Shown here piece after piece: positions 1 to 64,000 of a DNA stretch of 64,000 nucleotides. The first letter of the stretch is position 1. Every line of letters begins with the position of its first letter. The stretch comes from Vicinamibacterales bacterium (GTDB lineage Bacteria > Acidobacteriota > Vicinamibacteria > Vicinamibacterales > 2-12-FULL-66-21), in NCBI GenBank assembly GCA_035758845.1, contig DASTVZ010000172.1, positions 2,812-66,811 of the forward strand. The letters are read 5' to 3'. The notes under the pieces are model-generated. The model ran no database searches. It worked only from the letters and a program-made list of their open reading frames with translations, and was not told the origin of the DNA. Both the position numbers and the translations under genes were made by a program.

Positions 1-1564
1 CGACCTTGCTGTCCCCTTCGAACGCGAGCATGTGGGTTGCGATTCGATCGAGGAACCAGCGATCGTGACTGATGACGACCGCACACCCGGCAAAGGAGAG
101 CAGCGCTTCCTCGAGCGCTCGCAAGGTGTCGACGTCGAGATCGTTCGTTGGCTCGTCGAGGAGCAGCAGATTCGAGCCGCCTTTCAGTAGCTTCGCGAGA
201 TGAACGCGATTGCGCTCGCCGCCGGAGAGCGACCCGACCTTGCGCTGCTGATCGCGTCCTTTGAAGTTGAACCAGGAGACATAAGCGCGTGACGCGACCT
301 CGCGCTTGCCGAGCTCGACGGTGTCACGGCCGCCGGTAATCTCTTCCCACACGTTCTTCTCGGGCGACAGCGCATCGCGCGACTGATCGACGTGGCCGAT
401 TTTCACCGTCTCACCGAGTCGCAAGGTCCCGGCATCCGGCTGTTCCTTCCCAGTAATCATCCGGAACAGCGTTGTCTTGCCGGCACCGTTCGGTCCGATG
501 ACGCCGACGATGCCGCCGCGCGGCAGCGTGAACGACATGCCGTCCATCAAGAGAAGGTCGCCGTAGCCTTTGCGCAGGTTTCGCGCTTCGACGACGATGT
601 CGCCGAGGCGGGGGCCGGGAGGGATGTAAATCTCGACCTGTTCGATCTTTTGCGCCGTTTCCTCTTTCAGCAAATCCTCGTAGGCATTCAAGCGCGCCTT
701 GCCCTTGGCCTGTCGGGCGCGCGGCGACATGCGGATCCATTCGAGCTCACGGGACAGCGTCCGCTGGCGTTTGGTCTCCGCCTTCTCTTCTATCTCGAGG
801 CGGCGCTGTTTCTGTTCGAGCCACGACGAATAGTTGCCTTCCCAGGGAATGCCCGATCCGCGGTCGAGCTCGAGAATCCATCCCGCGACGTTATCGAGGA
901 AATAGCGATCGTGGGTGACGGCGACGACCGTGCCTGGATAGTCCTTGAGAAACCGCTCGAGCCATGCGACAGATTCGGCATCGAGATGGTTCGTGGGTTC
1001 GTCGAGCAGCAGCAAATCGGGCGATTTCAGCAGGAGACGGCACAGCGCGACACGGCGGCGCTCGCCGCCCGACAATGTCGTGACGTCGGCGTCCGGCGGC
1101 GGCAGCCGCAATGCGTCCATGGCGAGCTCGAGGCGCGAGTCGAGATCCCACCCATTGGCCGCCTCGATGCGGTCCTGAACCTTGCCTTGTTCCTCGAGGA
1201 CCTTCTCCATCTCCTCGGGGGAGAGATCTTCGCCGAACTTCGCGTTGATCTCGTCATAGCGCGTCATCAACGCTTTGATCTCAGCGACTCCTTCTTCAAC
1301 GTTCCCGAGCACGTTCTTCGTCGCATCGAGTCGCGGTTCCTGCGGCAGAAAACCCACTGAGATGCCATCCGCTGGCCAGGCTTCGCCAACAAACTGCTGG
1401 TCCTCACCGGCCATGATCCGCAGGAGCGTGCTCTTGCCCGCGCCGTTGAGACCCAGGACGCCGATCTTTGCGCCGGGCAGGAAAGAGAGCCAGATATCCT
1501 TGAGAACGACATGATCTGGAGGATGAACCTTGCCCAGACCTTTCATGGTGTAGATGAACTGCAT
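1..1564 (-). CDS. ettA: ABC-F ATPase EttA (energy-dependent translational throttle); the C-terminal ~35 aa lie beyond the left window edge
   Basis: Minus-strand reading from the ATG at 1562-1564 gives [53 protein letters not shown]. The second cassette has [27 protein letters not shown], and [24 protein letters not shown] lies at nt 1-60. It is missing from the ORF track only because its stop codon is outside the window. Confidence 0.9.
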
Positions 1565-1567
1565 AAC

Positions 1568-1712
1568 AGAATTGCGGAGTGCTGATTGTTGATTGCTGAT
1601 CTTGTCGATTGCGGATTGTTGATTGAGATTGCTGATTGACGATTGAGATTGCCGAATTGATGATTTTATCGCGACTCGGCCAGCCGCCAAGCGCCAATCG
1701 CCAATCGCAGAA
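1568..1712. repeat. GATTG-word low-complexity element (copy 1)
   Basis: At least 12 GATTG-containing words (GCTGATTG, TTGATTG, GCGGATTG, GAGATTG, ACGATTG), then the reverse words CCAATCGCCAATCGC. It fills the spacer between the ABC exporter stop and the ettA start. Confidence 0.8.
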
Positions 1713-1715
1713 GAA

Positions 1716-3641
<1,926 letters not shown>

Positions 3642-3646
3642 GATTC

Positions 3647-4504
3647 CTAAGACGCCTTTCCCGTCGCTCGAGGCTCAAACAGCTGTAACGCGTAGCGATC
3701 GATCGCCTGCGCCACACCACCTTCATTATTGCTGCCGGTGACGGGCCATCCACGGGCCTTCAGATCGGGCAGCGCGTTTCCCATGAGCACGGCCGTTCCG
3801 GCAAACTCGAGCATCTGCAGGTCGTTCAGATTGTCTCCCATCGCCATCACTTCGGAACGCGCCAGCCCGCGCTGTTCCGACCAGGCGCGCAGCGCAGAGC
3901 CTTTGGAGCAACCTGCCGTAACCACGTCGACCATCGAAAAATCGCGGTGTTGATATTCAGTCAACGCGACAGAGAATTCGTCTGCAACGAGCTGCAGGCG
4001 ATCGAACAGCCGACGCATGTCGCCGCAGCCACCGGAAAACATGACCTGAATCGGATCCTCGGTCAAACACTGTTCGAGTGGCCGGACCTCACTCAGGAAT
4101 GGCCGGTTGACGGCAAAGAACCGGGCATGCCGCGGGTGATCCCAATCGATCGCTTCGAACACGACCTGGCTTTCGCGTACGCGATCGAATACGACCGCCG
4201 CACTGGGGCGATGCTCGGGCACTTGCGCCAGTACCGACCGCGCGACCGCACGAGGCAGGAGACTCCGCATCAGGGTCTGGCCCTCGCGAGTCTTCACGAT
4301 AGCGCCGTTGCTGAGGATGAGCGTGAGCGGGCCCGGGAGAGATTCGAAAATGGGGCGCGCGAAATCGTAGCGTCGTCCGGTTGCGAGCGCGACCTCGACG
4401 CCGGCGTCTAGCGCTCGCGAGATCGCTTCACGATTCGCGTCAGGGATGCGGCCTTCACTGTCGAGAAGCGTGCCGTCAATGTCCAGGGCTATGAGGCGAA
4501 TCAT
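3647..4504 (-). CDS. Cof-type HAD-IIB family hydrolase (sugar-phosphatase-like)
   Basis: MIRLIALDIDGTLL (DxDGT motif), ATGRRY, and C-terminal MGDNLNDLQML. Confidence 0.85.
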   Translation of the reverse strand: MIRLIALDIDGTLLDSEGRIPDANREAISRALDAGVEVALATGRRYDFARPIFESLPGPLTLILSNGAIVKTREGQTLMRSLLPRAVARSVLAQVPEHRPSAAVVFDRVRESQVVFEAIDWDHPRHARFFAVNRPFLSEVRPLEQCLTEDPIQVMFSGGCGDMRRLFDRLQLVADEFSVALTEYQHRDFSMVDVVTAGCSKGSALRAWSEQRGLARSEVMAMGDNLNDLQMLEFAGTAVLMGNALPDLKARGWPVTGSNNEGGVAQAIDRYALQLFEPRATGKAS

Positions 4505-4609
4505 TCACAAAAAGGGAAAAGGGACATGGGAAAAGGTCATTGTACCCCGCCATTTTGGAGTTTCCCTTTGGCCTTCCCTTTTCCCTTGTGCCTTGCGCCT
4601 TTTCCCTTG
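4505..4609. repeat. GGGAAAAGG/CCTTTTCCC-word palindromic element
   Basis: AAAGGGAAAAGGGACATGGGAAAAGG ... CCTTTGGCCTTCCCTTTTCCCTTGTGCCTTGCGCCTTTTCCCTT. It fills the spacer between the HAD start and the TonB-dependent receptor stop. Confidence 0.8.
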
Positions 4610-6850
4610 CTAGAACTGCACCCTGAACTCCCCCACCACCTGAGCCTTGATGATGTCGCCGAACACGTGCTGCTGCACGGTCTGATTGAGGAGATTGGTG
4701 GCCTTGATCGACGTCGTGATCGGATTCTTGGTGCTGCCCCAGCGAACGCCGAATCCGGCATTCACAAGCGTGTATGCGTCGGTCGTGCCGTGATATGCCG
4801 CATCGAGCACATCCTGCCAGAACGCATCGTCTGTGTATCCGACCGAAAAATTCCCCAGGTACCGGTCGCGATTGAATGACAGGCCGATGTTGAACCGGTT
4901 TTGCGGCGGCAAGTTCAGCTCACTGAGATCGAAGTCTTTCGGATCCGGAGTCGCCTGGTACGTGTAGTTGGCAAAAACGTTGAGATAGTTGTTCACCGGA
5001 CTGTCAATTCCCAACTCGAAACCCTTCTGCACGTAGCGGCCAAAGTTCTCGTACGTGAAACGGCCCGGCAGCGATTGTCCCGGGATGAAATTGATCAAGA
5101 CTGGCGGAAGAGGCCAGTTCGGTGGCGGATTGGTAGCCCTGTATCTTCCCGTGAGATCTTCGGTAAAGAGGATCTCTTGCTTGACGTTGTTGACATAGAA
5201 CGCGGCCGACACCACCGCGTGATTCGGCAGGATGCCGGTGTAGCCGATTTCGTACGCGTCGAGTGATTGCTCGTTCAGATCGGGATTGCCCACGATGTTG
5301 ATCGGGAGCGGGTAGACAGCCGGACCACCAAGCGCTCGAAGATCCACCGGTCGAGCGATAACGGTCGCCAGCCAGTTATTGATGACCGACGGCGCACGAT
5401 AGGCGCGATTGTATGACACTCGAATCGTTTGATTGTCGTCCGGTTTAATCTGCAACGTCGTTCGCGGCGAAAAGACCCAATCGTCCAGATAGTCAAATCG
5501 ATCGACACGCGCGCCGAGGGTCAACCAGAGATACTTGGACAGGAAGATCTGATCCTGTCCGTACACGCCGAACTCGGTGCGGTTGTCCGCCTGCGGAGCG
5601 ATCTCCAGATCGAAGCTGTTGAATCGTAGATTGCCTCCGAAGTTCACCGCCTGCTTCGTGCCGATTGCGAGCGTATCCGATACCTCGAAGTCGTAGGTCC
5701 GCGTATCGAAGGCAAAGGTGATCGGCTGCCCGTTCAATGGGTTCCTGGCGAGCAGGTTGTCAGCATCGCCGTGAAGGATGTTCGTGAAGAACGCCGCACG
5801 CACGGAGTTCTGCGAAACGGTCTTGTTGTAATTGACCTTGCCGTAACCCATCACCGTCCCGCCCTTGATGTCGAAGGGGCCGATGCCGCTGTGCATGATC
5901 CCGTCGGTGCCGGCAACGCCACCCGAAAACGACAGCTTGGCGCCATCGGGATAGTCGTAGTCGACGCGGGCATCGAACTTCGGCTGCGTCGAACCGCTGT
6001 TGCTGTAGGGAGGATAGGTCGTGGTTGTCACCGTGCAGACCTCGGGCCGATCGCACGGAATTTGTCCGGTCGGGCGCGCGAAGGGGTCCTGTGAAAAGAT
6101 GCCCGCTGACAACTTATATGCCCACCGGTCGTTGACCGCCTGCGCATGCGTGCCACTGGCGTACCAAAGCGGGCCGCCGTCCTGGTCATTGGCACCGGCA
6201 AAACCTCCGAAACCGAACGCGGCGCTCGTGCCCTGCATTTCGCGCGGCGACTTCGTGATCACGTTGACGACGCCGTAGAGCGCGTTCGCGCCCCAAACAG
6301 CAGACGCCGGTCCTCGTAGCACTTCAATCTGCTTGACTTCGTTCAGATTGACAGGGAGGAAATCCCACATGACGAATCCGAACATGTCCTGATAGAGACT
6401 TCGGCCGTCCAGCACCGCAAGCAGTCCGGTGGCCAGGGTTCCGGTCGCCCCGCGCGTCGTGACGTTAATGTCGCGAGCCGACACCTGGGTCATGTTCAAG
6501 CCCGGAACGGGGCGGAGCAACTCGGCGAAGTTCGGCGAGGTCGCCTGTTCGATCGCCCTCGTACCGATGACCGTCACGGTCGCCGGAGCGTCGGCGATCT
6601 TCTGGGGCGTTCTCGAGACGACATCGACCGTCTCTTCGTATTGCGGGGTAACGGGTGGACTGGTCGGCTGCTGGGTCGCCGGTGGCTGCTGCGTAGTAGT
6701 TGTGGGCTGCTGCGTAGTAGTCGTGGGCTGCTGCGTCGTTGGCTGCTGTGACGTGCGGGACTGCGACGCTTGCGGTGCGGCAGACAGCGGTGGCGCCACG
6801 ACGACAACAACGGCGGCCGCCACGAGGGCGGCGCGACAGGCCAGTTTCAT
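4610..6850 (-). CDS. TonB-dependent outer-membrane receptor with a Thr/Gln/Pro-rich N-terminal linker
   Basis: Internal ATG (aa 21 of the track ORF) gives the signal peptide MKLACRAALVAAAVVVVVAPPLSA. Plug motifs are VTVIGTRAIEQ and LRGPASAVWGANALYGVVNVITK. A long beta-barrel ends in GEFRVQF (aromatic C-terminus). Confidence 0.9.
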   Translation of the reverse strand: MKLACRAALVAAAVVVVVAPPLSAAPQASQSRTSQQPTTQQPTTTTQQPTTTTQQPPATQQPTSPPVTPQYEETVDVVSRTPQKIADAPATVTVIGTRAIEQATSPNFAELLRPVPGLNMTQVSARDINVTTRGATGTLATGLLAVLDGRSLYQDMFGFVMWDFLPVNLNEVKQIEVLRGPASAVWGANALYGVVNVITKSPREMQGTSAAFGFGGFAGANDQDGGPLWYASGTHAQAVNDRWAYKLSAGIFSQDPFARPTGQIPCDRPEVCTVTTTTYPPYSNSGSTQPKFDARVDYDYPDGAKLSFSGGVAGTDGIMHSGIGPFDIKGGTVMGYGKVNYNKTVSQNSVRAAFFTNILHGDADNLLARNPLNGQPITFAFDTRTYDFEVSDTLAIGTKQAVNFGGNLRFNSFDLEIAPQADNRTEFGVYGQDQIFLSKYLWLTLGARVDRFDYLDDWVFSPRTTLQIKPDDNQTIRVSYNRAYRAPSVINNWLATVIARPVDLRALGGPAVYPLPINIVGNPDLNEQSLDAYEIGYTGILPNHAVVSAAFYVNNVKQEILFTEDLTGRYRATNPPPNWPLPPVLINFIPGQSLPGRFTYENFGRYVQKGFELGIDSPVNNYLNVFANYTYQATPDPKDFDLSELNLPPQNRFNIGLSFNRDRYLGNFSVGYTDDAFWQDVLDAAYHGTTDAYTLVNAGFGVRWGSTKNPITTSIKATNLLNQTVQQHVFGDIIKAQVVGEFRVQF
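6650..6748 (-). repeat. In-frame ~21-nt tandem repeats encoding (QQPTTTT)n in the TonB-dependent receptor
   Basis: Protein QQPTTQQPTTTTQQPTTTTQQPPATQQPTSPP. The DNA reads GGCTGCTGCGTAGTAGTTGTG / GGCTGCTGCGTAGTAGTCGTG / GGCTGCTGCGTCGTT. Confidence 0.85.
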
Positions 6851-6876
6851 ACACGCTCCTTTGCGTCTAAAAGTCT

Positions 6877-6990
6877 CCGAGGGCGTCCTCCCTCGGACTC
6901 CCTTGTACACGCTGGCTCGCGGGGGCCCCGCGAGCCCGGCTCCGCTCGCGTGGGCTCACTCGCGCGCTCGTTCGCCAAGTTCGGATTGAG
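6877..6990. repeat. GC-rich REP-like element (hairpin + ACTCCC..ACACGCT + CTCGCGGGGGCCCCGCGAG words)
   Basis: CCGAGGGCGTCCTCCCTCGGACTCCCTTGTACACGCTGGCTCGCGGGGGCCCCGCGAGCCCGGCTCCGCTCGCGTGGGCTCACTCGCGCGCTCG. Confidence 0.75.
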
Positions 6991-7165
6991 GTCGGGAGCC
7001 CATGCTTGCCAGAGTATCGGCCGGTGCATGAGAAGTCGTGAATAAACCGTGAAGAAACACTTGGGCCGTCCTGGCGGTGGGGTGAATAGGGTGTCCCGGG
7101 TATACCACAGCCAAATCGCGGCTTCAACACTGCTACACTGAGCGGCTGCAACTGCGACCTTCGTC

Positions 7166-8221
7166 ATGACCGTGGACTCCCCAGTCACCGCCACGCGCGA
7201 CATCATCTCACCGGACGTGTGGTCAAACTGGCCCGACGAGAAACTCCTCGACCTCCGGATCTCGCAGCTCGGCGTCGCGATTGAAGGAAGCGTGCTGGAG
7301 TCGCGGATCGCCGAGTTGCAGAAGGAAATCGATGCGCGCGGCCTCGCCTTTCAGCCGCACTTCTGGTTATCGGCCGAATGGTTCTCGCCCGACGGCGTGC
7401 CTGGTGTGGCCATCCCGTTCTATCTCGCGCATCCACGGCTCGAGAAACTCGAGCGCGCTCAGATGCTCGAGGTCGAGGGAGGCAACGAGGCGTGGTGCAT
7501 GAAGATCCTTCGCCACGAGGCTGGCCACGCGATCGACAACGCTTATAAGCTTCGCCAGCGCCGGCGGCGGCAACAGCTGTTTGGGCCGTCCTACATGCAA
7601 TACCCCGAGTACTACACGCCAAAGCCGTACAGCAAAAGCTTCGTGCTTCATCTCGATAGCTGGTACGCGCAAAGCCATCCCGATGAAGATTTCGCGGAAA
7701 CGTTTGCCGTCTGGCTCGCGCCGGAATCAGACTGGCGCGAGCGCTACAAAGGATGGCCCGCGCTCAAGAAACTCGAGTACATCGACACGCTGATGCGCGA
7801 TCTCGCGGGAAAGTCGATGATCGTTCAGACCCGGCGCAAGGTCGAACCGCTTCACAGCCTCCGAAAGACGCTGCGATCGCACTATGAACGGAAGCGTCGC
7901 CACTACGGCGTCGAACATCCGCATTTCTACGATCGCGACCTCAACCGTCTGTTCTCGTCGCGCCCGGAGCATGAGGGCAACATGAAGGCCGCGCGGTTCA
8001 TCGCGCGCCTGCGTAAAGAAGTGCGCCGCATGGTGGCCGCCCACACGGGCGAGTATCAATACACGATTGATCAGGTTCTCGAGAACATGATCAAGCGCGC
8101 GAACGAGATGGACTTGCGGTTGAAGAGACCGGAGGATGAAACGAAACTCGACTTTACGATCATGCTGACCGTGCAGACGATGAATTACCTGCACAGCGGC
8201 CGACACAGAGTCGCTCTGTGA
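7166..8221 (+). CDS. Putative cytoplasmic zinc-binding metallopeptidase-like protein (HExxH)
   Basis: ILRHEAGHAIDNAY HExxH motif followed by HPDEDFAETFAVWL. No signal peptide. The family assignment (Peptidase_Mx-like) is from memory only. Confidence 0.55.
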   Translation: MTVDSPVTATRDIISPDVWSNWPDEKLLDLRISQLGVAIEGSVLESRIAELQKEIDARGLAFQPHFWLSAEWFSPDGVPGVAIPFYLAHPRLEKLERAQMLEVEGGNEAWCMKILRHEAGHAIDNAYKLRQRRRRQQLFGPSYMQYPEYYTPKPYSKSFVLHLDSWYAQSHPDEDFAETFAVWLAPESDWRERYKGWPALKKLEYIDTLMRDLAGKSMIVQTRRKVEPLHSLRKTLRSHYERKRRHYGVEHPHFYDRDLNRLFSSRPEHEGNMKAARFIARLRKEVRRMVAAHTGEYQYTIDQVLENMIKRANEMDLRLKRPEDETKLDFTIMLTVQTMNYLHSGRHRVAL

Positions 8222-8239
8222 ATTGCTGAAGGCTGATTG

Positions 8240-8345
8240 GTGAATCGCGCCGGGATCCGGTGTGCGGGATCCGCGATCCGATCCGTTGCACGGCCTGGAT
8301 CAACTCGGAAAACGGATCCCGGAAAACGGATCCCGACAGCCCGCC
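8240..8345. repeat. GGATCC-word element
   Basis: CCGGGATCCGGTGTGCGGGATCCGCGATCCGATCCG...GGAAAACGGATCCCGGAAAACGGATCCCGAC. Confidence 0.75.
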
Positions 8346-8411
8346 TACGACAGGACCGAGGTACTGGCCTTCGTTCCCCCCCACCCTGGAGTCACCTCGC
8401 CTGACGCTGCG

Positions 8412-8420
8412 TGGTAAAAT
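8412..8420 (+). promoter_or_regulatory. Candidate extended -10 promoter element (TGgTAAAAT) for the cytochrome c/PHM-like array
   Basis: TGGTAAAAT lies 36 nt upstream of the ATG at 8456. No convincing -35 element. By-eye call only. Confidence 0.3.
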
Positions 8421-8455
8421 ACCCCCCTTCAACCACCGTCTTCTGGAGAGATCCT

Positions 8456-9775
8456 ATGCGTAAGCTCGTGCCGCTGGCCCTTGGTACTGCCATGTGTCTC
8501 GGCGCGCTGACGGCTGCCGCACCCCAGAACCCGAGGACGGCACCGGCCACCATTCCGACCTATACGAAAGACATCGCACCCATCCTCTTTAAGAACTGCA
8601 CGAGCTGTCATAGACCCGGCGAGATCGGACCGATGTCGCTTCTCACCTACGACGACGTGCGTCCGAGGGCGAAGGACATCCGCGACAAGATCGACGAAGG
8701 GGTCATGCCTCCCTGGCACGCCGACGCGGCCCCCGGCACCTTCCTGAACGAGCGCGGCTTGAGCCAGGAGGAAAAAAGCACGATCTTCCGCTGGGTTGCG
8801 AATGGGGCACCGAAAGGCGACCCCAAGGACATGCCACCGACACCCCAGTATCCGAACGGCTGGTCGATCGGAGCGCCGGATGTCGTATTCGAGATGACCG
8901 AGGACTACCGCGTCCCGGCCGACGACGTCGTCCAGTACGAGTACTTCTACATTCCGACCAACTTTACGGAACCCAAGTGGGTGCAGGCGATTGAAATCCG
9001 TCCGGGAAATCGCAACGTCGTGCATCACGTCCTGGTCAGATACAAGGCGAAGCCGGACGTGCGACGCACTCCTTTGCTGAAGCTCAATCCCGACATTTCG
9101 AGTCTTCCGAAGACCACACCGGGACTTCGCCCGAAGCGCGCCGACGATCTCCCGGCTCGGCTTCTCGCTACCTATGCCCCCGGCACAAATCCGCAGGTGT
9201 TTCGCTCGGGCACCGCATTACGTCTCGAGCCCGGTGGTGTCCTCGAACTGCAGATGCATTACACCGCGGCGGGACAGGACGAGACCGATCGCACGCGAGT
9301 CGGCATGATCTTCTCGAAGGATCCGTCTCCGCGTGAAGTCTTGGCATCACAATTCTTCAACGCGACGCTGAAACTCCCTGCAGGCGCGGCAGAGGTGCAG
9401 GTCGATGCCGACGTGGAGTTCGCACAGGATGCAACAGTGTGGGGACTCTTCCCTCATACCCACGTCAGAGGCAAGAGGTGGGAATACGTGCTGCAACTCC
9501 CGGATGGATCGAAGAAGACGATCCTGTCGGTGCCTCGCTACAACTTCAATTGGCAGACGTACTACATGTTCAGCGAACCATTGCGGGTGCCGAAGGGTTC
9601 CAAGATCCTGTCGACCGCCTGGTACGACAATTCAGCTGGCAACCGGGCGAACCCGGACCCGACTATCGACGTAGGGTGGGGTGACCAGACCTGGGAAGAA
9701 ATGCAGTACACGGGGATTCTCGTTTCGGCATCATCGCCGTCGTCCTCCTCAGCCACATCGGGCAATCCGAGATGA
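8456..9775 (+). CDS. Secreted cytochrome c (CxxCH) :: PHM/DBH-like copper monooxygenase fusion protein, paralogue 1
   Basis: ATG at aa 16 of the track ORF is preceded by GGAGAG. Signal peptide MRKLVPLALGTAMCLGALTAAAP. Motifs in order are CTSCH, MPPWHAD, VVHHVLV, LELQMHYT, FPHTHVRGKRWEY, YNFNWQ and GDQTWEEM. Confidence 0.8.
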   Translation: MRKLVPLALGTAMCLGALTAAAPQNPRTAPATIPTYTKDIAPILFKNCTSCHRPGEIGPMSLLTYDDVRPRAKDIRDKIDEGVMPPWHADAAPGTFLNERGLSQEEKSTIFRWVANGAPKGDPKDMPPTPQYPNGWSIGAPDVVFEMTEDYRVPADDVVQYEYFYIPTNFTEPKWVQAIEIRPGNRNVVHHVLVRYKAKPDVRRTPLLKLNPDISSLPKTTPGLRPKRADDLPARLLATYAPGTNPQVFRSGTALRLEPGGVLELQMHYTAAGQDETDRTRVGMIFSKDPSPREVLASQFFNATLKLPAGAAEVQVDADVEFAQDATVWGLFPHTHVRGKRWEYVLQLPDGSKKTILSVPRYNFNWQTYYMFSEPLRVPKGSKILSTAWYDNSAGNRANPDPTIDVGWGDQTWEEMQYTGILVSASSPSSSSATSGNPR

Positions 9776-9799
9776 ACGCGAACAATGAAAGGTAGTTGC

Positions 9800-11185
9800 A
9801 TGAAGTCCTTTTTTGCCATTGGCGCGACCGCAATGATTCTGAGCGCCGCCATCGCCGGCGCGAGCGGTTCCCCCGATCAGACATCGTCGAAACCGACGGT
9901 GCCGACGTTCACCAAGGATGTCGCGCCGATCCTCTACAAGAACTGCACAACCTGTCACCGTCCGGGCGAGATTGGCCCGATGTCGCTTCTCACCTACGAC
10001 GATGTGCGGCCGCGGGCGAAAGACATTCGCGACAAGGTCGCCGACGGCGTGATGCCGCCATGGCATGCCGACAAGGCGCATGGAAAGTTTTCAAACGAAC
10101 GCCGCCTCACCGACGAGGAGAGGTCGGTGCTGCTGCGGTGGGCGAACAATGGGGCACCGAAAGGTGACGACAAAGACATGCCACCAGCGCCGAAGTACGT
10201 GGATGGCTGGTCGCTTGGGCAGCCGGACGCTGTCATCGAGATGCCGGTGGATTACAAGGTGCCGGCGGATGGCTTCGTCGAGTACGAGTACTTCGAAATC
10301 CCGACGAACTTCACTGAAGACAAGTGGGTCGAGGCACTCGAGGTGCGACCCGGAGCGCGTGCCGTGGTCCATCACGTGATCGTGACCGCCAGGCCCGCGA
10401 AGCCGGAGCCGAGGCCCGGCGGATTCACATTTGCGAAGGGGATGGAGATCCCGAGGGGTCAGACCGGAGCACAACCAGGCGAAAAGCCGGTAGATCCGAA
10501 GCACGGTAAAGGCCAAAGCCTCTTTCCCGCACCGCAGCGACTCGGTGTATTCATCGCCGGCTTTGCTCCGGGCACGAGTCCGTTCCGCTTCGATCCGGGA
10601 TCGGCCGTGCTGATTCGGGCGGGTTCAACGATCGTCCTGCAGATGCATTACACGACGAACGGCAAGGAGGCCGTCGATCGCACCAAGGTCGGGCTGTTCT
10701 TCGCAAAGCAACCGCCACAAACCGAGATGCGCCTGGGCACGTTGATCAATGGTCAACTCAAGATCCCCGCGGGCGAGAAGGATTATTCAATCTCGGCCGA
10801 CATGACGACGCTGACCGATGTCACCCTCCGGTCGCTGTTGCCGCATACTCATCTCCGCGGAAAGAGCTGGGAGTACACGGCCATCTATCCTGACGGTCGT
10901 TCGGAGGTCATCCTGTCGGTGCCCAAGTACGATTTCAACTGGCAGACGGAGTACATTTTCGCCCAGCCGCTGAAGCTTCCGAAGGGCACGAGAATCCACG
11001 CGATCGCTCATTACGACAACTCCGCCGCGAACAAGTCGAACCCAGATCCCACGGCCGATGTGTCATGGGGCGATCAGACGTGGGAGGAAATGATGTTCAC
11101 GGGCATCGTCTACTCCATCGATGGAGTCAAGCCGGGCGAGAACTACAAACTCGAGCTTGGCGGGCGCGGCAACGGCGGACAGTGA
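9800..11185 (+). CDS. Secreted cytochrome c (CxxCH) :: PHM/DBH-like copper monooxygenase fusion protein, paralogue 2
   Basis: Signal peptide MKSFFAIGATAMILSAAIAGASG (alternative ATG at 9785). Motifs in order are CTTCH, MPPWHAD, VVHHVIV, VLQMHYT, LPHTHLRGKSWEY, YDFNWQ and GDQTWEEM. It is clearly paralogous to 8456-9775. Confidence 0.8.
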   Translation: MKSFFAIGATAMILSAAIAGASGSPDQTSSKPTVPTFTKDVAPILYKNCTTCHRPGEIGPMSLLTYDDVRPRAKDIRDKVADGVMPPWHADKAHGKFSNERRLTDEERSVLLRWANNGAPKGDDKDMPPAPKYVDGWSLGQPDAVIEMPVDYKVPADGFVEYEYFEIPTNFTEDKWVEALEVRPGARAVVHHVIVTARPAKPEPRPGGFTFAKGMEIPRGQTGAQPGEKPVDPKHGKGQSLFPAPQRLGVFIAGFAPGTSPFRFDPGSAVLIRAGSTIVLQMHYTTNGKEAVDRTKVGLFFAKQPPQTEMRLGTLINGQLKIPAGEKDYSISADMTTLTDVTLRSLLPHTHLRGKSWEYTAIYPDGRSEVILSVPKYDFNWQTEYIFAQPLKLPKGTRIHAIAHYDNSAANKSNPDPTADVSWGDQTWEEMMFTGIVYSIDGVKPGENYKLELGGRGNGGQ

Positions 11186-11189
11186 ATAA

Positions 11190-11265
11190 AAGGGAAGGCG
11201 CCTGCGGCCCGAGCGAGGCGCGAAGCCGCCGAGCGAGAGCGAGCGGGGGTGGGGCCCCGCGAGCA
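11190..11265. repeat. GC-rich REP-like element (opposite orientation)
   Basis: GGCGCCTGCGGCCCGAGCGAGGCGCGAAGCCGCCGAGCGAGAGCGAGCGGGGGTGGGGCCCCGCGAGC. Confidence 0.75.
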
Positions 11266-11985
11266 GTGAGAAAAGCAAGACAACCGGAAAAGGCCCTCGC
11301 GGTGCTCGCCGCCGGGGCCTTTTTTATTGGGGCGTTCACGCTGGGCGTCACTGCTCACGATCGCATCACCACCAGAGTCACGTGGGACCGCGAGATTGCG
11401 CCAATCTTCGAGGCACGCTGCGTTGATTGCCATCATCCGGGCGGCCGATCGACCATTCCGCTGATGACCTATCAACAGGCCCGGCCGTGGGCGGTGGCGA
11501 TCAAAGAGGAAGTGCTGACCCGCCGCATGCCGAAATGGAGTGCGGCGCGTGGATACGGCGACTTCGCCAACGATCCCTCGTTGGCGCCGTTTGAGATCGC
11601 ACTCATCGCGGCATGGGTTGATGGTGGTGCTCCAGAAAACGAAAAGAACAAGGTAGGTGCCGCACCAATCACTCCCACCGCTAAACCTGCCGTCTTTACT
11701 CCTCCGCCAGATTCATCGGTTCGTACAATCTCCAGTGACTGCGGCGGGCAGCCGGCCTCTGGAAAACTTCTGGCAATCCGTCCCATTCTCGACAAGAACG
11801 GCTCGGCAGGCGTAGCCGCCATCTTTCCAACCGGACGACACGAAATCATCGCGTGGATTCGTGATTACGATCCCGATTTCGCGACCACCTATTGGCTACG
11901 CCACGCGATGGCTCTGCCTAAAGGCAGTCGACTCGAGGTTCAGAGCTTGGGGACCTGCTCGATTCAGCTCACGTTCGCGCGCTGA
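11266..11985 (+). CDS. Membrane-anchored cytochrome c-like protein, truncated or degenerate third paralogue of the array
   Basis: GTG start (aa 68 of the track ORF; the start is uncertain). TM/signal anchor ALAVLAAGAFFIGAFTLGV. CVDCHHPGG...MTYQQARPWAVAIKEEVLTRRMPKW is homologous to the heme domains upstream. The C-terminal DYDPDFATTYWLRHAMALPKGSRLEV aligns with KYDFNWQTEYIFAQPLKLPKGTRIHA. The HH/HxH/M copper ligands are missing. Confidence 0.6.
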   Translation: MRKARQPEKALAVLAAGAFFIGAFTLGVTAHDRITTRVTWDREIAPIFEARCVDCHHPGGRSTIPLMTYQQARPWAVAIKEEVLTRRMPKWSAARGYGDFANDPSLAPFEIALIAAWVDGGAPENEKNKVGAAPITPTAKPAVFTPPPDSSVRTISSDCGGQPASGKLLAIRPILDKNGSAGVAAIFPTGRHEIIAWIRDYDPDFATTYWLRHAMALPKGSRLEVQSLGTCSIQLTFAR

Positions 11986-11989
11986 TCTG

Positions 11990-13366
11990 TCAGGGCCCCT
12001 CGACGGAGAGCACGAACGGAACCGTCGACACAACCCCTCGCCGCTGAAATTGAAGCCACAGTTTGTAAATGCCTGCCGCCGGCATCATCGGCTGGAATGT
12101 GATCACAGGGCCTCGCGTCGCAGGCTCCTCCGGATGGGCGTGATTTGAATCGGTGAGATCGGCATTAACCAGCAGCACATGGCCTGGGGCGCCGAGGAAC
12201 GGCTCCAGGTCCGAGATCGGTATGTTGCTGCTCGCATCAGTCAACGTGAACTTCAGAGTCGCCTCCTTTCCTGCCCTCAGCGTCGTCGCATCCAACCTGA
12301 CACGGACAGCGTGATCCACTTTCTCGGATGGTACGTCCGGAGTCAAATTGGGTACCTCAGGAAACAGGCCGCCGCGATAGCCGGGCGTGACGATGGCGCG
12401 CTGGAGCATCTGGGGGCGCCCGCTCAGCGGAAGAAAGTCCGCGATCACCATGAACTGACCGGCGGGAATGTTCTCGCGCAACTCGAAAACACCATCCGCC
12501 ACCCGGTCCGGGTGCAAGTGGCGAAAGTATTCGAGCGTGCGATCGATGACGAAGAGGTGCAACAGCCGCTCGTGGATCGTCGCGAACGACGAGACAGGTC
12601 GATCGGTGGCCGGGTCGCGAATGGTCAGGTGCAGTTTCGATGCACCGCGTCCGCCGGCGGCAGGGGTGACGACGATCTCCATTCGATATTCGCCGACACG
12701 TGGCGGTGGAATCGGTACGAGGTCCATCCTGCACAGCGGACATTTACCGGCAACCGATGATCTGATATCGGGATGCATTGGACACCAGAAGGCATCGGGC
12801 GCATCGATGTCGCGAACAATCTCGACACCAACGCCGCCGGTGCGAAACAGTCGTGAGTCGTCGGTCTGTCGGGAGGGTTTCGCACCTTTCGCGAGAAGTG
12901 ACGAAATCACCGACGACGTGTCCGCCGTCGTGAATGCCACGTGGTCGAGCACTTCGTCGCCAAACAATTTCGCCAACGCTGGACGTGCACTCGCAGCGGC
13001 CGATTCCACCTCGACTCCCCGCTCGGCGAGCCAAGCACGCGCTGCCGTGAATGCCTCTTCAACGGACTGGTGCCTGTCACCCGTGGTTTCGTTGACGTCA
13101 AGGCGATCGAACAACGCGTACTCATTCCCGATGCGCGCACCGACGCCGAGCCCACGCAGCAGCACACGAGTTCCGTTGAGAGATGTGGCCGCCAGATTCA
13201 TCGATTGAGCGGGATCAGCGACGCGAAAATGAACGTGATGAAATCGAACCGGCGGCGTCGATTGATGGCGCGAGATGAGCGCGGGAGGTGCAAGTGTAGA
13301 GAGAGCGAATGCAAGAACGATCGCCGCTGGAATATGCACCGATAGACCGCGATGGCCAGCTCTCAT
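11990..13366 (-). CDS. Exported metal-binding protein: VOC (glyoxalase-fold) domain + CusB-type heavy-metal-binding domain (HMBD) + two Ig-like His-containing modules
   Basis: N-terminal hydrophobic leader. VRFHHVHFRV and LDHVAF...VEIV resemble VOC metal-ligand modules. FWCPMHPDIRSSVAGKCPLCRMDLVP is the CPMHP..CPxCxM HMBD signature. It is followed by FRHLHPD and NHAHPEEP modules. Confidence 0.65.
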   Translation of the reverse strand: MRAGHRGLSVHIPAAIVLAFALSTLAPPALISRHQSTPPVRFHHVHFRVADPAQSMNLAATSLNGTRVLLRGLGVGARIGNEYALFDRLDVNETTGDRHQSVEEAFTAARAWLAERGVEVESAAASARPALAKLFGDEVLDHVAFTTADTSSVISSLLAKGAKPSRQTDDSRLFRTGGVGVEIVRDIDAPDAFWCPMHPDIRSSVAGKCPLCRMDLVPIPPPRVGEYRMEIVVTPAAGGRGASKLHLTIRDPATDRPVSSFATIHERLLHLFVIDRTLEYFRHLHPDRVADGVFELRENIPAGQFMVIADFLPLSGRPQMLQRAIVTPGYRGGLFPEVPNLTPDVPSEKVDHAVRVRLDATTLRAGKEATLKFTLTDASSNIPISDLEPFLGAPGHVLLVNADLTDSNHAHPEEPATRGPVITFQPMMPAAGIYKLWLQFQRRGVVSTVPFVLSVEGP

Positions 13367-13393
13367 GGATCACAGCCGATTATAGAATTAGAT

Positions 13394-14776
13394 ATGCGCT
13401 TTCGTTTTCGTTCGAGGCTGCTGTTTCTGTTCCTCCTCACTGCTCCTTTCTCGACTTCAGGCGAGACCCCCTCCGAGGACGGCGCGTGGGTCAACGCCTA
13501 CCGCGACGCGGCGGCGCGGATTATTGGCGACGCCATGTCGAGCACGTTTGCGTGGGACCGTCTCGCGCTGATGGGCGACACCTTTGGCCATCGCCTGAGC
13601 GGGTCGAAGGGACTGGAGGATGCGATTCAGTGGGCGGTCGCGGAAATGAAGGCGGATGGCCTGGAGAATGTCCACAGCGAACCAGTAAAGGTACCGCATT
13701 GGGTACGCGGACGCGAAAGCGCGGAAATCACGTCGCCGCGGCCACGGCCGCTCGTGATGCTTGGCCTCGGCAATAGCATCGGCACGCCCGCCGACGGGAT
13801 CGAAGCGGACGTGCTGGTCGTTCGCAGCTTCGAGGACCTCGATGCACACGGAGATCGCGTAAAAGGACGGATCGTTCTCTACAACGTGGCGTTTACGAAC
13901 TACAGCGAAACAGTGCTCTTCCGCGGGAACGGCCCCTCCCGCGCCGCTGCGCATGGCGCCGTCGCGGTGCTGGTTCGTTCGGTCGGACCGGCCGGATTGC
14001 GGCTGCCGCACACCGGCGCGCTTCGCTATGCCGAGGGCGTGCCGCAGATTCCTGCCGCCGCAATCACGACTGAGGACGCCGACCTTTTGCAGCGAATGCA
14101 GGATCGCGGCACGACAGCGCGAGTGCGTCTCCGAATGGAAGCAAAGTTCCTCGCCGACGCCGATTCCTTCAACGTCGTCGGCGAGCTTCGCGGCCGCGAG
14201 CGGCCCGAGGAAGTGGTCGTCGTCGGCGGACATATCGATTCGTGGGATGTGGGAACAGGATCGACCGACGATGGGGGCGGGTGCGTCGTGACCTGGGAAG
14301 CGCTCCGCATCTTGAAGAAATTGAACCTTCGGCCGCGGCGAACGGTGCGCGTCGTCCTGTGGACCAACGAGGAGAACGGCACGCGGGGAGCAAATGCCTA
14401 CCGCGATCGCTATCGCGATCAGCTGGCCAACCACGTGTTGATGCTCGAATCCGACAGCGGCGTGCTGCGGCCATCGAGCTTCGGGTTCACGGGCAGCGAT
14501 GCCGCGCGCACTCGCATCAAAGAAATCGCCGCACTGCTGCGCGGCATTCAACTGGATCGAATCGTTTCTCCAGGCGAGGGGGCCGACATCGGTCCGAGCG
14601 TCCAGGCGGCGAATATCCCGGCGATGTCGCTGGAAGCCGATGGCAACTACTTTCTCATCCACCACACGCCGGCAGATACCATCGACAAGATCGATCCGAT
14701 GGACATGTCGCGGGCATCGGCGGCGATTGCGGTGATTGCGTATGTCGTGGCGGAGATGCCGGAACGGTTGAAATAG
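13394..14776 (+). CDS. M28 family aminopeptidase with PA domain, secreted
   Basis: ATG at aa 15 of the track ORF gives MRFRFRSRLLFLFLLTAPFS. Motifs are GGHIDSWDVGTGSTDDGGG and WTNEENGTRGA. Confidence 0.85.
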   Translation: MRFRFRSRLLFLFLLTAPFSTSGETPSEDGAWVNAYRDAAARIIGDAMSSTFAWDRLALMGDTFGHRLSGSKGLEDAIQWAVAEMKADGLENVHSEPVKVPHWVRGRESAEITSPRPRPLVMLGLGNSIGTPADGIEADVLVVRSFEDLDAHGDRVKGRIVLYNVAFTNYSETVLFRGNGPSRAAAHGAVAVLVRSVGPAGLRLPHTGALRYAEGVPQIPAAAITTEDADLLQRMQDRGTTARVRLRMEAKFLADADSFNVVGELRGRERPEEVVVVGGHIDSWDVGTGSTDDGGGCVVTWEALRILKKLNLRPRRTVRVVLWTNEENGTRGANAYRDRYRDQLANHVLMLESDSGVLRPSSFGFTGSDAARTRIKEIAALLRGIQLDRIVSPGEGADIGPSVQAANIPAMSLEADGNYFLIHHTPADTIDKIDPMDMSRASAAIAVIAYVVAEMPERLK

Positions 14777-14807
14777 CGCTGCTGGCTCTTGGCTGTCGGG
14801 TCCTGGC
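14777..14807. repeat. CTGGCTCTTGGCT-word element (short)
   Basis: GCTGCTGGCTCTTGGCTGTCGGGTCCTGGCTCAC between the convergent M28 and ChaN genes. Confidence 0.6.
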
Positions 14808-15719
14808 TCACTTAATCGTGTACACCAGATAATCCGCTCTTTTTAGATCGGTTGACTGCGGAACGATCGAATCCAGGTTCTCCACCGGCATCATCGAAAC
14901 CGTGGTGACTCGACGCCCAGCCAGGCGACGACGAACGCGCTCGCCGGTGCCCTCGCCAAATTCGCTATGGAATGCGCCCGTGACGTGAACGACTACACCT
15001 GGACGCCCCTCGAGCTTGGTGAACGCGGTCACGATCGACTCAGCCATCGTTTCGTCTTTGATGCACTGCGCCCAGTAGTAGCGCTCGGTGGTGGTATCGG
15101 GCTTGGAACCGGATGACGCCTGATGACCGCCCATCTGCTCGGCGAAGCGATTGAAGTAGGCGTCGTGAGGACATTGCAGCTCCGCGGCAGCTAACGACCG
15201 GTCGGTCGAATTCAGCGAATCAACCGCCGGCTTACCAACCTTCGCCACATCTGCGGCAATGCGGCGCGGTACATTGGCCGCCACAACGGGCCAGCGGCGG
15301 GCTCGCGCGAACTCGACCAGCGGCCGGTAGTCGCTCGCATAGCGAGGCCATGGTCGCGAGTTCTTCAGAAACTCATCCTCCGCTGAAGACCCCGTCATGT
15401 AGGTATCGACGGATCCCTGGACATCACGCTCGAACATCTCCAGCGACAGCGTCACCGACACATTGCGGCGCGCCAGCGCTTCGAGCAGCGCAAGCTCCAG
15501 TCGATGCGTGTTGGGATCGTCGTGCTGTTCACCGATCAGAATGACGTCGGCGCGGCCGAGATCGGCGGTCATCATCTCGAAGTCCGTAAACGTCGCACGC
15601 CGAGTGTCGTAGACGCGTTGTGGAACGTACGCACTCAGGGCGGTGGGTGGAGGACTCTGGGCCGCCACCGTCGCCAACCCGGTGAGTGCGATGAATGTGC
15701 CAGCCAGTACCGTCTTCAC
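14808..15719 (-). CDS. ChaN family (heme-binding uptake / Tiki-like) lipoprotein
   Basis: Signal peptide, then ADVILIGEQHDDPNTHRLELALLEAL, typical of ChaN/Cofac_haem_bdg proteins. Confidence 0.7.
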   Translation of the reverse strand: MKTVLAGTFIALTGLATVAAQSPPPTALSAYVPQRVYDTRRATFTDFEMMTADLGRADVILIGEQHDDPNTHRLELALLEALARRNVSVTLSLEMFERDVQGSVDTYMTGSSAEDEFLKNSRPWPRYASDYRPLVEFARARRWPVVAANVPRRIAADVAKVGKPAVDSLNSTDRSLAAAELQCPHDAYFNRFAEQMGGHQASSGSKPDTTTERYYWAQCIKDETMAESIVTAFTKLEGRPGVVVHVTGAFHSEFGEGTGERVRRRLAGRRVTTVSMMPVENLDSIVPQSTDLKRADYLVYTIK

Positions 15720-15751
15720 ATGCCTTCCTTTTGGCTTTTGCCTTTTACCTT
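15720..15751. repeat. CCTTTTG-word element (single arm)
   Basis: TGCCTTCCTTTTGGCTTTTGCCTTTTACCTTTT between the ChaN start and the TerC stop. Confidence 0.7.
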
Positions 15752-16498
15752 TTAATTATCCTTCGTATACGCCTCGCGCAGATGCACGGGAGCCTTGGCC
15801 CGGGCGCGCAAGCGAAGATTGATCATCTCGACGAATACAGAAAAGCCCATCGCGAAGTAGATGTAGCCCTTCGGGATGTGCTGTCCGAAGCCTTCGAGCA
15901 GGAGCGACATGCCGATCAGAAGCAGGAAGCTCAGAGCCAGCATCTTGACCGTCGGGTGCTTGTGGACAAAGGTGCTGATCGGCTCCGCGGCCAGCATCAT
16001 GATCGCGACCGATAGGATCACGGCAGCAATCATCACCCACACCTGGTCCACCATCCCTACGGCGGTAATCACCGAATCGAGCGAGAACACGATGTCGAGG
16101 AGCATGATCTGCATGATCACGCTCGCGAACGACGCTGCCACGCGCCCGGACCCATGGCCTTCCTCCCCTTCGAGCCGCTCGTGAATCTCAAACGTGCTCT
16201 TGGCGATCAGAAACAGTCCGCCGCCGATAAGTATGAGGTCACGACCGGTGACAGGGTGCTCCAGCGCGGTGAACAGCGGGGTCGTCAGTTTGATGATCCA
16301 TGCGAGCGAAAACAACAGGAGCACGCGCGTGACCATGGCCCCGAGCAGCCCCACCCGGCGCGCGCGGGCCTGCTGCTCGGACGGCAGCTTCCCCGACAGA
16401 ATCGAGATGAAGATGATGTTGTCGACGCCAAGGACAATCTCGAGGAAAGTGAGCGTCGCGAAGGCGATCAAGGTTCCCGGTTCGAATGGCCAGTCCAT
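15752..16498 (-). CDS. TerC family integral membrane protein
   Basis: MDWPFEPGTLIAFATLTFLEIVLGVDNIIFISIL and a repeated LSLDSVITAVG-type motif. Multi-TM. Confidence 0.85.
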   Translation of the reverse strand: MDWPFEPGTLIAFATLTFLEIVLGVDNIIFISILSGKLPSEQQARARRVGLLGAMVTRVLLLFSLAWIIKLTTPLFTALEHPVTGRDLILIGGGLFLIAKSTFEIHERLEGEEGHGSGRVAASFASVIMQIMLLDIVFSLDSVITAVGMVDQVWVMIAAVILSVAIMMLAAEPISTFVHKHPTVKMLALSFLLLIGMSLLLEGFGQHIPKGYIYFAMGFSVFVEMINLRLRARAKAPVHLREAYTKDN

Positions 16499-16575
16499 GG
16501 CGATGTCATTCCTCTTGTCAAAAAAGCGCTTGAGCGGCGCGGTCGTATTTCAGTAAAGGACGACAGGGTAAGCGA

Positions 16576-18642
16576 TCAGACGCCGAACAATTCCGAATCC
16601 CACTCCAATCCTAGTTCGGATGGCGGACCCATGAATCCGAGGAGCGCCGAGGCAGCAACCACCGCGGGACTCGCGAGGTAACCCTCGCCGCCGAGCCCCA
16701 TGCGGTTCTGCCAGTTGCGGTTGAACGAGGTGATGGCGCGTTGCCCCGGCGCAAGCGCATCCGGCCCCTGACCGAAGCACGGGCCGCACCATGACTGGCG
16801 AATCTGACCACCAACGGAGCGAAATACCTCAGCGATCGATTCACCACCGAGGCGTGGATCCGGACACTCGATCTGACGTCCGACGCCGCCCGATCCTGGG
16901 AAAATCGCAAACTCGCGCTCGACCCGTTTCGCGCCGGCCTTGCGCGCGGCGCGCAGCACGAACGCCGCCTGTAACAGGTCGTCGTAACTCCCGTTCGTGC
17001 ATGAACCGATCAAGGCTTTATCGAACGTCACGCGCTCACGCGCGACTTCTTCGGCAGGAAACGCGTTGCCCGGACTGAACGGCTTCGCGATCATCGGACG
17101 TACTTCGACGAGGTCGATCGTCTCATCGATTTCATAGACGGCGTCTTCACCCGCAGTGATCGGCGGGTACGGCAGATCGGTGATCCCTTTCCGCCGATAC
17201 CACTCATACGTGATCTCGTCTGCCGCGAAGATACCGTTGAGGGCTTCCGCCTCTGCCATCATGTTCGCGATCGTATTGCGGTAGGCAATTGGCAGCTGAC
17301 CATCGGCGTCGACGAGTTCGACCGACATTCCCTGCGATTGCCCGGCGCCCCATCTCCGCAATAGCTCGAGGACAATGTCTTTGCCACCAACCCAGGGCTG
17401 GAGGCGGCCGCGAAAGACGACGCGACGTTGGCGCGCAAGCGTGAAGTAAATGTAGCCCGTGGACCAGCCAAAGCCGAGCGTCGTCGATCCCACACCAATC
17501 CCCACGGCACCGTATGCGCCGTACGCCCGGCTGTGTGAGTCGGCACCGGGAATGAATTGTCCCGGCATCACCAGGCCCTGTTCGGGGAAGTAAAAATGAA
17601 AAATCCCGTCACCCGGTGTCGCGTAGTACGGCTTGTTGATTCCGTGAAGCTCGGCGAACTGTCGCCCGATTCCTGTCTGCTTCTCGTCAGCCTCGACACC
17701 CGTGAACACGAAGTGATCGTTGGCAATCGCCGCCTGCCGCGGATGAATCGTATTGCCGCCGGTGATCTGATTGAACGTGTGGATGGCAAACGGCGCCGTG
17801 CCATCGGACGCGGGCAGGAGGTCGGCATATACGCGAAGCGTCGTTCCCGGTTTCAATTCATCGGGCCGCAGCCGTTTGTCGACGCGATGCGCCCAGACGA
17901 TTTGCTCCGTCGTGGTCATTCGTTGCGCCGACTGTTTGTCTGGCCAGTCGATCGACGGCGTCGAGAGTACCGACGACTTGAACTCGCGCCGGCCAACCTC
18001 GAAGATCCCGCCGCTGCGCCGAATGTCCTCTTCTTTATCGGAGAGCGGCACCGGTTCGTACGTCCGGCCGCGCGTCACGTTGCTCAGACGCCGGGTCACA
18101 GGATCGAAACTGAACCGGTCACCATCCTGGGCTTCAGCCACGGCTTCAGGACTTTGAACGACGTGCAGCCCGAGGTTGAAGCTGTTGCGGCGAAAGATAT
18201 CGCCCATGTTCTGCCCGCAGACGATGACCATCTGCAATCCGGCTTCTTCGGCGACTCCTTTCAGCCCCGCCGGACTCATTTCCCGCGACGAGCCGATCGC
18301 AAATCGATCGCCCGCGATGATGAAGTTCTCTCCGCGATGCACACGCTCGCGAAAATCAGGCATCAGGTAGCGAAACGATCCTGCTTTCCATCTCTCGTCC
18401 AGCGTGTCGAGGCTCTCCGATACGCAGTCGGCTGCCGGTGTGATCTGATCGGTGTCAATCGCGTCACGCTTCTTCGCGAACCTGGTGCCGGGCAGGCTCA
18501 TCGGATCCCAGAACACGAGCGCTCTGCCGGTGATGACTCCGGCCGGCTTCGCCTCCGAGGCGTGTGAAGGAGGATCAGGCAACACCTCCGGTGTGACCCC
18601 GCGCTTCAACCTGGCCGCTTCAATCGTGTGCATACGCTCCAA
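16576..18642 (-). CDS. Aconitase/IPM-isomerase superfamily protein with the swivel (LeuD-like) domain at the N-terminus (domain order 4-1-2-3)
   Basis: N-terminal DTDQITPA...GENFIIAGDRFAIGSSREMSPAGLKG (swivel domain), then GADSHS, IGSCTNGSYDDL and CGPCFGQGPD (three Fe-S Cys ligands). Confidence 0.8.
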   Translation of the reverse strand: MERMHTIEAARLKRGVTPEVLPDPPSHASEAKPAGVITGRALVFWDPMSLPGTRFAKKRDAIDTDQITPAADCVSESLDTLDERWKAGSFRYLMPDFRERVHRGENFIIAGDRFAIGSSREMSPAGLKGVAEEAGLQMVIVCGQNMGDIFRRNSFNLGLHVVQSPEAVAEAQDGDRFSFDPVTRRLSNVTRGRTYEPVPLSDKEEDIRRSGGIFEVGRREFKSSVLSTPSIDWPDKQSAQRMTTTEQIVWAHRVDKRLRPDELKPGTTLRVYADLLPASDGTAPFAIHTFNQITGGNTIHPRQAAIANDHFVFTGVEADEKQTGIGRQFAELHGINKPYYATPGDGIFHFYFPEQGLVMPGQFIPGADSHSRAYGAYGAVGIGVGSTTLGFGWSTGYIYFTLARQRRVVFRGRLQPWVGGKDIVLELLRRWGAGQSQGMSVELVDADGQLPIAYRNTIANMMAEAEALNGIFAADEITYEWYRRKGITDLPYPPITAGEDAVYEIDETIDLVEVRPMIAKPFSPGNAFPAEEVARERVTFDKALIGSCTNGSYDDLLQAAFVLRAARKAGAKRVEREFAIFPGSGGVGRQIECPDPRLGGESIAEVFRSVGGQIRQSWCGPCFGQGPDALAPGQRAITSFNRNWQNRMGLGGEGYLASPAVVAASALLGFMGPPSELGLEWDSELFGV

Positions 18643-18644
18643 TG

Positions 18645-18860
18645 CTAACAGGGCTCTGTCGGATTGCCAGGTTGGTGGCCGTCACAGCGAAGAACCGGCA
18701 GCGGTGGGTAGCGTGGGAAGCGTGTGTCGGTGAACGACAGTTCGCACAGGTAGAACTCCGACCCGCGCGCACTCCGCACGATGCGGGCGTGGGCGCAATC
18801 GGCACAAAGCCCGACGCGCTGATCACGCGCTTGCCCGGACCTGCGCGGATCGTTCATCAT
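18645..18860 (-). CDS. Small (71 aa) four-cysteine protein, probable metal-binding; function unknown
   Basis: GLCADCAHARIVRSARGSEFYLCELSFTDTRFPRYPPLPVLRCDGH (CxxC...C...C). Its stop at 18645-18647 lies 2 nt before the ATG of the aconitase-family gene (18640-18642), which suggests translational coupling. Confidence 0.55.
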   Translation of the reverse strand: MMNDPRRSGQARDQRVGLCADCAHARIVRSARGSEFYLCELSFTDTRFPRYPPLPVLRCDGHQPGNPTEPC

Positions 18861-18866
18861 GAATCC

Positions 18867-19256
18867 ATGTTCATTTCGGAAGCGCTCACCCGCGGCGTGC
18901 GCATCAAGGTGCAGTCCGAGTATTCAGCCGATCAGTCCGCGCCGGCGAAGAATCAATGGTTCTTTCTCTATACCGTGACCATCTCGAATGAGGGCTTGGA
19001 AACGGTCCAGTTGCTGACGCGGCACTGGATCATCACCGATGGGACCGGTCACATCGAAGAAGTGCGCGGTCCCGGCGTCGTCGGCAAACAGCCAACCATC
19101 AAGCCCGGAGAATCGTTCGAATACACGTCGGGGTGTCCGCTCTCGACGCCGTTCGGGGTGATGGAAGGCACCTATCAAATGGTGACGCAGAGCGGTGATC
19201 GATTCGACGCCAAGATCGCACCGTTCACACTCAGCGAGCCCTACACCGTTCACTAA
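18867..19256 (+). CDS. apaG: ApaG (DUF525) protein
   Basis: From the internal ATG (aa 76 of the track ORF): MFISEALTRGVRIKVQSEYSADQSAPAKNQWFFLYTVTISNEG..LLTRHWIITDG.GHIEEVRGPGVVGKQP. Confidence 0.85.
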   Translation: MFISEALTRGVRIKVQSEYSADQSAPAKNQWFFLYTVTISNEGLETVQLLTRHWIITDGTGHIEEVRGPGVVGKQPTIKPGESFEYTSGCPLSTPFGVMEGTYQMVTQSGDRFDAKIAPFTLSEPYTVH

Positions 19257-19262
19257 AATCAT

Positions 19263-19283
19263 CCGAGGGGCTTTGCCCCTCGG
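19263..19283 (+). terminator. Hairpin CCGAGGGGC-TTT-GCCCCTCGG just after apaG (also the head of a REP-like element)
   Basis: 9-bp stem starting 7 nt after the apaG stop codon. No clear U-tract. Confidence 0.35.
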
Positions 19284-19383
19284 ACTCCCCAACACGCTCT
19301 CTCGCGAGCAGCTTCGTCGGCTCGCTCCGTTCGCGTGGCTCGCTTCGCTGCGCTCGCTCGCGTCGTCCTCCGCAGAGCTTTGA
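19263..19383. repeat. GC-rich REP-like element, same family and orientation as 6877-6990
   Basis: CCGAGGGGCTTTGCCCCTCGGACTCCCCAACACGCTCTCTCGCGAGC...GGCTCGCTCCGTTCGCGTGGCTCGCTTCGCTGCGCTCGCTCGC. Confidence 0.75.
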
Positions 19384-19983
19384 TCACCGCGTCTCGTCGA
19401 CAAACGTCGCGTCAAGAGCAAGTGCGTCGGCGAGCAGGTCGAGATATTTTGTTCGCGAGATCTCGATCGCGCCAAATTGCTCGAGGTGTGGTGTCACCCA
19501 TTGAATGTCGAGTAAACGAAATCCGCGGGAACGCAGCCTGTCGACGAGGGCCGCCAGCGCCACCTTGGATGCATCGGTCGCGTAATGGAACATCGATTCT
19601 CCGAAGAACGCCCCTGCGAGCGCGACACCATAGAGTCCCCCGACAAGGCGGTCGCCCTGCCATGCTTCGACCGAATGTGCGATGCCGAGGCGGTGCAGCT
19701 CGACATAACTTTCGCGAATCTCGTCGTTGATCCACGTCCCGGGATCATCGTCATTCCGATCGGTTTCCGCACACGCGCGCATGACCGCCTCGAAATCACG
19801 ATCGATATCGACGGTGAACTTTCGGCTGCGGATGACACGCGCGAGTCGCGACGGGACGTGAAAGCCATCGAGCGGAATCACGCCACGCGGATCCGGCGAG
19901 TACCAGCGGATTTCGCCATCATCGACGGCCATGGGAAACCAACCGCTGCTGTAGGCGGAAACCAGCAGCCCCGAAGGGATCAT
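19384..19983 (-). CDS. aat: Leucyl/phenylalanyl-tRNA--protein transferase
   Basis: AYSSGWFPMA...IRWYSPDPRGVIPLD.FHV.SRL...GGLYGVALAGAFFGESMFH. Confidence 0.9.
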   Translation of the reverse strand: MIPSGLLVSAYSSGWFPMAVDDGEIRWYSPDPRGVIPLDGFHVPSRLARVIRSRKFTVDIDRDFEAVMRACAETDRNDDDPGTWINDEIRESYVELHRLGIAHSVEAWQGDRLVGGLYGVALAGAFFGESMFHYATDASKVALAALVDRLRSRGFRLLDIQWVTPHLEQFGAIEISRTKYLDLLADALALDATFVDETR

Positions 19984-19989
19984 GACCAG

Positions 19990-22425
19990 CTACTCGGCAC
20001 GCAGCGCGACCGCGGGATCAACGCGCATCGCGCGGCGGGCCGGGGCGAGGCAGCCGAGCAGTGCAGCAGCGAGCAAAATTGCGGGAGCGAGGACAAAGGT
20101 GATTGTGTCCCGCGCATCGACGCCAAAGAGCAGCGTTTCCAGAAATCGGGTGAGCAGAAGCGCAGCGCCGACACCGATTGCAATGCCGAGGACGACGAGA
20201 CGGAGCCCCTCACTCAGCACCAGGCCGACGAGATTCGCTGGCCGGGCACCGAGCGCGAGGCGCAGGCCCATCTCGTGAATCCGTTCTGCGACCGAATACG
20301 ACACAACCGCATACAAGCCCACCACTGCAAGGGCGACGGCAAGGGCAGCAAAGACGCCAATCAGGGCCATTTGAAATCGACGGTTGGCGACCGAGGTTGT
20401 CACGATCTGCTGCATCGTCCGAACCCGGGCAATCGGCTGATTCGGATCGAGCGCCTGCACCGCCTGCCGCGCGGACGCAACAAGCAGCGTCGGATCGCCG
20501 TACGACCGCAGCACAACTGCCATCTGCTCCTTCGGATCCTGACTGAAGTACACGTACACCTGAGGACGGAGTGCACGATCCAACCCTGTGTAACGCGTGT
20601 CGCCGACGACGCCGGCGACTGTGTACCAGACGCCGTCGCGATCGTAGTTCGTGAGTTTTAGACGATGGCCGACGGCGGGACGGCCGGGCCAGGCAGACCG
20701 CGCCATGGTTTGATTAATCCACACACGCGGAGCACCGGGTGACGGTTGAATGGAATCACCTTCGAGCAACGGGATCCCGAGGGCTTCGAAGTAGCCAGCG
20801 GTGATCACGCGGTAGTCGGAAATGATCTCGTGGCCCGGCTGCGGCCGCGGCTGCCCCTCCGCGGTCACTGGCAGCAGGTTCTCACTGCCACTGAGCGGCA
20901 CACCCGAAGTCAACCCCGCAGCTTCGACACCGGGAAGCGACGCCAGACGCTCGATCAAGGACAGGAAAAACGTCGACGCGCGCGCCGGCGTGTATGCCGT
21001 CTTCGGCAGCGCAATCTCCATCGTCAGAATGCGATCGGTGCGAAAGCCGGTGTTCACGTGAATCAAGCGGACGAACGTTTGAACCAAAAGGACCGATCCG
21101 ATCAACAACGTCACCGCAAGTGCGACCTCGAAAACGACCAGCGTGTTGCGCGTGCGCGCTGCGCCTCTTCCCCCCATCATCCCCCGCGATCCTTCACGCA
21201 ATCCCTCGGCGGTGTCGTAGCGTGTGCCGTGCCAGGCGGGAACGGCGCCGAAGAGCATCGCGGTCACGAGGGACAGGACGAGTGTGAACAGGAGAACGTG
21301 CCAGTCGAGACCTGTTTGCGCCGCGGTTGGCAACGAGGCTGGCGCCATCGTGAGCAGCGCGCGCAGCATCCACCAGGCAATAGCCAGTCCTGCGAGCCCT
21401 CCTGCTCCGGCGAGCAACATGCTTTCAGCCAGCGATGTCCAAACCAGCGTCGACCGCGGCGCGCCAAGCGCGTAGCGAACAGAAATCTCCCGCTGCCGCG
21501 CGGTCGTTCTCACCAGCAGCAGGTTCGCAACGTTGGCGCAGGCGATGAGCAGGACCACCCCGACGGCGGTGAGCAAGGCCACCAGGGCCGGCCTGAGCGA
21601 TCCGACGAGTTGCTCACGGAGCGTCATCACACGGACCGTCCAGCCCGCATTCGTCGCGGGAAAGTCGCGCGCAATGTCGGCGGCTATCTTGGCGAGATCG
21701 GCCTGCGCGTCGCTCGGGGTGAGGCCGCGCTTCAGGCGTCCGATGAGCGCGAGGCTCTTACCGCCGCGATTCCGGCGTTGCTCCGGCGTCAGCACGTCGA
21801 GGGTCCACACCACGGGACTCAGCGAAAACCCGAACCCTTGCGGCAGCTCGCCCGCCGCCGGAAAACGAAACCAGTCGGGAAGTACGCCCAGGATGGTGGC
21901 TGGTTCACCATTCAGCGACACCACGCGCCCACTTACGTCTGGATCGGACGCAAAGCTTCGACGCCACAGGCTGTGAGCGATCAGCATCACGCGACCGCGT
22001 CCCTCGTCGCCCAGTTGAAAACTGCGACCGACGACCGGCTGTACGCCGAGGACCTCAAAGAACTCCGCGCTCACCCGTACGGCGCCAATACGCTCGGGCT
22101 CGCCGCGCCCGGTCAGATTCAGCTGCTCGGTGCGCATCGAGGCAAAGCGCTCGAACGTCCGGTTGCCGGAGTAGTAGTCGAGAAAATCAGCGGCAGACGC
22201 CGGCAGTCGGTCGAAGCCGAGCCGCTGTTGGATGTCGGTGCTGAACTCCCAGGGCATGAGAATGCGATCCGCCTCGGGATACGGAAGCGGCTGCAGGAGA
22301 ACGCCGTCAACGACACGGAAGATTGCGGCGTTGGCTCCCAGTCCCAGGGCCAGCGCCATGATCGAGAGCGCCGCAAAGCCCGGCCGCCGGATCAACGCGC
22401 GAATCGCGTATTTGAAACTCTGCAA
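19990..22425 (-). CDS. ADOP-family (duplicated orphan) MacB/FtsX-type ABC permease
   Basis: 811 aa. N-terminus MQSFKYAIRALIRRPGFAALSIMALALGLGANAAIF. Two MacB_PCD+FtsX modules. No adjacent ABC ATPase gene. Confidence 0.85.
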   Translation of the reverse strand: MQSFKYAIRALIRRPGFAALSIMALALGLGANAAIFRVVDGVLLQPLPYPEADRILMPWEFSTDIQQRLGFDRLPASAADFLDYYSGNRTFERFASMRTEQLNLTGRGEPERIGAVRVSAEFFEVLGVQPVVGRSFQLGDEGRGRVMLIAHSLWRRSFASDPDVSGRVVSLNGEPATILGVLPDWFRFPAAGELPQGFGFSLSPVVWTLDVLTPEQRRNRGGKSLALIGRLKRGLTPSDAQADLAKIAADIARDFPATNAGWTVRVMTLREQLVGSLRPALVALLTAVGVVLLIACANVANLLLVRTTARQREISVRYALGAPRSTLVWTSLAESMLLAGAGGLAGLAIAWWMLRALLTMAPASLPTAAQTGLDWHVLLFTLVLSLVTAMLFGAVPAWHGTRYDTAEGLREGSRGMMGGRGAARTRNTLVVFEVALAVTLLIGSVLLVQTFVRLIHVNTGFRTDRILTMEIALPKTAYTPARASTFFLSLIERLASLPGVEAAGLTSGVPLSGSENLLPVTAEGQPRPQPGHEIISDYRVITAGYFEALGIPLLEGDSIQPSPGAPRVWINQTMARSAWPGRPAVGHRLKLTNYDRDGVWYTVAGVVGDTRYTGLDRALRPQVYVYFSQDPKEQMAVVLRSYGDPTLLVASARQAVQALDPNQPIARVRTMQQIVTTSVANRRFQMALIGVFAALAVALAVVGLYAVVSYSVAERIHEMGLRLALGARPANLVGLVLSEGLRLVVLGIAIGVGAALLLTRFLETLLFGVDARDTITFVLAPAILLAAALLGCLAPARRAMRVDPAVALRAE

Positions 22426-22491
22426 GGCCTTTGGGTAACCGAATCTCTATTCTGTATGATGGCGAGTTGAGCCTCAAAGGAGAAACGATAC

Positions 22492-22863
22492 GTGCCCAAG
22501 CTGACAGTCGAAGGATTCGGAACGTTTGACGTCGAGAACGGCAAGCGACTCGTGCTCGCGCTCGAGCAGGACGCACGCGTCGACCAGCTGCACGCCTGCG
22601 GCGGCAACGCTCGTTGTACGACTTGCCGCGTCGAATTCATCGAGGGGGAACCCACGAGAATGACGGTGGCGGAGAAACAGGTGCTCCTGGCAAAGGGAGC
22701 AGTCGGCGTGCGGTTGTCGTGTCAAATCGTCTGCGATCACGACATGAAGGTCCGCGCCATCAGCCGTCTCGCCGGCAGCGGGCGTCCCGATCCAGGACCG
22801 ACACCGGCGTCTTATATCACCCCGCCAGTGGAGTGGAGTGAGCCGCACATTACTGATCGGTAG
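22492..22863 (+). CDS. 2Fe-2S ferredoxin-like protein
   Basis: GTG start preceded by AAGGAG. ACGGNARCTTCRV ... LSCQIVC cysteine pattern. Confidence 0.7.
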   Translation: MPKLTVEGFGTFDVENGKRLVLALEQDARVDQLHACGGNARCTTCRVEFIEGEPTRMTVAEKQVLLAKGAVGVRLSCQIVCDHDMKVRAISRLAGSGRPDPGPTPASYITPPVEWSEPHITDR

Positions 22864-22964
22864 CTCTCGGCTCTCGGCTTCTGGCTTCTGGCTTCTGGCT
22901 TTCGTGCTCATGGAAGGTAGAAAAAGCCAACAGCCCAGCAGCCAACAGCCGGCAGCCAACAGCT
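22864..22964. repeat. GGCTTCTGGCT / AGCCAACAGCC-word element
   Basis: CTCGGCTCTCGGCTTCTGGCTTCTGGCTTCTGGCTT ... AAGCCAACAGCCCAGCAGCCAACAGCCGGCAGCCAACAGC between convergent gene ends. Confidence 0.8.
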
Positions 22965-23984
22965 TCAGTTCCCATACCGCCTTCGAATCATCGGCACCAG
23001 ATACTCGTCGAGCGCCCGATCGAAGTCGTAGCGCGGCGCGAAACCCCAGTCGCGACGCGCGGTCGAGTCGTCGACGTCAGCGGGCCAGGTGTCGACGATT
23101 CCCTGTCGCTGTCGATCGACGTCCCACTCAATCTGGGCCGCGGGAAACGCTTCGAGCACGCGTGTGCGGAATTCCACGGCTGACGGGTTGAAGGCCGCGA
23201 CATTGTATTCGGTCCGGGACAGTTGTTCGCGCGGCGCCGCCGCCAGCGTCACCAACGCGTCGACGCCGTCCGGCATCGCCATGAAGGGGATTCGCGTATC
23301 CTCGCGGACGAAGCATTCATACCGCTCCCCTCTTGCGGCCGCATGAATCATCTCCGGCGCATAATCCGACGTGCCGCCCGACGGCATCGTCACGGCGGAA
23401 ATCAGACCGGGAAAGCGAACGCTGCGAAAATCGACTCGCCCACTCGCGGTCTCCGGGGCCAATTGTTTGTAGTACCTCGCGTAATATCGTCCGAGCTGTT
23501 CGCAATACAGTTTGTTGCAGCCGTACATCGTCGTGGGATGCGTCCACTCGTCTTCCTTCACTTTACCGGCAGCGGCCTTGGTTTGCCGATCGGGAAGGCC
23601 ATACACCGCAATCGATGAGGGATACATGAACACGACCGGGCGGCCGTGAGACTCGGCCTCGTGCTGCGCGAACTCGAGCAGATTCAGGGTGCCCTCAACG
23701 TTGACCTGATGCGCGGTCATCGGCGTGAATTCTGCTCGCGTCGAAAGCAGCGCGGCAAGATGAAAGACGAGTTCGACGCGGAACTCCGCCAGCACGCGTT
23801 CCAGCAATCCGCGATCGAGAATCGAACCGGTAATTTCCCGATCGACCTTCGCCGCGATTGACGAATCGAGCCGATTCAGATCGAGCGTAACGATCCCGCG
23901 ATCGCCCTTTTCGGCCAGGCGATCGATCAGCCCATGACCAATCTCGCCGCCTGCGCCGGTGATGAGAACAACTGGTTTGCGCAC
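22965..23984 (-). CDS. NAD-dependent epimerase/dehydratase family protein (short-chain L-threonine 3-dehydrogenase-like)
   Basis: GTG start (aa 75 of the track ORF) gives VRKPVVLITGAGGEIGHGL. YGCNKLYCE (YxxxK) is present. The longer track ORF would overlap the divergent gene at 24106. Confidence 0.75.
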   Translation of the reverse strand: MRKPVVLITGAGGEIGHGLIDRLAEKGDRGIVTLDLNRLDSSIAAKVDREITGSILDRGLLERVLAEFRVELVFHLAALLSTRAEFTPMTAHQVNVEGTLNLLEFAQHEAESHGRPVVFMYPSSIAVYGLPDRQTKAAAGKVKEDEWTHPTTMYGCNKLYCEQLGRYYARYYKQLAPETASGRVDFRSVRFPGLISAVTMPSGGTSDYAPEMIHAAARGERYECFVREDTRIPFMAMPDGVDALVTLAAAPREQLSRTEYNVAAFNPSAVEFRTRVLEAFPAAQIEWDVDRQRQGIVDTWPADVDDSTARRDWGFAPRYDFDRALDEYLVPMIRRRYGN

Positions 23985-24011
23985 CGAGAAATTATAGTTG
24001 CGGTCGAATTT

Positions 24012-24092
24012 GAACAGGAGAAACGGGAGAAACAGGAGTCGATGTTGTACGCTTGAAGAATAGAGTGCTCTCGTTTCTCTCGTTCTCCTGTT
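24012..24092. repeat. AACAGGAGAAAC-word palindrome
   Basis: The left arm GAACAGGAGAAACGGGAGAAACAGGAG (24012-24038) pairs with the right arm CTCTCGTTTCTCTCGTTCTCCTGTT (24068-24092). It lies in a divergent promoter region. Confidence 0.8.
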
Positions 24093-24105
24093 AAAGGCTC
24101 GTGCC

Positions 24106-25536
24106 GTGATTCGTGTTCTGACACTCGCTGCAACCGCACTCGCGATCGGTCTGGCGTCCCAGGCACCGAACTCCGCGTTCGACGATTCATTCACCGGCGC
24201 TACCATGCGTGTGGATTACTTCCATACCGGCGGCCCGAGCTCCGGCGAAACCATCTCGCTCGATCGCGTCGTCAATGACGGTGACTGGCCGGGCAGCCGA
24301 ACGCAACTCGTCGATTCAACGAATCTCGGCAAATATCGATTCGAGGTACGCAACAAACGGTCCACAGACCTGATGTATTCGCGCGGCTTCGCCTCAATCT
24401 ATGGCGAGTGGGAGACGACCGCGGAACCGAAAACTGTCCACCGCACGTTTCACGAGTCGCTGCGATTCCCGTGGCCGCGAGAAGCGGTAGTCGTCACGCT
24501 CTCGAAACGGCAGCCGGACAACCGCTTCGCGCCGCTGTGGACGACCGAGATCGATCCGGGATCGCGCTTCGTCGTCGCGGTCCCAATCAAACAGCACGCC
24601 GGGCGTGTATGGCCGGTGTTCATCAACGGACCTGCCGCCACAAAGGTGGACCTCCTCGTGATCGGCGAGGGGTACACGGCGCGCGAGATGCCGAAGTTTC
24701 ATGCCGATGTGAAACGGCTGCTGCCGGCGCTCTTCGAACAGGAGCCGTTCAAGAGCCGACGCGCGGATTTCAACGTCCGCGCGCTGGATCTCCCGTCAGC
24801 AGAAAGCGGCATCCATCGTCCGAACGCCGGAGTATTTCGAAGGACGCCCTTGTCGACCGAGTACAACGTCTTCGACTCGGAGCGCTACGTGCTGACCCTC
24901 GACAATCGGGCGTTACGCGATGCGGCATCGGCCGCACCCTATGAGTTCATCGAGATACTCGTCAACGACAAGACGTACGGCGGTGGCGGCATCTTCAACG
25001 ATCAAGCCACGGCGTCGGTCGACAGCGCCTTTTCTCCTTACGTCTTCGTTCATGAGTTCGGACATCATTTCGCGGCGCTCGCCGACGAGTACTACACCTC
25101 GGACGTCGCCTACGAAACCGGCGCGGCCGTGAAGCCGGAACCGTGGGAGCCGAACATCACGGCGCTTCAGGATCCAGCCCAGCTGAAATGGAGAGATCTC
25201 GTCACGGCAGGGACTCCTCTCCCGACGCCGTGGAACAAGGACGAATTCGAAAAACACACGGCCGGAATTCAGCAGCGACGTCGTGAAATTCGCGCGCGAA
25301 ACGCGCCGGAATCCGAGATGGATGCATTGTTCCGCGAGCAGCAGCGATGGGACACGAAATTCCTGTCGTCGATGACGTATTCGGGACGGGTCGGGGCATT
25401 CGAAGGCGCCGGGTATGAAGCGCGCGGACTCTATCGACCCGAGACTGACTGCATCATGTTCACACGCGATGCGGTTGGCTTCTGTCGCGTCTGCCGTCGC
25501 GCGATCGACCGGATTGTTCAGCTGTATTCGAAATAG
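24106..25536 (+). CDS. M64 family (IgA-peptidase-like) zinc metallopeptidase, secreted
   Basis: Signal peptide MIRVLTLAATALAIGLASQ. FVHEFGHHFAALADEYY HExxH motif. N-terminal beta domain. Confidence 0.85.
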   Translation: MIRVLTLAATALAIGLASQAPNSAFDDSFTGATMRVDYFHTGGPSSGETISLDRVVNDGDWPGSRTQLVDSTNLGKYRFEVRNKRSTDLMYSRGFASIYGEWETTAEPKTVHRTFHESLRFPWPREAVVVTLSKRQPDNRFAPLWTTEIDPGSRFVVAVPIKQHAGRVWPVFINGPAATKVDLLVIGEGYTAREMPKFHADVKRLLPALFEQEPFKSRRADFNVRALDLPSAESGIHRPNAGVFRRTPLSTEYNVFDSERYVLTLDNRALRDAASAAPYEFIEILVNDKTYGGGGIFNDQATASVDSAFSPYVFVHEFGHHFAALADEYYTSDVAYETGAAVKPEPWEPNITALQDPAQLKWRDLVTAGTPLPTPWNKDEFEKHTAGIQQRRREIRARNAPESEMDALFREQQRWDTKFLSSMTYSGRVGAFEGAGYEARGLYRPETDCIMFTRDAVGFCRVCRRAIDRIVQLYSK

Positions 25537-25550
25537 GTTCGGTGAGGCGC

Positions 25551-26414
25551 TTAAATCATCCGCAGCGTCGAGATTATCGAGGCGAGAATGGCGAGCACCG
25601 TCGCCAGGAGCAGCAGCAGCGCGATGACCATGTGGTTCACACGCTCGGGCTTGAGTGGATCGAGCAAGACGCTCGCGAAATAACCACCCACGAACCCGCC
25701 GAGATGTGCGGAGTTGTCGACGCGCGCCATGAGCAAACCGGCAATGAAAACGGTGACAGCGCAGCTAAGCGCGTGCGACCTGATCATGCTGCTGCCGCCT
25801 CGATTACCGTAATGCAGTAGTGCGCCGAGCAGTCCGCAGATCCCAGCCGACGCACCCAGAGTCCGGGCTGCGCCGCCAATAATCGGTAGGGAGAAAGGCA
25901 TGTACCCGAGCAGCGAGCTCAAGAGAAACCCGGCGGCCGACGAAACCATGTAAATGATCGCCAGTCGGGCACCGCCGTAGATGTCGGCAACCACCGGACC
26001 GAGATCACGAACCCACATCATGTTGAACACGATGTGCAGAACACTTCCATGGAGCCAGCCGGCGCTGAGTATCGTCCACCATCGGCGAAGGCCGAAGACG
26101 GGATCCGCACCGCTCATGCCAAACATGAAGGCAACCAAATCCGCCGGCGCGAGCAGCGAGAACAGATCGCCTCGCCCCATGACGTTGCCGCCCAGCATCA
26201 TCGTCAGCACAATGGTCAGCATGTACAACACAGCGCAGCCGTAGATGACGAGCGGCACGAAACCAAAATCGTTGCCCAGCCGCCGCAGCACGCCTGCATA
26301 TCCCCAGAGACCGGGATTGCGACGGCCGCAGGTGTAACACTGCTCGTCGTTGACGCCAACCAGCGATCCGCACGATGCGCAGACCACCGATCCTGTTGTC
26401 TGACGCTTGAACAT
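25551..26414 (-). CDS. Rhomboid family intramembrane serine protease with N-terminal zinc ribbon
   Basis: CASCGSLVGVNDEQCYTCG, WLHGSVLHIVFNMM, GASAGICGLLGA (catalytic Ser) and AHLGGFVGGY (His). Confidence 0.85.
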   Translation of the reverse strand: MFKRQTTGSVVCASCGSLVGVNDEQCYTCGRRNPGLWGYAGVLRRLGNDFGFVPLVIYGCAVLYMLTIVLTMMLGGNVMGRGDLFSLLAPADLVAFMFGMSGADPVFGLRRWWTILSAGWLHGSVLHIVFNMMWVRDLGPVVADIYGGARLAIIYMVSSAAGFLLSSLLGYMPFSLPIIGGAARTLGASAGICGLLGALLHYGNRGGSSMIRSHALSCAVTVFIAGLLMARVDNSAHLGGFVGGYFASVLLDPLKPERVNHMVIALLLLLATVLAILASIISTLRMI

Positions 26415-26419
26415 CTAAC

Positions 26420-26525
26420 GAAGCATATAACAGGCGCCTGCGGCCCGAGCGAGGCGCCGGAGGGAAGCGCGCGAAGCGCGTCGCCGAGCGAGAGCGCGTG
26501 GGGGTGGGGCCCCACGCGCAGTAAA
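26420..26525. repeat. GC-rich REP-like element, near-duplicate of 11190-11265
   Basis: GGCGCCTGCGGCCCGAGCGAGGCGCC...GCCGAGCGAGAGCGCGTGGGGGTGGGGCCCCACGCGC. Confidence 0.8.
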
Positions 26526-26578
26526 TAGAGCAGACGCTACTTGACGAGAAACTAACCGATACTTGCAAGCTGACTTCA

Positions 26579-27508
26579 ATGCGAGTTCTCATCACCGGCG
26601 GCACTGGATACCTCGGACAAGCGATCGTTCGCTCACTGCTAAAGCACGGACACCAGCCGATCGTGTTTGCGCGCCATGCGACGACGTCCGGACTGCCAGG
26701 CCGCCACGTCGATGGCGACATTCGCGATCGCGACGCAGTACGACGTGTGGTTGAAGGTGCCGACGCGATCATCCACTCGGCGGCGCTCGTCAGCCTGTGG
26801 CAACCGAACCGAGCCTCGTTCGACGAGGTCAACGTTGGTGGTCTCGAAGCGGTCCTCGACGCCGCGAAGTCCGTCGGCACGCACCGCATCGTCTACACAT
26901 CGTCTTTTTTGGCGCTGCCGCCGCCAGGAGCACACGCGCCGCTCGCAGCGAACGACTACCAGCGAACCAAAGCGAGGGCACTGGCAGTCGCGCGGGCGGC
27001 ACAGTCAGCGGGTCAGCCGATCGTGATCCTCGTGCCCGGTGTGATTTACGGTCCGGGCGCCGCCACCGAAGCCAACCTCGTCGGGCGCCTGGTCGCCGAT
27101 CACCGCGCCGGGCGTCTACCGGGATTAGTCGGTGCTGACCGGACGTGGTCATACGCGTATGTCGACGATGTGGCAGACGCGCATGTCAGCGCGCTGTCGC
27201 CCAGCCTGCTCCGGACTGAATACGTCGTGGGCGGAGTCAACGCCACCCAGATGCGCGTATTCGAGATTTTGCACGCGCTCACTGGGGCAAAACTGCCTCG
27301 GCGCATTCCATTTGGTGTCGCTTCGGCGATTGCCTGGATCGAGGAACGACGCGCGGCGTTGACCGGGCGACCACCGCTCATCACGCTCGGTGCGGTCGAA
27401 ATATTTCGTCACGACTGGAGGCTGGACAGTTCTCGTAGTGTTGAAGAACTCAGCTATCGCGTGACTCCACTCGAAGCGGGGTTGGAGTCATTGCTTTCGG
27501 CACACTGA
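26579..27508 (+). CDS. NAD-dependent epimerase/dehydratase (extended SDR)
   Basis: MRVLITGGTGYLGQAIV Rossmann motif. NDYQRTKARA (YxxxK). Confidence 0.8.
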   Translation: MRVLITGGTGYLGQAIVRSLLKHGHQPIVFARHATTSGLPGRHVDGDIRDRDAVRRVVEGADAIIHSAALVSLWQPNRASFDEVNVGGLEAVLDAAKSVGTHRIVYTSSFLALPPPGAHAPLAANDYQRTKARALAVARAAQSAGQPIVILVPGVIYGPGAATEANLVGRLVADHRAGRLPGLVGADRTWSYAYVDDVADAHVSALSPSLLRTEYVVGGVNATQMRVFEILHALTGAKLPRRIPFGVASAIAWIEERRAALTGRPPLITLGAVEIFRHDWRLDSSRSVEELSYRVTPLEAGLESLLSAH

Positions 27509-27584
27509 CTCGTCCGAGCCGTGGAGATAATCTTGCAGCGAACGCCGATGACCCTGCGAAGCCGACAATGGAAAGCCAGACCCC

Positions 27585-27770
27585 GTGGTGACCTCCTGTC
27601 CTTTCTGCGGGGCGAGCACGGACCTCCCGCACGAAAGTCAGGAGGCGTGCATCGCCGCTCTGCACGAAGAAATCGCCCGCACGCGCGCAATCGTCGAACG
27701 CGTCAGACCCGTAGCCGAGCCTGTTTCGGCAAATGACCAAAATACCCGCGGGGACGGATCCGACAAGTAG
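27585..27770 (+). CDS. Possible small Cys-containing protein upstream of the ECF sigma gene (speculative)
   Basis: 61-aa ORF MVTSCPFCGASTDLPHESQEACIAALHEEI.. (CxxC-x13-C). It overlaps the longer version of the sigma ORF. There is no further support. Confidence 0.25.
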   Translation: MVTSCPFCGASTDLPHESQEACIAALHEEIARTRAIVERVRPVAEPVSANDQNTRGDGSDK

Positions 27771-27825
27771 CGACCCGCCCGACTCTCGGCTAACCCAGGC
27801 CGACAACCCCCGTCTAAGCAATTGG

Positions 27826-28395
27826 ATGCCGCAAACGGACGCCGCCACCGTCGCGCTGGCCCGCGATGGCGATAGCGAAGCCTTTCGGGCGCTGGTCGAG
27901 CGCCACAGCCGCGCTGTCTACCGGCTCGCGTACCGGATGACCGGCTCTGCACAGGACGCTGAAGACGTCGTCCAGGAGACTTTTTTGAAGGCTTACCGAC
28001 AGCTGGGCCGTTTCGAATCGCGAGCGAATTTCAGTACGTGGCTGCATCGGATCGCAGTGAACTGCTCGATCGATCTGATTCGTTCCAGACCGCACCGCGA
28101 AGCGGGACACGACGCGGTGGATCTCGATCAACTTGGCAACGACGACCCGAGTCTGCGACAGGTCTCGCCAGAGCGTCTGATGCTGAGCACCGAAGTCCAG
28201 GATCGCGTTGCCGGCGCGATGTCGTCACTGAGCGTCATGGAACGCTCGGCGTTCACGCTCCGGCACTTTGAAGGGCAATCGATTGAAGAGATCAGCCGCG
28301 CGCTTGGTCTCAAGACGAACGCGACCAAGCACAGTATTTTTCGCGCCGTGAAAAAGATGCGCGTCGCGCTGGAACCACTCGTGTCCGCGGATTGA
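27826..28395 (+). CDS. ECF-type RNA polymerase sigma-70 family factor
   Basis: DGDSEAFRALVERHSRAVYRLAYRMTGSAQDAEDVVQETFLKAYRQL (region 2) and MERSAFTLRHFEGQSIEEISRALGLKTNATKHSIFRAVKKMR (region 4). An alternative upstream ATG lies at 27733. Confidence 0.9.
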   Translation: MPQTDAATVALARDGDSEAFRALVERHSRAVYRLAYRMTGSAQDAEDVVQETFLKAYRQLGRFESRANFSTWLHRIAVNCSIDLIRSRPHREAGHDAVDLDQLGNDDPSLRQVSPERLMLSTEVQDRVAGAMSSLSVMERSAFTLRHFEGQSIEEISRALGLKTNATKHSIFRAVKKMRVALEPLVSAD

Positions 28396-28409
28396 AAGCG
28401 GTAATTCCG

Positions 28410-29183
28410 ATGCACCTGACTGACGACGATTTGATCCTTCACTACTATGGCGAGCTCGAACAGCCAGCCGCCGCGCGGACCGCGGAGCATCTCCGGCAAT
28501 GCGCGACGTGCAACGCCAGCTTCGCCACGTTGCAACGCGTACTCGCCGCAGTCGATTCGACGCCTCCGCTCGAGGTTGGCGACGGCTTCGAACGCAAAGT
28601 CTGGGCCAGGCTGCAGCCCGAATTGGATCGCGGACCTCGCAAGGGGTGGCTTTCCTGGTTCGTTCTTTCACCCGCTCGCCTCGCCTGGGTTGCCGGGTTG
28701 GTCGTGCTCGTTGCCGCAGCGTTCTTCGCCGGACGTGTTTCCCAGTCACCCGCACCGGTTGATACCGGTGAAGCGACGACGGCGTCGAGCACACTCCGCG
28801 AGCGAATCCTGCTCGCCGATCTCGGCCAGCATCTCGATCGTTCGCAGCTGATGCTCACCGAACTCGTGAGCGCTGATCCTGCCGACACGGCGGACTTCGC
28901 GTCGCAGCGCGCGCGGGCCGAAGAACTCGTCGCCGACAACCGCCTCTATCGGCAGACGGCAGCCGCCAACGGCAACACCGCTCTCGCGGCGGTGCTGGAT
29001 GATCTCGAACAGGTACTGGTTGACGTCGCGGCAAGTCCCGACAACGTGTCAGCGGCGGATTTCGATGATGTGCGTCAGCGAATCGAGAACAAGGGATTGC
29101 TGTTGAAGGTGCGTGTGCTGTCGCTGGAGGTTCAGAATCGACAGAAAGCGCAGATACGGTCGCGAGCGGGCCAGAGCTCGTGA
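28410..29183 (+). CDS. Anti-sigma factor (zf-HC2-like, single-pass membrane protein)
   Basis: It starts 15 nt after the sigma-gene stop (the TTG of the track ORF overlaps that stop). HLRQCATCNASFATLQRVL. TM segment WVAGLVVLVAAAFFAG. Periplasmic C-terminal domain. Confidence 0.8.
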   Translation: MHLTDDDLILHYYGELEQPAAARTAEHLRQCATCNASFATLQRVLAAVDSTPPLEVGDGFERKVWARLQPELDRGPRKGWLSWFVLSPARLAWVAGLVVLVAAAFFAGRVSQSPAPVDTGEATTASSTLRERILLADLGQHLDRSQLMLTELVSADPADTADFASQRARAEELVADNRLYRQTAAANGNTALAAVLDDLEQVLVDVAASPDNVSAADFDDVRQRIENKGLLLKVRVLSLEVQNRQKAQIRSRAGQSS

Positions 29184-29256
29184 CCACGGACGAACACGGG
29201 CCACGGACGAACACGGGCCACGGAATACCACGGAATACCACGGAATAACACGGAAA
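29184..29256. repeat. Intergenic perfect tandem repeats: (CCACGGACGAACACGGG)x2 then (CCACGGAATA)x3
   Basis: Read directly after the anti-sigma stop codon. Confidence 0.85.
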
Positions 29257-29345
29257 TGATCGGATCCCGGATCACGCCCTTCGACAAGCTCAGGGCGTCC
29301 CGAGCCTGTCGAGGGACGGACAACGGATCCCGGACCTTGGAGAGG
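29257..29345. repeat. REP-like element: GGATCC words flanking the hairpin CCCTTCGACAAGCTCAGGGC..CCCGAGCCTGTCGAGGG
   Basis: Hairpin core at about 29277-29318 (it translates as PFDKLRASRACRGT in the track ORF). It is flanked by ATCGGATCCCGGATC and CGGATCCCGGACC. Confidence 0.8.
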
Positions 29346-29360
29346 AAGAGACATCGAATC

Positions 29361-30785
29361 ATGCGCAACAAGACTTCATGTGTGGTTGTTATCGTGGCCG
29401 CCATCCTCGCTGTTGCCGGGCCCGCGTCGGCACAACCCACTGGTCCGGGTCCGGTCGGCCCTGGTCCAGTTGGCGCCGGCCCGATCGGGCCCGGTCCGAT
29501 TGGCCCTGGACCGATAGGTCCCGGGCCTGGGCCGATGAGCCTGCCGTCGATTGCCGGTCTCATGGGACCGATGACTATCGACGCGCCAGCGATGCGGCTG
29601 GCGTGGAGCGAGCAGGATCGACAGGACCGCGAGAAGGAGGCCGAGCAGCGTCAGCGCGAGCGTGAGACCCGCGTTTACGAGCAGGCGCGTGACGATATCG
29701 ACGAGGGACGCTACGACCGCGCGATTGCGCGATTCACCGATGTGATCGCGATGAAAGGGCCGCACGCGGATGCGGCGCTGTACTTCAAGGCGTGGGCACA
29801 GAACAAGCTTGGCCAGCGGGCCGAAGCGCTGGCGACGATCGCCACGCTCAACAAAGAGTACCCAAAGAGCCGGTACGTAGCGCAGGCGAAGTCGCTCGAA
29901 ACAGAAGTGCGCAGCAGCAGCGGCCAGTCCGTCCGGCCGGACGACCAAACCGACGACGACACGAAGATGTACGCGCTGAATGGTCTGATGAATGCCGACC
30001 CGGACAAGGCGATTCCGATAGTCGAGCAACTGCTCTCAGGAAATGCCTCGCCGCGGGTCAAGTCGAAGGCGCTGTTCGTACTCGCGCAAAGCGATTCCCC
30101 GCGGGCGCGGGAAGTGTTGAAGAAAGTGGCCATGGGCAATTCGGCGCCCGATCTTCAGAACCGCGCCATCGGCTATCTCGGCACCCACGGAGGACGCGAG
30201 AGCCGCGCACTGCTCGCGGAGATTTACGGGGGGACCCAAGACGTCGACGTCAAACGGCGCATCCTGCGTGCATTCATGGTGGCCGGTGAGCGCGATCGTC
30301 TCTTGAGCGCGGCGCAGACCGAGCAGAACGCAGAGCTTCGTGCCGAAGCCGTCCAGCAGTTGGGCGTCATGGGCGCGCACGACGCGCTGTGGCAGCTCTA
30401 TCAGAAGGAAACTTCTGTCGATGTGAAGAAGCGGATCATTCAGGCGATGTTCGTCGGCGGAGCCGCCGATCGACTGATCGAGCTCGCAAAGACAGAAAAG
30501 ATCCCTGAGCTTCGGCGTGCCGCGATCCGCAATCTTGGCGTCATGGGTTCCAAGAAAACCGGCGACGCGCTCGTCGAGATCTACAACACTGACCGGGATC
30601 CCGAAGTCCGGAAAACCGTCGTCGATGGCCTGTTCGTCCAGGGCAATGGGGCAGGTCTGGTCGCTCTCGCGCGCAAAGAGCAGGACTCGACGATGAAGAA
30701 AGAAATCGTGTCGAAGCTGTCGGTGATGGGCTCGAAGGATCCGCTCGTCACGCAATACATGTTGGAAATCCTCAGCGGAAAGTAG
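29361..30785 (+). CDS. Secreted TPR/HEAT-repeat protein with an N-terminal (GPGPx)n repeat
   Basis: ATG at aa 36 of the track ORF is preceded by GGAGAGGAAG. Signal peptide MRNKTSCVVVIVAAILAVAGPASA. PTGPGPVGPGPVGAGPIGPGPIGPGPIGPGPGP. There are then repeated ..RRAAIRNLGVMG.., ..EVRKTVVDGLF.. HEAT-like units. Confidence 0.8.
   Translation: MRNKTSCVVVIVAAILAVAGPASAQPTGPGPVGPGPVGAGPIGPGPIGPGPIGPGPGPMSLPSIAGLMGPMTIDAPAMRLAWSEQDRQDREKEAEQRQRERETRVYEQARDDIDEGRYDRAIARFTDVIAMKGPHADAALYFKAWAQNKLGQRAEALATIATLNKEYPKSRYVAQAKSLETEVRSSSGQSVRPDDQTDDDTKMYALNGLMNADPDKAIPIVEQLLSGNASPRVKSKALFVLAQSDSPRAREVLKKVAMGNSAPDLQNRAIGYLGTHGGRESRALLAEIYGGTQDVDVKRRILRAFMVAGERDRLLSAAQTEQNAELRAEAVQQLGVMGAHDALWQLYQKETSVDVKKRIIQAMFVGGAADRLIELAKTEKIPELRRAAIRNLGVMGSKKTGDALVEIYNTDRDPEVRKTVVDGLFVQGNGAGLVALARKEQDSTMKKEIVSKLSVMGSKDPLVTQYMLEILSGK
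29436..29531 (+). repeat. In-frame 15-nt tandem repeats encoding (GPGPx)n in the first HEAT-repeat protein
   Basis: PTGPGPVGPGPVGAGPIGPGPIGPGPIGPGPGP. Confidence 0.85.
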
Positions 30786-30795
30786 AGACGCATCA

Positions 30796-31923
30796 ATGTC
30801 AACGCCGTTCAAAGTAATCGTGACGGGACTCGCAGTCGTGGTAGCGGCCGGAACGGCAGTGGCGGCGCAGCAGCCGCGCATCCAGAACGGCGCCGTCACG
30901 ACTCAACCCGCGGGTTCGCCGTTTGTTCAGTCGTTCAGGACCCTTGTGAGCTCGACGGCCGACGTCACATGGATGGGTTACGCCGTCCCGGTCGCGGATG
31001 GTGAACGTGTGATGTGTTGTGTCAACGGCGGCACATCAGTCGTGAACGGCATCGTCACGGACTCCTCGGGTTGCTGTGGCCTGTGCCGGCTGGAGAACTC
31101 GTCGGGAACGACCATGTCGACGCGGTCTCAGCCGGCAACTGCCTCGGGAGTTATCAAGCTCGAAGGCTCGGATCAGATGATCGTGCTGTTCCGCGTTGCC
31201 GATCGCGCCGTCGAGCGGATCCGCGTGTTCTCGGAAGACTGCCAGCTGGATGCCGGTGGACGGCCGGTGCGATGGCTGGAAAACGTGCGGCCCTCCGACA
31301 GCATTGCGCTCCTCGAATCGCTTGTCGGTACGCAACCCCAGGGTGACACGAAGAATCGCGTCACGGACGGCGCGATCACGGCTATCGCGATGCATGGCGA
31401 TCCGGCAGCGGACGCGTCGCTTGAACGGCTGGTCAATCGAACCCAGCCTGACAGCGTGCGCAAGAAGGTGACATTCTGGCTCGGGAACGCGCGCGGCCAG
31501 CGCGGCTACCAAACATTACAGAGAGTGCTGCGCGACGATCCGAGCGTCGAGGTTCGGAAGGGCGCCATCTTTGGATTGACGCAGAGCAAGGTTCCGCAGG
31601 CGGTCGATACCTTGATTGCGACGGCGCGCAACGACGCGGAACCACGACTGAGAAGCGAGGCGCTGTTCTGGCTTGCTCAGAAAGCCGGCGAGAAAGCGTC
31701 GGCGACGATCGTCGATCGAATCGATCAGGATCCCGACACCGAAGTGAAGAAGAAAGCCGTCTTTGCGCTCAGCCAGCTTCCAAAAGACGAGGGCGTGCCA
31801 CTCCTGATCAAGGTCGCGCGAACGAATGCCAATCCGGAAGTCCGCAAACAGGCGATGTTCTGGCTGGGTCAGTCCAAAGATCGACGGGCGACGGACTTCT
31901 TCGCGGAAGTGCTGGGGAAGTGA
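30796..31923 (+). CDS. Secreted protein with a Cys-rich N-terminal domain and C-terminal HEAT repeats
   Basis: Signal peptide MSTPFKVIVTGLAVVVAAGTAVAA. VMCCVNGG...GCCGLCRLE. HEAT units are EVRKGAIFGLTQ, RLRSEALFWLAQ, EVKKKAVFALSQ and EVRKQAMFWLGQ. Confidence 0.8.
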   Translation: MSTPFKVIVTGLAVVVAAGTAVAAQQPRIQNGAVTTQPAGSPFVQSFRTLVSSTADVTWMGYAVPVADGERVMCCVNGGTSVVNGIVTDSSGCCGLCRLENSSGTTMSTRSQPATASGVIKLEGSDQMIVLFRVADRAVERIRVFSEDCQLDAGGRPVRWLENVRPSDSIALLESLVGTQPQGDTKNRVTDGAITAIAMHGDPAADASLERLVNRTQPDSVRKKVTFWLGNARGQRGYQTLQRVLRDDPSVEVRKGAIFGLTQSKVPQAVDTLIATARNDAEPRLRSEALFWLAQKAGEKASATIVDRIDQDPDTEVKKKAVFALSQLPKDEGVPLLIKVARTNANPEVRKQAMFWLGQSKDRRATDFFAEVLGK

Positions 31924-31971
31924 ACGTATCGGGATCCGGTGTCCGGGATCCGTGGTCCGTTCACCTTGTAG
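31924..31971. repeat. GGATCC-word element (short) preceding the terminator hairpin
   Basis: TATCGGGATCCGGTGTCCGGGATCCGTGGTCCG. Confidence 0.65.
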
Positions 31972-31993
31972 GGCGGGGTCTTTAGACCCCGCC
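31972..31993. terminator. GC-rich hairpin GGCGGGGTC-TTTA-GACCCCGCC between convergent genes (bidirectional terminator candidate)
   Basis: Perfect 9-bp stem with a 4-nt loop. It lies 49 nt after the HEAT-gene stop and abuts the yqgE/algH stop. Confidence 0.5.
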
Positions 31994-32542
31994 TCAATGC
32001 ACTCCGTGGCTCGTCTGAAGCGCCGACGGGTCCGCGCCAAGTTTTCGAATCGCCGTCTCCCACATCTGCGACGGGTCGGTATCGAACACCAGGCTCACGT
32101 CGACGTCGCACATCAACCACGCGGACTGCGACAACTCGTGATCGAGTTGTCCCGGTCCCCATCCGGCGTAACCGGCGAGCACCAGCGCACGCGGCGCAGG
32201 ACGCGTCTCCAGGACGCGGCGAAGCAGAATTGGTGAGGTTGAAAGAAACAGGCCCGGGACGATGGTGCGATGCTCGACATCAGCCGGTTCCTCTCCACTG
32301 AGGATCCAGCCTCGATCCGGCTCGACCGGTCCGCCGGTGTGTAGAAGCAAATCATTTCCATTCTCGACTGGCGGATCGAGCCGCACCATTCCCGTGGCGG
32401 CCTCTTCGGTTGGTCGATTCAACACGAGCCCGAATGCCCCCTCAGGGACGAAATCGCACAGCAGCACGACGGTCTTCGCGAAGTTCGGGTCCTGCAACTG
32501 CGGCATGGACAAGAGCAGCGTGGGCTGAAACCGTTCCGTCAT
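31994..32542 (-). CDS. YqgE/AlgH family protein (UPF0301)
   Basis: LLLSMPQLQDPNFAKTVVLLCDF.PEGAFGLVLNRP. Confidence 0.85.
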   Translation of the reverse strand: MTERFQPTLLLSMPQLQDPNFAKTVVLLCDFVPEGAFGLVLNRPTEEAATGMVRLDPPVENGNDLLLHTGGPVEPDRGWILSGEEPADVEHRTIVPGLFLSTSPILLRRVLETRPAPRALVLAGYAGWGPGQLDHELSQSAWLMCDVDVSLVFDTDPSQMWETAIRKLGADPSALQTSHGVH

Positions 32543-32630
32543 AGCACTATTGTCTCGCGATCTGGCCTTCGGTGCAGCTGGGCCTTCGCCGCGCAGGCGG
32601 CAAAGGGAATTTCTGTGGCGAGACTCTCTG

Positions 32631-33320
32631 TTATCTCGCGTGTGCTCTGTTGGCTGGCTTCCGCGGCCGCATCTCCCGCGCGAGCTTCTTCAGGTCAGCT
32701 ACGAAGCGCTCCATCTCTGCCCGGCGCGACTCATCGTCCGTGGCGCGAAGAATGGATGAGGGATGAACCGTCGCCATCACGAGCGGGGCAAGCGAAGACT
32801 CGACGAATTCGCCGCGTTGCTTGGACACCTTGAAACTCTTTCCGAGCAGCGCCTGTGCCGCCGTCGCACCGAGGCAAACAAGCGCTTGGGGACGTACGAG
32901 CGCGATCTCGGTCTCGAGCCATGGCCGGCACGCGCTGATTTCAGCGGCATTGGGCTTGGCGTGTATCCGCCGCTTCCCGCGCGGTTCCCATTTGAAGTGT
33001 TTCACGACGTTCGTCACGTAGACAGATTCCCGATCGATGCCTGCCTCTTCGAGCGCGCGATCGAGCAGCTTTCCTGCCGGTCCGACGAAGGGATGACCGG
33101 CGAGATCCTCCGCGTCGCCAGGCTGCTCGCCGACGAGCATCAGGCGAGCCCCTCCCGGGCCTTCGCCGAAGACCGTCTGTGTTCCGCGCTTGTACAAGTC
33201 GCACGCCTTACAGCCGGCGGCAGTTTCAGCGACACTCTCTAATGTTGGCCGGTCAGGGATCAGGTTGGGCACCGGCTCGCCCGGTTTGGGCACCGATGAT
33301 GGCCCGCGCCTCTTAGCCAT
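32631..33320 (-). CDS. udgX: Family-4-like uracil-DNA glycosylase of the UdgX type (KRRIH loop)
   Basis: ATG at aa 38 of the track ORF. CKACDLY..TVFGEGPGGARLMLVGEQPG, HPFVGPAGKLL, VVKHFKWEPRGKRRIHAKP and VHPSSILR. Confidence 0.75.
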   Translation of the reverse strand: MAKRRGPSSVPKPGEPVPNLIPDRPTLESVAETAAGCKACDLYKRGTQTVFGEGPGGARLMLVGEQPGDAEDLAGHPFVGPAGKLLDRALEEAGIDRESVYVTNVVKHFKWEPRGKRRIHAKPNAAEISACRPWLETEIALVRPQALVCLGATAAQALLGKSFKVSKQRGEFVESSLAPLVMATVHPSSILRATDDESRRAEMERFVADLKKLAREMRPRKPANRAHAR

Positions 33321-34380
33321 TGAGTTTGTCGACAGCCCACGCGACGTGTTCCGCGACGAGCGGATCCCGGGCGGTTTCCTCGCGACTCGCAACAAGCGCG
33401 GCGGCTGCCACGGGATCGGCACTGTTTCCAAGCGCGACCGCGAGGTTGCGCCGTAACCGTTTCACACCCGCGCGTTTCATCGCGCTCCCCTTCAACAACG
33501 CCCGCAGCTCATCGTCCGATCGGTTCCACAAGTCGAGAAGTCCGGCGGCATCGAGACCTGGACGCGGTTGCCACTCCTGATCGGTGCTCTTTCCGATTCC
33601 AGGAGCGATGTTCCACGGACAGACTTCCTGGCAGATGTCGCACCCGTATGCGTGCTTGCCCACTGCCCCGCGGTGTTCGACAGGAATCGCACCCTTCAAC
33701 TCAATCGTGAGGTACGAGAGACAGCGAGTGGCATCGAGTACGCCGGGGTCGACGAGCGCACCAGTCGGACACGCGTCCAGGCATCGCGCACACGAGCCGC
33801 ATTGATCGAATGCCGGCGCGTCAGGTTCAAGCGGCAGGCTGCAGATGATCTCGGACAGAAAAATCCAGGAGCCGAGATCTTCGTTGATGAGGCAGGTGTT
33901 CTTTCCGATCCATCCAAGTCCTGCATACTGCGCGTAGACGCGTTCCAGGACCGGTCCGGTGTCGACATACGCGCGCGCTTCGAACTCTTCATTCGAGATC
34001 TCCCGGAGACGCGCAATCAACTGTGCCAGTCGTTTTTCAATGACGACGTGGTAGTCGTCGCCCCATGCGTAACGTGCGATCGCGGCTCGTGTCGAGTCAC
34101 CATCTTGATTGGAGTACGGACGATCGGTGTTGTAGACGATCCCGAGCGAGATCACGCACTGTGCAGAAGGCATCACCGCACGGACATCGGCGCGGCGGTC
34201 GGCGGTTCGATGCATGTAATGCATCTCCCCCGCATAACCGCGTGCCAGCCACTGGTGCAGAAAGGTCAGTTCCCGATGACTCTGCACCGGCGCGATGCCA
34301 CAGAGGTCAAATCCAGCGGCGGTGGCCTCCGACTTGACGTCTGCCGGCGTCAACCTCCGCGCACCCTCGACAGACTCCAT
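33313..34380 (-). CDS. queG: Epoxyqueuosine reductase
   Basis: The ATG at aa 181 of the track ORF gives a 355-aa protein. YAGEMHYM, ARYAWGDDYH, GLGWIGKNTCLI, CGSCARCLDACPTGA and CDICQEVCPWN (two 4Fe-4S motifs). The upstream part of the track ORF overlaps acnA. Confidence 0.9.
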   Translation of the reverse strand: MESVEGARRLTPADVKSEATAAGFDLCGIAPVQSHRELTFLHQWLARGYAGEMHYMHRTADRRADVRAVMPSAQCVISLGIVYNTDRPYSNQDGDSTRAAIARYAWGDDYHVVIEKRLAQLIARLREISNEEFEARAYVDTGPVLERVYAQYAGLGWIGKNTCLINEDLGSWIFLSEIICSLPLEPDAPAFDQCGSCARCLDACPTGALVDPGVLDATRCLSYLTIELKGAIPVEHRGAVGKHAYGCDICQEVCPWNIAPGIGKSTDQEWQPRPGLDAAGLLDLWNRSDDELRALLKGSAMKRAGVKRLRRNLAVALGNSADPVAAAALVASREETARDPLVAEHVAWAVDKLNG

Positions 34381-34448
34381 CGGATCGATTATAGGCAAGA
34401 GGACTGTGTTAAAGTTCGTCGCGCCTGCCGGAGTCTGTACTTCAGCAA

Positions 34449-37190
34449 CTAAGCTTTCACCAGCTGCCTCACCACATACGGCAGAATGCCGCCGTTGCGG
34501 AATGCGACGAGCTCTTCGGGGGTATCGATACGTGCCGTGGCGGTGATGTCCTGAATGGAGCCGTCGGAACACGTCACGCGCACGGTCACCACGCCACGCG
34601 GTGTCAGCGTCGCGCCCATGCCGAGCACATCGAAACGCTCGCGGCCGGTGATCTTCAGCGACGCCGCGTTCTCGCCGGTACGGAACTCGAGCGGCAGCAC
34701 GCCCATGTTCACGAGATTGCTCCGATGGATACGCTCGAAGCTTTCGGCGATGACGGCCTTGACGCCGAGCAGCACTGTGCCCTTCGCGGCCCAATCGCGC
34801 GATGAGCCTGAACCGTACTCCTTGCCGGCGATGACGATGAGCGGCACCGTCGCGGCACGGTAACGGACCGAAGCGTCGTAGATCGTCATGACCTCGCCAT
34901 CCGGCAGCAGCGTCGTCCATCCGCCCTCTGTGCCTGGGGCGAGCTGATTGCGCAGCCGGATATTCGCGAACGTACCTCGCATCATGACTTCATGATTGCC
35001 GCGGCGCGCGCCGTACGAGTTGAAGTCAGCCGGCCTTACACCTTTCGAGATCAGATACTTGCCCGCGGGACTGTCGACAGGGATTGATCCTGCCGGCGAA
35101 ATGTGATCGGTGGTGACGCTATCGCCAAGAACCGCGAGCGCGCGCGCGCCGACGATGTCGGATGGCGGCGTCGGTTCGAGCGTGAAGTTCTCGAAGAACG
35201 GCGGATTCCGGATGTAAGTGGAGGTGTCGTCCCACGCGAACCGCTCGCCCGTGGGGCTGGGCAACGAACGCCAACGTTCATCCCCGTCGAACACCGTCGC
35301 ATATTTAGCGCGAAACATTTCCGACTTCACCGCCTTGAGCATCGTTTCCTGGATCTCGCGCTCAGGTGGCCAGATGTCTTTGAGGTAGACCGATTGACCC
35401 GCCGGATCGGTTCCAAGAGGCTCGCTCGTCAAATCGATCTGCATGCGGCCGGCGAGTGCGTAGGCGACGACCAGCGGAGGTGACGCGAGATAATTCGCCC
35501 GCACCTGCGACTGAATTCGCCCCTCGAAGTTGCGATTGCCACTCAGCACCGACGCGACGATCAGGTTTCGATCCTTGACGACGCTCGAAACCGGTTCGGG
35601 AAGCGGACCGCTGTTGCCGATGCAAGTCGTGCACCCGTAGCCAACGATGTTGAAGCCGAGCTCGGCGAGGTATTCGAGGAGTCCTGATGCTTTGTAATAC
35701 TCGGTGACAATGAGCGACCCGGGGGCCAAACTGGTTTTCACCCACGGCTTCACCTTCAACCCGCGCTTGACCGCATTACGCGCGAGCAAGCCGGCGCCAA
35801 TCATGACGCTCGGGTTCGACGTATTGGTGCAGCTCGTAATCGCCGCGACGACCACCGATCCGTGGTCGAGTCCCTCCATGCCCGGAACGACTTCCGTCGC
35901 CACCGCGGCCGCTGCCGGCTGCGCCGCGGGAGAACCGGTCTCTCCGGGCTTCTCCGGCGCGGCTTTCGGCCTGCGCTCGGTCAACATGACATCGAGCGCC
36001 TGCTGGAATTTGTACTTCGACTGCCGCAACGACACGCGATCCTGCGGTCGCTTCGGTCCGGCGAGGCTCGGTTCGACGGTTGAAAGATCCAGTTCCAGCG
36101 TTGATGTGTAAACGGGATCGACCGAATGCCCCGTTCGGAACAGGCCCTGTTCCTTCGCATACGCCTCGACCAGCTGCACCTGCGTCTCGTCGCGGCCGGT
36201 GAGACGCAAATAGTCGAGCGTCATCTCGTCGATTGGACAAATCGCGATCGTCGCCCCGTACTCCGGCGACATGTTCCCCAGCGTCGCGCGATCGGCAATC
36301 GTCAGGAACTCGAGACCTGGGCCGTAGAACTCGACGAACTTGCCGACAACGCCGAATTTCCGGAGACGCTCGGTGATGGTGAGAACGAGGTCGGTCGCGG
36401 TCGCACCCTCGGGCAGACGATCGACGAGCCGGAATCCGACGACATCCGGGATCAGCATCGAAATTGGCTGGCCGAGCATGGCGGCCTCTGCCTCGATACC
36501 TCCCACACCCCATCCCACGACACCCAGGCCATTGACCATCGTCGTGTGCGAGTCGGTTCCGACGAGCGTGTCGGGATACGCGAGCGCCGTGCCTCCAGAC
36601 AGCTCCTTGAAGACGACGCGTGCGAGGTACTCGAGGTTGACCTGGTGAACGATTCCAGTGTCGGGCGGCACGACACGGAAATTCTTGAATGCTTCCTGGC
36701 CCCAGCGAAGAAATGTGTACCGCTCCTTGTTGCGTGCGAACTCCAGCGACGCGTTGAGATCCGCCGCGTTTCTCTCCGAATAGTGATCGACCTGCACGGA
36801 GTGATCGATCACGAGTTCGACCGGCTGCAGCGGGTTGACCTTCTTCGGATCGCCGCCAAGCCGGACGATGCCGTCGCGCATCGCCGCGAGATCGACGACG
36901 GCGGGCACGCCGGTGAAGTCCTGCAACAGCACACGGGCGGGCGTGAACGCAATCTCTTTCTGCTCACCCGATGCGACGTTCCACCCCGCGAGTGTCTGAA
37001 TGTGATCGGCGTGAACGAATCGGCCGTCCTCGCATCGCAAAAGATTCTCGAGCAAGATCTTGAGCGAATACGGCAACCGTGCGACCCCGCCGTATCCGGC
37101 GCGTTCGAGTGCCGGGAGACTGAAAAAATCGAAAGCCGAACCACCGGCCGAGAGCCGGGTCCGCGTGATGAACGAATTCTGGGAGGCCAT
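34449..37190 (-). CDS. acnA: Aconitate hydratase A
   Basis: From the internal ATG (aa 34): [23 protein letters not shown]...[42 protein letters not shown] and [16 protein letters not shown]. About 913 aa. Confidence 0.95.
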
Positions 37191-37230
37191 CACCTGATCA
37201 TCCTCCAGCCTGCGCGGGGAGTGCAACTCT

Positions 37231-38766
37231 TCAACGATCGCGACGTAGAAATTCTCTCGCCACGTCAGCCGCATCGCGATGATCCGCATCGACCGCGCGA
37301 TTCATGCGTCGCATATCGGCGACGCTGATGTGGCCTGACAGACCGGCCAGTGCATTTTTCACCTCCGGGCGCGCGAGCAGCACTGACGATCGCGCGACCA
37401 CTGCGGCATCGTACGGAGGAAAGTAGTGGCGGTCATCCTCGAGCATCGTGAAGCCGTAGGCATCGATCAGACCACTGGTCGCGTCGCCGGCAATCAGATC
37501 CACCTGCCGTTCCGCGAGGGCGCGGTAGATCAGTGAAAGATCCATGGCGGTCGGCGGTCGCGCAAAGTGCAGCCCGTAGGTTCGCGCCAGCCCAGGATAG
37601 CCGTCCTGACGCTCGAGGAACTCGTACCCGAACCCGGCGCGCCACGAGGGCGCAAACGCCGCAGCCTGGGACAGATTGCGCACGCCCAAACGGCTGGCGT
37701 CATCCCCGCGGATCAACATCGCGAACGTGTTCTCGAATCCCAGCGGATCCAGCAACGCGAGCCCGCCGGCCGCGTATCGCGCCTTGACCGCCTCGAACAC
37801 GCGGCGAGAATCGGTGTCGACCGGCAGATGAAAGATCGCCGTCTGTGCCGTGCCCGTGTATTCGACATACGCGTCGATGTCGCCGGAACGCACGGCGCGA
37901 TCGCAGATGAACGTGCCCCCCAGGTTCAGCCGGCGTTCGACTCGCAATCCGGTACGGCTTTCGATCGTCTGCGCCACGATCTCGCCGAGGATGATCTGTT
38001 CGGTGAAGTTCTTCGACCCGATGCGAATGACGTCGTTGGATCGTCGCGCCGATATCGCGAGTACGCCGGCGGTTGCCGCCACCAGCAGAATCATTACCGC
38101 TGCTGCCGCGCGCAGCCGTCGGCGATGGGCGCCGCGGAAATCCTTCAACCCTCGTTCGACCAGCGTCAATGCGCCATCGATCGTGAGGGCGAGCAGCGCC
38201 GAAGGAATGGCTCCCGCAAGAATGACGGTGGAGTCGACCATCGACAAGCCGCGAAAGATATATTCACCGAACCCTCCGGCTCCGACGGCTGCGGCGATGG
38301 TTGCCGTTCCTACGCCGATGACCGCCGCGACGCGGATGCCGGCAACGATTGACGGTAATGCCAGCGGCAGTTCGACTCGCCGCATCAACTGCCCCGGCGT
38401 CATTCCCATTGCCGTGCCCGCTTCGATCAGCACACGATCGATGGATCTGAGACCGGCGGTGGTCGTCCGGACAATTGGCAAGAGCGCGTAGAGAATCAAA
38501 ACGAAGATCGCGACGCGGGCCCCAAGGCCGCCGATAAGCGGAAGCGGCAACAAAAAGCCGAACATCGCCAGGCTCGGAATCGTCTGCACGACGTTGGCAA
38601 GCCAGACGATTGGTGCGCCGATACGGGGCCGGCGTGCGGCAAGCACTCCAACGGGAACGCCGACTGCAATCGCGACCAGCGTCGACGCGCAAACGAGCAC
38701 CACGTGCTGACCAAGCAACGTGAAAAACTCGTTCGCATGCGTGCGCCAGAACTGGAACAAGGTCAT
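37231..38766 (-). CDS. Osmoprotectant (glycine betaine/choline-type) ABC transporter, fused permease + substrate-binding domain
   Basis: The N-terminal ~210 aa are a BPD-type permease (multi-TM). An extra TM ([19 protein letters not shown]) follows, then an OpuAC-like periplasmic binding domain ([17 protein letters not shown]..., [10 protein letters not shown]). Confidence 0.8.
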
Positions 38767-39506
38767 GGGCGCGGGCCCAACACTGCGGCCGCTTCAATAA
38801 GCGGCTCGAGAAGCGGACGGACGCGAGCATCATTCGATCGCGCCACGGATGCGGGTTCCCCGACGACCGCCAGCACACCATCGGCCAACACGCCAACGTG
38901 CGTCGCGAGCGCAAACGCTTCGGCCATGTCGTGCGTGACCAGGACCACCGTCTTCCGCACCCGCTCCTGAATCCGGCGAAACTCGCGGTGAATCTCTGCT
39001 CGCGTCACCGGATCGAGGGCGCCAAACGGCTCGTCCATCAAAAGAATGGGTGGATCAGCGGCGAGGGCTCGCGCGACTCCCACTCGTTGCCGCTGACCGC
39101 CCGACAACTGATCAGGACGCCGGCCGGCGTAATCTTTTGGGTCGAGCCCGACCAGTTCGAGGAGCTCTGTGACGCGCCGATCGACTCGTGCGTCATCCCA
39201 GCCCAGCAGCCGGGGGACCGTCGCGATGTTCTCTCCAATGGTCAGGTGTGGGAAAAGGCCTACCTCCTGCATCACATAGCCAGCTCGTCGCCTGAGCTCA
39301 AACCGATCCCACGCGGGCGTCGGCCGCGATTCAACCATCACCTCACCCGAGTCCGGAACGAGGAGCCGATTGATCAGTTTCAGGATCGTGCTCTTGCCTG
39401 CCCCGCTTCGCCCGACGAGAGCGAGCGTGTCCCCGGCGGCGATCTCGAGCGAGAACCCGCGAAGCACCGGTTGCACGCCTCGCGAGAAATGGACATCGCG
39501 GAACAT
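38763..39506 (-). CDS. ABC transporter ATP-binding protein of the osmoprotectant system (no CBS domains)
   Basis: MFRDVHFSRG..LALVGRSGAGKSTILKLINRL, LSGGQRQRVGVARALA and ILLMDEPFGALD. The start was chosen at the internal ATG (aa 30 of the track ORF). A 4-nt overlap joins it to the permease gene. Confidence 0.85.
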   Translation of the reverse strand: MFRDVHFSRGVQPVLRGFSLEIAAGDTLALVGRSGAGKSTILKLINRLLVPDSGEVMVESRPTPAWDRFELRRRAGYVMQEVGLFPHLTIGENIATVPRLLGWDDARVDRRVTELLELVGLDPKDYAGRRPDQLSGGQRQRVGVARALAADPPILLMDEPFGALDPVTRAEIHREFRRIQERVRKTVVLVTHDMAEAFALATHVGVLADGVLAVVGEPASVARSNDARVRPLLEPLIEAAAVLGPRP

Positions 39507-39595
39507 GATCGCACTGGCTCGACCAGAGTCATTCACGGCTCGACTGTACTTCAACTCGGGTACACGGTTTGCGACTGGACCGGTGGAGGTCAACG

Positions 39596-39853
39596 ATGGC
39601 GGATAAAGACACGCCGAACCGCGCCGCGAACAAGGACAAAGCCGAAGGTGAACGGTGGCAGTCAGAGGAAGGTGTGATTCCGAATTCCGAGAGCAGCACC
39701 GACCGCCGATATAAAGACGACGATGGCGACAACGCTGGCGGCATCACCAACCGCCCGATCGGTGAAGAGATCGACAATCAAAACGCGCTGCCAGACCGGG
39801 GACGGTCGCAGGATGACGAGCAGGTTCGCAATAACGAGGATGTTGAGCGATGA
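39596..39853 (+). CDS. Small, highly charged disordered protein (hydrophilin/stress-protein-like), hypothetical
   Basis: The ATG is preceded by GGAGG at -7 to -12. MADKDTPNRAANKDKAEGERWQSEEGV...DDDGDNAGG...QDDEQVRNNEDVER. Third-codon-position GC is moderately enriched. Confidence 0.45.
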   Translation: MADKDTPNRAANKDKAEGERWQSEEGVIPNSESSTDRRYKDDDGDNAGGITNRPIGEEIDNQNALPDRGRSQDDEQVRNNEDVER

Positions 39854-40131
39854 CCGACTATCCTGGCGGCCGCAGAAACCCGCCCGACGACCCGACAGAT
39901 GAACCAGCGTCGGATCCGGTCCCAACCGGTGACGACGTTGTGAACCGTCACCGGCGTGGACACGACACGCCCAGGCAATACGAAAAACCTGGAGACAGAT
40001 CGGGATCCGTTGACCGTCCCTCGACGGGCTCGGGATGCCCTGAGCTTGTCGAAGGACGGGATCCGGGATCCGGTGCCGCGCACGGAGCCCACAGGGCGCG
40101 ACCCGTTGTCCGGGATCTGGGATCCGAATAG
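39850..40131 (+). CDS. Second small Pro/Asp-rich hypothetical ORF (its 3' part runs through a REP-like element)
   Basis: ATGA overlap with the preceding ORF. MTDYPGGRRNPPDDPTDEPASDPVPTGDD... The C-terminal half is a translation of the repeat at 39985-40135, so the true extent is doubtful. Confidence 0.25.
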   Translation: MTDYPGGRRNPPDDPTDEPASDPVPTGDDVVNRHRRGHDTPRQYEKPGDRSGSVDRPSTGSGCPELVEGRDPGSGAAHGAHRARPVVRDLGSE

Positions 40132-40135
40132 TGAA
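39985..40135. repeat. REP-like element, inverted copy of the 29257-29345 family
   Basis: CCCTCGACGGGCTCGGGATGCCCTGAGCTTGTCGAAGG (core about 40015-40056), flanked by GGGATCCG/GGATCCGGGATCC/GGGATCTGGGATCC words. Confidence 0.8.
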
Positions 40136-40172
40136 CCTTCGCCTGAAGGCGGAAGCCAGGTGTGTCGCTCGG

Positions 40173-40889
40173 TCAGAATAGATACGCTATCGAACCCGCG
40201 ACCGTTGGCACGGTGCGCGTCGTGTCGCTGGAATCAGCGCCGCCGGTCCGCCGCGAGATGCCCGCCTCCGCGCGCACGCCGAATCTGTGCTTTCCTTGCC
40301 CGAACCAGTAATGCAGCCCACCGCCGACATGAAACTCGCGACCCGTTTCGATCACTTCGTTCTTGTCGTGAGCGTCGCGAAGGTAACCTCCACCACCGAG
40401 AACAAAGGGCACGCCCTTTCCTCCCCCAAACGATGCACCCGTGAGATGGAACAACGCCGATCCGTCGATGATGAGACGGGTCAATGTTTCGGTTGCGGTA
40501 ATGTCCGGCGCGGACTCGGCATCGCCGGTCAGGCGCGTCGAAATACCGGGACGCGCCACGAGTACGCCGCCTTCGATCGACAACGACGCCGCGAGATACG
40601 CGCCCAGCCTGCCCTGCAATCCGGGTGAGGCGTCGGCTCGAGAACTCGAGGAGAACAACACGAAGGGACCGGTGCCGGTCCCGGTGTTTCGTGTTTCTTC
40701 AGCAGATGTGGACCCGAGGTCGTAACCGCCTGACCACACGGCTCCGCCGCTGATTTCCAAATTGCCACGGTGAGGAATGTCGGACCCGATGTAGACCTGG
40801 GCGGCGGCCGAATGTGGAGAAGCGCTCCACACAAGAACGAGAAACGAAGTGACGTGAAGCAGTCGCACGATCCGTGTGGGGCGAATCAT
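40173..40889 (-). CDS. Outer-membrane beta-barrel protein (OmpA-like/porin family)
   Basis: Signal peptide ..LVLVWSASPHSAAA. Alternating beta-strand pattern, Gly/Ser/Thr-rich loops and C-terminal GSIAYLF. Confidence 0.7.
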   Translation of the reverse strand: MIRPTRIVRLLHVTSFLVLVWSASPHSAAAQVYIGSDIPHRGNLEISGGAVWSGGYDLGSTSAEETRNTGTGTGPFVLFSSSSRADASPGLQGRLGAYLAASLSIEGGVLVARPGISTRLTGDAESAPDITATETLTRLIIDGSALFHLTGASFGGGKGVPFVLGGGGYLRDAHDKNEVIETGREFHVGGGLHYWFGQGKHRFGVRAEAGISRRTGGADSSDTTRTVPTVAGSIAYLF

Positions 40890-41884
40890 TTCGCCACCAC
40901 TTTGAGTTCGACTCCAGCGGTGCCTCCTCCTTTGGGCACGACGACGATCTTGTCGTAGAACTGCGGCTGGAAGTTCACATCAATGTTCATCGTGGCATCA
41001 AAAAAGCTTTCGATGTCGCCGTCGTCCAGTGGCTCGACGCGCACAACGTGCGGCCCCGGATCCAGACCGGCAATGACGAAGTTGCCGTCCTCGCTCAACG
41101 AAAATCCTCCGACCAGCGTCTGCGTGCGCATGTCGAACGCGATGACATGCGCGCCAAGCACGCCGGTGCCGTTCTTGGTCACCTTGCCGCTGATGCTTCC
41201 CGTGTTTCGGGTGTAGGTCGAATTCGGGTAGATGTCGCCGATCCCCGCGATGTCGTCTGCTTTCAACGTGCGTCCGAGGATGGTGCCGGCCGAAAACGCA
41301 ATCGGGAACATCACCGCCTCGGCGGCAATCACGCGACGGCCTCCGGCGCGGAGTTCCGTCTCCCCCATCGCCGAGTGCGCAAGCCCCTGAAGATGTCCGA
41401 TCTCGTGAAGGGCAATCGACTGCAGGTCGAACAGTCCTGTTTCCCCCTGCGCTGAACCAGACCAGGGAAACGCGGTGTTAAAGAAGATGTCCGATTCGAC
41501 GATTGCGCCGGTGGTGGTATCGATGATGAAGGACGTGGCGCCAAGCGTTCGCTCGAGGTCAGGGCGGTTCTGAAAGCCGATCACCGTTGCGCCATCTCGC
41601 GACGAAGGATTGGCGAGCGTAAACCCGACAAATTCCGATGAGGTTGTTGCCGTCGGCACCGCGGCCCACGTGCTGAACGCGGCCTGCACCGCCTGTTGAA
41701 GTTGTGTCGACGTGACGCCGGTCGTTCCGCGATCGGTGAGAAAATACCGAATCGGGAACTGCGACCACTTCAGCGTTATGGTGCGGGTGCCGACCCTGGT
41801 GCCCAGCTTCAAATAGGCTGCGGTCGGTGCCGAGAACACGGCGACGAGTGCGCCGGTGAGAAACAGAACCGCGCCGCGGGTCAT
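40886..41884 (-). CDS. Secreted matrixin (M10) zinc metalloprotease with a carboxypeptidase-regulatory-like C-terminal domain
   Basis: Signal peptide. HEIGHLQGLAHS (HExxHxxGxxH) plus the Met-turn AVMFP. C-terminal GKVTKNGTGVLGAHVIAFD beta-sandwich. Confidence 0.85.
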   Translation of the reverse strand: MTRGAVLFLTGALVAVFSAPTAAYLKLGTRVGTRTITLKWSQFPIRYFLTDRGTTGVTSTQLQQAVQAAFSTWAAVPTATTSSEFVGFTLANPSSRDGATVIGFQNRPDLERTLGATSFIIDTTTGAIVESDIFFNTAFPWSGSAQGETGLFDLQSIALHEIGHLQGLAHSAMGETELRAGGRRVIAAEAVMFPIAFSAGTILGRTLKADDIAGIGDIYPNSTYTRNTGSISGKVTKNGTGVLGAHVIAFDMRTQTLVGGFSLSEDGNFVIAGLDPGPHVVRVEPLDDGDIESFFDATMNIDVNFQPQFYDKIVVVPKGGGTAGVELKVVAK

Positions 41885-42432
41885 CGCGCGCCCCCGGACA
41901 TCGCCTGGCGAACCGTGGCGGCGAACTCGTCCAGGGAAAGCTGGCGCCGGTTGCGGTCACCGCGTGCGATTGGCTGCGTCGCATCGCCATCGGCGATCAG
42001 CACCGGCGGCACCACCAGTCGTCGGCCGGTGCGACCGTCCACCTTGACACGATACAGCCCCTGACTCAGCCCGAAAATGTGCGCGATCGACGGACCAGAC
42101 GCGCTCAAGAAAAGAACGGCCTCTTCACCGGGCTGCAACTGCGGCGCGCCGATCATCACATTGCGATAACGCCCGACCTGTCCACCGGGAACACGGAACG
42201 TGACGGTGGACCCCGGTCCACCCTTGAGATACGACCCGGCCATCACCGTCACGATCGAGTCGATGCGGCTGCGATCGTCGGACCATTCGGCGCGCACGGA
42301 GGACACGCGCCCGTAAACGATGATTTGCGATCCCGTGACGATTTCGTGGAACTCGGCGGGAACCAGAACCGTGGCGCGCAACTCGCGCGCGCACAACAAC
42401 AACATGAGGATCAAAATGAATCGACGCATCAT
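41881..42432 (-). CDS. Secreted hypothetical protein (predicted all-beta), first gene of the matrixin operon
   Basis: Signal peptide MMRRFILILMLLLCARELRA. No recognisable catalytic motif. A 4-nt overlap joins it to the matrixin gene. Confidence 0.6.
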   Translation of the reverse strand: MMRRFILILMLLLCARELRATVLVPAEFHEIVTGSQIIVYGRVSSVRAEWSDDRSRIDSIVTVMAGSYLKGGPGSTVTFRVPGGQVGRYRNVMIGAPQLQPGEEAVLFLSASGPSIAHIFGLSQGLYRVKVDGRTGRRLVVPPVLIADGDATQPIARGDRNRRQLSLDEFAATVRQAMSGGAR

Positions 42433-42492
42433 CGCAGTCTAGCAAAAGGGAAAAGGCAAAAGGGAGAAGGGAAAAGGGAAGGCAAAAACGGT
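42433..42492. repeat. GGCAAAAGGG-word element (single arm)
   Basis: GCAAAAGGGAAAAGGCAAAAGGGAGAAGGGAAAAGGGAAGGCAAAAAC between the matrixin-operon start and the lpxB stop. Confidence 0.75.
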
Positions 42493-43614
42493 TCAGGATT
42501 TGTGAGCCACGTCAAGGACTGCTTGCGCGGCGCGCAAACTCGCCCCGCGTGTGCCAAGACGCGTGTGGACCTCACGTAGATCGCGGCGCACTGCGGCCGC
42601 CTTCGCGGGATCGGTGAGCACGCGAAGCGCCTCGTCAGCGACACGCTCCGGCGTGAAATCGTGTTGAATCAGCTCTGGTACGACGCGCCTGCCAGCCACG
42701 AGATTCGCCATCGCATAGGTGTTGACGTGGACGAATGGTTTGCCAAGACGATAAGTGAGCGAAGAGAGCCGATAGACGACGACCATGGGGCATTCGTGCA
42801 ACGCCGCCTGCACGGTCACCGTGCCTGACGCGACCAGGGCAACATCCGCGGTTGCGAGCACATCGTCGCTGCGCCCTTCCACGATCGCCACTCCGGCACC
42901 GAGATGCTCGACAAGCGCGAATAGCGAATCGGCCAGGTGCGGGGCGCGCGCGACGACAAACTGCACGCCGGCGAGCGTCTTGCGAATCATCATTGCCGCG
43001 CGGACGAGGTCCGGCAGAATTGCGTGAACCTCATTCCGGCGACTGCCGGGCAGCAGCGCGACGACCGGTCGCGCCGGATCGAGTCTCAACCCGATCAGGA
43101 ATTCAGCCCGTCGCGGCGGCGCCGGCGTGATGTCGAGGAGTGGATGCCCGACCCATTGCACTGGGATCCCGGCCTCGCGATAGATCGCTTCTTCAAACGG
43201 GAAGATGACGAGCACGCGATCGGCAATCCGCCGCATCGTCTTCATTCGGCCGCGGCGCCAGGCCCAAAGCTGCGGGCTGATATAGTAAACGGTCGGCACG
43301 CCCAGCCTCCGAATCGCGCGCGCGAGTACGAAGTTGAAGTCAGGAAAGTCGATGGCGACGAAGACATCCGGCCGACGTGCCTTCGCTTCGCGGATGAGCG
43401 TACGATAGGTGGCATACGTGCGCGGCAAGAGGCGGGCGACTTCGAGTAGACCGGTGACGGACAGTCCGCTGAAGTCCGCGGTGAGTTGAGCGCCGGCCTC
43501 TCGAAGGCGACGACCACCGAGTCCCACGATCGTCGTACCAGGGTCGAGGCGAAGAAGCTCTGTAGCGAGCGCGCCGGCGTAAAGGTCGCCCGAGGGCTCG
43601 CCGCACGAGATCAT
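42493..43614 (-). CDS. lpxB: Lipid-A-disaccharide synthase
   Basis: From the internal ATG (aa 34): MISCGEPSGDLYAGALATELLRL.., YYISPQLWAWR and LLPGSRRNEV. Confidence 0.9.
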   Translation of the reverse strand: MISCGEPSGDLYAGALATELLRLDPGTTIVGLGGRRLREAGAQLTADFSGLSVTGLLEVARLLPRTYATYRTLIREAKARRPDVFVAIDFPDFNFVLARAIRRLGVPTVYYISPQLWAWRRGRMKTMRRIADRVLVIFPFEEAIYREAGIPVQWVGHPLLDITPAPPRRAEFLIGLRLDPARPVVALLPGSRRNEVHAILPDLVRAAMMIRKTLAGVQFVVARAPHLADSLFALVEHLGAGVAIVEGRSDDVLATADVALVASGTVTVQAALHECPMVVVYRLSSLTYRLGKPFVHVNTYAMANLVAGRRVVPELIQHDFTPERVADEALRVLTDPAKAAAVRRDLREVHTRLGTRGASLRAAQAVLDVAHKS

Positions 43615-43630
43615 CACGCGCACGGAGGAA

Positions 43631-45844
43631 TCAACTTGGCTTGTTGAAGAGCGCGGGATCGACCGGCACGTTGAACTCGAACGTTCGCAACGTCCTTTGC
43701 ACTGCGGGCGCACCGTCGCGGCGAACCTCGGTCGTGAAGGGCACCTTCAGCCCCTTCACATCACGGTAGTTCGAGTAAATCTCCTCGACGTGTACCTCGC
43801 CAGCGGGGCCGGGCATCCGGTATTTCGATTTGGCAAGAAGGGTCGTCACGGGATCGAAGATCAGCGTCAGTGACGTGCTGCCAGGAAGCGCAACTTCGAG
43901 GGCAGGCATCTTTCTCTCGTTCTCCGCCACCTCGGACAGTGAAGCCAAAATCTTGCCATCGTGCAATGCCAGCAGCAGTGGCACCGTATCACGCTGAACG
44001 TTGCCGCGAATCACGGCGGCCATGCTTTCCGGTGCGTCGTGCACCCCGTTCGGGTCCTGGACCCAGTACTTGCCGGCGCTGAACACCTGGACCAAACGGC
44101 CAGCTGGCGTCATCGCGTCGGTTCTGAATGCGCCGGGATAGCGAATGGTCGTTGTGCTCGGCAGATCCGTGTTGATGCCGTTCGACTGGACCGTCGCCAC
44201 TGATTCGGCCCGTACCGTCTGGATCGAGCGCAGCAGATTCAACCCGCCCTTGGCAGCAACGGCGCGAGCGATCAGCGCGCGCACCCGATCATCGTTGGTA
44301 TTGGCGGAGCCGGGCGTGCCGGCCGGCGCTGTCTGGTGATACGAGACCGGCTCGAGACGGCCAGGACGCGGCGGCGCGTGGCGCTTCAGATCCGGCGCCG
44401 CCAAGTCGAGCTCGGAAATCGGAATGCGTTCGACCTGATCGAAACCCACGCCGGGGAGATCCTTGGCAAAGATCGACGCGTCGCCGACGAGCACGATCGA
44501 GAGTTTGTCCGGACGCAGGTACTGCTGCGCGACCCGCTGGATGTCTTCAACGCTGATCGCGTTCACCCGTTCGCGATATGTCTGCAGCTCATTGAGATCC
44601 AGACCGTAAAACACCGCGTTGAGCACCTGCAGCGCAATCGCGCTGGGGGTTTCCACCGTCAACGGAAAACTGCCGGTCAAGTATTCCTGCGCATCCGAGA
44701 GCTCGCGCTGTTGCACGCGCTGACGCTGGAGGCGCACGATCTCCTCGACGATGATGCGCAGCGCTTCTGCCGTCTTTTCCGAGCGCGTGTCGGTTTCGGC
44801 GACGATGTCCCCGGTGTCCTTGAGCGCATTGAGGTCGGCCGATGCTCCGTAGGTCAGGCCGCGTTCCGACCGCAGCACGCGGTGCAGCCGGTTGCCACCC
44901 TCGCCGCCGAGGATCTTGGTCGCGATGTCGAGGGCGAGATAGTCCGGATGCCGCCGTGGAAGCGAAATATTGCCGACACGGATTTCCGTCTGCGCCGCGC
45001 CAGGACGATCGATGATCACGACACGTCGCGTCGAAGGTGGCGCTTCCTCGCCCTTGATCGTCGGCAGGTCCACTCGTTCCCACGATCCAAACGCACGCTG
45101 AGCGCCGTCAAAGGCCTCTTCAGGCGTGACATCCCCCACCACCGCGAGGATCGCGTTGTTCGCACCGAACCAGCGCTTGTGAAAGGCAAGCAAATCGTCG
45201 CGTGAGATCGCGGCGATAGAATCGGGCGTGCCCGAGTCCGGTTTCCCATACGGGTGAAACCCGTAGACCAGGCGGTCGAACACCACGCCGGCCAGATAAT
45301 CAGGGTCGTCGTAGCTGACCTTCAGCCCGGAAACAATCTGCTGCCGTTGCCGATCGATCTCTTCGTTTGCAAACGCCGGATGACGCGCCAGATCGGAGAC
45401 GAGATCCAGCGCCAGGCCCAGGCTGTCTTTCATCACCGCGGCATTAATAAAGGTGATGTCGCTGCCCGCCCCGGCGCCGATGGCGCCGCCAATCGAATCA
45501 ATCGTGCTGGCGACCTGCTCGGCGTTCTTGCTCGTCGTGCCCTGATCGAGCAGCGATGCCGCGAGATACGCAACGCCTGGCTTGTTCGACGGATCCTGCG
45601 CACCGCCAGCTCTGACCAGGAGCCGCAGGCTGACCGCGGGCTGTTCGTGATGCGAGACGGCGACGACCTGCAGGCCGTTGGGCAGTGTTCGGATCTGATA
45701 GAGAGGGAAACTGCTCGACCGAGCGGGCAATGGCCGTGGCGGACGTTCCGCGGGCCAGTCAGTAACCTGGGCGGACAGCGGGCTCGCGATCGTTAGCGCC
45801 AGGATCACTGCACAGGACGAAAGAGTCGGCCGAGGTCGCATCAA
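43631..45844 (-). CDS. M16 (pitrilysin) family peptidase, non-catalytic subunit type, with an extra ~260-aa C-terminal beta-rich domain
   Basis: Signal peptide. M16/M16_C core without HxxEH. The additional C-terminal region is ...GGLNLLRSIQTVRAES...YWVQDPNG...FNKPS. Confidence 0.8.
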   Translation of the reverse strand: MMRPRPTLSSCAVILALTIASPLSAQVTDWPAERPPRPLPARSSSFPLYQIRTLPNGLQVVAVSHHEQPAVSLRLLVRAGGAQDPSNKPGVAYLAASLLDQGTTSKNAEQVASTIDSIGGAIGAGAGSDITFINAAVMKDSLGLALDLVSDLARHPAFANEEIDRQRQQIVSGLKVSYDDPDYLAGVVFDRLVYGFHPYGKPDSGTPDSIAAISRDDLLAFHKRWFGANNAILAVVGDVTPEEAFDGAQRAFGSWERVDLPTIKGEEAPPSTRRVVIIDRPGAAQTEIRVGNISLPRRHPDYLALDIATKILGGEGGNRLHRVLRSERGLTYGASADLNALKDTGDIVAETDTRSEKTAEALRIIVEEIVRLQRQRVQQRELSDAQEYLTGSFPLTVETPSAIALQVLNAVFYGLDLNELQTYRERVNAISVEDIQRVAQQYLRPDKLSIVLVGDASIFAKDLPGVGFDQVERIPISELDLAAPDLKRHAPPRPGRLEPVSYHQTAPAGTPGSANTNDDRVRALIARAVAAKGGLNLLRSIQTVRAESVATVQSNGINTDLPSTTTIRYPGAFRTDAMTPAGRLVQVFSAGKYWVQDPNGVHDAPESMAAVIRGNVQRDTVPLLLALHDGKILASLSEVAENERKMPALEVALPGSTSLTLIFDPVTTLLAKSKYRMPGPAGEVHVEEIYSNYRDVKGLKVPFTTEVRRDGAPAVQRTLRTFEFNVPVDPALFNKPS

Positions 45845-47208
45845 CGAGGGCCCCCGCTGCCGTTCCCTTTGGGCATCACCGTCATCACGAGGCGGTTCTC
45901 CGGCGTGAAGTATTTGCGCGCCACACGTTGAACATCTGCCTGCGTGATATTCATGAAGATGTCGAACTCACCGTCCGCCGTCTTGATGTCGTTATGAATG
46001 ACGGCAGCATGTCCGAGCTGCATGGCTTTGTCTTTGTTCGACTCGCGACTGAAGATGTAGTCGCGGGCGAACTGATTCTTCGCCTGCTGCAATTCCGCCG
46101 GGGTAATCGGCTCGCTGCGCAGTCGATCGAGCTCGGCAATCAGCGCATCGGCCGCTTCCTCCGGCGTGTGCCCGGGCTGCACGATGGCAACGGCATAAAA
46201 AAGGTTCGGATCCTCGATGATGTTGCCGCCGCCAAACGCGGCGAGCGCGATCTGCTTCTCGTAGACGAGCTTCCGGTAAATCCTCGAGCTCTGACCATCC
46301 GACAACACTTTTGATGCGATGTGCAGTGGATAGGAGTCCGGATCGCCGTCGAACGTGATGTGGTGCGCCACGACCACGGCCGGAAGCGGCCACGACTCCT
46401 CCAGCCTGACGCGCCGTTCCTTGGCCTGCGGCGGCTCCCTCGGAATGTCACGCGGAACTGGCCGCGTGGACTTCGGGATACGACCGAGATACTTGGTGAC
46501 CAGATCCTGCGCTTCCTTTGTATTGAAATCCCCGACCAGCACGAGCGTGGCGTTGTTCGGCACGTAAAAGGTGCGGAAGAAATCGCGGACGTCGTTGATG
46601 GACGCGGCCTCGAGATCCTTCATGCTGCCGATGGTCGGGTGCTTGTAAGGATGGACGGTGAACGCCTGATCGTAGATGAGCTCGTTCAGCCGTCCGTACG
46701 GCTGATTGTCGATGCGCATCCGTCGCTCCTCTTTGACGATCTCGCGTTCCGTCTTGAATACATCCTCGTCGATCCGCAACGTCGCCAGTCGATCGGCTTC
46801 TAACCAGAGCACCAGCGGCAGGTACTGTGCGGGCACGGTTTCCCAGAAGACCGTCGCGTCCTCGGTTGTGTAGGCATTGCTTTGGCCGCCGATGCTGGAA
46901 ATCCAGGATGGATGCCCTTCGGGCTCGACGTTTTTCGAGCCCTTGAACATCATGTGCTCGAACAAATGCGCGAATCCGGTCCGGCCAGGACGCTCGTTTT
47001 TCGAGCCAACGTGATACCAGATTTCGGCATGCACGATCGGCGTCGAATGATCCTCGAGGAAGACGACCTGCATGCCGTTGGCAAGCGTCGTCATCGTGTA
47101 CTCGAGACGCGTCGGGCGCGTCGCGGCCCGTGCAGCAGGGTCAAGTGTCGGGAGGGCGAGCGCCGACACTAGCAGCGCGCTGATCGTTCTGAACAGGGCT
47201 TGTCGCAT
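45841..47208 (-). CDS. M16 (pitrilysin) family zinc peptidase, catalytic subunit
   Basis: Signal peptide. GFAHLFEHMMFKGS (HxxEH). A 4-nt overlap joins it to the downstream M16 gene. Confidence 0.9.
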   Translation of the reverse strand: MRQALFRTISALLVSALALPTLDPAARAATRPTRLEYTMTTLANGMQVVFLEDHSTPIVHAEIWYHVGSKNERPGRTGFAHLFEHMMFKGSKNVEPEGHPSWISSIGGQSNAYTTEDATVFWETVPAQYLPLVLWLEADRLATLRIDEDVFKTEREIVKEERRMRIDNQPYGRLNELIYDQAFTVHPYKHPTIGSMKDLEAASINDVRDFFRTFYVPNNATLVLVGDFNTKEAQDLVTKYLGRIPKSTRPVPRDIPREPPQAKERRVRLEESWPLPAVVVAHHITFDGDPDSYPLHIASKVLSDGQSSRIYRKLVYEKQIALAAFGGGNIIEDPNLFYAVAIVQPGHTPEEAADALIAELDRLRSEPITPAELQQAKNQFARDYIFSRESNKDKAMQLGHAAVIHNDIKTADGEFDIFMNITQADVQRVARKYFTPENRLVMTVMPKGNGSGGPR

Positions 47209-47285
47209 CAGGATAGGCGCGTTTCTCGCTATCGATTATGGCATGCCCTGAGCGAGCGGGGCGATCGCGCGAGTCGAAGGGTGTT

Positions 47286-48311
47286 CTATTTCAGGCGCGC
47301 TTCCACCTCCGCAAGCCTGGCGTCCAGATCGGCGATCGCCTTGCGCAGCTCGGGAAGCTTGCGAAAGATCGCCGACGACTTCAGCCAGTCACGGTTGGTG
47401 ATCGCCGGGTATCCGGAAATGAACGACCCCGGTTCGACCGAGTTGGGAATTCCTGTCTGCGCCGTCGCGATGGTGCCTTTGCCAATAGTGATGTGACCCG
47501 ACACGCCAACTTGTCCGGCGAGAGTGACGCTGTCTTCGATGGTAGTGCTCCCCGCGATCCCAACCTGCGCGGCGAGCAGCGCATTGCGCCCAATGGTGAC
47601 GCCGTGAGCGACCTGGACGAGATTGTCGATCTTCGTCCCGGCACCGATGCGCGTCTCTCCGACCGCCGGGCGATCGATGGCTGAATTCGCGCCAATCTCG
47701 ACATCATCTTCGATGACCACGGCGCCGATCTGCGGGATCTTGTAGTGAGTGCCGTCTGGTTGGGTCGCAAAACCGAATCCGTCGCTGCCAATCACGGCGC
47801 CATCCTGCACCACGACACGATGGCCAATCTGCACGCGCTCGCGGATCGAGACGTGCGTGTGGACGATGCAGTCGTCGCCAATCTGCACGCCGGCACCAAT
47901 CGTGACGTGCGGATACAGGAGCGTGCGCGCTCCAACGCGTGCGCCATCGCCGACGACGCTAAACGCGCCGATGGCTGCGTCAGGCGCAATAGTGGCAGTC
48001 GCCGCAACGTCGGCCAAACGGTGAATGCCTGCGGGGGGACGATTGGTGACGGCAAAGAGTTCTACGGCTTTAGCGAAGGCGAGATAGGGATGCGCGACCC
48101 GCAACATCGCGCAGGGAGCCGGCTCGGCTTTCTCCGACAAGATCACCGCCGAAGCGCGCGTCGCCCTCAGCGCGCGTGAGTATTTTGGATTGGTGAAAAA
48201 CGTGAGATCGCCAGGACCCGCGTCGTCGATGCCGTTGACGCGGAGGATCTCGATCTCACCGTCGCCTTCAAGACGGCATTGAAGCCGGTCGGCGATGTCG
48301 CGGAGTTTCAA
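47286..48311 (-). CDS. lpxD: UDP-3-O-acylglucosamine N-acyltransferase
   Basis: MKLRDIADRLQCRLEGDGEIEILRVNGIDDAGPGDLTFF.NPKY, followed by long hexapeptide (LbH) repeats. Confidence 0.9.
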   Translation of the reverse strand: MKLRDIADRLQCRLEGDGEIEILRVNGIDDAGPGDLTFFTNPKYSRALRATRASAVILSEKAEPAPCAMLRVAHPYLAFAKAVELFAVTNRPPAGIHRLADVAATATIAPDAAIGAFSVVGDGARVGARTLLYPHVTIGAGVQIGDDCIVHTHVSIRERVQIGHRVVVQDGAVIGSDGFGFATQPDGTHYKIPQIGAVVIEDDVEIGANSAIDRPAVGETRIGAGTKIDNLVQVAHGVTIGRNALLAAQVGIAGSTTIEDSVTLAGQVGVSGHITIGKGTIATAQTGIPNSVEPGSFISGYPAITNRDWLKSSAIFRKLPELRKAIADLDARLAEVEARLK

Positions 48312-48411
48312 CGTTCGAAGTATATGTCGAACCCTTCGACTCCCGTTCCAGGTGCGCTCGCTCAGGGCAGGTCAAGCCTGCCTGGCCGCAGCGCGAAGCA
48401 CGAAGGCGGGT

Positions 48412-49095
48412 TTATCCCGGAATCGCCGTCCGCTCGAAGAACTTCACGAGATGCTCCAGCTTGAGCGCGTCGGCGACGCCGCGCACGCGGCGATCGCGCT
48501 CCTCCCCGTCGAGATCGATTGCCCGCCGCAGTTCGGCCAGCGGCGCGCTGCGCTCGCTGGTCCACCGAACCGCGTCGAGTCCCTGCCGGGCGCCGCGCAG
48601 GGACAGATAGTGACCGACCATGCGAAAAACGAAATAGTAGGCGACGACGTTTGGACCGGGCACGAAGAAGAAGACGCCGGACGCAATGAAACCGAGAGAG
48701 TCGACGATCAGCCAGAACCGATGCTTTTCGAAGTCGCGTCCGAGCTGCCGGCGCAGCAGCTTGATCGCTCGATGCTCTTCGACGTCATCAGGAAAGAACA
48801 GGCAGGCCGAGGCCTGACGACGAAGATGCCACAGGAGACGTTGTTCGGCGATGCTCTCAGCGATGTACCGAAGCGTGCGCGCCTTGATGCGGCCGAGCGT
48901 ACCGCGGGGCGGCTGGTCGGCGTGCGTCTGGCGCCGCTCGCGTTCCGCTTCCGCCAGCATCGCGGAGAAGCGCTGCTTCATGCGCCTGAAGAAACCTGCC
49001 GGCGCCTCATCCGGTTCAGGCTCCGGATCATCGGGCACTTCGCAATACAGCTCGTACCGATCCTGAGCGATCGGCACCAGGTACACGTCCATCAC
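48412..49095 (-). CDS. Hypothetical membrane protein (two-TM hairpin with a PGPN motif)
   Basis: Acidic Pro-rich N-terminus. FWLIVDSLGFIASGVFFFVPGPNVVAYYFVFRMVGHY. No catalytic motif. Confidence 0.55.
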   Translation of the reverse strand: MMDVYLVPIAQDRYELYCEVPDDPEPEPDEAPAGFFRRMKQRFSAMLAEAERERRQTHADQPPRGTLGRIKARTLRYIAESIAEQRLLWHLRRQASACLFFPDDVEEHRAIKLLRRQLGRDFEKHRFWLIVDSLGFIASGVFFFVPGPNVVAYYFVFRMVGHYLSLRGARQGLDAVRWTSERSAPLAELRRAIDLDGEERDRRVRGVADALKLEHLVKFFERTAIPG

Positions 49096-49173
49096 ATCCT
49101 CGTACGTCGACGCGGCGGAAACACGATGCCACAGCGTCCCGCTTCCTGGTGCCTCGCTAACGACGCGTCCTAC

Positions 49174-49317
49174 TCAAACCCTTCTGCCGGTCAGCAGCCG
49201 AAACACGATAACGACAAGCGCGACCACCAACAGGATATGAATCAATCCGCCGGCAACGTGCATCGTGAATCCGAGAAGCCAGAGAATCAACAACAGCACG
49301 ACAATAGTCCACAGCAT
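49174..49317 (-). CDS. lmo0937-family small membrane protein
   Basis: From the internal ATG (aa 14): MLWTIVVLLLILWLLGFTMHVAGGLIHILLVVALVVIVFRLLTGRRV. Confidence 0.7.
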   Translation of the reverse strand: MLWTIVVLLLILWLLGFTMHVAGGLIHILLVVALVVIVFRLLTGRRV

Positions 49318-49421
49318 GGGTAATCCTCCCACCGCCTTTACGGCGGCAAGGCTCATCTGTGCAAGTGGGGTGCCACGCCGGCTCAGGCACGGTCGTGTAG
49401 GCGCGGTCTAAAGAGCGCGCC

Positions 49422-50309
49422 CTACAGAGCGCCCGATTTGCGAACTCTTCGTGGCGACGTCGTCACCGTGACGGGTACTGCCGGGCGACCAGCCTCAACC
49501 CATGCGTCGCGAATGAAGGCCGCGACTGCACCGATGGAATCTGCCAATCGCTTCTCGAGAATCGGCTTCACGCCGGCAAAAAATCGGTCGAAATACTCAT
49601 CGTCATAGAACTCACGGTTTCCAAGTGCGGCCTTGTCGGCATCGAGAAGGGGCTGCACGAGTGAAAAGCTGGTCGTGAGAGCGCCGAAGATAAACTCTCG
49701 GGGCTGACCGACAGGCCCCGCGATGTTAGGCGAGAGATGCACCTTCGCTTCATATCGCGCGAACAGTTCAGATTCGAACCTGGAGTGGATACCCGATTGC
49801 CCAGTCAGCTGTCCGTCATAATTCAGAGCCGCATGGAAGGGTTGGTGGGCATCGGCGACGTAATGCGAGACGACAGAAGCAAACAAACGGATGTTCTCGC
49901 GCGAATACGGAGCTTTCTGCGTGAACGCTTCGACGAGCTTTTTGTACATCTCTTCGGAGCGCCATGGCAGCGTGCCATTCTTCAATACGAACTCGGCTCC
50001 GTACCGTTTTATCGCCTCGTCGTAATCGTGTGGCAGCTCTCTGAACGGATAAGGACCATAAGCATCCATGTCGACGAAGTGACGCGGCGGTTCCTCTATC
50101 CAGCCGACAGTACGCCAGAGATCGGGGTCGCCGGAGTGTTCGACGACGCCGGCCTGATACTTCTGGAAGTACGGCCGAATCTCGCTCGGCAACAGCACGA
50201 TGGCGCGCGCCATGATGAACTTGTGCACCTCGATGCCCCATGCGGCGGCAGGACGAGGGGCGGCGAGGACCACTAGCAGCGTCACTCCGACAGTGAGACG
50301 TGTACGCAT
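49422..50309 (-). CDS. S1/P1 nuclease family (trinuclear-zinc) protein, secreted
   Basis: Signal peptide, then the mature N-terminus AWGIEVHKFI, PRHFVDMD and SHYVADAHQPFH (compare the P1 nuclease motif HFIGDIHQPLH). Confidence 0.7.
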   Translation of the reverse strand: MRTRLTVGVTLLVVLAAPRPAAAWGIEVHKFIMARAIVLLPSEIRPYFQKYQAGVVEHSGDPDLWRTVGWIEEPPRHFVDMDAYGPYPFRELPHDYDEAIKRYGAEFVLKNGTLPWRSEEMYKKLVEAFTQKAPYSRENIRLFASVVSHYVADAHQPFHAALNYDGQLTGQSGIHSRFESELFARYEAKVHLSPNIAGPVGQPREFIFGALTTSFSLVQPLLDADKAALGNREFYDDEYFDRFFAGVKPILEKRLADSIGAVAAFIRDAWVEAGRPAVPVTVTTSPRRVRKSGAL

Positions 50310-50319
50310 GATCCTCTAA

Positions 50320-51201
50320 CTATACCGTTCCGATCAGTTTTCGAAGTGTTCGCAGATTGCGCGCATCCCAGGGGTCGACATCGCTCCGCCGTTTGCTCGC
50401 GGCCGTCTCCAGTTTCGGGGTCTCCAGCAGCATCGGCAGGTGCGTGAACCGCGGATCGTTCAGCAGGCGGCGGAACGGCTCGAGTCCCAGACAACCCTTC
50501 CCGATGTGTTCGTGACGATCGACGCGGCTGCCGCACGGCTTCTTGGAGTCGTTGAGATGAAATACCTGTAGGCGGTCGAGACCGAGGATGCGATCGAACT
50601 CGCGAAAAGTGGAGGCATAGCCGGCTTCAGTGCAGAGGTCGTAGCCGGCCGTGAGCAGATGACACGTGTCGAGACAGACGCCGACCCGTGGCGATCCGTC
50701 GACCTGCTCGAGAATCGTCGCGAGGTGCTCGAATCGATGTCCCAGGTTCGTGCCTTGCCCGGCGGTGTGTTCGAGCAACACTTTGACGCGGTGTCGCGGC
50801 CGCGCTTTCAGCAAGTGCCTGATGGCACGGCCAATCGCCCGGAGTCCATCGTTTTCTGTTCCAATCGTGTAGGAGCCCGGATGCATCACCAGCCCGTCGA
50901 GTCCAAGTAGTTCCGCCCGATCCAGCTCGTCACCGAGGGCGGCAATGGATTGCGCTCGCAGCGCCGGCGCGGCTGACGCAACGTTGATCAAGTAACTGTT
51001 ATGCGCGACGACGGGTGAAATTCCGGTCTCTCCGACTCGGCGGCGGAACAGCGCGACTTCATCGTCAGGCAGTTCGCGCGCGCGCCATTGTCCTGCGGAC
51101 TTCGTGAAGATCTGCAACGCTTCGCAGCGAGTCGCCTTCGCGCGGTCCACGGCACGAGGCAAACCGCCGGCGATCGACATGTGCGCACCTAGCCGTGGCA
51201 T
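50320..51201 (-). CDS. nfo: Endonuclease IV (deoxyribonuclease IV)
   Basis: MPRLGAHMSIAGGL..A..RA....CEALQIFTKS..QW, VAHNSYLINVAS, CLDTCHL and HLNDSK. Confidence 0.9.
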   Translation of the reverse strand: MPRLGAHMSIAGGLPRAVDRAKATRCEALQIFTKSAGQWRARELPDDEVALFRRRVGETGISPVVAHNSYLINVASAAPALRAQSIAALGDELDRAELLGLDGLVMHPGSYTIGTENDGLRAIGRAIRHLLKARPRHRVKVLLEHTAGQGTNLGHRFEHLATILEQVDGSPRVGVCLDTCHLLTAGYDLCTEAGYASTFREFDRILGLDRLQVFHLNDSKKPCGSRVDRHEHIGKGCLGLEPFRRLLNDPRFTHLPMLLETPKLETAASKRRSDVDPWDARNLRTLRKLIGTV

Positions 51202-51735
51202 CTATTCGCCGAACACCTCAGCCTCGAACCGGGAGATCCGCGCGTCGTGCTGCCATGCGTCCGGCTCGAGGCCGGCCTTGAGGCAGGTTTGCCTGAGGAA
51301 CTGCTCGACGGTCCAGCCCCATTCGGTCGCCACCTGGGGGAGCAAAAGACCACGGCGAAAGCCTCGTTCGGCAACGAGCCCGTGCCGCCCGATCACAATC
51401 GCATCAGGATCGCGCGGATCGATTGGCTCGAGCGGGCCGAGCACGGACACTTCAACCGCGAGCTCAGGCACTTCGTCAGCGGACACCGGCGGAAATCTCG
51501 GGTCTTCGGTCGCCGCATCAGCGGCGCACCGGACCACCTCCCCCGCCAGGCCACGCTGGCATTGCAGCGTGCCAAGGCAGCCGCGCAGCTCACCGCGCCG
51601 CTTGATCGTCACGAAAACGCCAGATGCATCCGGCACGGGGACGGAGAACGACGGAGGTGCCGATCGGGTCACCGTCGCGACCACCGATCGACGCGCCAGA
51701 TCGATGAGCGCCTGCTTCTGCGCGTCAGTGAGCAT
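51202..51735 (-). CDS. AmmeMemoRadiSam system protein A (AMMECR1 domain)
   Basis: From the internal ATG (aa 17): MLTDAQKQALIDLARRSV...GVFVTIKRRGELRGCLGTL. The ATG overlaps the end of the Memo-like gene by 11 nt. Confidence 0.85.
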   Translation of the reverse strand: MLTDAQKQALIDLARRSVVATVTRSAPPSFSVPVPDASGVFVTIKRRGELRGCLGTLQCQRGLAGEVVRCAADAATEDPRFPPVSADEVPELAVEVSVLGPLEPIDPRDPDAIVIGRHGLVAERGFRRGLLLPQVATEWGWTVEQFLRQTCLKAGLEPDAWQHDARISRFEAEVFGE

Positions 51736-52567
51736 CGGAAAACGTACCGAAGGCGGCCGCCAGATATCCGACGACCGCGTCATAATCGCCAGAGACTTCC
51801 CCCGAATGTGCGTACTTCAACACGCGACCATGCTTTGCCCCGAGCGCACGCGCCGCTTTCATCACGGCGATGGCCGCACCACCGCCGCACGCCACGTAGC
51901 GTCCGCGTTCGTGTTCGGGATACTGCTCGAACAGATCGAGGAGTCCCTCTGGATCGAAGGCCGCGACGCGCTCCTTCACACGTCCATCGAGCGAGGCCGC
52001 CGTTTTCGCATCGAAGTAGTGCGACAGGTCGGTGCTCGCCACCAGCAGTACGCGGCGACCCTCGCTGGCGCGGACGATCGCATCGGCGAGCGCGTCGATC
52101 GTCGCGCGATGCTGAAACCCGATCAGCACCGGCACGATCGACAGATCAGGATGCAGGCGGCGCAGAAATGGCAGCTGCATTTCGAGCGAATGCTCACGTT
52201 GATGCGCCGACGGCATCGCCTTCACGATCGCGGATGCAGCCAGCGCGTGAGCCGCGGCTTCGTCGATGCGCGCCATGCCAAGCGGTGAGTCGAAGCCGCC
52301 GTCAGGCCACAGGGCCGCTCCCTCGAACGCCACGAAATGTGAAGGGCCGACGAGGACGGCGACGTCGAAGGTCCGGGAGGTTGTCGCCTTGTACGAGTAC
52401 GCCCCGACGGGTCCGGAAAACATCATGCCGGCATGCGGAGCGATAATCGCGGTGAGGTCACCGGGCGGCCCATCGGCCGCGATCTTCAGGTAGTCGTCAA
52501 CCTCGCGCGTCAACGCACCAGCTGTGCCCGGGTACCAGGTGCCTGCAACGGCCGTAGGACGAATCAT
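51725..52567 (-). CDS. AmmeMemoRadiSam system protein B (MEMO1 family)
   Basis: MIRPTAVAGTWYPG....L..EV..YL, IIAPHAGMMFSGPVGAYSY and STDLSHY. Confidence 0.85.
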   Translation of the reverse strand: MIRPTAVAGTWYPGTAGALTREVDDYLKIAADGPPGDLTAIIAPHAGMMFSGPVGAYSYKATTSRTFDVAVLVGPSHFVAFEGAALWPDGGFDSPLGMARIDEAAAHALAASAIVKAMPSAHQREHSLEMQLPFLRRLHPDLSIVPVLIGFQHRATIDALADAIVRASEGRRVLLVASTDLSHYFDAKTAASLDGRVKERVAAFDPEGLLDLFEQYPEHERGRYVACGGGAAIAVMKAARALGAKHGRVLKYAHSGEVSGDYDAVVGYLAAAFGTFSDAH

Positions 52568-52574
52568 GGTAAAT

Positions 52575-52682
52575 CCTGAAATTGCTGATTGCTGATTGCT
52601 GATTGCTGATTGACGCGTTGGGAGCTTCAGACTCTTTCAATCGTCATTCAGCAATCAACAATCAGCAATTCTTTAGTGCTAC
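52575..52682. repeat. GATTG-word palindromic element (copy 2)
   Basis: (CTGATTG)x5 arm, a ~25-nt loop and the complementary arm CAATCGTCATTCAGCAATCAACAATCAGCAAT. It fills the divergent Memo/gatC spacer. Confidence 0.85.
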
Positions 52683-52691
52683 CATCGCCCG

Positions 52692-52988
52692 ATGTCGAAT
52701 ACATTTTCGCGTGGCGACGTCGAACGCGTCGCGCGCCTTGCCCGCCTGGAACTGACGGGCGAAGAAAAAGATCTATTCGCGCGTCAGCTGGCGGAAATCC
52801 TCGCCTACGCCGAGCAGATTCAGCGCGTTCCCACAGAAGGCGTCGAACCAACGTCGCACGCGGGGGATGCCGCTGCGCTTCGCGACGACACCGTGGTTCC
52901 GTCGCGGCCGCGCGAAGAGTTCCTGGCCGCCGCGCCCGATGCCGACACATCCGCCGGTCTCTTCAAAGTACCACGGGTGCTGGCATGA
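52692..52988 (+). CDS. gatC: Asp/Glu-tRNA amidotransferase subunit C
   Basis: [35 protein letters not shown]...T.GVEPTSH. Confidence 0.9.
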
Positions 52989-54463
52989 TGGACGTGCCAT
53001 TCGATGTGCAGTCGATTCGCGACGCCGTGGCCCGCCGCGATCTGTCCGCGTCCGAGGTGTGCCGGGCAACCCTGGATCGAATCGCCGCGCTAGACCCGCC
53101 CCTGAACGCCTTCCGTACGGTCGCGCGCGACCGCGCCCTCGCGCGTGCGGCCGAGCTGGACGCCCGACGTGACGGCGCCGGTCTTCCGCTCCTCGGCGTG
53201 CCGATCGCACTCAAAGACAACATGTGCACGCGCGGTGTCCCCACGACGGCATCCTCGCGGATCCTCGAGAACTACATCCCGCCGTACGACGCGACCATCG
53301 TCGCGCGCCTCGAAGCGGCCGGCGCGGTCATTGTCGGGAAAACGAATTGCGACGAGTTCGCGATGGGCTCGTCGACCGAGAACTCCGCCTACGGTCCGAC
53401 GCGAAATCCGTGGGCGCTCGAGCGGACGCCAGGCGGATCGAGCGGTGGATCGGCAGCGGCCGTGGCCGCCGGGATGGTGCCGCTCGCGCTCGGATCCGAT
53501 ACCGGCGGATCAATCCGTCAGCCCGCAGCACTCTGCGGCGTCGTCGGTTTCAAACCGTCGTACGGACGCGTCTCGCGATACGGCCTCCTCGCGTTTGCGT
53601 CCTCGCTGGACCAGATTGGACCGTTGGCGTCTTCGGTGAAAGATGTCGCGATCGTGCTGAATGCGATCGCCGGACACGACGCGTGCGACTCAACCTCGTC
53701 GCAGGTTGCCGTTCCTGATTTCGGTGCCGCGCTCGAAGGGAACGGCGATCTTCGCGGCATTCGAATCGGCGTGCCGCGCCATCTTTTTCGCGAGGGCGTG
53801 GACGCTGAAGTCATGGCTGCCTACGACGCCGCCCTCGACGTATCCCGAGGTCGCGGAGCCGACATCGTCGAGGTCACTCTCGAGCACAGCCCGGAAGCAA
53901 TACCCGTCTACTACGTGATTGCCACGGCGGAAGCCAGCGCGAACCTCGCACGATACGACGGCGTGCGCTATGGCTATCGCGCCGAGGATGCGACCGCGCT
54001 TGGCGACATGTACGACCGCTCGCGCGGCGGCGGCTTCGGGCGCGAAGTGAAACGGCGGATTATCCTGGGCACGTATGTGCTCAGCGCCGGCTACTATGAT
54101 GCGTATTATCGGAAGGCGCAGCAGGTTCGCACGCTGATTCGTCGCGATTACGATCGCGCGTTCATGAACGCCGACGTGATCGCGATGCCCACGAGTCCCA
54201 CCGCGGCATTCAAATTGGGTGAACGCACCGAGGATCCCGTGCAGATGTATCTCTCGGACGTGTTTACGGTCGGCGCGAATCTCGCCGGCCTGCCGGGTAT
54301 CAGCGTCCCCTGCGGATTCACCAGCACACGACTGCCGATCGGCTTGCAGTTCACCGGGCGCGCCATGGAAGACGCCACTGTATTGCGCGTCGCCCATGCG
54401 TACGAGCGGGCGACATCATGGTCGAAAGAGAAACCGCGGGTTGCATCAGAGCTGTCGCGGTAA
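52985..54463 (+). CDS. gatA: Asp/Glu-tRNA amidotransferase subunit A
   Basis: The internal ATG (aa 126 of the track ORF) forms an ATGA overlap with gat[27 protein letters not shown] and [15 protein letters not shown] (amidase signature). Confidence 0.95.
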
Positions 54464-54493
54464 TCTCCATCACCACCCGCTTCGTGTGTCGGT

Positions 54494-55399
54494 CTATTGC
54501 GGCACCTTCATTTGTTCCCAAGCCTCGTACGTCTTCGCATCGAATTCGCTCGCACGTAACGGCGTGATTGAAGCAAACCCGTGCTCGGTCGCCCAGACGT
54601 CGGTCCCTTCGACATCGCCAGTGGGATCCTTCCAGATGCTCCAGAACATCCGACGCCCGGTCGGCGATCGTTGTTCCTCGAACCGCTCTTCCCCGGACTG
54701 CGCGCTCTGTCTGGTCACCCGTACCCCTTTGATCGCCGTCTGCGATCCCGGCGGCACGTTCACATTCAAGAGAACACCAGCGTCGAGGCCCCGCTGCCGC
54801 ACCATCCCGGCAACCTGGCGCACGATCTCCGCCGCTGCCGCGTAGTTCGTTTCGTCGACAGACAACGACGAGGCAATGGCAGGAATCCCCATCAGTGCCG
54901 CTTCCCGGGCGGCGCCGACTGTGCCGGAGACATACGTCACCATTCCCAGGTTGTAGCCGCGGTTGATGCCCGACACGACGAGGTCCGGCCGCGATGCCAT
55001 GAGCGCGCGAACACCGACCTTCACGCACGTCGCCGGCGTCGCCACGATCGAGAAGCCACGAAGGCCGCCGGTCAGCGTGACCTGATCGACGAAGATCGGA
55101 TCCGAGGTCACGATCGAGTGGCCCTTGCCGCTCTGGTTCTCCGACGGCGCCGCGATGGTGATTTCCCCCATCGACTGAAGCGCCTGCGCCACGGCAAGGA
55201 TCCCCGGCGCGCGCACGCCATCGTCGTTCGTGACCAGGATGCGAAAAGGGGGCTGCGGCGGCGCGGCGGCTGCGGCGCTCGCCGGTGCAGCAGCCGGAGC
55301 AGATGCCGGCGCACCCGGCGTCGGCGGAACCGAGTGCACGCACGCGCACGCCGCGACAATGTAGAGGACCAGCGCCCGTACGTAGAATGAGCGGTTCAT
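54494..55399 (-). CDS. surE: 5'/3'-nucleotidase SurE with a lipoprotein-type signal peptide and a Pro/Ala linker
   Basis: FRILVTNDDGVRAPGI...APSENQSGKGHSIT is preceded by MNRSFYVRALVLYIVAAC (lipobox-like VAAC) and PPTPGAPASAPAAAPASAAAAAPPQPP. Confidence 0.85.
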   Translation of the reverse strand: MNRSFYVRALVLYIVAACACVHSVPPTPGAPASAPAAAPASAAAAAPPQPPFRILVTNDDGVRAPGILAVAQALQSMGEITIAAPSENQSGKGHSIVTSDPIFVDQVTLTGGLRGFSIVATPATCVKVGVRALMASRPDLVVSGINRGYNLGMVTYVSGTVGAAREAALMGIPAIASSLSVDETNYAAAAEIVRQVAGMVRQRGLDAGVLLNVNVPPGSQTAIKGVRVTRQSAQSGEERFEEQRSPTGRRMFWSIWKDPTGDVEGTDVWATEHGFASITPLRASEFDAKTYEAWEQMKVPQ

Positions 55400-55443
55400 C
55401 GGCCGATGCTAGCACGCCGAATGAAACGCTCAGTGCGCGCCGT

Positions 55444-55773
55444 TCAGCGCGCGACCGCGGTCGTCGTCGAGCTGCCGCGCAGGAGCAGCCACACGACAAA
55501 TGCGACCAGCAGCACGGGCAGAAGCGGAACCGCGACGGCGACTAGCGTCGCAATCGCGGCGATGACGAGCCCGACGACGAGGATTGGGCTGAGGACGACA
55601 AGGAGCAGGCCGCCGATGATGGCCTTGAGGAACAGCAGCGGCAGCAGCAGCACGGACAGCACCAGTCGAAGCGGCAGCAGAACGAGCCAGAGTACCGTTT
55701 TGAGCAACGCAACCAGGACCATCACGACCGCGAAGACCCCGAAGGCAACGACAGCCAACAGACCCAGTTCCAT
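55444..55773 (-). CDS. Small polytopic hydrophobic membrane protein, hypothetical
   Basis: MELGLLAVVAFGVFAVVMVLVALL..LLPLLFLKAIIGGLLLVVL..: about four Leu/Val-rich TM segments. No homology recognised. Confidence 0.45.
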   Translation of the reverse strand: MELGLLAVVAFGVFAVVMVLVALLKTVLWLVLLPLRLVLSVLLLPLLFLKAIIGGLLLVVLSPILVVGLVIAAIATLVAVAVPLLPVLLVAFVVWLLLRGSSTTTAVAR

Positions 55774-55865
55774 CACGTTGACGCCCCTCCGGTGAATTGG
55801 TGAATCCACTAATTCACCACTTCGGAGTTACGCGTGTCGTATTACGGAAGTTCCGAGGAGGGACG

Positions 55866-56135
55866 CTATTCCTTCGCCGGCCCACGCGGCGCCCCATCGT
55901 AGTTGGTGGGAAGCGTGTACTGGATCAGACCCGACCGCACTTCTTCCATCGCCGTGCGCTCGAGTTTGTGCGGCCCATGCGACAGCGCGCGATCGAGGCG
56001 AGGGAGAGCACCGCGCCGCAACTGCTTGGCGCGCTGAGCCGCGACATCGACAAAAAGAAACCGACTCGTGATTGGTGCAGCGCGTTCAGTCTCGACCGCG
56101 GAAGAGTCTTGAGCCTGCGGATCGTCTTCAGCCAT
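55866..56135 (-). CDS. rpoZ: DNA-directed RNA polymerase subunit omega
   Basis: From the internal ATG (aa 43): MAEDD...SRFLFVDVAAQRAKQLRRGA.P....HK.ERTAMEEVRSGLI. Confidence 0.7.
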   Translation of the reverse strand: MAEDDPQAQDSSAVETERAAPITSRFLFVDVAAQRAKQLRRGALPRLDRALSHGPHKLERTAMEEVRSGLIQYTLPTNYDGAPRGPAKE

Positions 56136-56238
56136 GGCTAATGGAGAGTACTTGAAAGCGCGTTGTCGCTCAAGTTCAGCCTCCGCGCGGATTCGCCGCT
56201 TCGGCGAGACCGGCTGAGAGGATGGAATGAAATGACGA

Positions 56239-56259
56239 GGGCCGGCTCGAAGCCGGCCC
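56239..56259 (-). terminator. Hairpin GGGCCGGCT-CGA-AGCCGGCCC downstream of hsp20
   Basis: Perfect 9-bp GC stem about 40 nt after the hsp20 stop. It is followed on the minus strand by a T-containing tract (TCGTCATTTCATT). Confidence 0.45.
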
Positions 56260-56297
56260 ACGCGGATGATATTCAGTTACGAACAGCCGTCGGACTC

Positions 56298-56726
56298 CTA
56301 CTCACCGACCACAATCTGCTTCGGCTTCGCTTCCGCGCGCTGCGGAAGTCGGACCGTCAGCACACCATCCTTGTAGTTGGCGCTGATGTTGGCCGGATCG
56401 ACCGTCGCGGGCAACGTGAACGAACGGCTGAACGTGCCATGGAAGCGCTCGACACGGTGGAAGCGGTCGCGAGCGATCTCCTCAGCCTTTCGCTCACCCG
56501 TGAGCGTGAGCACGTTGTTCTCGAACGTGACAGTGATGTCTTCACGCTTCATGTCCGGCAACTCGGCTTTGATCACGAGCTCGTGCTCGGCGCCTTCGAA
56601 GATATCGACCGCGGGCACCCAGCCCCGCGAGAAGCCTTCGCCGTAGAAGTTTGAAAACATGTTGTTGAGCCGATCGATCTCCATCGTCGCCAAGTCACGA
56701 AGTGGATCCCATCGAACGAGAGCCAT
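56298..56726 (-). CDS. Hsp20/alpha-crystallin family small heat-shock protein
   Basis: WDPLRDL..M...L...F....GWVPAVDIFEGAEHELVIKAELPDMKREDITVTFENNVLTLTGERK. An AGGAGG Shine-Dalgarno sequence precedes the start. Confidence 0.9.
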   Translation of the reverse strand: MALVRWDPLRDLATMEIDRLNNMFSNFYGEGFSRGWVPAVDIFEGAEHELVIKAELPDMKREDITVTFENNVLTLTGERKAEEIARDRFHRVERFHGTFSRSFTLPATVDPANISANYKDGVLTVRLPQRAEAKPKQIVVGE

Positions 56727-56780
56727 TGCAAGAACCTCCTGATTCCTTTAGCGGGCCGCCGTGAAGCGACCACGAAGGAT

Positions 56781-56809
56781 AATGTAAGGCTTATCTTAGC
56801 ATTTGTCAA
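56781..56809 (-). promoter_or_regulatory. Sigma-70-like promoter of the minus-strand hsp20 gene
   Basis: On the minus strand: TTGACA, a 17-nt spacer and TACATT, about 55 nt upstream of the ATG at 56726. Confidence 0.5.
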
Positions 56810-56815
56810 GCATTT

Positions 56816-56840
56816 TATATGAGTGTATATAACTCATATA
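56816..56840. promoter_or_regulatory. Perfect 9-7-9 palindrome TATATGAGT-N7-ACTCATATA (HAIR-like operator candidate) between the divergent hsp20 genes
   Basis: The inverted repeat is seen directly. The core TGAGT-N7-ACTCA matches the core of the HspR operator consensus CTTGAGT-N7-ACTCAAG. It sits 6 nt upstream of the -35 of the minus-strand hsp20 promoter, in a locally AT-rich patch. Confidence 0.45.
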
Positions 56841-56940
56841 TTGGCCCTCAAGGGCCAAGAGCGGAGAGACCGAGGCCAAGAGCACGAGCCAGAAGCCTGG
56901 AACCCAGAGCCAGAAGCTAACAGCGAAGCAGAGAGCGATA
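56841..56940. repeat. GCCAAGAGC/GCCAGAAGC-word element
   Basis: GGCCCTCAAGGGCCAAGAGC..GAGGCCAAGAGCACGAGCCAGAAGCCTGGAACCCAGAGCCAGAAGCTAACAGC in the divergent hsp20 spacer. Confidence 0.7.
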
Positions 56941-56950
56941 GAATGTTTTC

Positions 56951-57388
56951 GTGGCCCGCATCTTTCTCGAACGACGCGAAATCGACGACGACCTGAGGCG
57001 TTTGTGTGAACAGCTCACGGGAACGGATGCACGTCTCCATGCGGCCGAGTGTCGCGTGCCGCTGGACGTCGTCGAGACATCCGATGGCATCGAGGTGCTG
57101 CTGGATTTGGTCGGCGTGAGCGCCGACGCGGTGCAGGTGGTGATCGCTCGCGACACCCTGCTCGTCAGCGGCGTGAAACAGCCGTCCGGATGCGAGCATC
57201 ATGGCGATGCCACGTTCCATGTGGCCGAACGCGTGTTCGGACGGTTTGCTCGTGCCGTGCGGCTGGCCGGCGCGTTCGACGTGGCACGCGCCGAGGCCAC
57301 GCTCCATGCGGGCGAGTTGCGCGTCACGGTGCCGCGGATTGAAGAACGCCGCGGCCGGGAGCATCGCATTCCGGTACGGGCCGACTGA
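56951..57388 (+). CDS. Hsp20 family small heat-shock protein (divergent second copy)
   Basis: GTG start. PLDVVETSDGIEVLLDLVGVSADAVQVVIARDTLLVSGVK...HVAERVFGRFARAVRL..AFD...A.ATLHAGELRVTVPR. Confidence 0.8.
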   Translation: MARIFLERREIDDDLRRLCEQLTGTDARLHAAECRVPLDVVETSDGIEVLLDLVGVSADAVQVVIARDTLLVSGVKQPSGCEHHGDATFHVAERVFGRFARAVRLAGAFDVARAEATLHAGELRVTVPRIEERRGREHRIPVRAD

Positions 57389-57389
57389 C

Positions 57390-58211
57390 GTGCGGATTCT
57401 GTTCATCGGCGACATCTTCGGCAAGTCCGGGCGCGACATCGCCAGGCGCGCCATTCCCGCCATCGTTGAACAGCGTCAGATCGATTTCGTCATTGCCAAC
57501 GTCGAGAACTCCGCCGCCGGATTCGGCGTGACCGGCGATATTGCCGACACGATCCTCGAATTCGGCGTCGATGTGATGACCTCCGGCAATCACGTCTGGG
57601 ACAAGAAAGAAGTCCTCGACTATCTCCCGCGACAGGCGAAGCTGCTGCGGCCGGCGAACTTCCCTGCCGGGGTTCCTGGACGGGGGAGCGTTGTCGGACG
57701 CACTCGGACGGGAGAGCCTGTCGGCGTCCTCAACCTGATGGGTCGAATTTTCATGACACCGCTCGACGATCCGTTTGCGCTGGCGGTGCGCGAAATCGAA
57801 GCGATGCGCGCGAAGACGCGCGTGATCATCGTCGACTTCCATGCCGAAGCGACGTCCGAAAAGATCGCGATGGCGTGGCATCTCGATGGCCGCGCGACGG
57901 CCGTCTTCGGCACCCACACGCACGTGCAAACGGCCGACGAGCGGATTCTCCCGAAGGGGACCGCATGCTTGACCGACGTCGGCATGACCGGCCCGCACGA
58001 TTCCATCATCGGTGTAACCGTCGAAGCGGCCCTTGGCCGCTTTCTCACGGGAATGCCGGCGAAGTTCGAGGCCGCCACCGGTCCGGCGCGTTTGAACGCG
58101 GTCGTGGTCACGGCCGATCCCGCAACCGGCAAAGCGACGGCGATCGAGCGGCTGAACATGTCGACACACGACGTCGACGCACTGGCCGGCGCATCCGTCC
58201 CCGCGCGATAG
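57390..58211 (+). CDS. YmdB-like metallophosphoesterase (TIGR00282 family)
   Basis: GTG start 1 nt after the hsp20 stop. VRILFIGDIFGKSGR, ANVENSAAGFG, SGNHVWDKKE, DFHAEATSEK and GTHTHVQTADERILP. Confidence 0.85.
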   Translation: MRILFIGDIFGKSGRDIARRAIPAIVEQRQIDFVIANVENSAAGFGVTGDIADTILEFGVDVMTSGNHVWDKKEVLDYLPRQAKLLRPANFPAGVPGRGSVVGRTRTGEPVGVLNLMGRIFMTPLDDPFALAVREIEAMRAKTRVIIVDFHAEATSEKIAMAWHLDGRATAVFGTHTHVQTADERILPKGTACLTDVGMTGPHDSIIGVTVEAALGRFLTGMPAKFEAATGPARLNAVVVTADPATGKATAIERLNMSTHDVDALAGASVPAR

Positions 58212-58216
58212 GTCCG

Positions 58217-59638
58217 ATGTCCGATCTGTTCTCTCTCCCCTTCGAAGAGGACGCGGCGCGCGGCGGCGGTCCGATGCAACGCGAGCGCCGCATCTTTTCC
58301 GTGTCGGAGTTGACGGCCGCGATTCGCGGCGTGCTCGAAACCGGCTTCGGCGAGATTTGGGTCGAAGGCGAGCTGTCGAACTGCCGCACGTGGAACACGG
58401 GTCACGTCTATTTCACGCTGAAGGACGAAGATGCGCAAATCAAGGCGGTGATGTTCCGCTCGGTCGTCCGCTACCTCAAGTTCAAGCCGGAAGACGGCAT
58501 GCACGTCATCGTCCGCGGCCAGCTCGGTGTCTACGAACCGAAAGGGGAATATCAGATCGTCTGCGAGCACCTGGAGCCGCGCGGACTCGGTGCGCTCCAG
58601 ATGGCGGTCGAACAACTCAAGAAGAAGCTGCACGCGGAAGGACTGTTTGATACCGGGCGCAAGCGACCGCTGCCGTCGCTGCCACGAATCATCGGGATTG
58701 TGACCTCGCTCGACGGCGCCGCCTTGCGCGACATCATCAAGGTCCTTCGCCGCCGCCATCCGAACGCACATCTCCTGATTCGTCCCACGCGTGTGCAGGG
58801 TGACGGTGCTGCCGCTGACATCGCCGAAGCTTTGAGGGCCATCGTCAAGATTCCTGGCGTCGATGTCGTGATCGTCGGGCGCGGCGGCGGTTCCTTTGAA
58901 GATCTGATCGCCTTCAACCAGGAACCGGTCGCGCGCGCGATCGCGTCGTCGCCCGTGCCGGTCGTCTCCGCGGTAGGACATGAAGTCGACGTCACCATTG
59001 CCGATTTCGTCGCCGATCTTCGCGCCCCGACACCGTCGGCGGCGGCCGAACTTGTGGTGACCGCGAAGGATGAATTCTGTGCGCGCGTCTCGCGCCTGGG
59101 TGAGCGGCTCGGATCCGTTGTCAGAGCAGGCATCCAACGGCGGCGCGCCGGTCTCCATGCGTTAAGCAGCCGGCGGGGACTAGCCGGCTGGCACACGCGG
59201 CTCGCGATGCGTGGACGCCACGCCGCCGAGCTCACCTATCAGCTGCGACGCCACGCCGGCGCCGAGGTCGCCCGCCGTGCGCGCGCCTTTCGGACGTTGC
59301 GGCTGCGGCTCGAAGCGCGGGATTTGCGGCGGCGCGTCGCGATGATGGGATCGCGACTGTCGAGCGCTCACGGCCGGCTTGGTACGGCGGCTGCCGCGGC
59401 GCGGCACCGTGCCGACTCGCGGATCGCGTCGCTCGCCGGGCGGCTGGAAAACCTCAGTCCCCTGGGAGTGCTTGCACGGGGATACGCGGTCTGCTGGAAT
59501 GCGGATCGCACCGTCATCATCCGGAGTGCTGACGCGGTGGCCCCGGGCGATCGCGTCCGTGTGACGCTGCAGGAAGGCGAGCTTCACTGCGACGTGCGCA
59601 GCAAGGACGGACATGGATCCGACAATCAAGGATTTTGA
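58217..59638 (+). CDS. xseA: Exodeoxyribonuclease VII large subunit
   Basis: From the internal ATG (aa 115): ..IFSVSELTAAIRGVLE..FGEIWVEGELSN.R....GHVYFTLKDE.AQI.AVMF and IVRGGGS.EDL..FN.E.VARAI. Confidence 0.9.
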   Translation: MSDLFSLPFEEDAARGGGPMQRERRIFSVSELTAAIRGVLETGFGEIWVEGELSNCRTWNTGHVYFTLKDEDAQIKAVMFRSVVRYLKFKPEDGMHVIVRGQLGVYEPKGEYQIVCEHLEPRGLGALQMAVEQLKKKLHAEGLFDTGRKRPLPSLPRIIGIVTSLDGAALRDIIKVLRRRHPNAHLLIRPTRVQGDGAAADIAEALRAIVKIPGVDVVIVGRGGGSFEDLIAFNQEPVARAIASSPVPVVSAVGHEVDVTIADFVADLRAPTPSAAAELVVTAKDEFCARVSRLGERLGSVVRAGIQRRRAGLHALSSRRGLAGWHTRLAMRGRHAAELTYQLRRHAGAEVARRARAFRTLRLRLEARDLRRRVAMMGSRLSSAHGRLGTAAAAARHRADSRIASLAGRLENLSPLGVLARGYAVCWNADRTVIIRSADAVAPGDRVRVTLQEGELHCDVRSKDGHGSDNQGF

Positions 59639-59867
59639 GTCGGCGATCGCCGAGCTCGAAACGATCGTCAAGCGCCTCGAGGACGGCGATCTCGCGCTCG
59701 AGAAGTCGCTCGAGCTTTTCGAGCGCGGCGTCCAGCTTTCGCGCTTCTGTCATTCGAAGCTGGAAGAAGCGGAGCGACGGGTCGAAATTCTCACCGAGCG
59801 CGGGGAGGTCACGCCCGCGCCGCCATCGCTGGGCGCCGACACCGGCGATCACGATCGCTCGCGGTGA
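59613..59867 (+). CDS. xseB: Exodeoxyribonuclease VII small subunit
   Basis: FESAIAELETIVKRLEDGDLALEKSLELFERGVQLSRFCHSKLEEAERRVEIL. Confidence 0.9.
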   Translation: MDPTIKDFESAIAELETIVKRLEDGDLALEKSLELFERGVQLSRFCHSKLEEAERRVEILTERGEVTPAPPSLGADTGDHDRSR

Positions 59868-60853
59868 CCACGCCGCTGACCGAACTGCACGCGTGGCTCG
59901 CCTCGCGGCGGGATGCCGTCGAGCGGGCGCTGGAGCGCTATCTTCCCGCCGCGGACGCCGCGCGCTCGACGCCGGGATTCGTCCCCGCGTCGCGGCGCGC
60001 TCCTGCACGCGTCGCGGAATCGATGCGATACAGCCTCTTCGCCGGCGGCAAGCGGCTTCGTCCTATGCTCGTGCTCGCGTCCGCCGAAGCGGTGGCCGAG
60101 CATGTGGGTGCACCGGTCGCGGAAGCTGAAGATCTCGCCATGCCTGTCGCCTGCGCGCTGGAAATGATTCACACCTACTCACTCGTGCACGACGATCTGC
60201 CCGCGATGGACAACGACATCCTGCGTCGCGGACGGCCGACGGCGCACGTCGTGTTCGGCGAAGGACTGGCCATTCTGGCGGGAGACGGCCTGTTGACCGA
60301 GGCGTTCGCGCTGCTGGCGCGCGAGCCAGCGCACGCTGAAAGCGTGTCGCCCGATGATTTGAACCGCCGCAAGCTTCAGACGATTGCCATCGTCGCCGAC
60401 GCCGCGGGGGCCGCGGGGATGGTCGGTGGTCAGGCCATCGATCTCCATGCCGCCAGTCCCGGCGCAACCGCGCTCGACGCCGGAGCGCTTCGCGAGATGC
60501 ACATGCGGAAAACGGGTGCAATCATTGTCGCCGCCGCGCTGAGCGGTGCAATCATGGCCGGAGCGACCGAATCACTGGCCGAGACGATCGGACGCTACGG
60601 CGTGGAAATCGGTCTCGCGTTCCAAATCGTCGACGACATTCTCGATGTCGAAGGGGCGTCGGCGGAACTCGGCAAGACCGCGGGGAAAGACGCCGCCGCA
60701 GGCAAACCGACATATCCGGCGCTTTACGGACTGGACGCTGCACGCAAGCTTGCGTCCGAGTGCATCGAACGGGCGACCGGCGTGTTGCAAAGCGCCAGGA
60801 TCGGAGGGCAGCTGCCTGCGATCGCTCACTGGGTAGTTGGCCGAACTCATTGA
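59864..60853 (+). CDS. ispA: Polyprenyl (farnesyl/geranylgeranyl) diphosphate synthase
   Basis: GGKRLRP, HTYSLVHDDLPAMDNDILRRGRPT (first DDxxD) and FQIVDDILD (second). Confidence 0.9.
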   Translation: MTTPLTELHAWLASRRDAVERALERYLPAADAARSTPGFVPASRRAPARVAESMRYSLFAGGKRLRPMLVLASAEAVAEHVGAPVAEAEDLAMPVACALEMIHTYSLVHDDLPAMDNDILRRGRPTAHVVFGEGLAILAGDGLLTEAFALLAREPAHAESVSPDDLNRRKLQTIAIVADAAGAAGMVGGQAIDLHAASPGATALDAGALREMHMRKTGAIIVAAALSGAIMAGATESLAETIGRYGVEIGLAFQIVDDILDVEGASAELGKTAGKDAAAGKPTYPALYGLDAARKLASECIERATGVLQSARIGGQLPAIAHWVVGRTH

Positions 60854-61599
60854 AGAACACCGTCCGTCTCGACACGCTGCTCGTGGATCGCGGGCTCGCC
60901 GCGTCGCGCGAACGGGCGCGCGCGCTCATTCTCGCCGGCCATGTTCGCGTCAACGGTCAGCCGGCAGCCAAAGCAGGAACTGCGGTCACTCGCGATGCTG
61001 AGGTGAGTGTACTCACCCCGGATCATCCCTACGTCGGGCGCGGCGGAGTGAAGCTGGCGCATGCGCTCGAGACGTTTTCGATTCCGGTCGCTGGCTGCGT
61101 CGCGCTCGACATCGGTGCGTCGACTGGCGGATTCACAGACGCGCTTCTTCAGCGAGGGGCCTCACGCGTGGTCGCGCTCGATGTCGGACATGGCCAGCTC
61201 GATTGGAAACTTCGAAACGATCCGCGGGTCGATGTCATCGAGCGCGTCAACGCTCGAACGTTGAGGATTCCAGACCTGCCGGCCGGCCGCGCTCCCTTCG
61301 ACATCGTGACGATCGACGTCTCGTTTATCTCACTCAAACTCATTCTGCCGGTCGTTCCTCCGTTGCTCGCCGATACAGGTGATGTCGTTGCACTGGTCAA
61401 GCCGCAGTTCGAAGCTGGACGCGCCGAAATCGGCAAGGGCGGGATCGTCCGCGACGAGCACGTGCATGCCCGCGTGCTGGAAGAAGTAACGAATGCGGCG
61501 GATGCGCTAGGATTGGGGCGCCGCGGGGTTGCCGAGTCTCCGATTTCCGGCATGGAAGGCAACCGCGAGTTTCTGCTGCACCTTCGGCGCCGCACATGA
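60850..61599 (+). CDS. tlyA: TlyA family 16S/23S rRNA (cytidine-2'-O)-methyltransferase
   Basis: The TTG start overlaps the ispA stop. VRLDTLLVDRGLAASRERARALILAGHVRVNG (S4 domain), LDIGASTGGFTD, DVGHGQL and DVSFISL. Confidence 0.85.
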   Translation: MKNTVRLDTLLVDRGLAASRERARALILAGHVRVNGQPAAKAGTAVTRDAEVSVLTPDHPYVGRGGVKLAHALETFSIPVAGCVALDIGASTGGFTDALLQRGASRVVALDVGHGQLDWKLRNDPRVDVIERVNARTLRIPDLPAGRAPFDIVTIDVSFISLKLILPVVPPLLADTGDVVALVKPQFEAGRAEIGKGGIVRDEHVHARVLEEVTNAADALGLGRRGVAESPISGMEGNREFLLHLRRRT

Positions 61600-62489
61600 C
61601 GGTTTCACGGCCAATCACACGCGTCGGGCTCGTTGCCAAAACCGGGCTCACCGCCGCCGCCGGCGCGCTGGCTGAACTGGCCGGCTGGCTCGAAGCGCGC
61701 GACGTGCACGCGGTATTCGAGACCGAAACAGCCACCGTGGCCGGCCTGCCGTCAGGACGACGGACGGTCAATCGCGACGAGCTGCCGCGTGCCTGCGATT
61801 TGGTGGTCGTCCTCGGAGGCGACGGCACGCTGATTGGAATGGCCGATCGGATCGCAAAATCGGCCGCCGATGTTCCGATTCTCGGAGTGAACTTCGGCAG
61901 CCTCGGCTTCCTCACCGAGATCACTCTGCCGGAGTTGTATCCGTCGCTCGAATCCGTGCTGCGCGGAACGGCGCAGATTGAAGAGCGCATGATGCTTCGC
62001 TCGCGAACGCTGCGCACCGGCGACGTCCACGCCGACCACCTCGCGCTCAACGATGTCGTGATCACCAAAGGTGCCCTGTCGCGAATCATCGATTTGGAAG
62101 TCGACATCGGCGACCGGCCGATCATGCGCGTCCGCGCCGACGGCCTGATCGTGGCGAGCCCGACCGGATCGACCGCCTATAACCTGGCCGCCGGCGGGCC
62201 GATTCTGCATCCGGAAGTCGATGCCGTGCTGCTGACGCCGATCGCCCCACACATGCTCACCAATCGCCCGGTCGTCGTTCCCGCGTCATTCGAAATCCAC
62301 GTGCGGCCGGTCATCGACGGATCGAATGAAGAGGTCTACATCACGATTGACGGTCAGTCCGGACACGCGCTTCAGGCCGACGACGAGATCTGTATTACCC
62401 GGGCTGAGCGGCCATTGCGGCTGGTTCGGGCGTCGACGAGAACGTACTTTGATGTGTTGAGGCAGAAGCTGAAATGGAGTGAGAGGTGA
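61596..62489 (+). CDS. nadK: NAD kinase
   Basis: DLVVVLGGDGTLIG, NFGSLGFLTE and ADGLIVASPTGSTAYNLAAGGPI. Confidence 0.9.
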   Translation: MTVSRPITRVGLVAKTGLTAAAGALAELAGWLEARDVHAVFETETATVAGLPSGRRTVNRDELPRACDLVVVLGGDGTLIGMADRIAKSAADVPILGVNFGSLGFLTEITLPELYPSLESVLRGTAQIEERMMLRSRTLRTGDVHADHLALNDVVITKGALSRIIDLEVDIGDRPIMRVRADGLIVASPTGSTAYNLAAGGPILHPEVDAVLLTPIAPHMLTNRPVVVPASFEIHVRPVIDGSNEEVYITIDGQSGHALQADDEICITRAERPLRLVRASTRTYFDVLRQKLKWSER

Positions 62490-62494
62490 ACTCG

Positions 62495-62678
62495 AGAATT
62501 GCTGATTGCTGAATGGCGATTGTCGATTTTCTGATTGACGAATGGCGATTGGGATTGACGAATGGCGATTGGGATTGTCGATTATCGATTGTCGATTGAA
62601 GGCGCCGCCGCACAGTCCTCAATCGGCAATCCCAATCGAAAAATCCGCACTCGCCAATCCGCAATCCACAATGAACAG
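62495..62678. repeat. GATTG-word palindromic element (copy 3, largest)
   Basis: Forward words include the 20-mer GACGAATGGCGATTGGGATT x2. A GC-rich centre follows, then the reverse words CAATCGGCAATCCCAATCG...CGCCAATCCGCAATCC. It fills the convergent nadK/mltG spacer. Confidence 0.85.
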
Positions 62679-62680
62679 AT

Positions 62681-63691
62681 TCACCGCCTCCGCCTCTGAT
62701 ACTGATCGACGTTCCGATTGTGTTCTTCGAGTGTCGCCGCAAACGCATGCGATCCATCACCGCGCGCGACGAAGTAGAGATACGGTACGTCGGCAGGGCG
62801 TGCGGCGGCTTCGAGTGACGCGCGTCCGGGGTTCGCGATCGGTCCGGGCGGCAGCCCCGGATATCGGTAGGTGTTGTAGGGCGAATCGATTTGCATGTTC
62901 TCTCGCGTGAGATTGCCGTTGTAGCGGTTGGCACGTTCTAACGCGTAAATGACGGTCGGATCACACTGGAGCGCCATCCCGATCTTCAGCCGGTTGCTGT
63001 AAACAGCGGCGACAAGCGGTCTCTCCTCTGGCTTCCCCGTCTCCTTCTCGACGATTGATGCGAGCGTAACGAGCTCCCGCAAGGTGAGTCCTCGCGCCTC
63101 GGCGGCCGACAAGGTCTCGGGGGCAAGCGCTTTCTCGAACCCATCCACCATCCGCGGCACGAGTTGGGCTGCGGTCGTGTTGCGCGTCATCGCGTACGTG
63201 TCTGGGAAGAGATACCCCTCGAGATCCTTCGCCGCCGGATCCAGATTGCGAATGAGTTTCGAATCCGACGCCTGCGTCGAGAAATCCTTCGCCGAGCCCA
63301 AACCTTTGGACTCGAACAACTGCGCCATCTCGCGCATCGTGAGCCCTTCGCGGAAGGTGATGGGGACGAGGTAGACGTCACCGCGGGCGATCTTGTCGAC
63401 GACCTCTCTGACCGTCATGGGTCGATCGAATCGGTACTCGCCCGCCTGCAGGCGCCGGCCCAGGCCAGAACGCAGAATCTCAAAGCGAAAGCCGAGTCTG
63501 TCGCGAATCACTCCTGCATCCGCGAGACGTCTTCCAATGGACGTGGGGCCAGATCCTTCAGGGATTTCGACAAACTGTTCCGCCCCCTCATACCCCTTGA
63601 ACGGTGAAACTTCGGCCAGCACAATCCGCCAGCCAGCGAACCCGACGACCAACAGGATGAGAATGAAGATCCAGATCGCCAGCCGCTTCAC
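62681..63691 (-). CDS. mltG: Endolytic murein transglycosylase MltG (YceG-like)
   Basis: N-terminal TM MKRLAIWIFILILLVVGFAGW. LASIVEKET, YNTYRYPGLPPGPIANPG and YLYFVA..DGSHAF. Confidence 0.9.
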   Translation of the reverse strand: MKRLAIWIFILILLVVGFAGWRIVLAEVSPFKGYEGAEQFVEIPEGSGPTSIGRRLADAGVIRDRLGFRFEILRSGLGRRLQAGEYRFDRPMTVREVVDKIARGDVYLVPITFREGLTMREMAQLFESKGLGSAKDFSTQASDSKLIRNLDPAAKDLEGYLFPDTYAMTRNTTAAQLVPRMVDGFEKALAPETLSAAEARGLTLRELVTLASIVEKETGKPEERPLVAAVYSNRLKIGMALQCDPTVIYALERANRYNGNLTRENMQIDSPYNTYRYPGLPPGPIANPGRASLEAAARPADVPYLYFVARGDGSHAFAATLEEHNRNVDQYQRRRR

Positions 63692-64000
63692 GCGTTCTCG
63701 CTTTCTACGCGCTCGGCACGGCGCGCGCGTTCGTCAAGGTAATCCTGAAGAATGATGGCTGCGGATCGAGCGTCGAGCAGCTGCTTGCGTTTGCGCCAGT
63801 CCTGCTCGCGTCGTGCGAGCTCGCTCTCCGCTTCGCGGCTGGTGAGCCGCTCGTCCTGCAGAATCACTGGAATGTCGATGGACGATCGCAACGCTGCCGC
63901 GATCGCTTCGACCGCTGCCGTCTGCTCGGTCGGCTCTCCGCTGAGCCGTCGTGGATAACCGAGCGCGATCGCCGACAGGCCATCAGGTTCCGCGATCAGC
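63688..64000 (-). CDS. ruvX: Holliday-junction resolvase-like RuvX/YqgF (the N-terminus lies beyond the right window edge)
   Basis: ..ALGYPRRLSGEPTEQTAAVEAIAAALRSSIDIPVILQDERLTSREAE. A 4-nt overlap joins it to mltG. Confidence 0.8.
   Translation of the reverse strand, partial: LIAEPDGLSAIALGYPRRLSGEPTEQTAAVEAIAAALRSSIDIPVILQDERLTSREAESELARREQDWRKRKQLLDARSAAIILQDYLDERARRAERVESENA

What the first reader, a model, noticed from the sequence alone, without database searches (positions are those of the whole stretch)
62490..62680. GATTG-word palindromic low-complexity elements that fill entire intergenic spacers
Seen: at 62490-62680 (convergent nadK/mltG ends) about 100 nt are built from forward words. 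These include ATTGCTGATTG, GACGAATGGCGATTGGGATT x2 and TCGATTATCGATTGTCGATTG. A GC-rich centre follows, then about 55 nt of the reverse-complement words (CAATCGGCAATCCCAATCG..CGCCAATCCGCAATCC). At 52568-52691 (divergent Memo/gatC starts) a (CTGATTG)x5 arm and a complementary arm can form a ~30-bp imperfect stem around a 25-nt loop. At 1565-1715 (ABC exporter stop / ettA start) at least 12 GATTG words are followed by CCAATCGCCAATCGC. A short version lies at 8222-8245. No coding or known RNA feature explains them, and the ORF-track peptides across them are artefacts. Inference: they occur between convergent, divergent and tandem genes alike, so they are not simply terminators. They may be a genome-wide structured-repeat or insulator family, or a binding-site array for a DNA- or RNA-binding protein.
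Basis: seen in the sequence. Interest (0 to 1): 0.62.

Follow-up and report, generated by a model that had tools for sequence, protein, structure and literature searches.

The report
Polar GATTG heptamer-repeat hairpins between genes
The gap between the nadK and mltG genes of this soil acidobacterium is filled by one copy of a genome-wide family of fast-changing hairpin repeats built from 7-base GATTG words. In related genomes the same repeat arms enclose a small four-helix-bundle gene of the kind known from ribosomal-RNA "intervening sequences", so these hairpins look like gene-less copies of that little-understood cassette.

Summary
The 191-nt nadK/mltG spacer (62490-62680) and the Memo/gatC spacer (52580-52670) are GATTG-word hairpins. 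The site at 1565-1715 is essentially one-armed, and 8222-8245 is negligible.

The genome, a Vicinamibacterales MAG, holds 141 such word clusters against 6-8 in simulated genomes. GATTG is the largest of many heptamer families. Polarity is absolute: the GATTG arm always comes first and the CAATC arm second (98 vs 0 across 151 genomes of the class).

Large copies have polar, modular arms: 3-4 heptads, a cGATTTkk linker, then n x 20-nt units in a 7-7-6 rhythm. The two arms change independently by slippage, shown by a 20-nt step between near-identical contigs. They show no compensatory covariation, no target duplication, no terminator tail and no bias for any gene orientation.

I found no support for a RAYT link, a reverse transcriptase or a Chi-like orientation.

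In relatives the same arms bracket PF05635/TIGR02436 four-helix-bundle genes. A decayed copy lies in this genome. Presence of that gene subfamily tracks GATTG abundance (p=9e-7, not phylogeny-corrected).

My best reading is that these are gene-less derivatives of an IVS-like cassette. Whether the protein binds the words, or RNase III cuts the hairpins, is inferred only. No RNA data could be obtained.

The parts
62497..62532 (+). Outer module of the 5' arm: the degenerate word AATTG, GATTG, the degenerate word GAATG, GATTG, then the linker TCGATTTTCT (62523-62532).
   Evidence: Read. The same order (heptads, then a GATTT-containing linker) is seen in 34 of 87 arms. The linker falls at the 3rd gap from the outer end in 19 of those.
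62533..62598 (+). Inner array of the 5' arm: two identical 20-nt units GATTGACGAATGGCGATTGG (62533-62552 and 62553-62572), then GATTGTCGATTATCGATTGTCGATTG.
   Evidence: Genome-wide, 7-7-6 spacing triplets number 98 against 15 for 7-7-7. In a contig whose NadK is 97% identical the units are replaced by GATTGccGATTGagGATTGt x3.
62599..62619 (.). Unique GC-rich centre (loop): AAGGCGCCGCCGCACAGTCCT.
   Evidence: The centres of 63 hairpin copies are heterogeneous, 1-35 nt long.
62620..62671 (+). 3' arm: CAATCggCAATCcCAATC, the mirror linker GAAAAATCCGC (62638-62648), then outer words CCAATCcgCAATCcaCAATG.
   Evidence: It pairs with the 5' arm in the predicted folds.
61596..62489 (+). nadK (NAD kinase). 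Its stop codon lies 7 nt before the first word of the element.
62681..63691 (-). mltG (endolytic transglycosylase). Its stop codon lies 9 nt after the last word.
52580..52612 (+). 5' arm of a second, short-type copy: AATTG plus four CTGATTG words. It starts 12 nt from the Memo start codon, which reads CAT on the + strand at 52565-52567.
52638..52670 (+). 3' arm of the second copy (CAATC, CATTC, CAATC, CAATC, CAATT). It ends 21 nt before the gatC ATG (52692).
   Evidence: -50.3 kcal/mol, z -7.7.
1584..1651 (+). Long array of 9 exact GATTG words. On the sense (-) strand this is the CAATC arm that abuts the ettA start codon at 1564.
1694..1707 (+). Two-word partner arm CCAATCGCCAATCG next to the stop of the MsbA-like exporter (1716-1718). 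Too short to give a significant fold.
   Evidence: z +0.45.

Best explanation
The element at 62490-62680 is one copy of the most abundant family of polar heptamer-array hairpins in a Vicinamibacterales (Acidobacteriota) genome.

Anatomy. Each copy is two tandem-array arms placed head to head around a short unique centre. The 5' arm is made of GANTGnn words and the 3' arm of their complement. Read from the outside in, each arm is a polar unit: 3-4 heptads, a cGATTTkk linker, then a variable number of 20-nt units in a 7-7-6 rhythm.

Shown:
- The arms change independently by slippage in 7- and 20-nt steps.
- The inner arrays are locally homogenised.
- The hairpin potential is generic to the family and is not tuned within each copy.
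- The order 'G-rich arm first' is absolute.
- Copies sit in any gene context and are gained, lost and replaced between close relatives.

Also shown: in related genomes the same arms, with the same architecture and order, enclose a small PF05635/TIGR02436 four-helix-bundle gene. This family is related to Avd and to the 23S-rRNA intervening-sequence protein. A frameshifted remnant of such a cassette lies in this genome at C42:26934-27577.

Inferred:
- The gene-less hairpins are internally deleted, non-autonomous derivatives of that IVS-like cassette.
- Their words are the recognition sites of the cognate four-helix-bundle protein.
- When transcribed, the long stems are cut by RNase III, as rRNA intervening sequences are.

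How new copies are made is not known.
For: Family and excess:
- 141 word clusters against 6-8 in simulated genomes.
- Patchy within the genus and rare elsewhere in the order.
- The 7-7-6 module occurs mostly in Vicinamibacterales soil MAGs.

Polarity:
- 77 clusters have GATTG first against 7 reversed.
- The pattern test gives 98 against 0 over 151 genomes of the class.
- Across all heptamer families, 91 pairs are G-first and 3 are reversed.

Modular arms are seen in this genome and in other species.

Slippage:
- L142 and L143 differ by exactly one 20-nt unit.
- L139 (NadK 97% identical) keeps the flank, outer module and linker but has a different, homogenised inner unit.

No covariation between the arms of one copy:
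- Own arms are 84.3% complementary and foreign arms 83.6%.
- Own arms fold at -35.5 kcal/mol and foreign arms at -36.3.

Core constraint: 40 of 61 degenerate words differ at position 3 only, while the nn spacer is highly variable.

Cassette link:
- Homologues of the C42 remnant are PF05635/TIGR02436 above the curated cut-offs.
- They are flanked by a GATTG arm, then the gene, then a CAATC arm, in G019, G015, G007, G001, G014, G006 and in metagenome-derived loci. Full modular arms of 9-16 words are seen in L259, L268, L264, L044, L045 and L077.
- More distant homologues carry other words: CTGAATG, AATTGCCAAA, CATTGGG.
- Homologue presence against GATTG richness over 41 genomes is 12/2/2/25, Fisher p=9e-7.
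- 9 of 10 PF05635 loci have an adjacent heptamer array, against 20% of all genes.
- G002 carries such a cassette inside the same nadK/mltG spacer.

Published precedent: the Coxiella 23S IVS holds the same gene family in the loop of a 28-bp stem, with copy-variable tandem heptamers, and is cut by RNase III (PMC4990558).
Against: - In this genome only one decayed gene-bearing copy exists, against about 50-80 gene-less copies. No intact cognate gene is present, so any protein-dependent process would not be active here now.
- At the nadK/mltG site, relatives show a graded series from 17 to 218 nt. It starts from a mini-palindrome that includes both stop codons. This fits growth in place as well as it fits insertion.
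- No target-site duplication, no recombinase and no observed movement.
- The co-occurrence test is not corrected for phylogeny.
- Another PF05635 subfamily shows the opposite order: C-arm, gene, G-arm.
- Many other word families exist, more than there are PF05635 genes in the genome.
- No transcript, RNase III or binding data.
Confidence: 0.6

Rival explanations
1. Pure compound microsatellites. The arrays arise and grow in place at each spacer by replication slippage of 7-nt seeds, for example AATTG/CAATT next to the stop codons. They have no element identity and no relation to PF05635 genes. The shared architecture comes from a shared mutational bias and from selection against harmful orientations.
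For: - Period 7 dominates all tandem repeats in the genome: 1242 arrays in many unrelated unit families.
- A 20-nt step polymorphism and local homogenisation of units are seen.
- A graded size series runs from 17 to 218 nt at one orthologous site, starting from the mini-palindrome TGA..GAAAATGCAATTTCA.
- There is no target duplication.
- The strand that runs towards neighbouring genes is almost free of starts, stops and SD-like motifs: 0.7, 0.8 and 0.5 per 100 nt, against 10.1, 6.6 and 2.5 on the other strand. This gives a selective reason for the polarity.
Against: - The same outer module and linker, at the same ordinal position, recur at dozens of loci and in several species. Independent slippage would not reproduce this.
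- The core is conserved position by position while the spacers vary.
- The arms physically bracket one gene subfamily in many genomes.
- Polarity is as strict between convergent genes (17:2) as elsewhere, and no start codon needs protecting there.
Confidence: 0.2
2. Locally selected RNA structures. Each hairpin would be kept because its transcript acts as a terminator, a 3'-end stabiliser, a processing site or a translational coupler for the neighbouring genes.
For: - Folding potential is strong: full elements have a median z of -7.7.
- Single arrays start a median of 8 nt after a stop codon with the G-rich strand in the sense orientation (57 vs 21, p=5.6e-5).
- rRNA intervening sequences with similar stems are RNase III substrates (PMC4990558).
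Against: - There is no compensatory covariation within copies.
- No U-tract follows the stem, and the T-run lies on the 5' side.
- Frequency is about equal in divergent, tandem and convergent spacers.
- The closest relatives have a 10-nt spacer and no element at all (G006, L140, L141).
- One-armed copies are common: 46 of the 141 clusters.
Confidence: 0.1
3. REP/REPIN- or MITE-like non-autonomous transposons, mobilised in trans by a RAYT (Y1) or other transposase that recognises the conserved outer module.
For: - High copy number and intergenic location.
- Conserved terminal inverted modules.
- Presence/absence polymorphism among strains with 97% identical NadK.
- Three Y1_Tnp-like genes are present in the genome.
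Against: - None of the three Y1 genes is flanked by GATTG arrays.
- Own flanks share no target duplication: 3.14 nt against 3.28 nt for foreign flanks.
- The only gene ever found between the arms is PF05635, not a transposase.
- Y1 gene counts do not follow GATTG counts across relatives.
Confidence: 0.06
4. Telomere-like or reverse-transcriptase-made arrays. The G-rich strand of each arm would be synthesised 5' to 3' from the two 3' ends of a break, on an RNA template that starts with the outer module. The result would be head-to-head arms like a telomere fusion.
For: - The polarity is the one expected for synthesis converging on the centre.
- The arms are polar, with a conserved start and a variable end, and are independent of each other.
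- PF05635 is related to Avd, the reverse-transcriptase accessory protein of diversity-generating retroelements (PMC10053308).
Against: - No RVT_1 reverse transcriptase is detectable in this 100%-complete genome or in most GATTG-rich relatives.
- The centres are unique sequence.
- The graded local growth series argues for expansion in place.
Confidence: 0.02

Closest known systems
GGGAATC / GGGGA(C/T)T heptamer repeats of Xanthomonas and Nostoc (Rehm et al. 2015, PMC4692102)
   Same: - Tandem 7-nt units, hundreds of copies, strongly intergenic, sometimes as inverted pairs.
- Copy number varies between close relatives.
- The repeat lies nearer the ORF on its 5' side whatever that ORF's orientation. 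This is the same polarity rule found here.
   Different: - GATTG words have no G-runs, so a G-quadruplex cannot explain them.
- Here the arms have a conserved outer module, a linker and a 20-nt super-unit.
- No under-representation between divergent genes is seen for this family.
- A link to PF05635 genes was not reported for Xanthomonas, although the solved PF05635 structure 2GSC is from X. campestris.
ORF-bearing intervening sequences (IVS) of 23S rRNA encoding S23p/PF05635 (Coxiella burnetii, Leptospira; Warrier et al. 2016, PMC4990558)
   Same: - A PF05635 gene sits in the loop of a long stem formed by terminal inverted repeats.
- The stem contains tandem heptamers whose number varies between strains.
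- It has been proposed to be selfish or mobile.
- The cassettes with GATTG arms in relatives have this design.
   Different: - The elements here lie between protein-coding genes, not in rRNA helices.
- The copy under study is gene-less.
- The arms are much longer arrays.
- RNase III cleavage is untested here.
REP / BIME / REPIN elements mobilised by RAYT transposases
   Same: High-copy intergenic palindromic repeats, often as inverted dimers, with lineage-specific sequence.
   Different: - REPs are single 20-40-nt imperfect palindromes with a conserved tetranucleotide head, not tandem arrays.
- REPs flank their RAYT gene. Here the Y1 genes are not flanked by the repeats.
Cyanobacterial STRR heptamers and TAACTGA direct repeats of Beggiatoaceae, Cyanobacteria and Bacteroidetes (MacGregor 2015, PMC4679880)
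   Same: Dispersed tandem heptamers in intergenic regions, close to gene ends, function unknown, patchy distribution across phyla.
   Different: - Those are mostly direct, one-armed arrays of a single word. TAACTGA lies in the sense orientation just upstream of start codons.
- Here the arrays are paired as inverted arms, and the start- and stop-free strand faces the genes.
BOX elements of Streptococcus pneumoniae (from my own knowledge, not tested here)
   Same: Modular intergenic repeats: conserved end modules (boxA, boxC) flank a variable number of an internal unit (boxB). They form stable hairpins and have no encoded transposase.
   Different: Unrelated sequence and a different phylum. The BOX internal unit is 45 nt and not heptamer-based, and no gene-bearing form is known.

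Membership tests
Polar inverted heptamer-array repeats (Rehm-type heptamer SSRs) | Tandem units of 7 nt, many dispersed intergenic copies | tested here: met
   Word spacing is 7 nt in 324 of 594 gaps and 6 nt in 61. There are 141 clusters, 82 of them with at least 6 words, and almost all are intergenic.
Polar inverted heptamer-array repeats (Rehm-type heptamer SSRs) | The G-rich strand has its 5' end next to the neighbouring ORF (G-rich arm first in inverted pairs) | tested here: met
   98 vs 0 for GATTG across the class. 91 vs 3 for all families. For single arrays between convergent genes, 57 vs 21.
Polar inverted heptamer-array repeats (Rehm-type heptamer SSRs) | G-quadruplex-forming unit (at least 3 G per unit, preference for 4 units) | tested here: not met
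   The unit GANTGnn has no G-run. Arm lengths range from 3 to 16 words.
PF05635-bearing IVS-like cassette | A PF05635/TIGR02436 gene enclosed by the inverted arms | tested here: not met
   The copy at 62490-62680 has a 21-nt centre and no gene. The feature is met for sister elements: L254, L255, L257, L259, L264, L268, L044, L045, L077. A frameshifted remnant lies at G000 C42:26934-27577, scoring 20.8 bits, below the cut-off.
PF05635-bearing IVS-like cassette | Arms of the gene-less copies share sequence architecture with the arms of the gene-bearing copies | tested here: met
   The outer heptads, cGGATTTT linker and 7-7-6 inner units are the same in the arms of L259, L268 and L264 as in gene-less copies.
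PF05635-bearing IVS-like cassette | Excision of the stem-loop from the transcript by RNase III | not testable with these tools
REP/REPIN | A cognate RAYT (Y1 transposase) gene flanked by the repeat | tested here: not met
   The three Y1_Tnp-like genes in G000 have no GATTG arrays within 2.5 kb.
MITE | Target-site duplication at the ends | tested here: not met
   The longest direct match between the two 14-nt flanks is 3.14 nt for own flanks and 3.28 nt for foreign flanks, over 49 elements. The outer boundary is fuzzy, so very short duplications cannot be excluded.
MITE | A related autonomous element that carries a transposase between the same ends | tested here: not met
   The only gene found between GATTG arms is PF05635.
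Intrinsic (Rho-independent) terminator | GC-rich stem followed by a U-tract | tested here: not met
   No terminator-like site in 62300-62850. The T4-5 run of the linker lies 5' of the inner stem on both strands.
Known RNA families (Rfam 15) | A match at the family's gathering threshold | tested here: not met
   No match in the whole window.

The most novel reading that the evidence does not exclude
PF05635/TIGR02436 four-helix-bundle proteins are sequence-specific readers of short nucleic-acid words. Each subfamily, together with its own inverted heptamer arrays, forms a recombinase-less, self-propagating cassette. The hundreds of gene-less polar heptamer hairpins in Acidobacteria are its non-autonomous offspring, and by extension so are the unexplained heptamer repeats of Xanthomonas, cyanobacteria and other phyla. 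The universal 'G-rich arm first' rule would then reflect how the cassette is copied or tolerated.
Probability: 0.3. Interest if true: 0.85.

Novelty: new variant of a known kind. Interest (0 to 1): 0.55.

Why it matters
Dispersed heptamer repeats have been noticed for decades in cyanobacteria (STRR), Xanthomonas, Beggiatoaceae and others. No mechanism or function has been established for them.

This locus adds four things.
- A non-G-quadruplex word obeys the same strict polarity rule, which removes the G4 explanation as a general one.
- The arms are polar, modular units that evolve independently by slippage, without selection for pairing within a copy.
- One orthologous spacer within one genus shows the empty, gene-less and gene-bearing states.
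- There is a statistical and physical link between one word family and one subfamily of an uncharacterised, Avd-related four-helix-bundle protein.

That link turns a descriptive puzzle into a testable hypothesis: does the protein bind its words, and is it needed to make or keep the arrays? It would also connect rRNA intervening sequences with ordinary intergenic repeats.

On the practical side, these arrays create spurious ORFs and extended start codons, break assemblies, and are hypervariable markers for strain typing in soil metagenomes.

Tried and rejected
- Rfam at gathering threshold over the whole window: nothing.
- RAYT/Y1 transposase association: three genes present, none flanked by GATTG arrays.
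- Reverse transcriptase (telomerase- or TPRT-like synthesis): no RVT_1 in this genome or in most GATTG-rich relatives.
- Chi-like orientation. The G-rich strand would be correctly oriented for RecBCD/AddAB entering from a break at the centre. However, single arrays show no association with contig GC skew (OR 0.76, p=0.44), and GCTGATTG is only weakly skewed.
- Conserved GGCGCC centre, which I suspected from the first listings: GCGC is present in only 10 of 63 centres.
- Compensatory covariation between the two arms of a copy: none by identity or by folding energy after swapping arms.
- Target-site duplications: none.
- Terminator and promoter consensus at the main locus: none.
- 'Clean leader' selection as the sole cause of polarity: it cannot explain the equally strict polarity between convergent genes. 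It is also violated next to the other PF05635 subfamily.
- Literature search for acidobacterial heptamer repeats: no paper in the library. No paper describes PF05635 with heptamer arms outside rRNA.
Full report
OBSERVATION.

The nadK ORF ends with TGA at 62487-62489. The mltG ORF on the minus strand ends at 62681-63683's low end, that is, TCA on the + strand at 62681-62683. The gene names are confirmed as NAD kinase and MltG.

The 191 nt between the two stops consist of three parts:
- a 5' arm of GATTG-type words (62497-62598);
- a unique 21-nt centre (62599-62619);
- a 3' arm of CAATC words (62620-62671).

GATTGNNGATTG occurs 13 times in the window against 0.21 expected. The stretch folds better than dinucleotide shuffles as RNA on both strands (z -4.0 and -3.4) and as DNA (z -3.35).

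The Memo/gatC copy (52580-52670) is a clean hairpin of -50.3 kcal/mol with z -7.7. The copy at 1565-1715 has nine exact words on one side and two on the other and does not fold better than chance (z +0.45). The 'short version' at 8222-8245 has one exact word and is not meaningful.

GENOME-WIDE PICTURE.

The window is C9:2812-66811 of a 6.08-Mb, 62% GC assembly. Record titles of matching public contigs place the family in Vicinamibacterales soil MAGs of the Acidobacteriota.

There are 141 clusters of at least four GATTG/CAATC words, against 6-8 in Markov-1 simulated genomes. Of these, 82 have at least six words. They are almost all intergenic by a proxy gene call. They are spread over tandem, convergent and divergent contexts (24, 21, 17, 13) in roughly the genomic proportions.

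A Tandem Repeats Finder census shows that period 7 dominates all tandem repeats (1242 arrays). GATTG (canonical unit AATCAGC and its variants) is the largest of many unit families. The others include AAAAGGG, ATCCCGG, AGCAGCC and AATGCTG.

POLARITY.

Among GATTG clusters, 77 have the GATTG words first and the CAATC words second, and 7 have the reverse order.

With a stricter pattern the difference is total. GATTGNNGATTG-N(4-34)-CAATCNNCAATC matches 65 times in this genome and 98 times in six of 151 genomes of the class. The reversed order matches nowhere.

Across all 6-8-nt unit families, inverted neighbouring arrays number 116 against 2 direct. Every family has a single orientation. The first arm has G>C in 91 pairs against 3. 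Because the arrangement is its own reverse complement, this is a real asymmetry and holds on both strands.

Single arrays between convergent genes start a median of 8 nt after the nearer stop codon with the G-rich strand in the sense orientation (57 vs 21, p=5.6e-5). This is the rule that Rehm et al. reported for GGGAATC repeats, which lie closer to the ORF on their 5' side whatever its orientation (PMC4692102). It is extended here to a word that cannot form a G-quadruplex.

One consequence concerns translation signals:
- The strand running from the centre towards the neighbouring genes has 0.7 starts, 0.8 stops and 0.5 SD-like motifs per 100 nt.
- The other strand has 10.1, 6.6 and 2.5.

This may help explain why only one polarity is tolerated. 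It cannot be the whole story, because polarity is just as strict between convergent genes (17:2).

ANATOMY OF AN ARM.

Large copies share a polar architecture, read from the outside in:
- three or four heptads, often GATTGcgGATTGcgGATTGatGATTG;
- a linker containing GATTT (consensus cGGATTTkk);
- a variable number of 20-nt units GATTGnnGATTGnnGATTGa.

A linker-type gap is present in 34 of 87 arms and falls at the third gap from the outer end in 19. The 7-7-6 spacing triplets number 98 against 15 for 7-7-7.

The main locus follows this plan. It has the linker TCGATTTTCT at 62523-62532, two identical 20-mers at 62533-62572, and the mirror linker GAAAAATCCGC at 62638-62648.

The same architecture occurs in other species' MAGs, with 23 of 23 pairs in the same polarity. 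One-armed arrays have it too.

The core is constrained position by position. Of 61 degenerate words flanked by exact ones, 40 differ at position 3 only, so the word is GANTG. The two spacer bases are highly variable. A short-type subfamily, (CTGATTG)n, has a conserved outer motif: CTGAAATTTCT ... AGAAATTTCAG.

HOW THE ARMS EVOLVE.

The two arms of one copy are no more complementary to each other than to arms of other copies. Identity is 84.3% against 83.6%. Folding energy of loop-proximal 42-mers is -35.5 against -36.3 kcal/mol. The hairpin potential is therefore a by-product of shared words, and pairing is not maintained by compensatory change.

Inner units are locally homogenised within an arm and differ between the arms of one copy.

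The orthologous nadK/mltG spacer gives direct evidence:
- Two near-identical metagenome contigs differ by exactly one 20-nt unit (198 vs 218 nt).
- A contig with 97% identical NadK keeps the left flank, outer module and linker, but its inner units are all replaced by a different 20-mer and its 3' arm is short.
- The equally close G006, L140 and L141 have a 10-nt spacer and no element.
- Other members of the genus carry palindromes of other words at the same site: CTGAATG, GGGATTC, GGTCTCT, GGTTCTT, AATTGCCAAA.
- Other families of the order have 0-21-nt GC-rich spacers.

Within the GATTG clade the spacer forms a graded series of 17, 31, 55, 78, 93, 133, 191 and 218 nt. It starts from the mini-palindrome TGA-gttgg-GAAAATGCAATTTCA, which includes both stop codons.

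The Memo/gatC spacer tells the same story.

MECHANISMS TESTED AND NOT SUPPORTED.

- Rfam finds nothing.
- There is no terminator or promoter consensus. The T-run of the linker lies 5' of the inner stem on both strands, the opposite of an intrinsic terminator.
- Three Y1-transposase-like genes exist, but none is flanked by the repeat.
- Own flanks share no direct repeat beyond chance, so no target duplication is detectable.
- A Chi-like role fits the geometry but not the data. Single arrays do not follow contig GC skew.
- A telomerase- or TPRT-like origin would explain the converging G-rich strands and the arms' conserved start and variable end. However, no RVT_1 reverse transcriptase is found in this complete genome or in most GATTG-rich relatives.

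THE LINK TO A FOUR-HELIX-BUNDLE GENE.

Notes from earlier agents of this scan claimed that PF05635 genes are often bracketed by inverted heptamer arrays. I treated these notes as leads and tested the claim here.

General association. PF05635 is present in 33 of 41 relatives. Nine of ten fetched loci have a heptamer array next to the gene, against 20% of all genes in this genome (p=4.5e-6). Three of ten have arrays on both sides, against 1.3%.

In this genome. The only GATTG arm pair with a long centre and no ordinary gene is C42:26934-27577. It encloses a frameshifted PF05635-like remnant. Its C-terminal part scores E=4.7e-4, below the Pfam cut-off.

Homologues in relatives. Using the remnant read through as a query, I found two groups:
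- intact homologues of 70-76% identity at the orthologous locus in G019, G015 and G007;
- paralogues of 45-56% identity in G014, G007, G006 and G001.

They score above the curated cut-offs for PF05635 and TIGR02436. All are flanked by a GATTG arm on the left and a CAATC arm on the right, whatever the strand of the gene. The paralogues have full modular arms of 9-16 words. Three more such cassettes lie in the MAG loci.

Word follows protein. More distant homologues carry other words: CTGAATG at 32% identity, and AATTGCCAAA, CATTGGG, GAAGGT and CTGAAGT at 42-53%. One of them, in G002, sits inside the very nadK/mltG spacer studied here.

Co-occurrence. Over 41 genomes, presence of a homologue against at least 20 GATTG triple-word hits gives 12/2/2/25 (Fisher p=9e-7). 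This test is not corrected for shared ancestry, but one genome of another family (G037) has both.

Ratio. Gene-less copies outnumber gene-bearing ones by about 10:1 in the sampled MAG loci and by at least 49:1 in this genome.

INTERPRETATION.

The published relative of this design is the 23S-rRNA intervening sequence of Coxiella. There a PF05635 (S23p) ORF sits in the loop of a 28-bp stem that contains copy-variable tandem heptamers and is cut by RNase III (PMC4990558). PF05635 resembles Avd of diversity-generating retroelements. Its solved representative, 2GSC, comes from Xanthomonas campestris, the organism of the GGGAATC repeats (PMC10053308).

My best reading is that the GATTG hairpins are gene-less derivatives of such a cassette, and that their arms afterwards live their own life as slipping microsatellites.

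The following are shown:
- the family and its excess over chance;
- the polarity;
- the modular arms;
- independent evolution of the arms by slippage;
- turnover between close relatives;
- the physical and statistical association with the gene.

The following are inferred:
- that the gene-less copies descend from gene-bearing ones;
- that the protein recognises the GANTG words;
- that transcripts of the stems are RNase III substrates.

How copies spread is unknown.

Several points remain open. This genome has no intact cognate gene. The graded series at one site fits local growth. Another PF05635 subfamily shows the opposite arm order. There are more word families than PF05635 genes.

VERDICT.

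The finding is real and statistically overwhelming. It is not a terminator. It is a rich example of a partly described but unexplained class of bacterial repeats.

Compared with what is in print, it is a new variant of a known kind. Its distinguishing features are a non-G4 word, modular polar arms, and a testable link to an uncharacterised protein family.

Noticed in passing
window 52671-52694: gatC is preceded by a box conserved across the genus: GTGATAGCAT(C/G)C, which reads TAGTGCTACCATCGCCCG in this genome. It ends 5-10 nt before the ATG and there is no room for a Shine-Dalgarno sequence. This looks like a -10 element of a leaderless gatC mRNA.
   Followed up: no
L012 (G002:C70) 826-1500: In relative G002 the nadK/mltG spacer holds a complete PF05635 four-helix-bundle gene between inverted arrays of the 10-mer AATTGCCAAA / TTTGGCAATT. 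The same gene gap is therefore empty, gene-less or gene-bearing in different members of one genus.
   Followed up: partly
G000 C79:47509-48112 (outside the window): A different PF05635 gene is bracketed by GAATCCT(C/T) and GATTCAGG 8-mer arrays in the opposite order: C-rich arm, gene, G-rich arm. The same order is seen in L247, L252 and L249. Two cassette polarities therefore exist.
   Followed up: partly
L224 (G001) and L065 (cyanobacterium Kovacikia): A GATTG arm is followed by a C-rich array of an unrelated word (CAGCCGC in G001, CAACTAC in Kovacikia). The G-rich-then-C-rich order is kept without complementarity between the arms.
   Followed up: no
L148, L153, L150, L160 (metagenome contigs, nadK/mltG spacer): Some relatives carry a different kind of insert at this site: a 130-270-nt long imperfect palindrome with no short tandem words (for example ...caccacagagctagcggagtaagcagag...ctctgcttgctccgctacctctgtggtg...).
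   Followed up: no
L042 (Verrucomicrobia), L037 (Sediminibacterium), L055 (Cytophagales), L095 (Gemmatimonadales), L106 (Desulfobacterales): Single loci in distant phyla carry GATTG-word arms followed by CAATC arms in the same polarity. The word and the layout are therefore not confined to Acidobacteria.
   Followed up: partly
G000 C189:19873-20725 (outside the window): A 630-nt gene for a LON substrate-binding-domain protein has a GATTG-family element on each side. Repeats flank ordinary small genes too, which is a caution against over-reading cassette-like layouts.
   Followed up: partly
whole genome G000: Because the CAATC-type strand has no stop codons in any frame, first-start ORF calls run into the arrays from the neighbouring gene. 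About 24 of 82 clusters overlapped a called ORF only in this way. Automatic annotation of these genomes probably over-extends many N-termini.
   Followed up: partly
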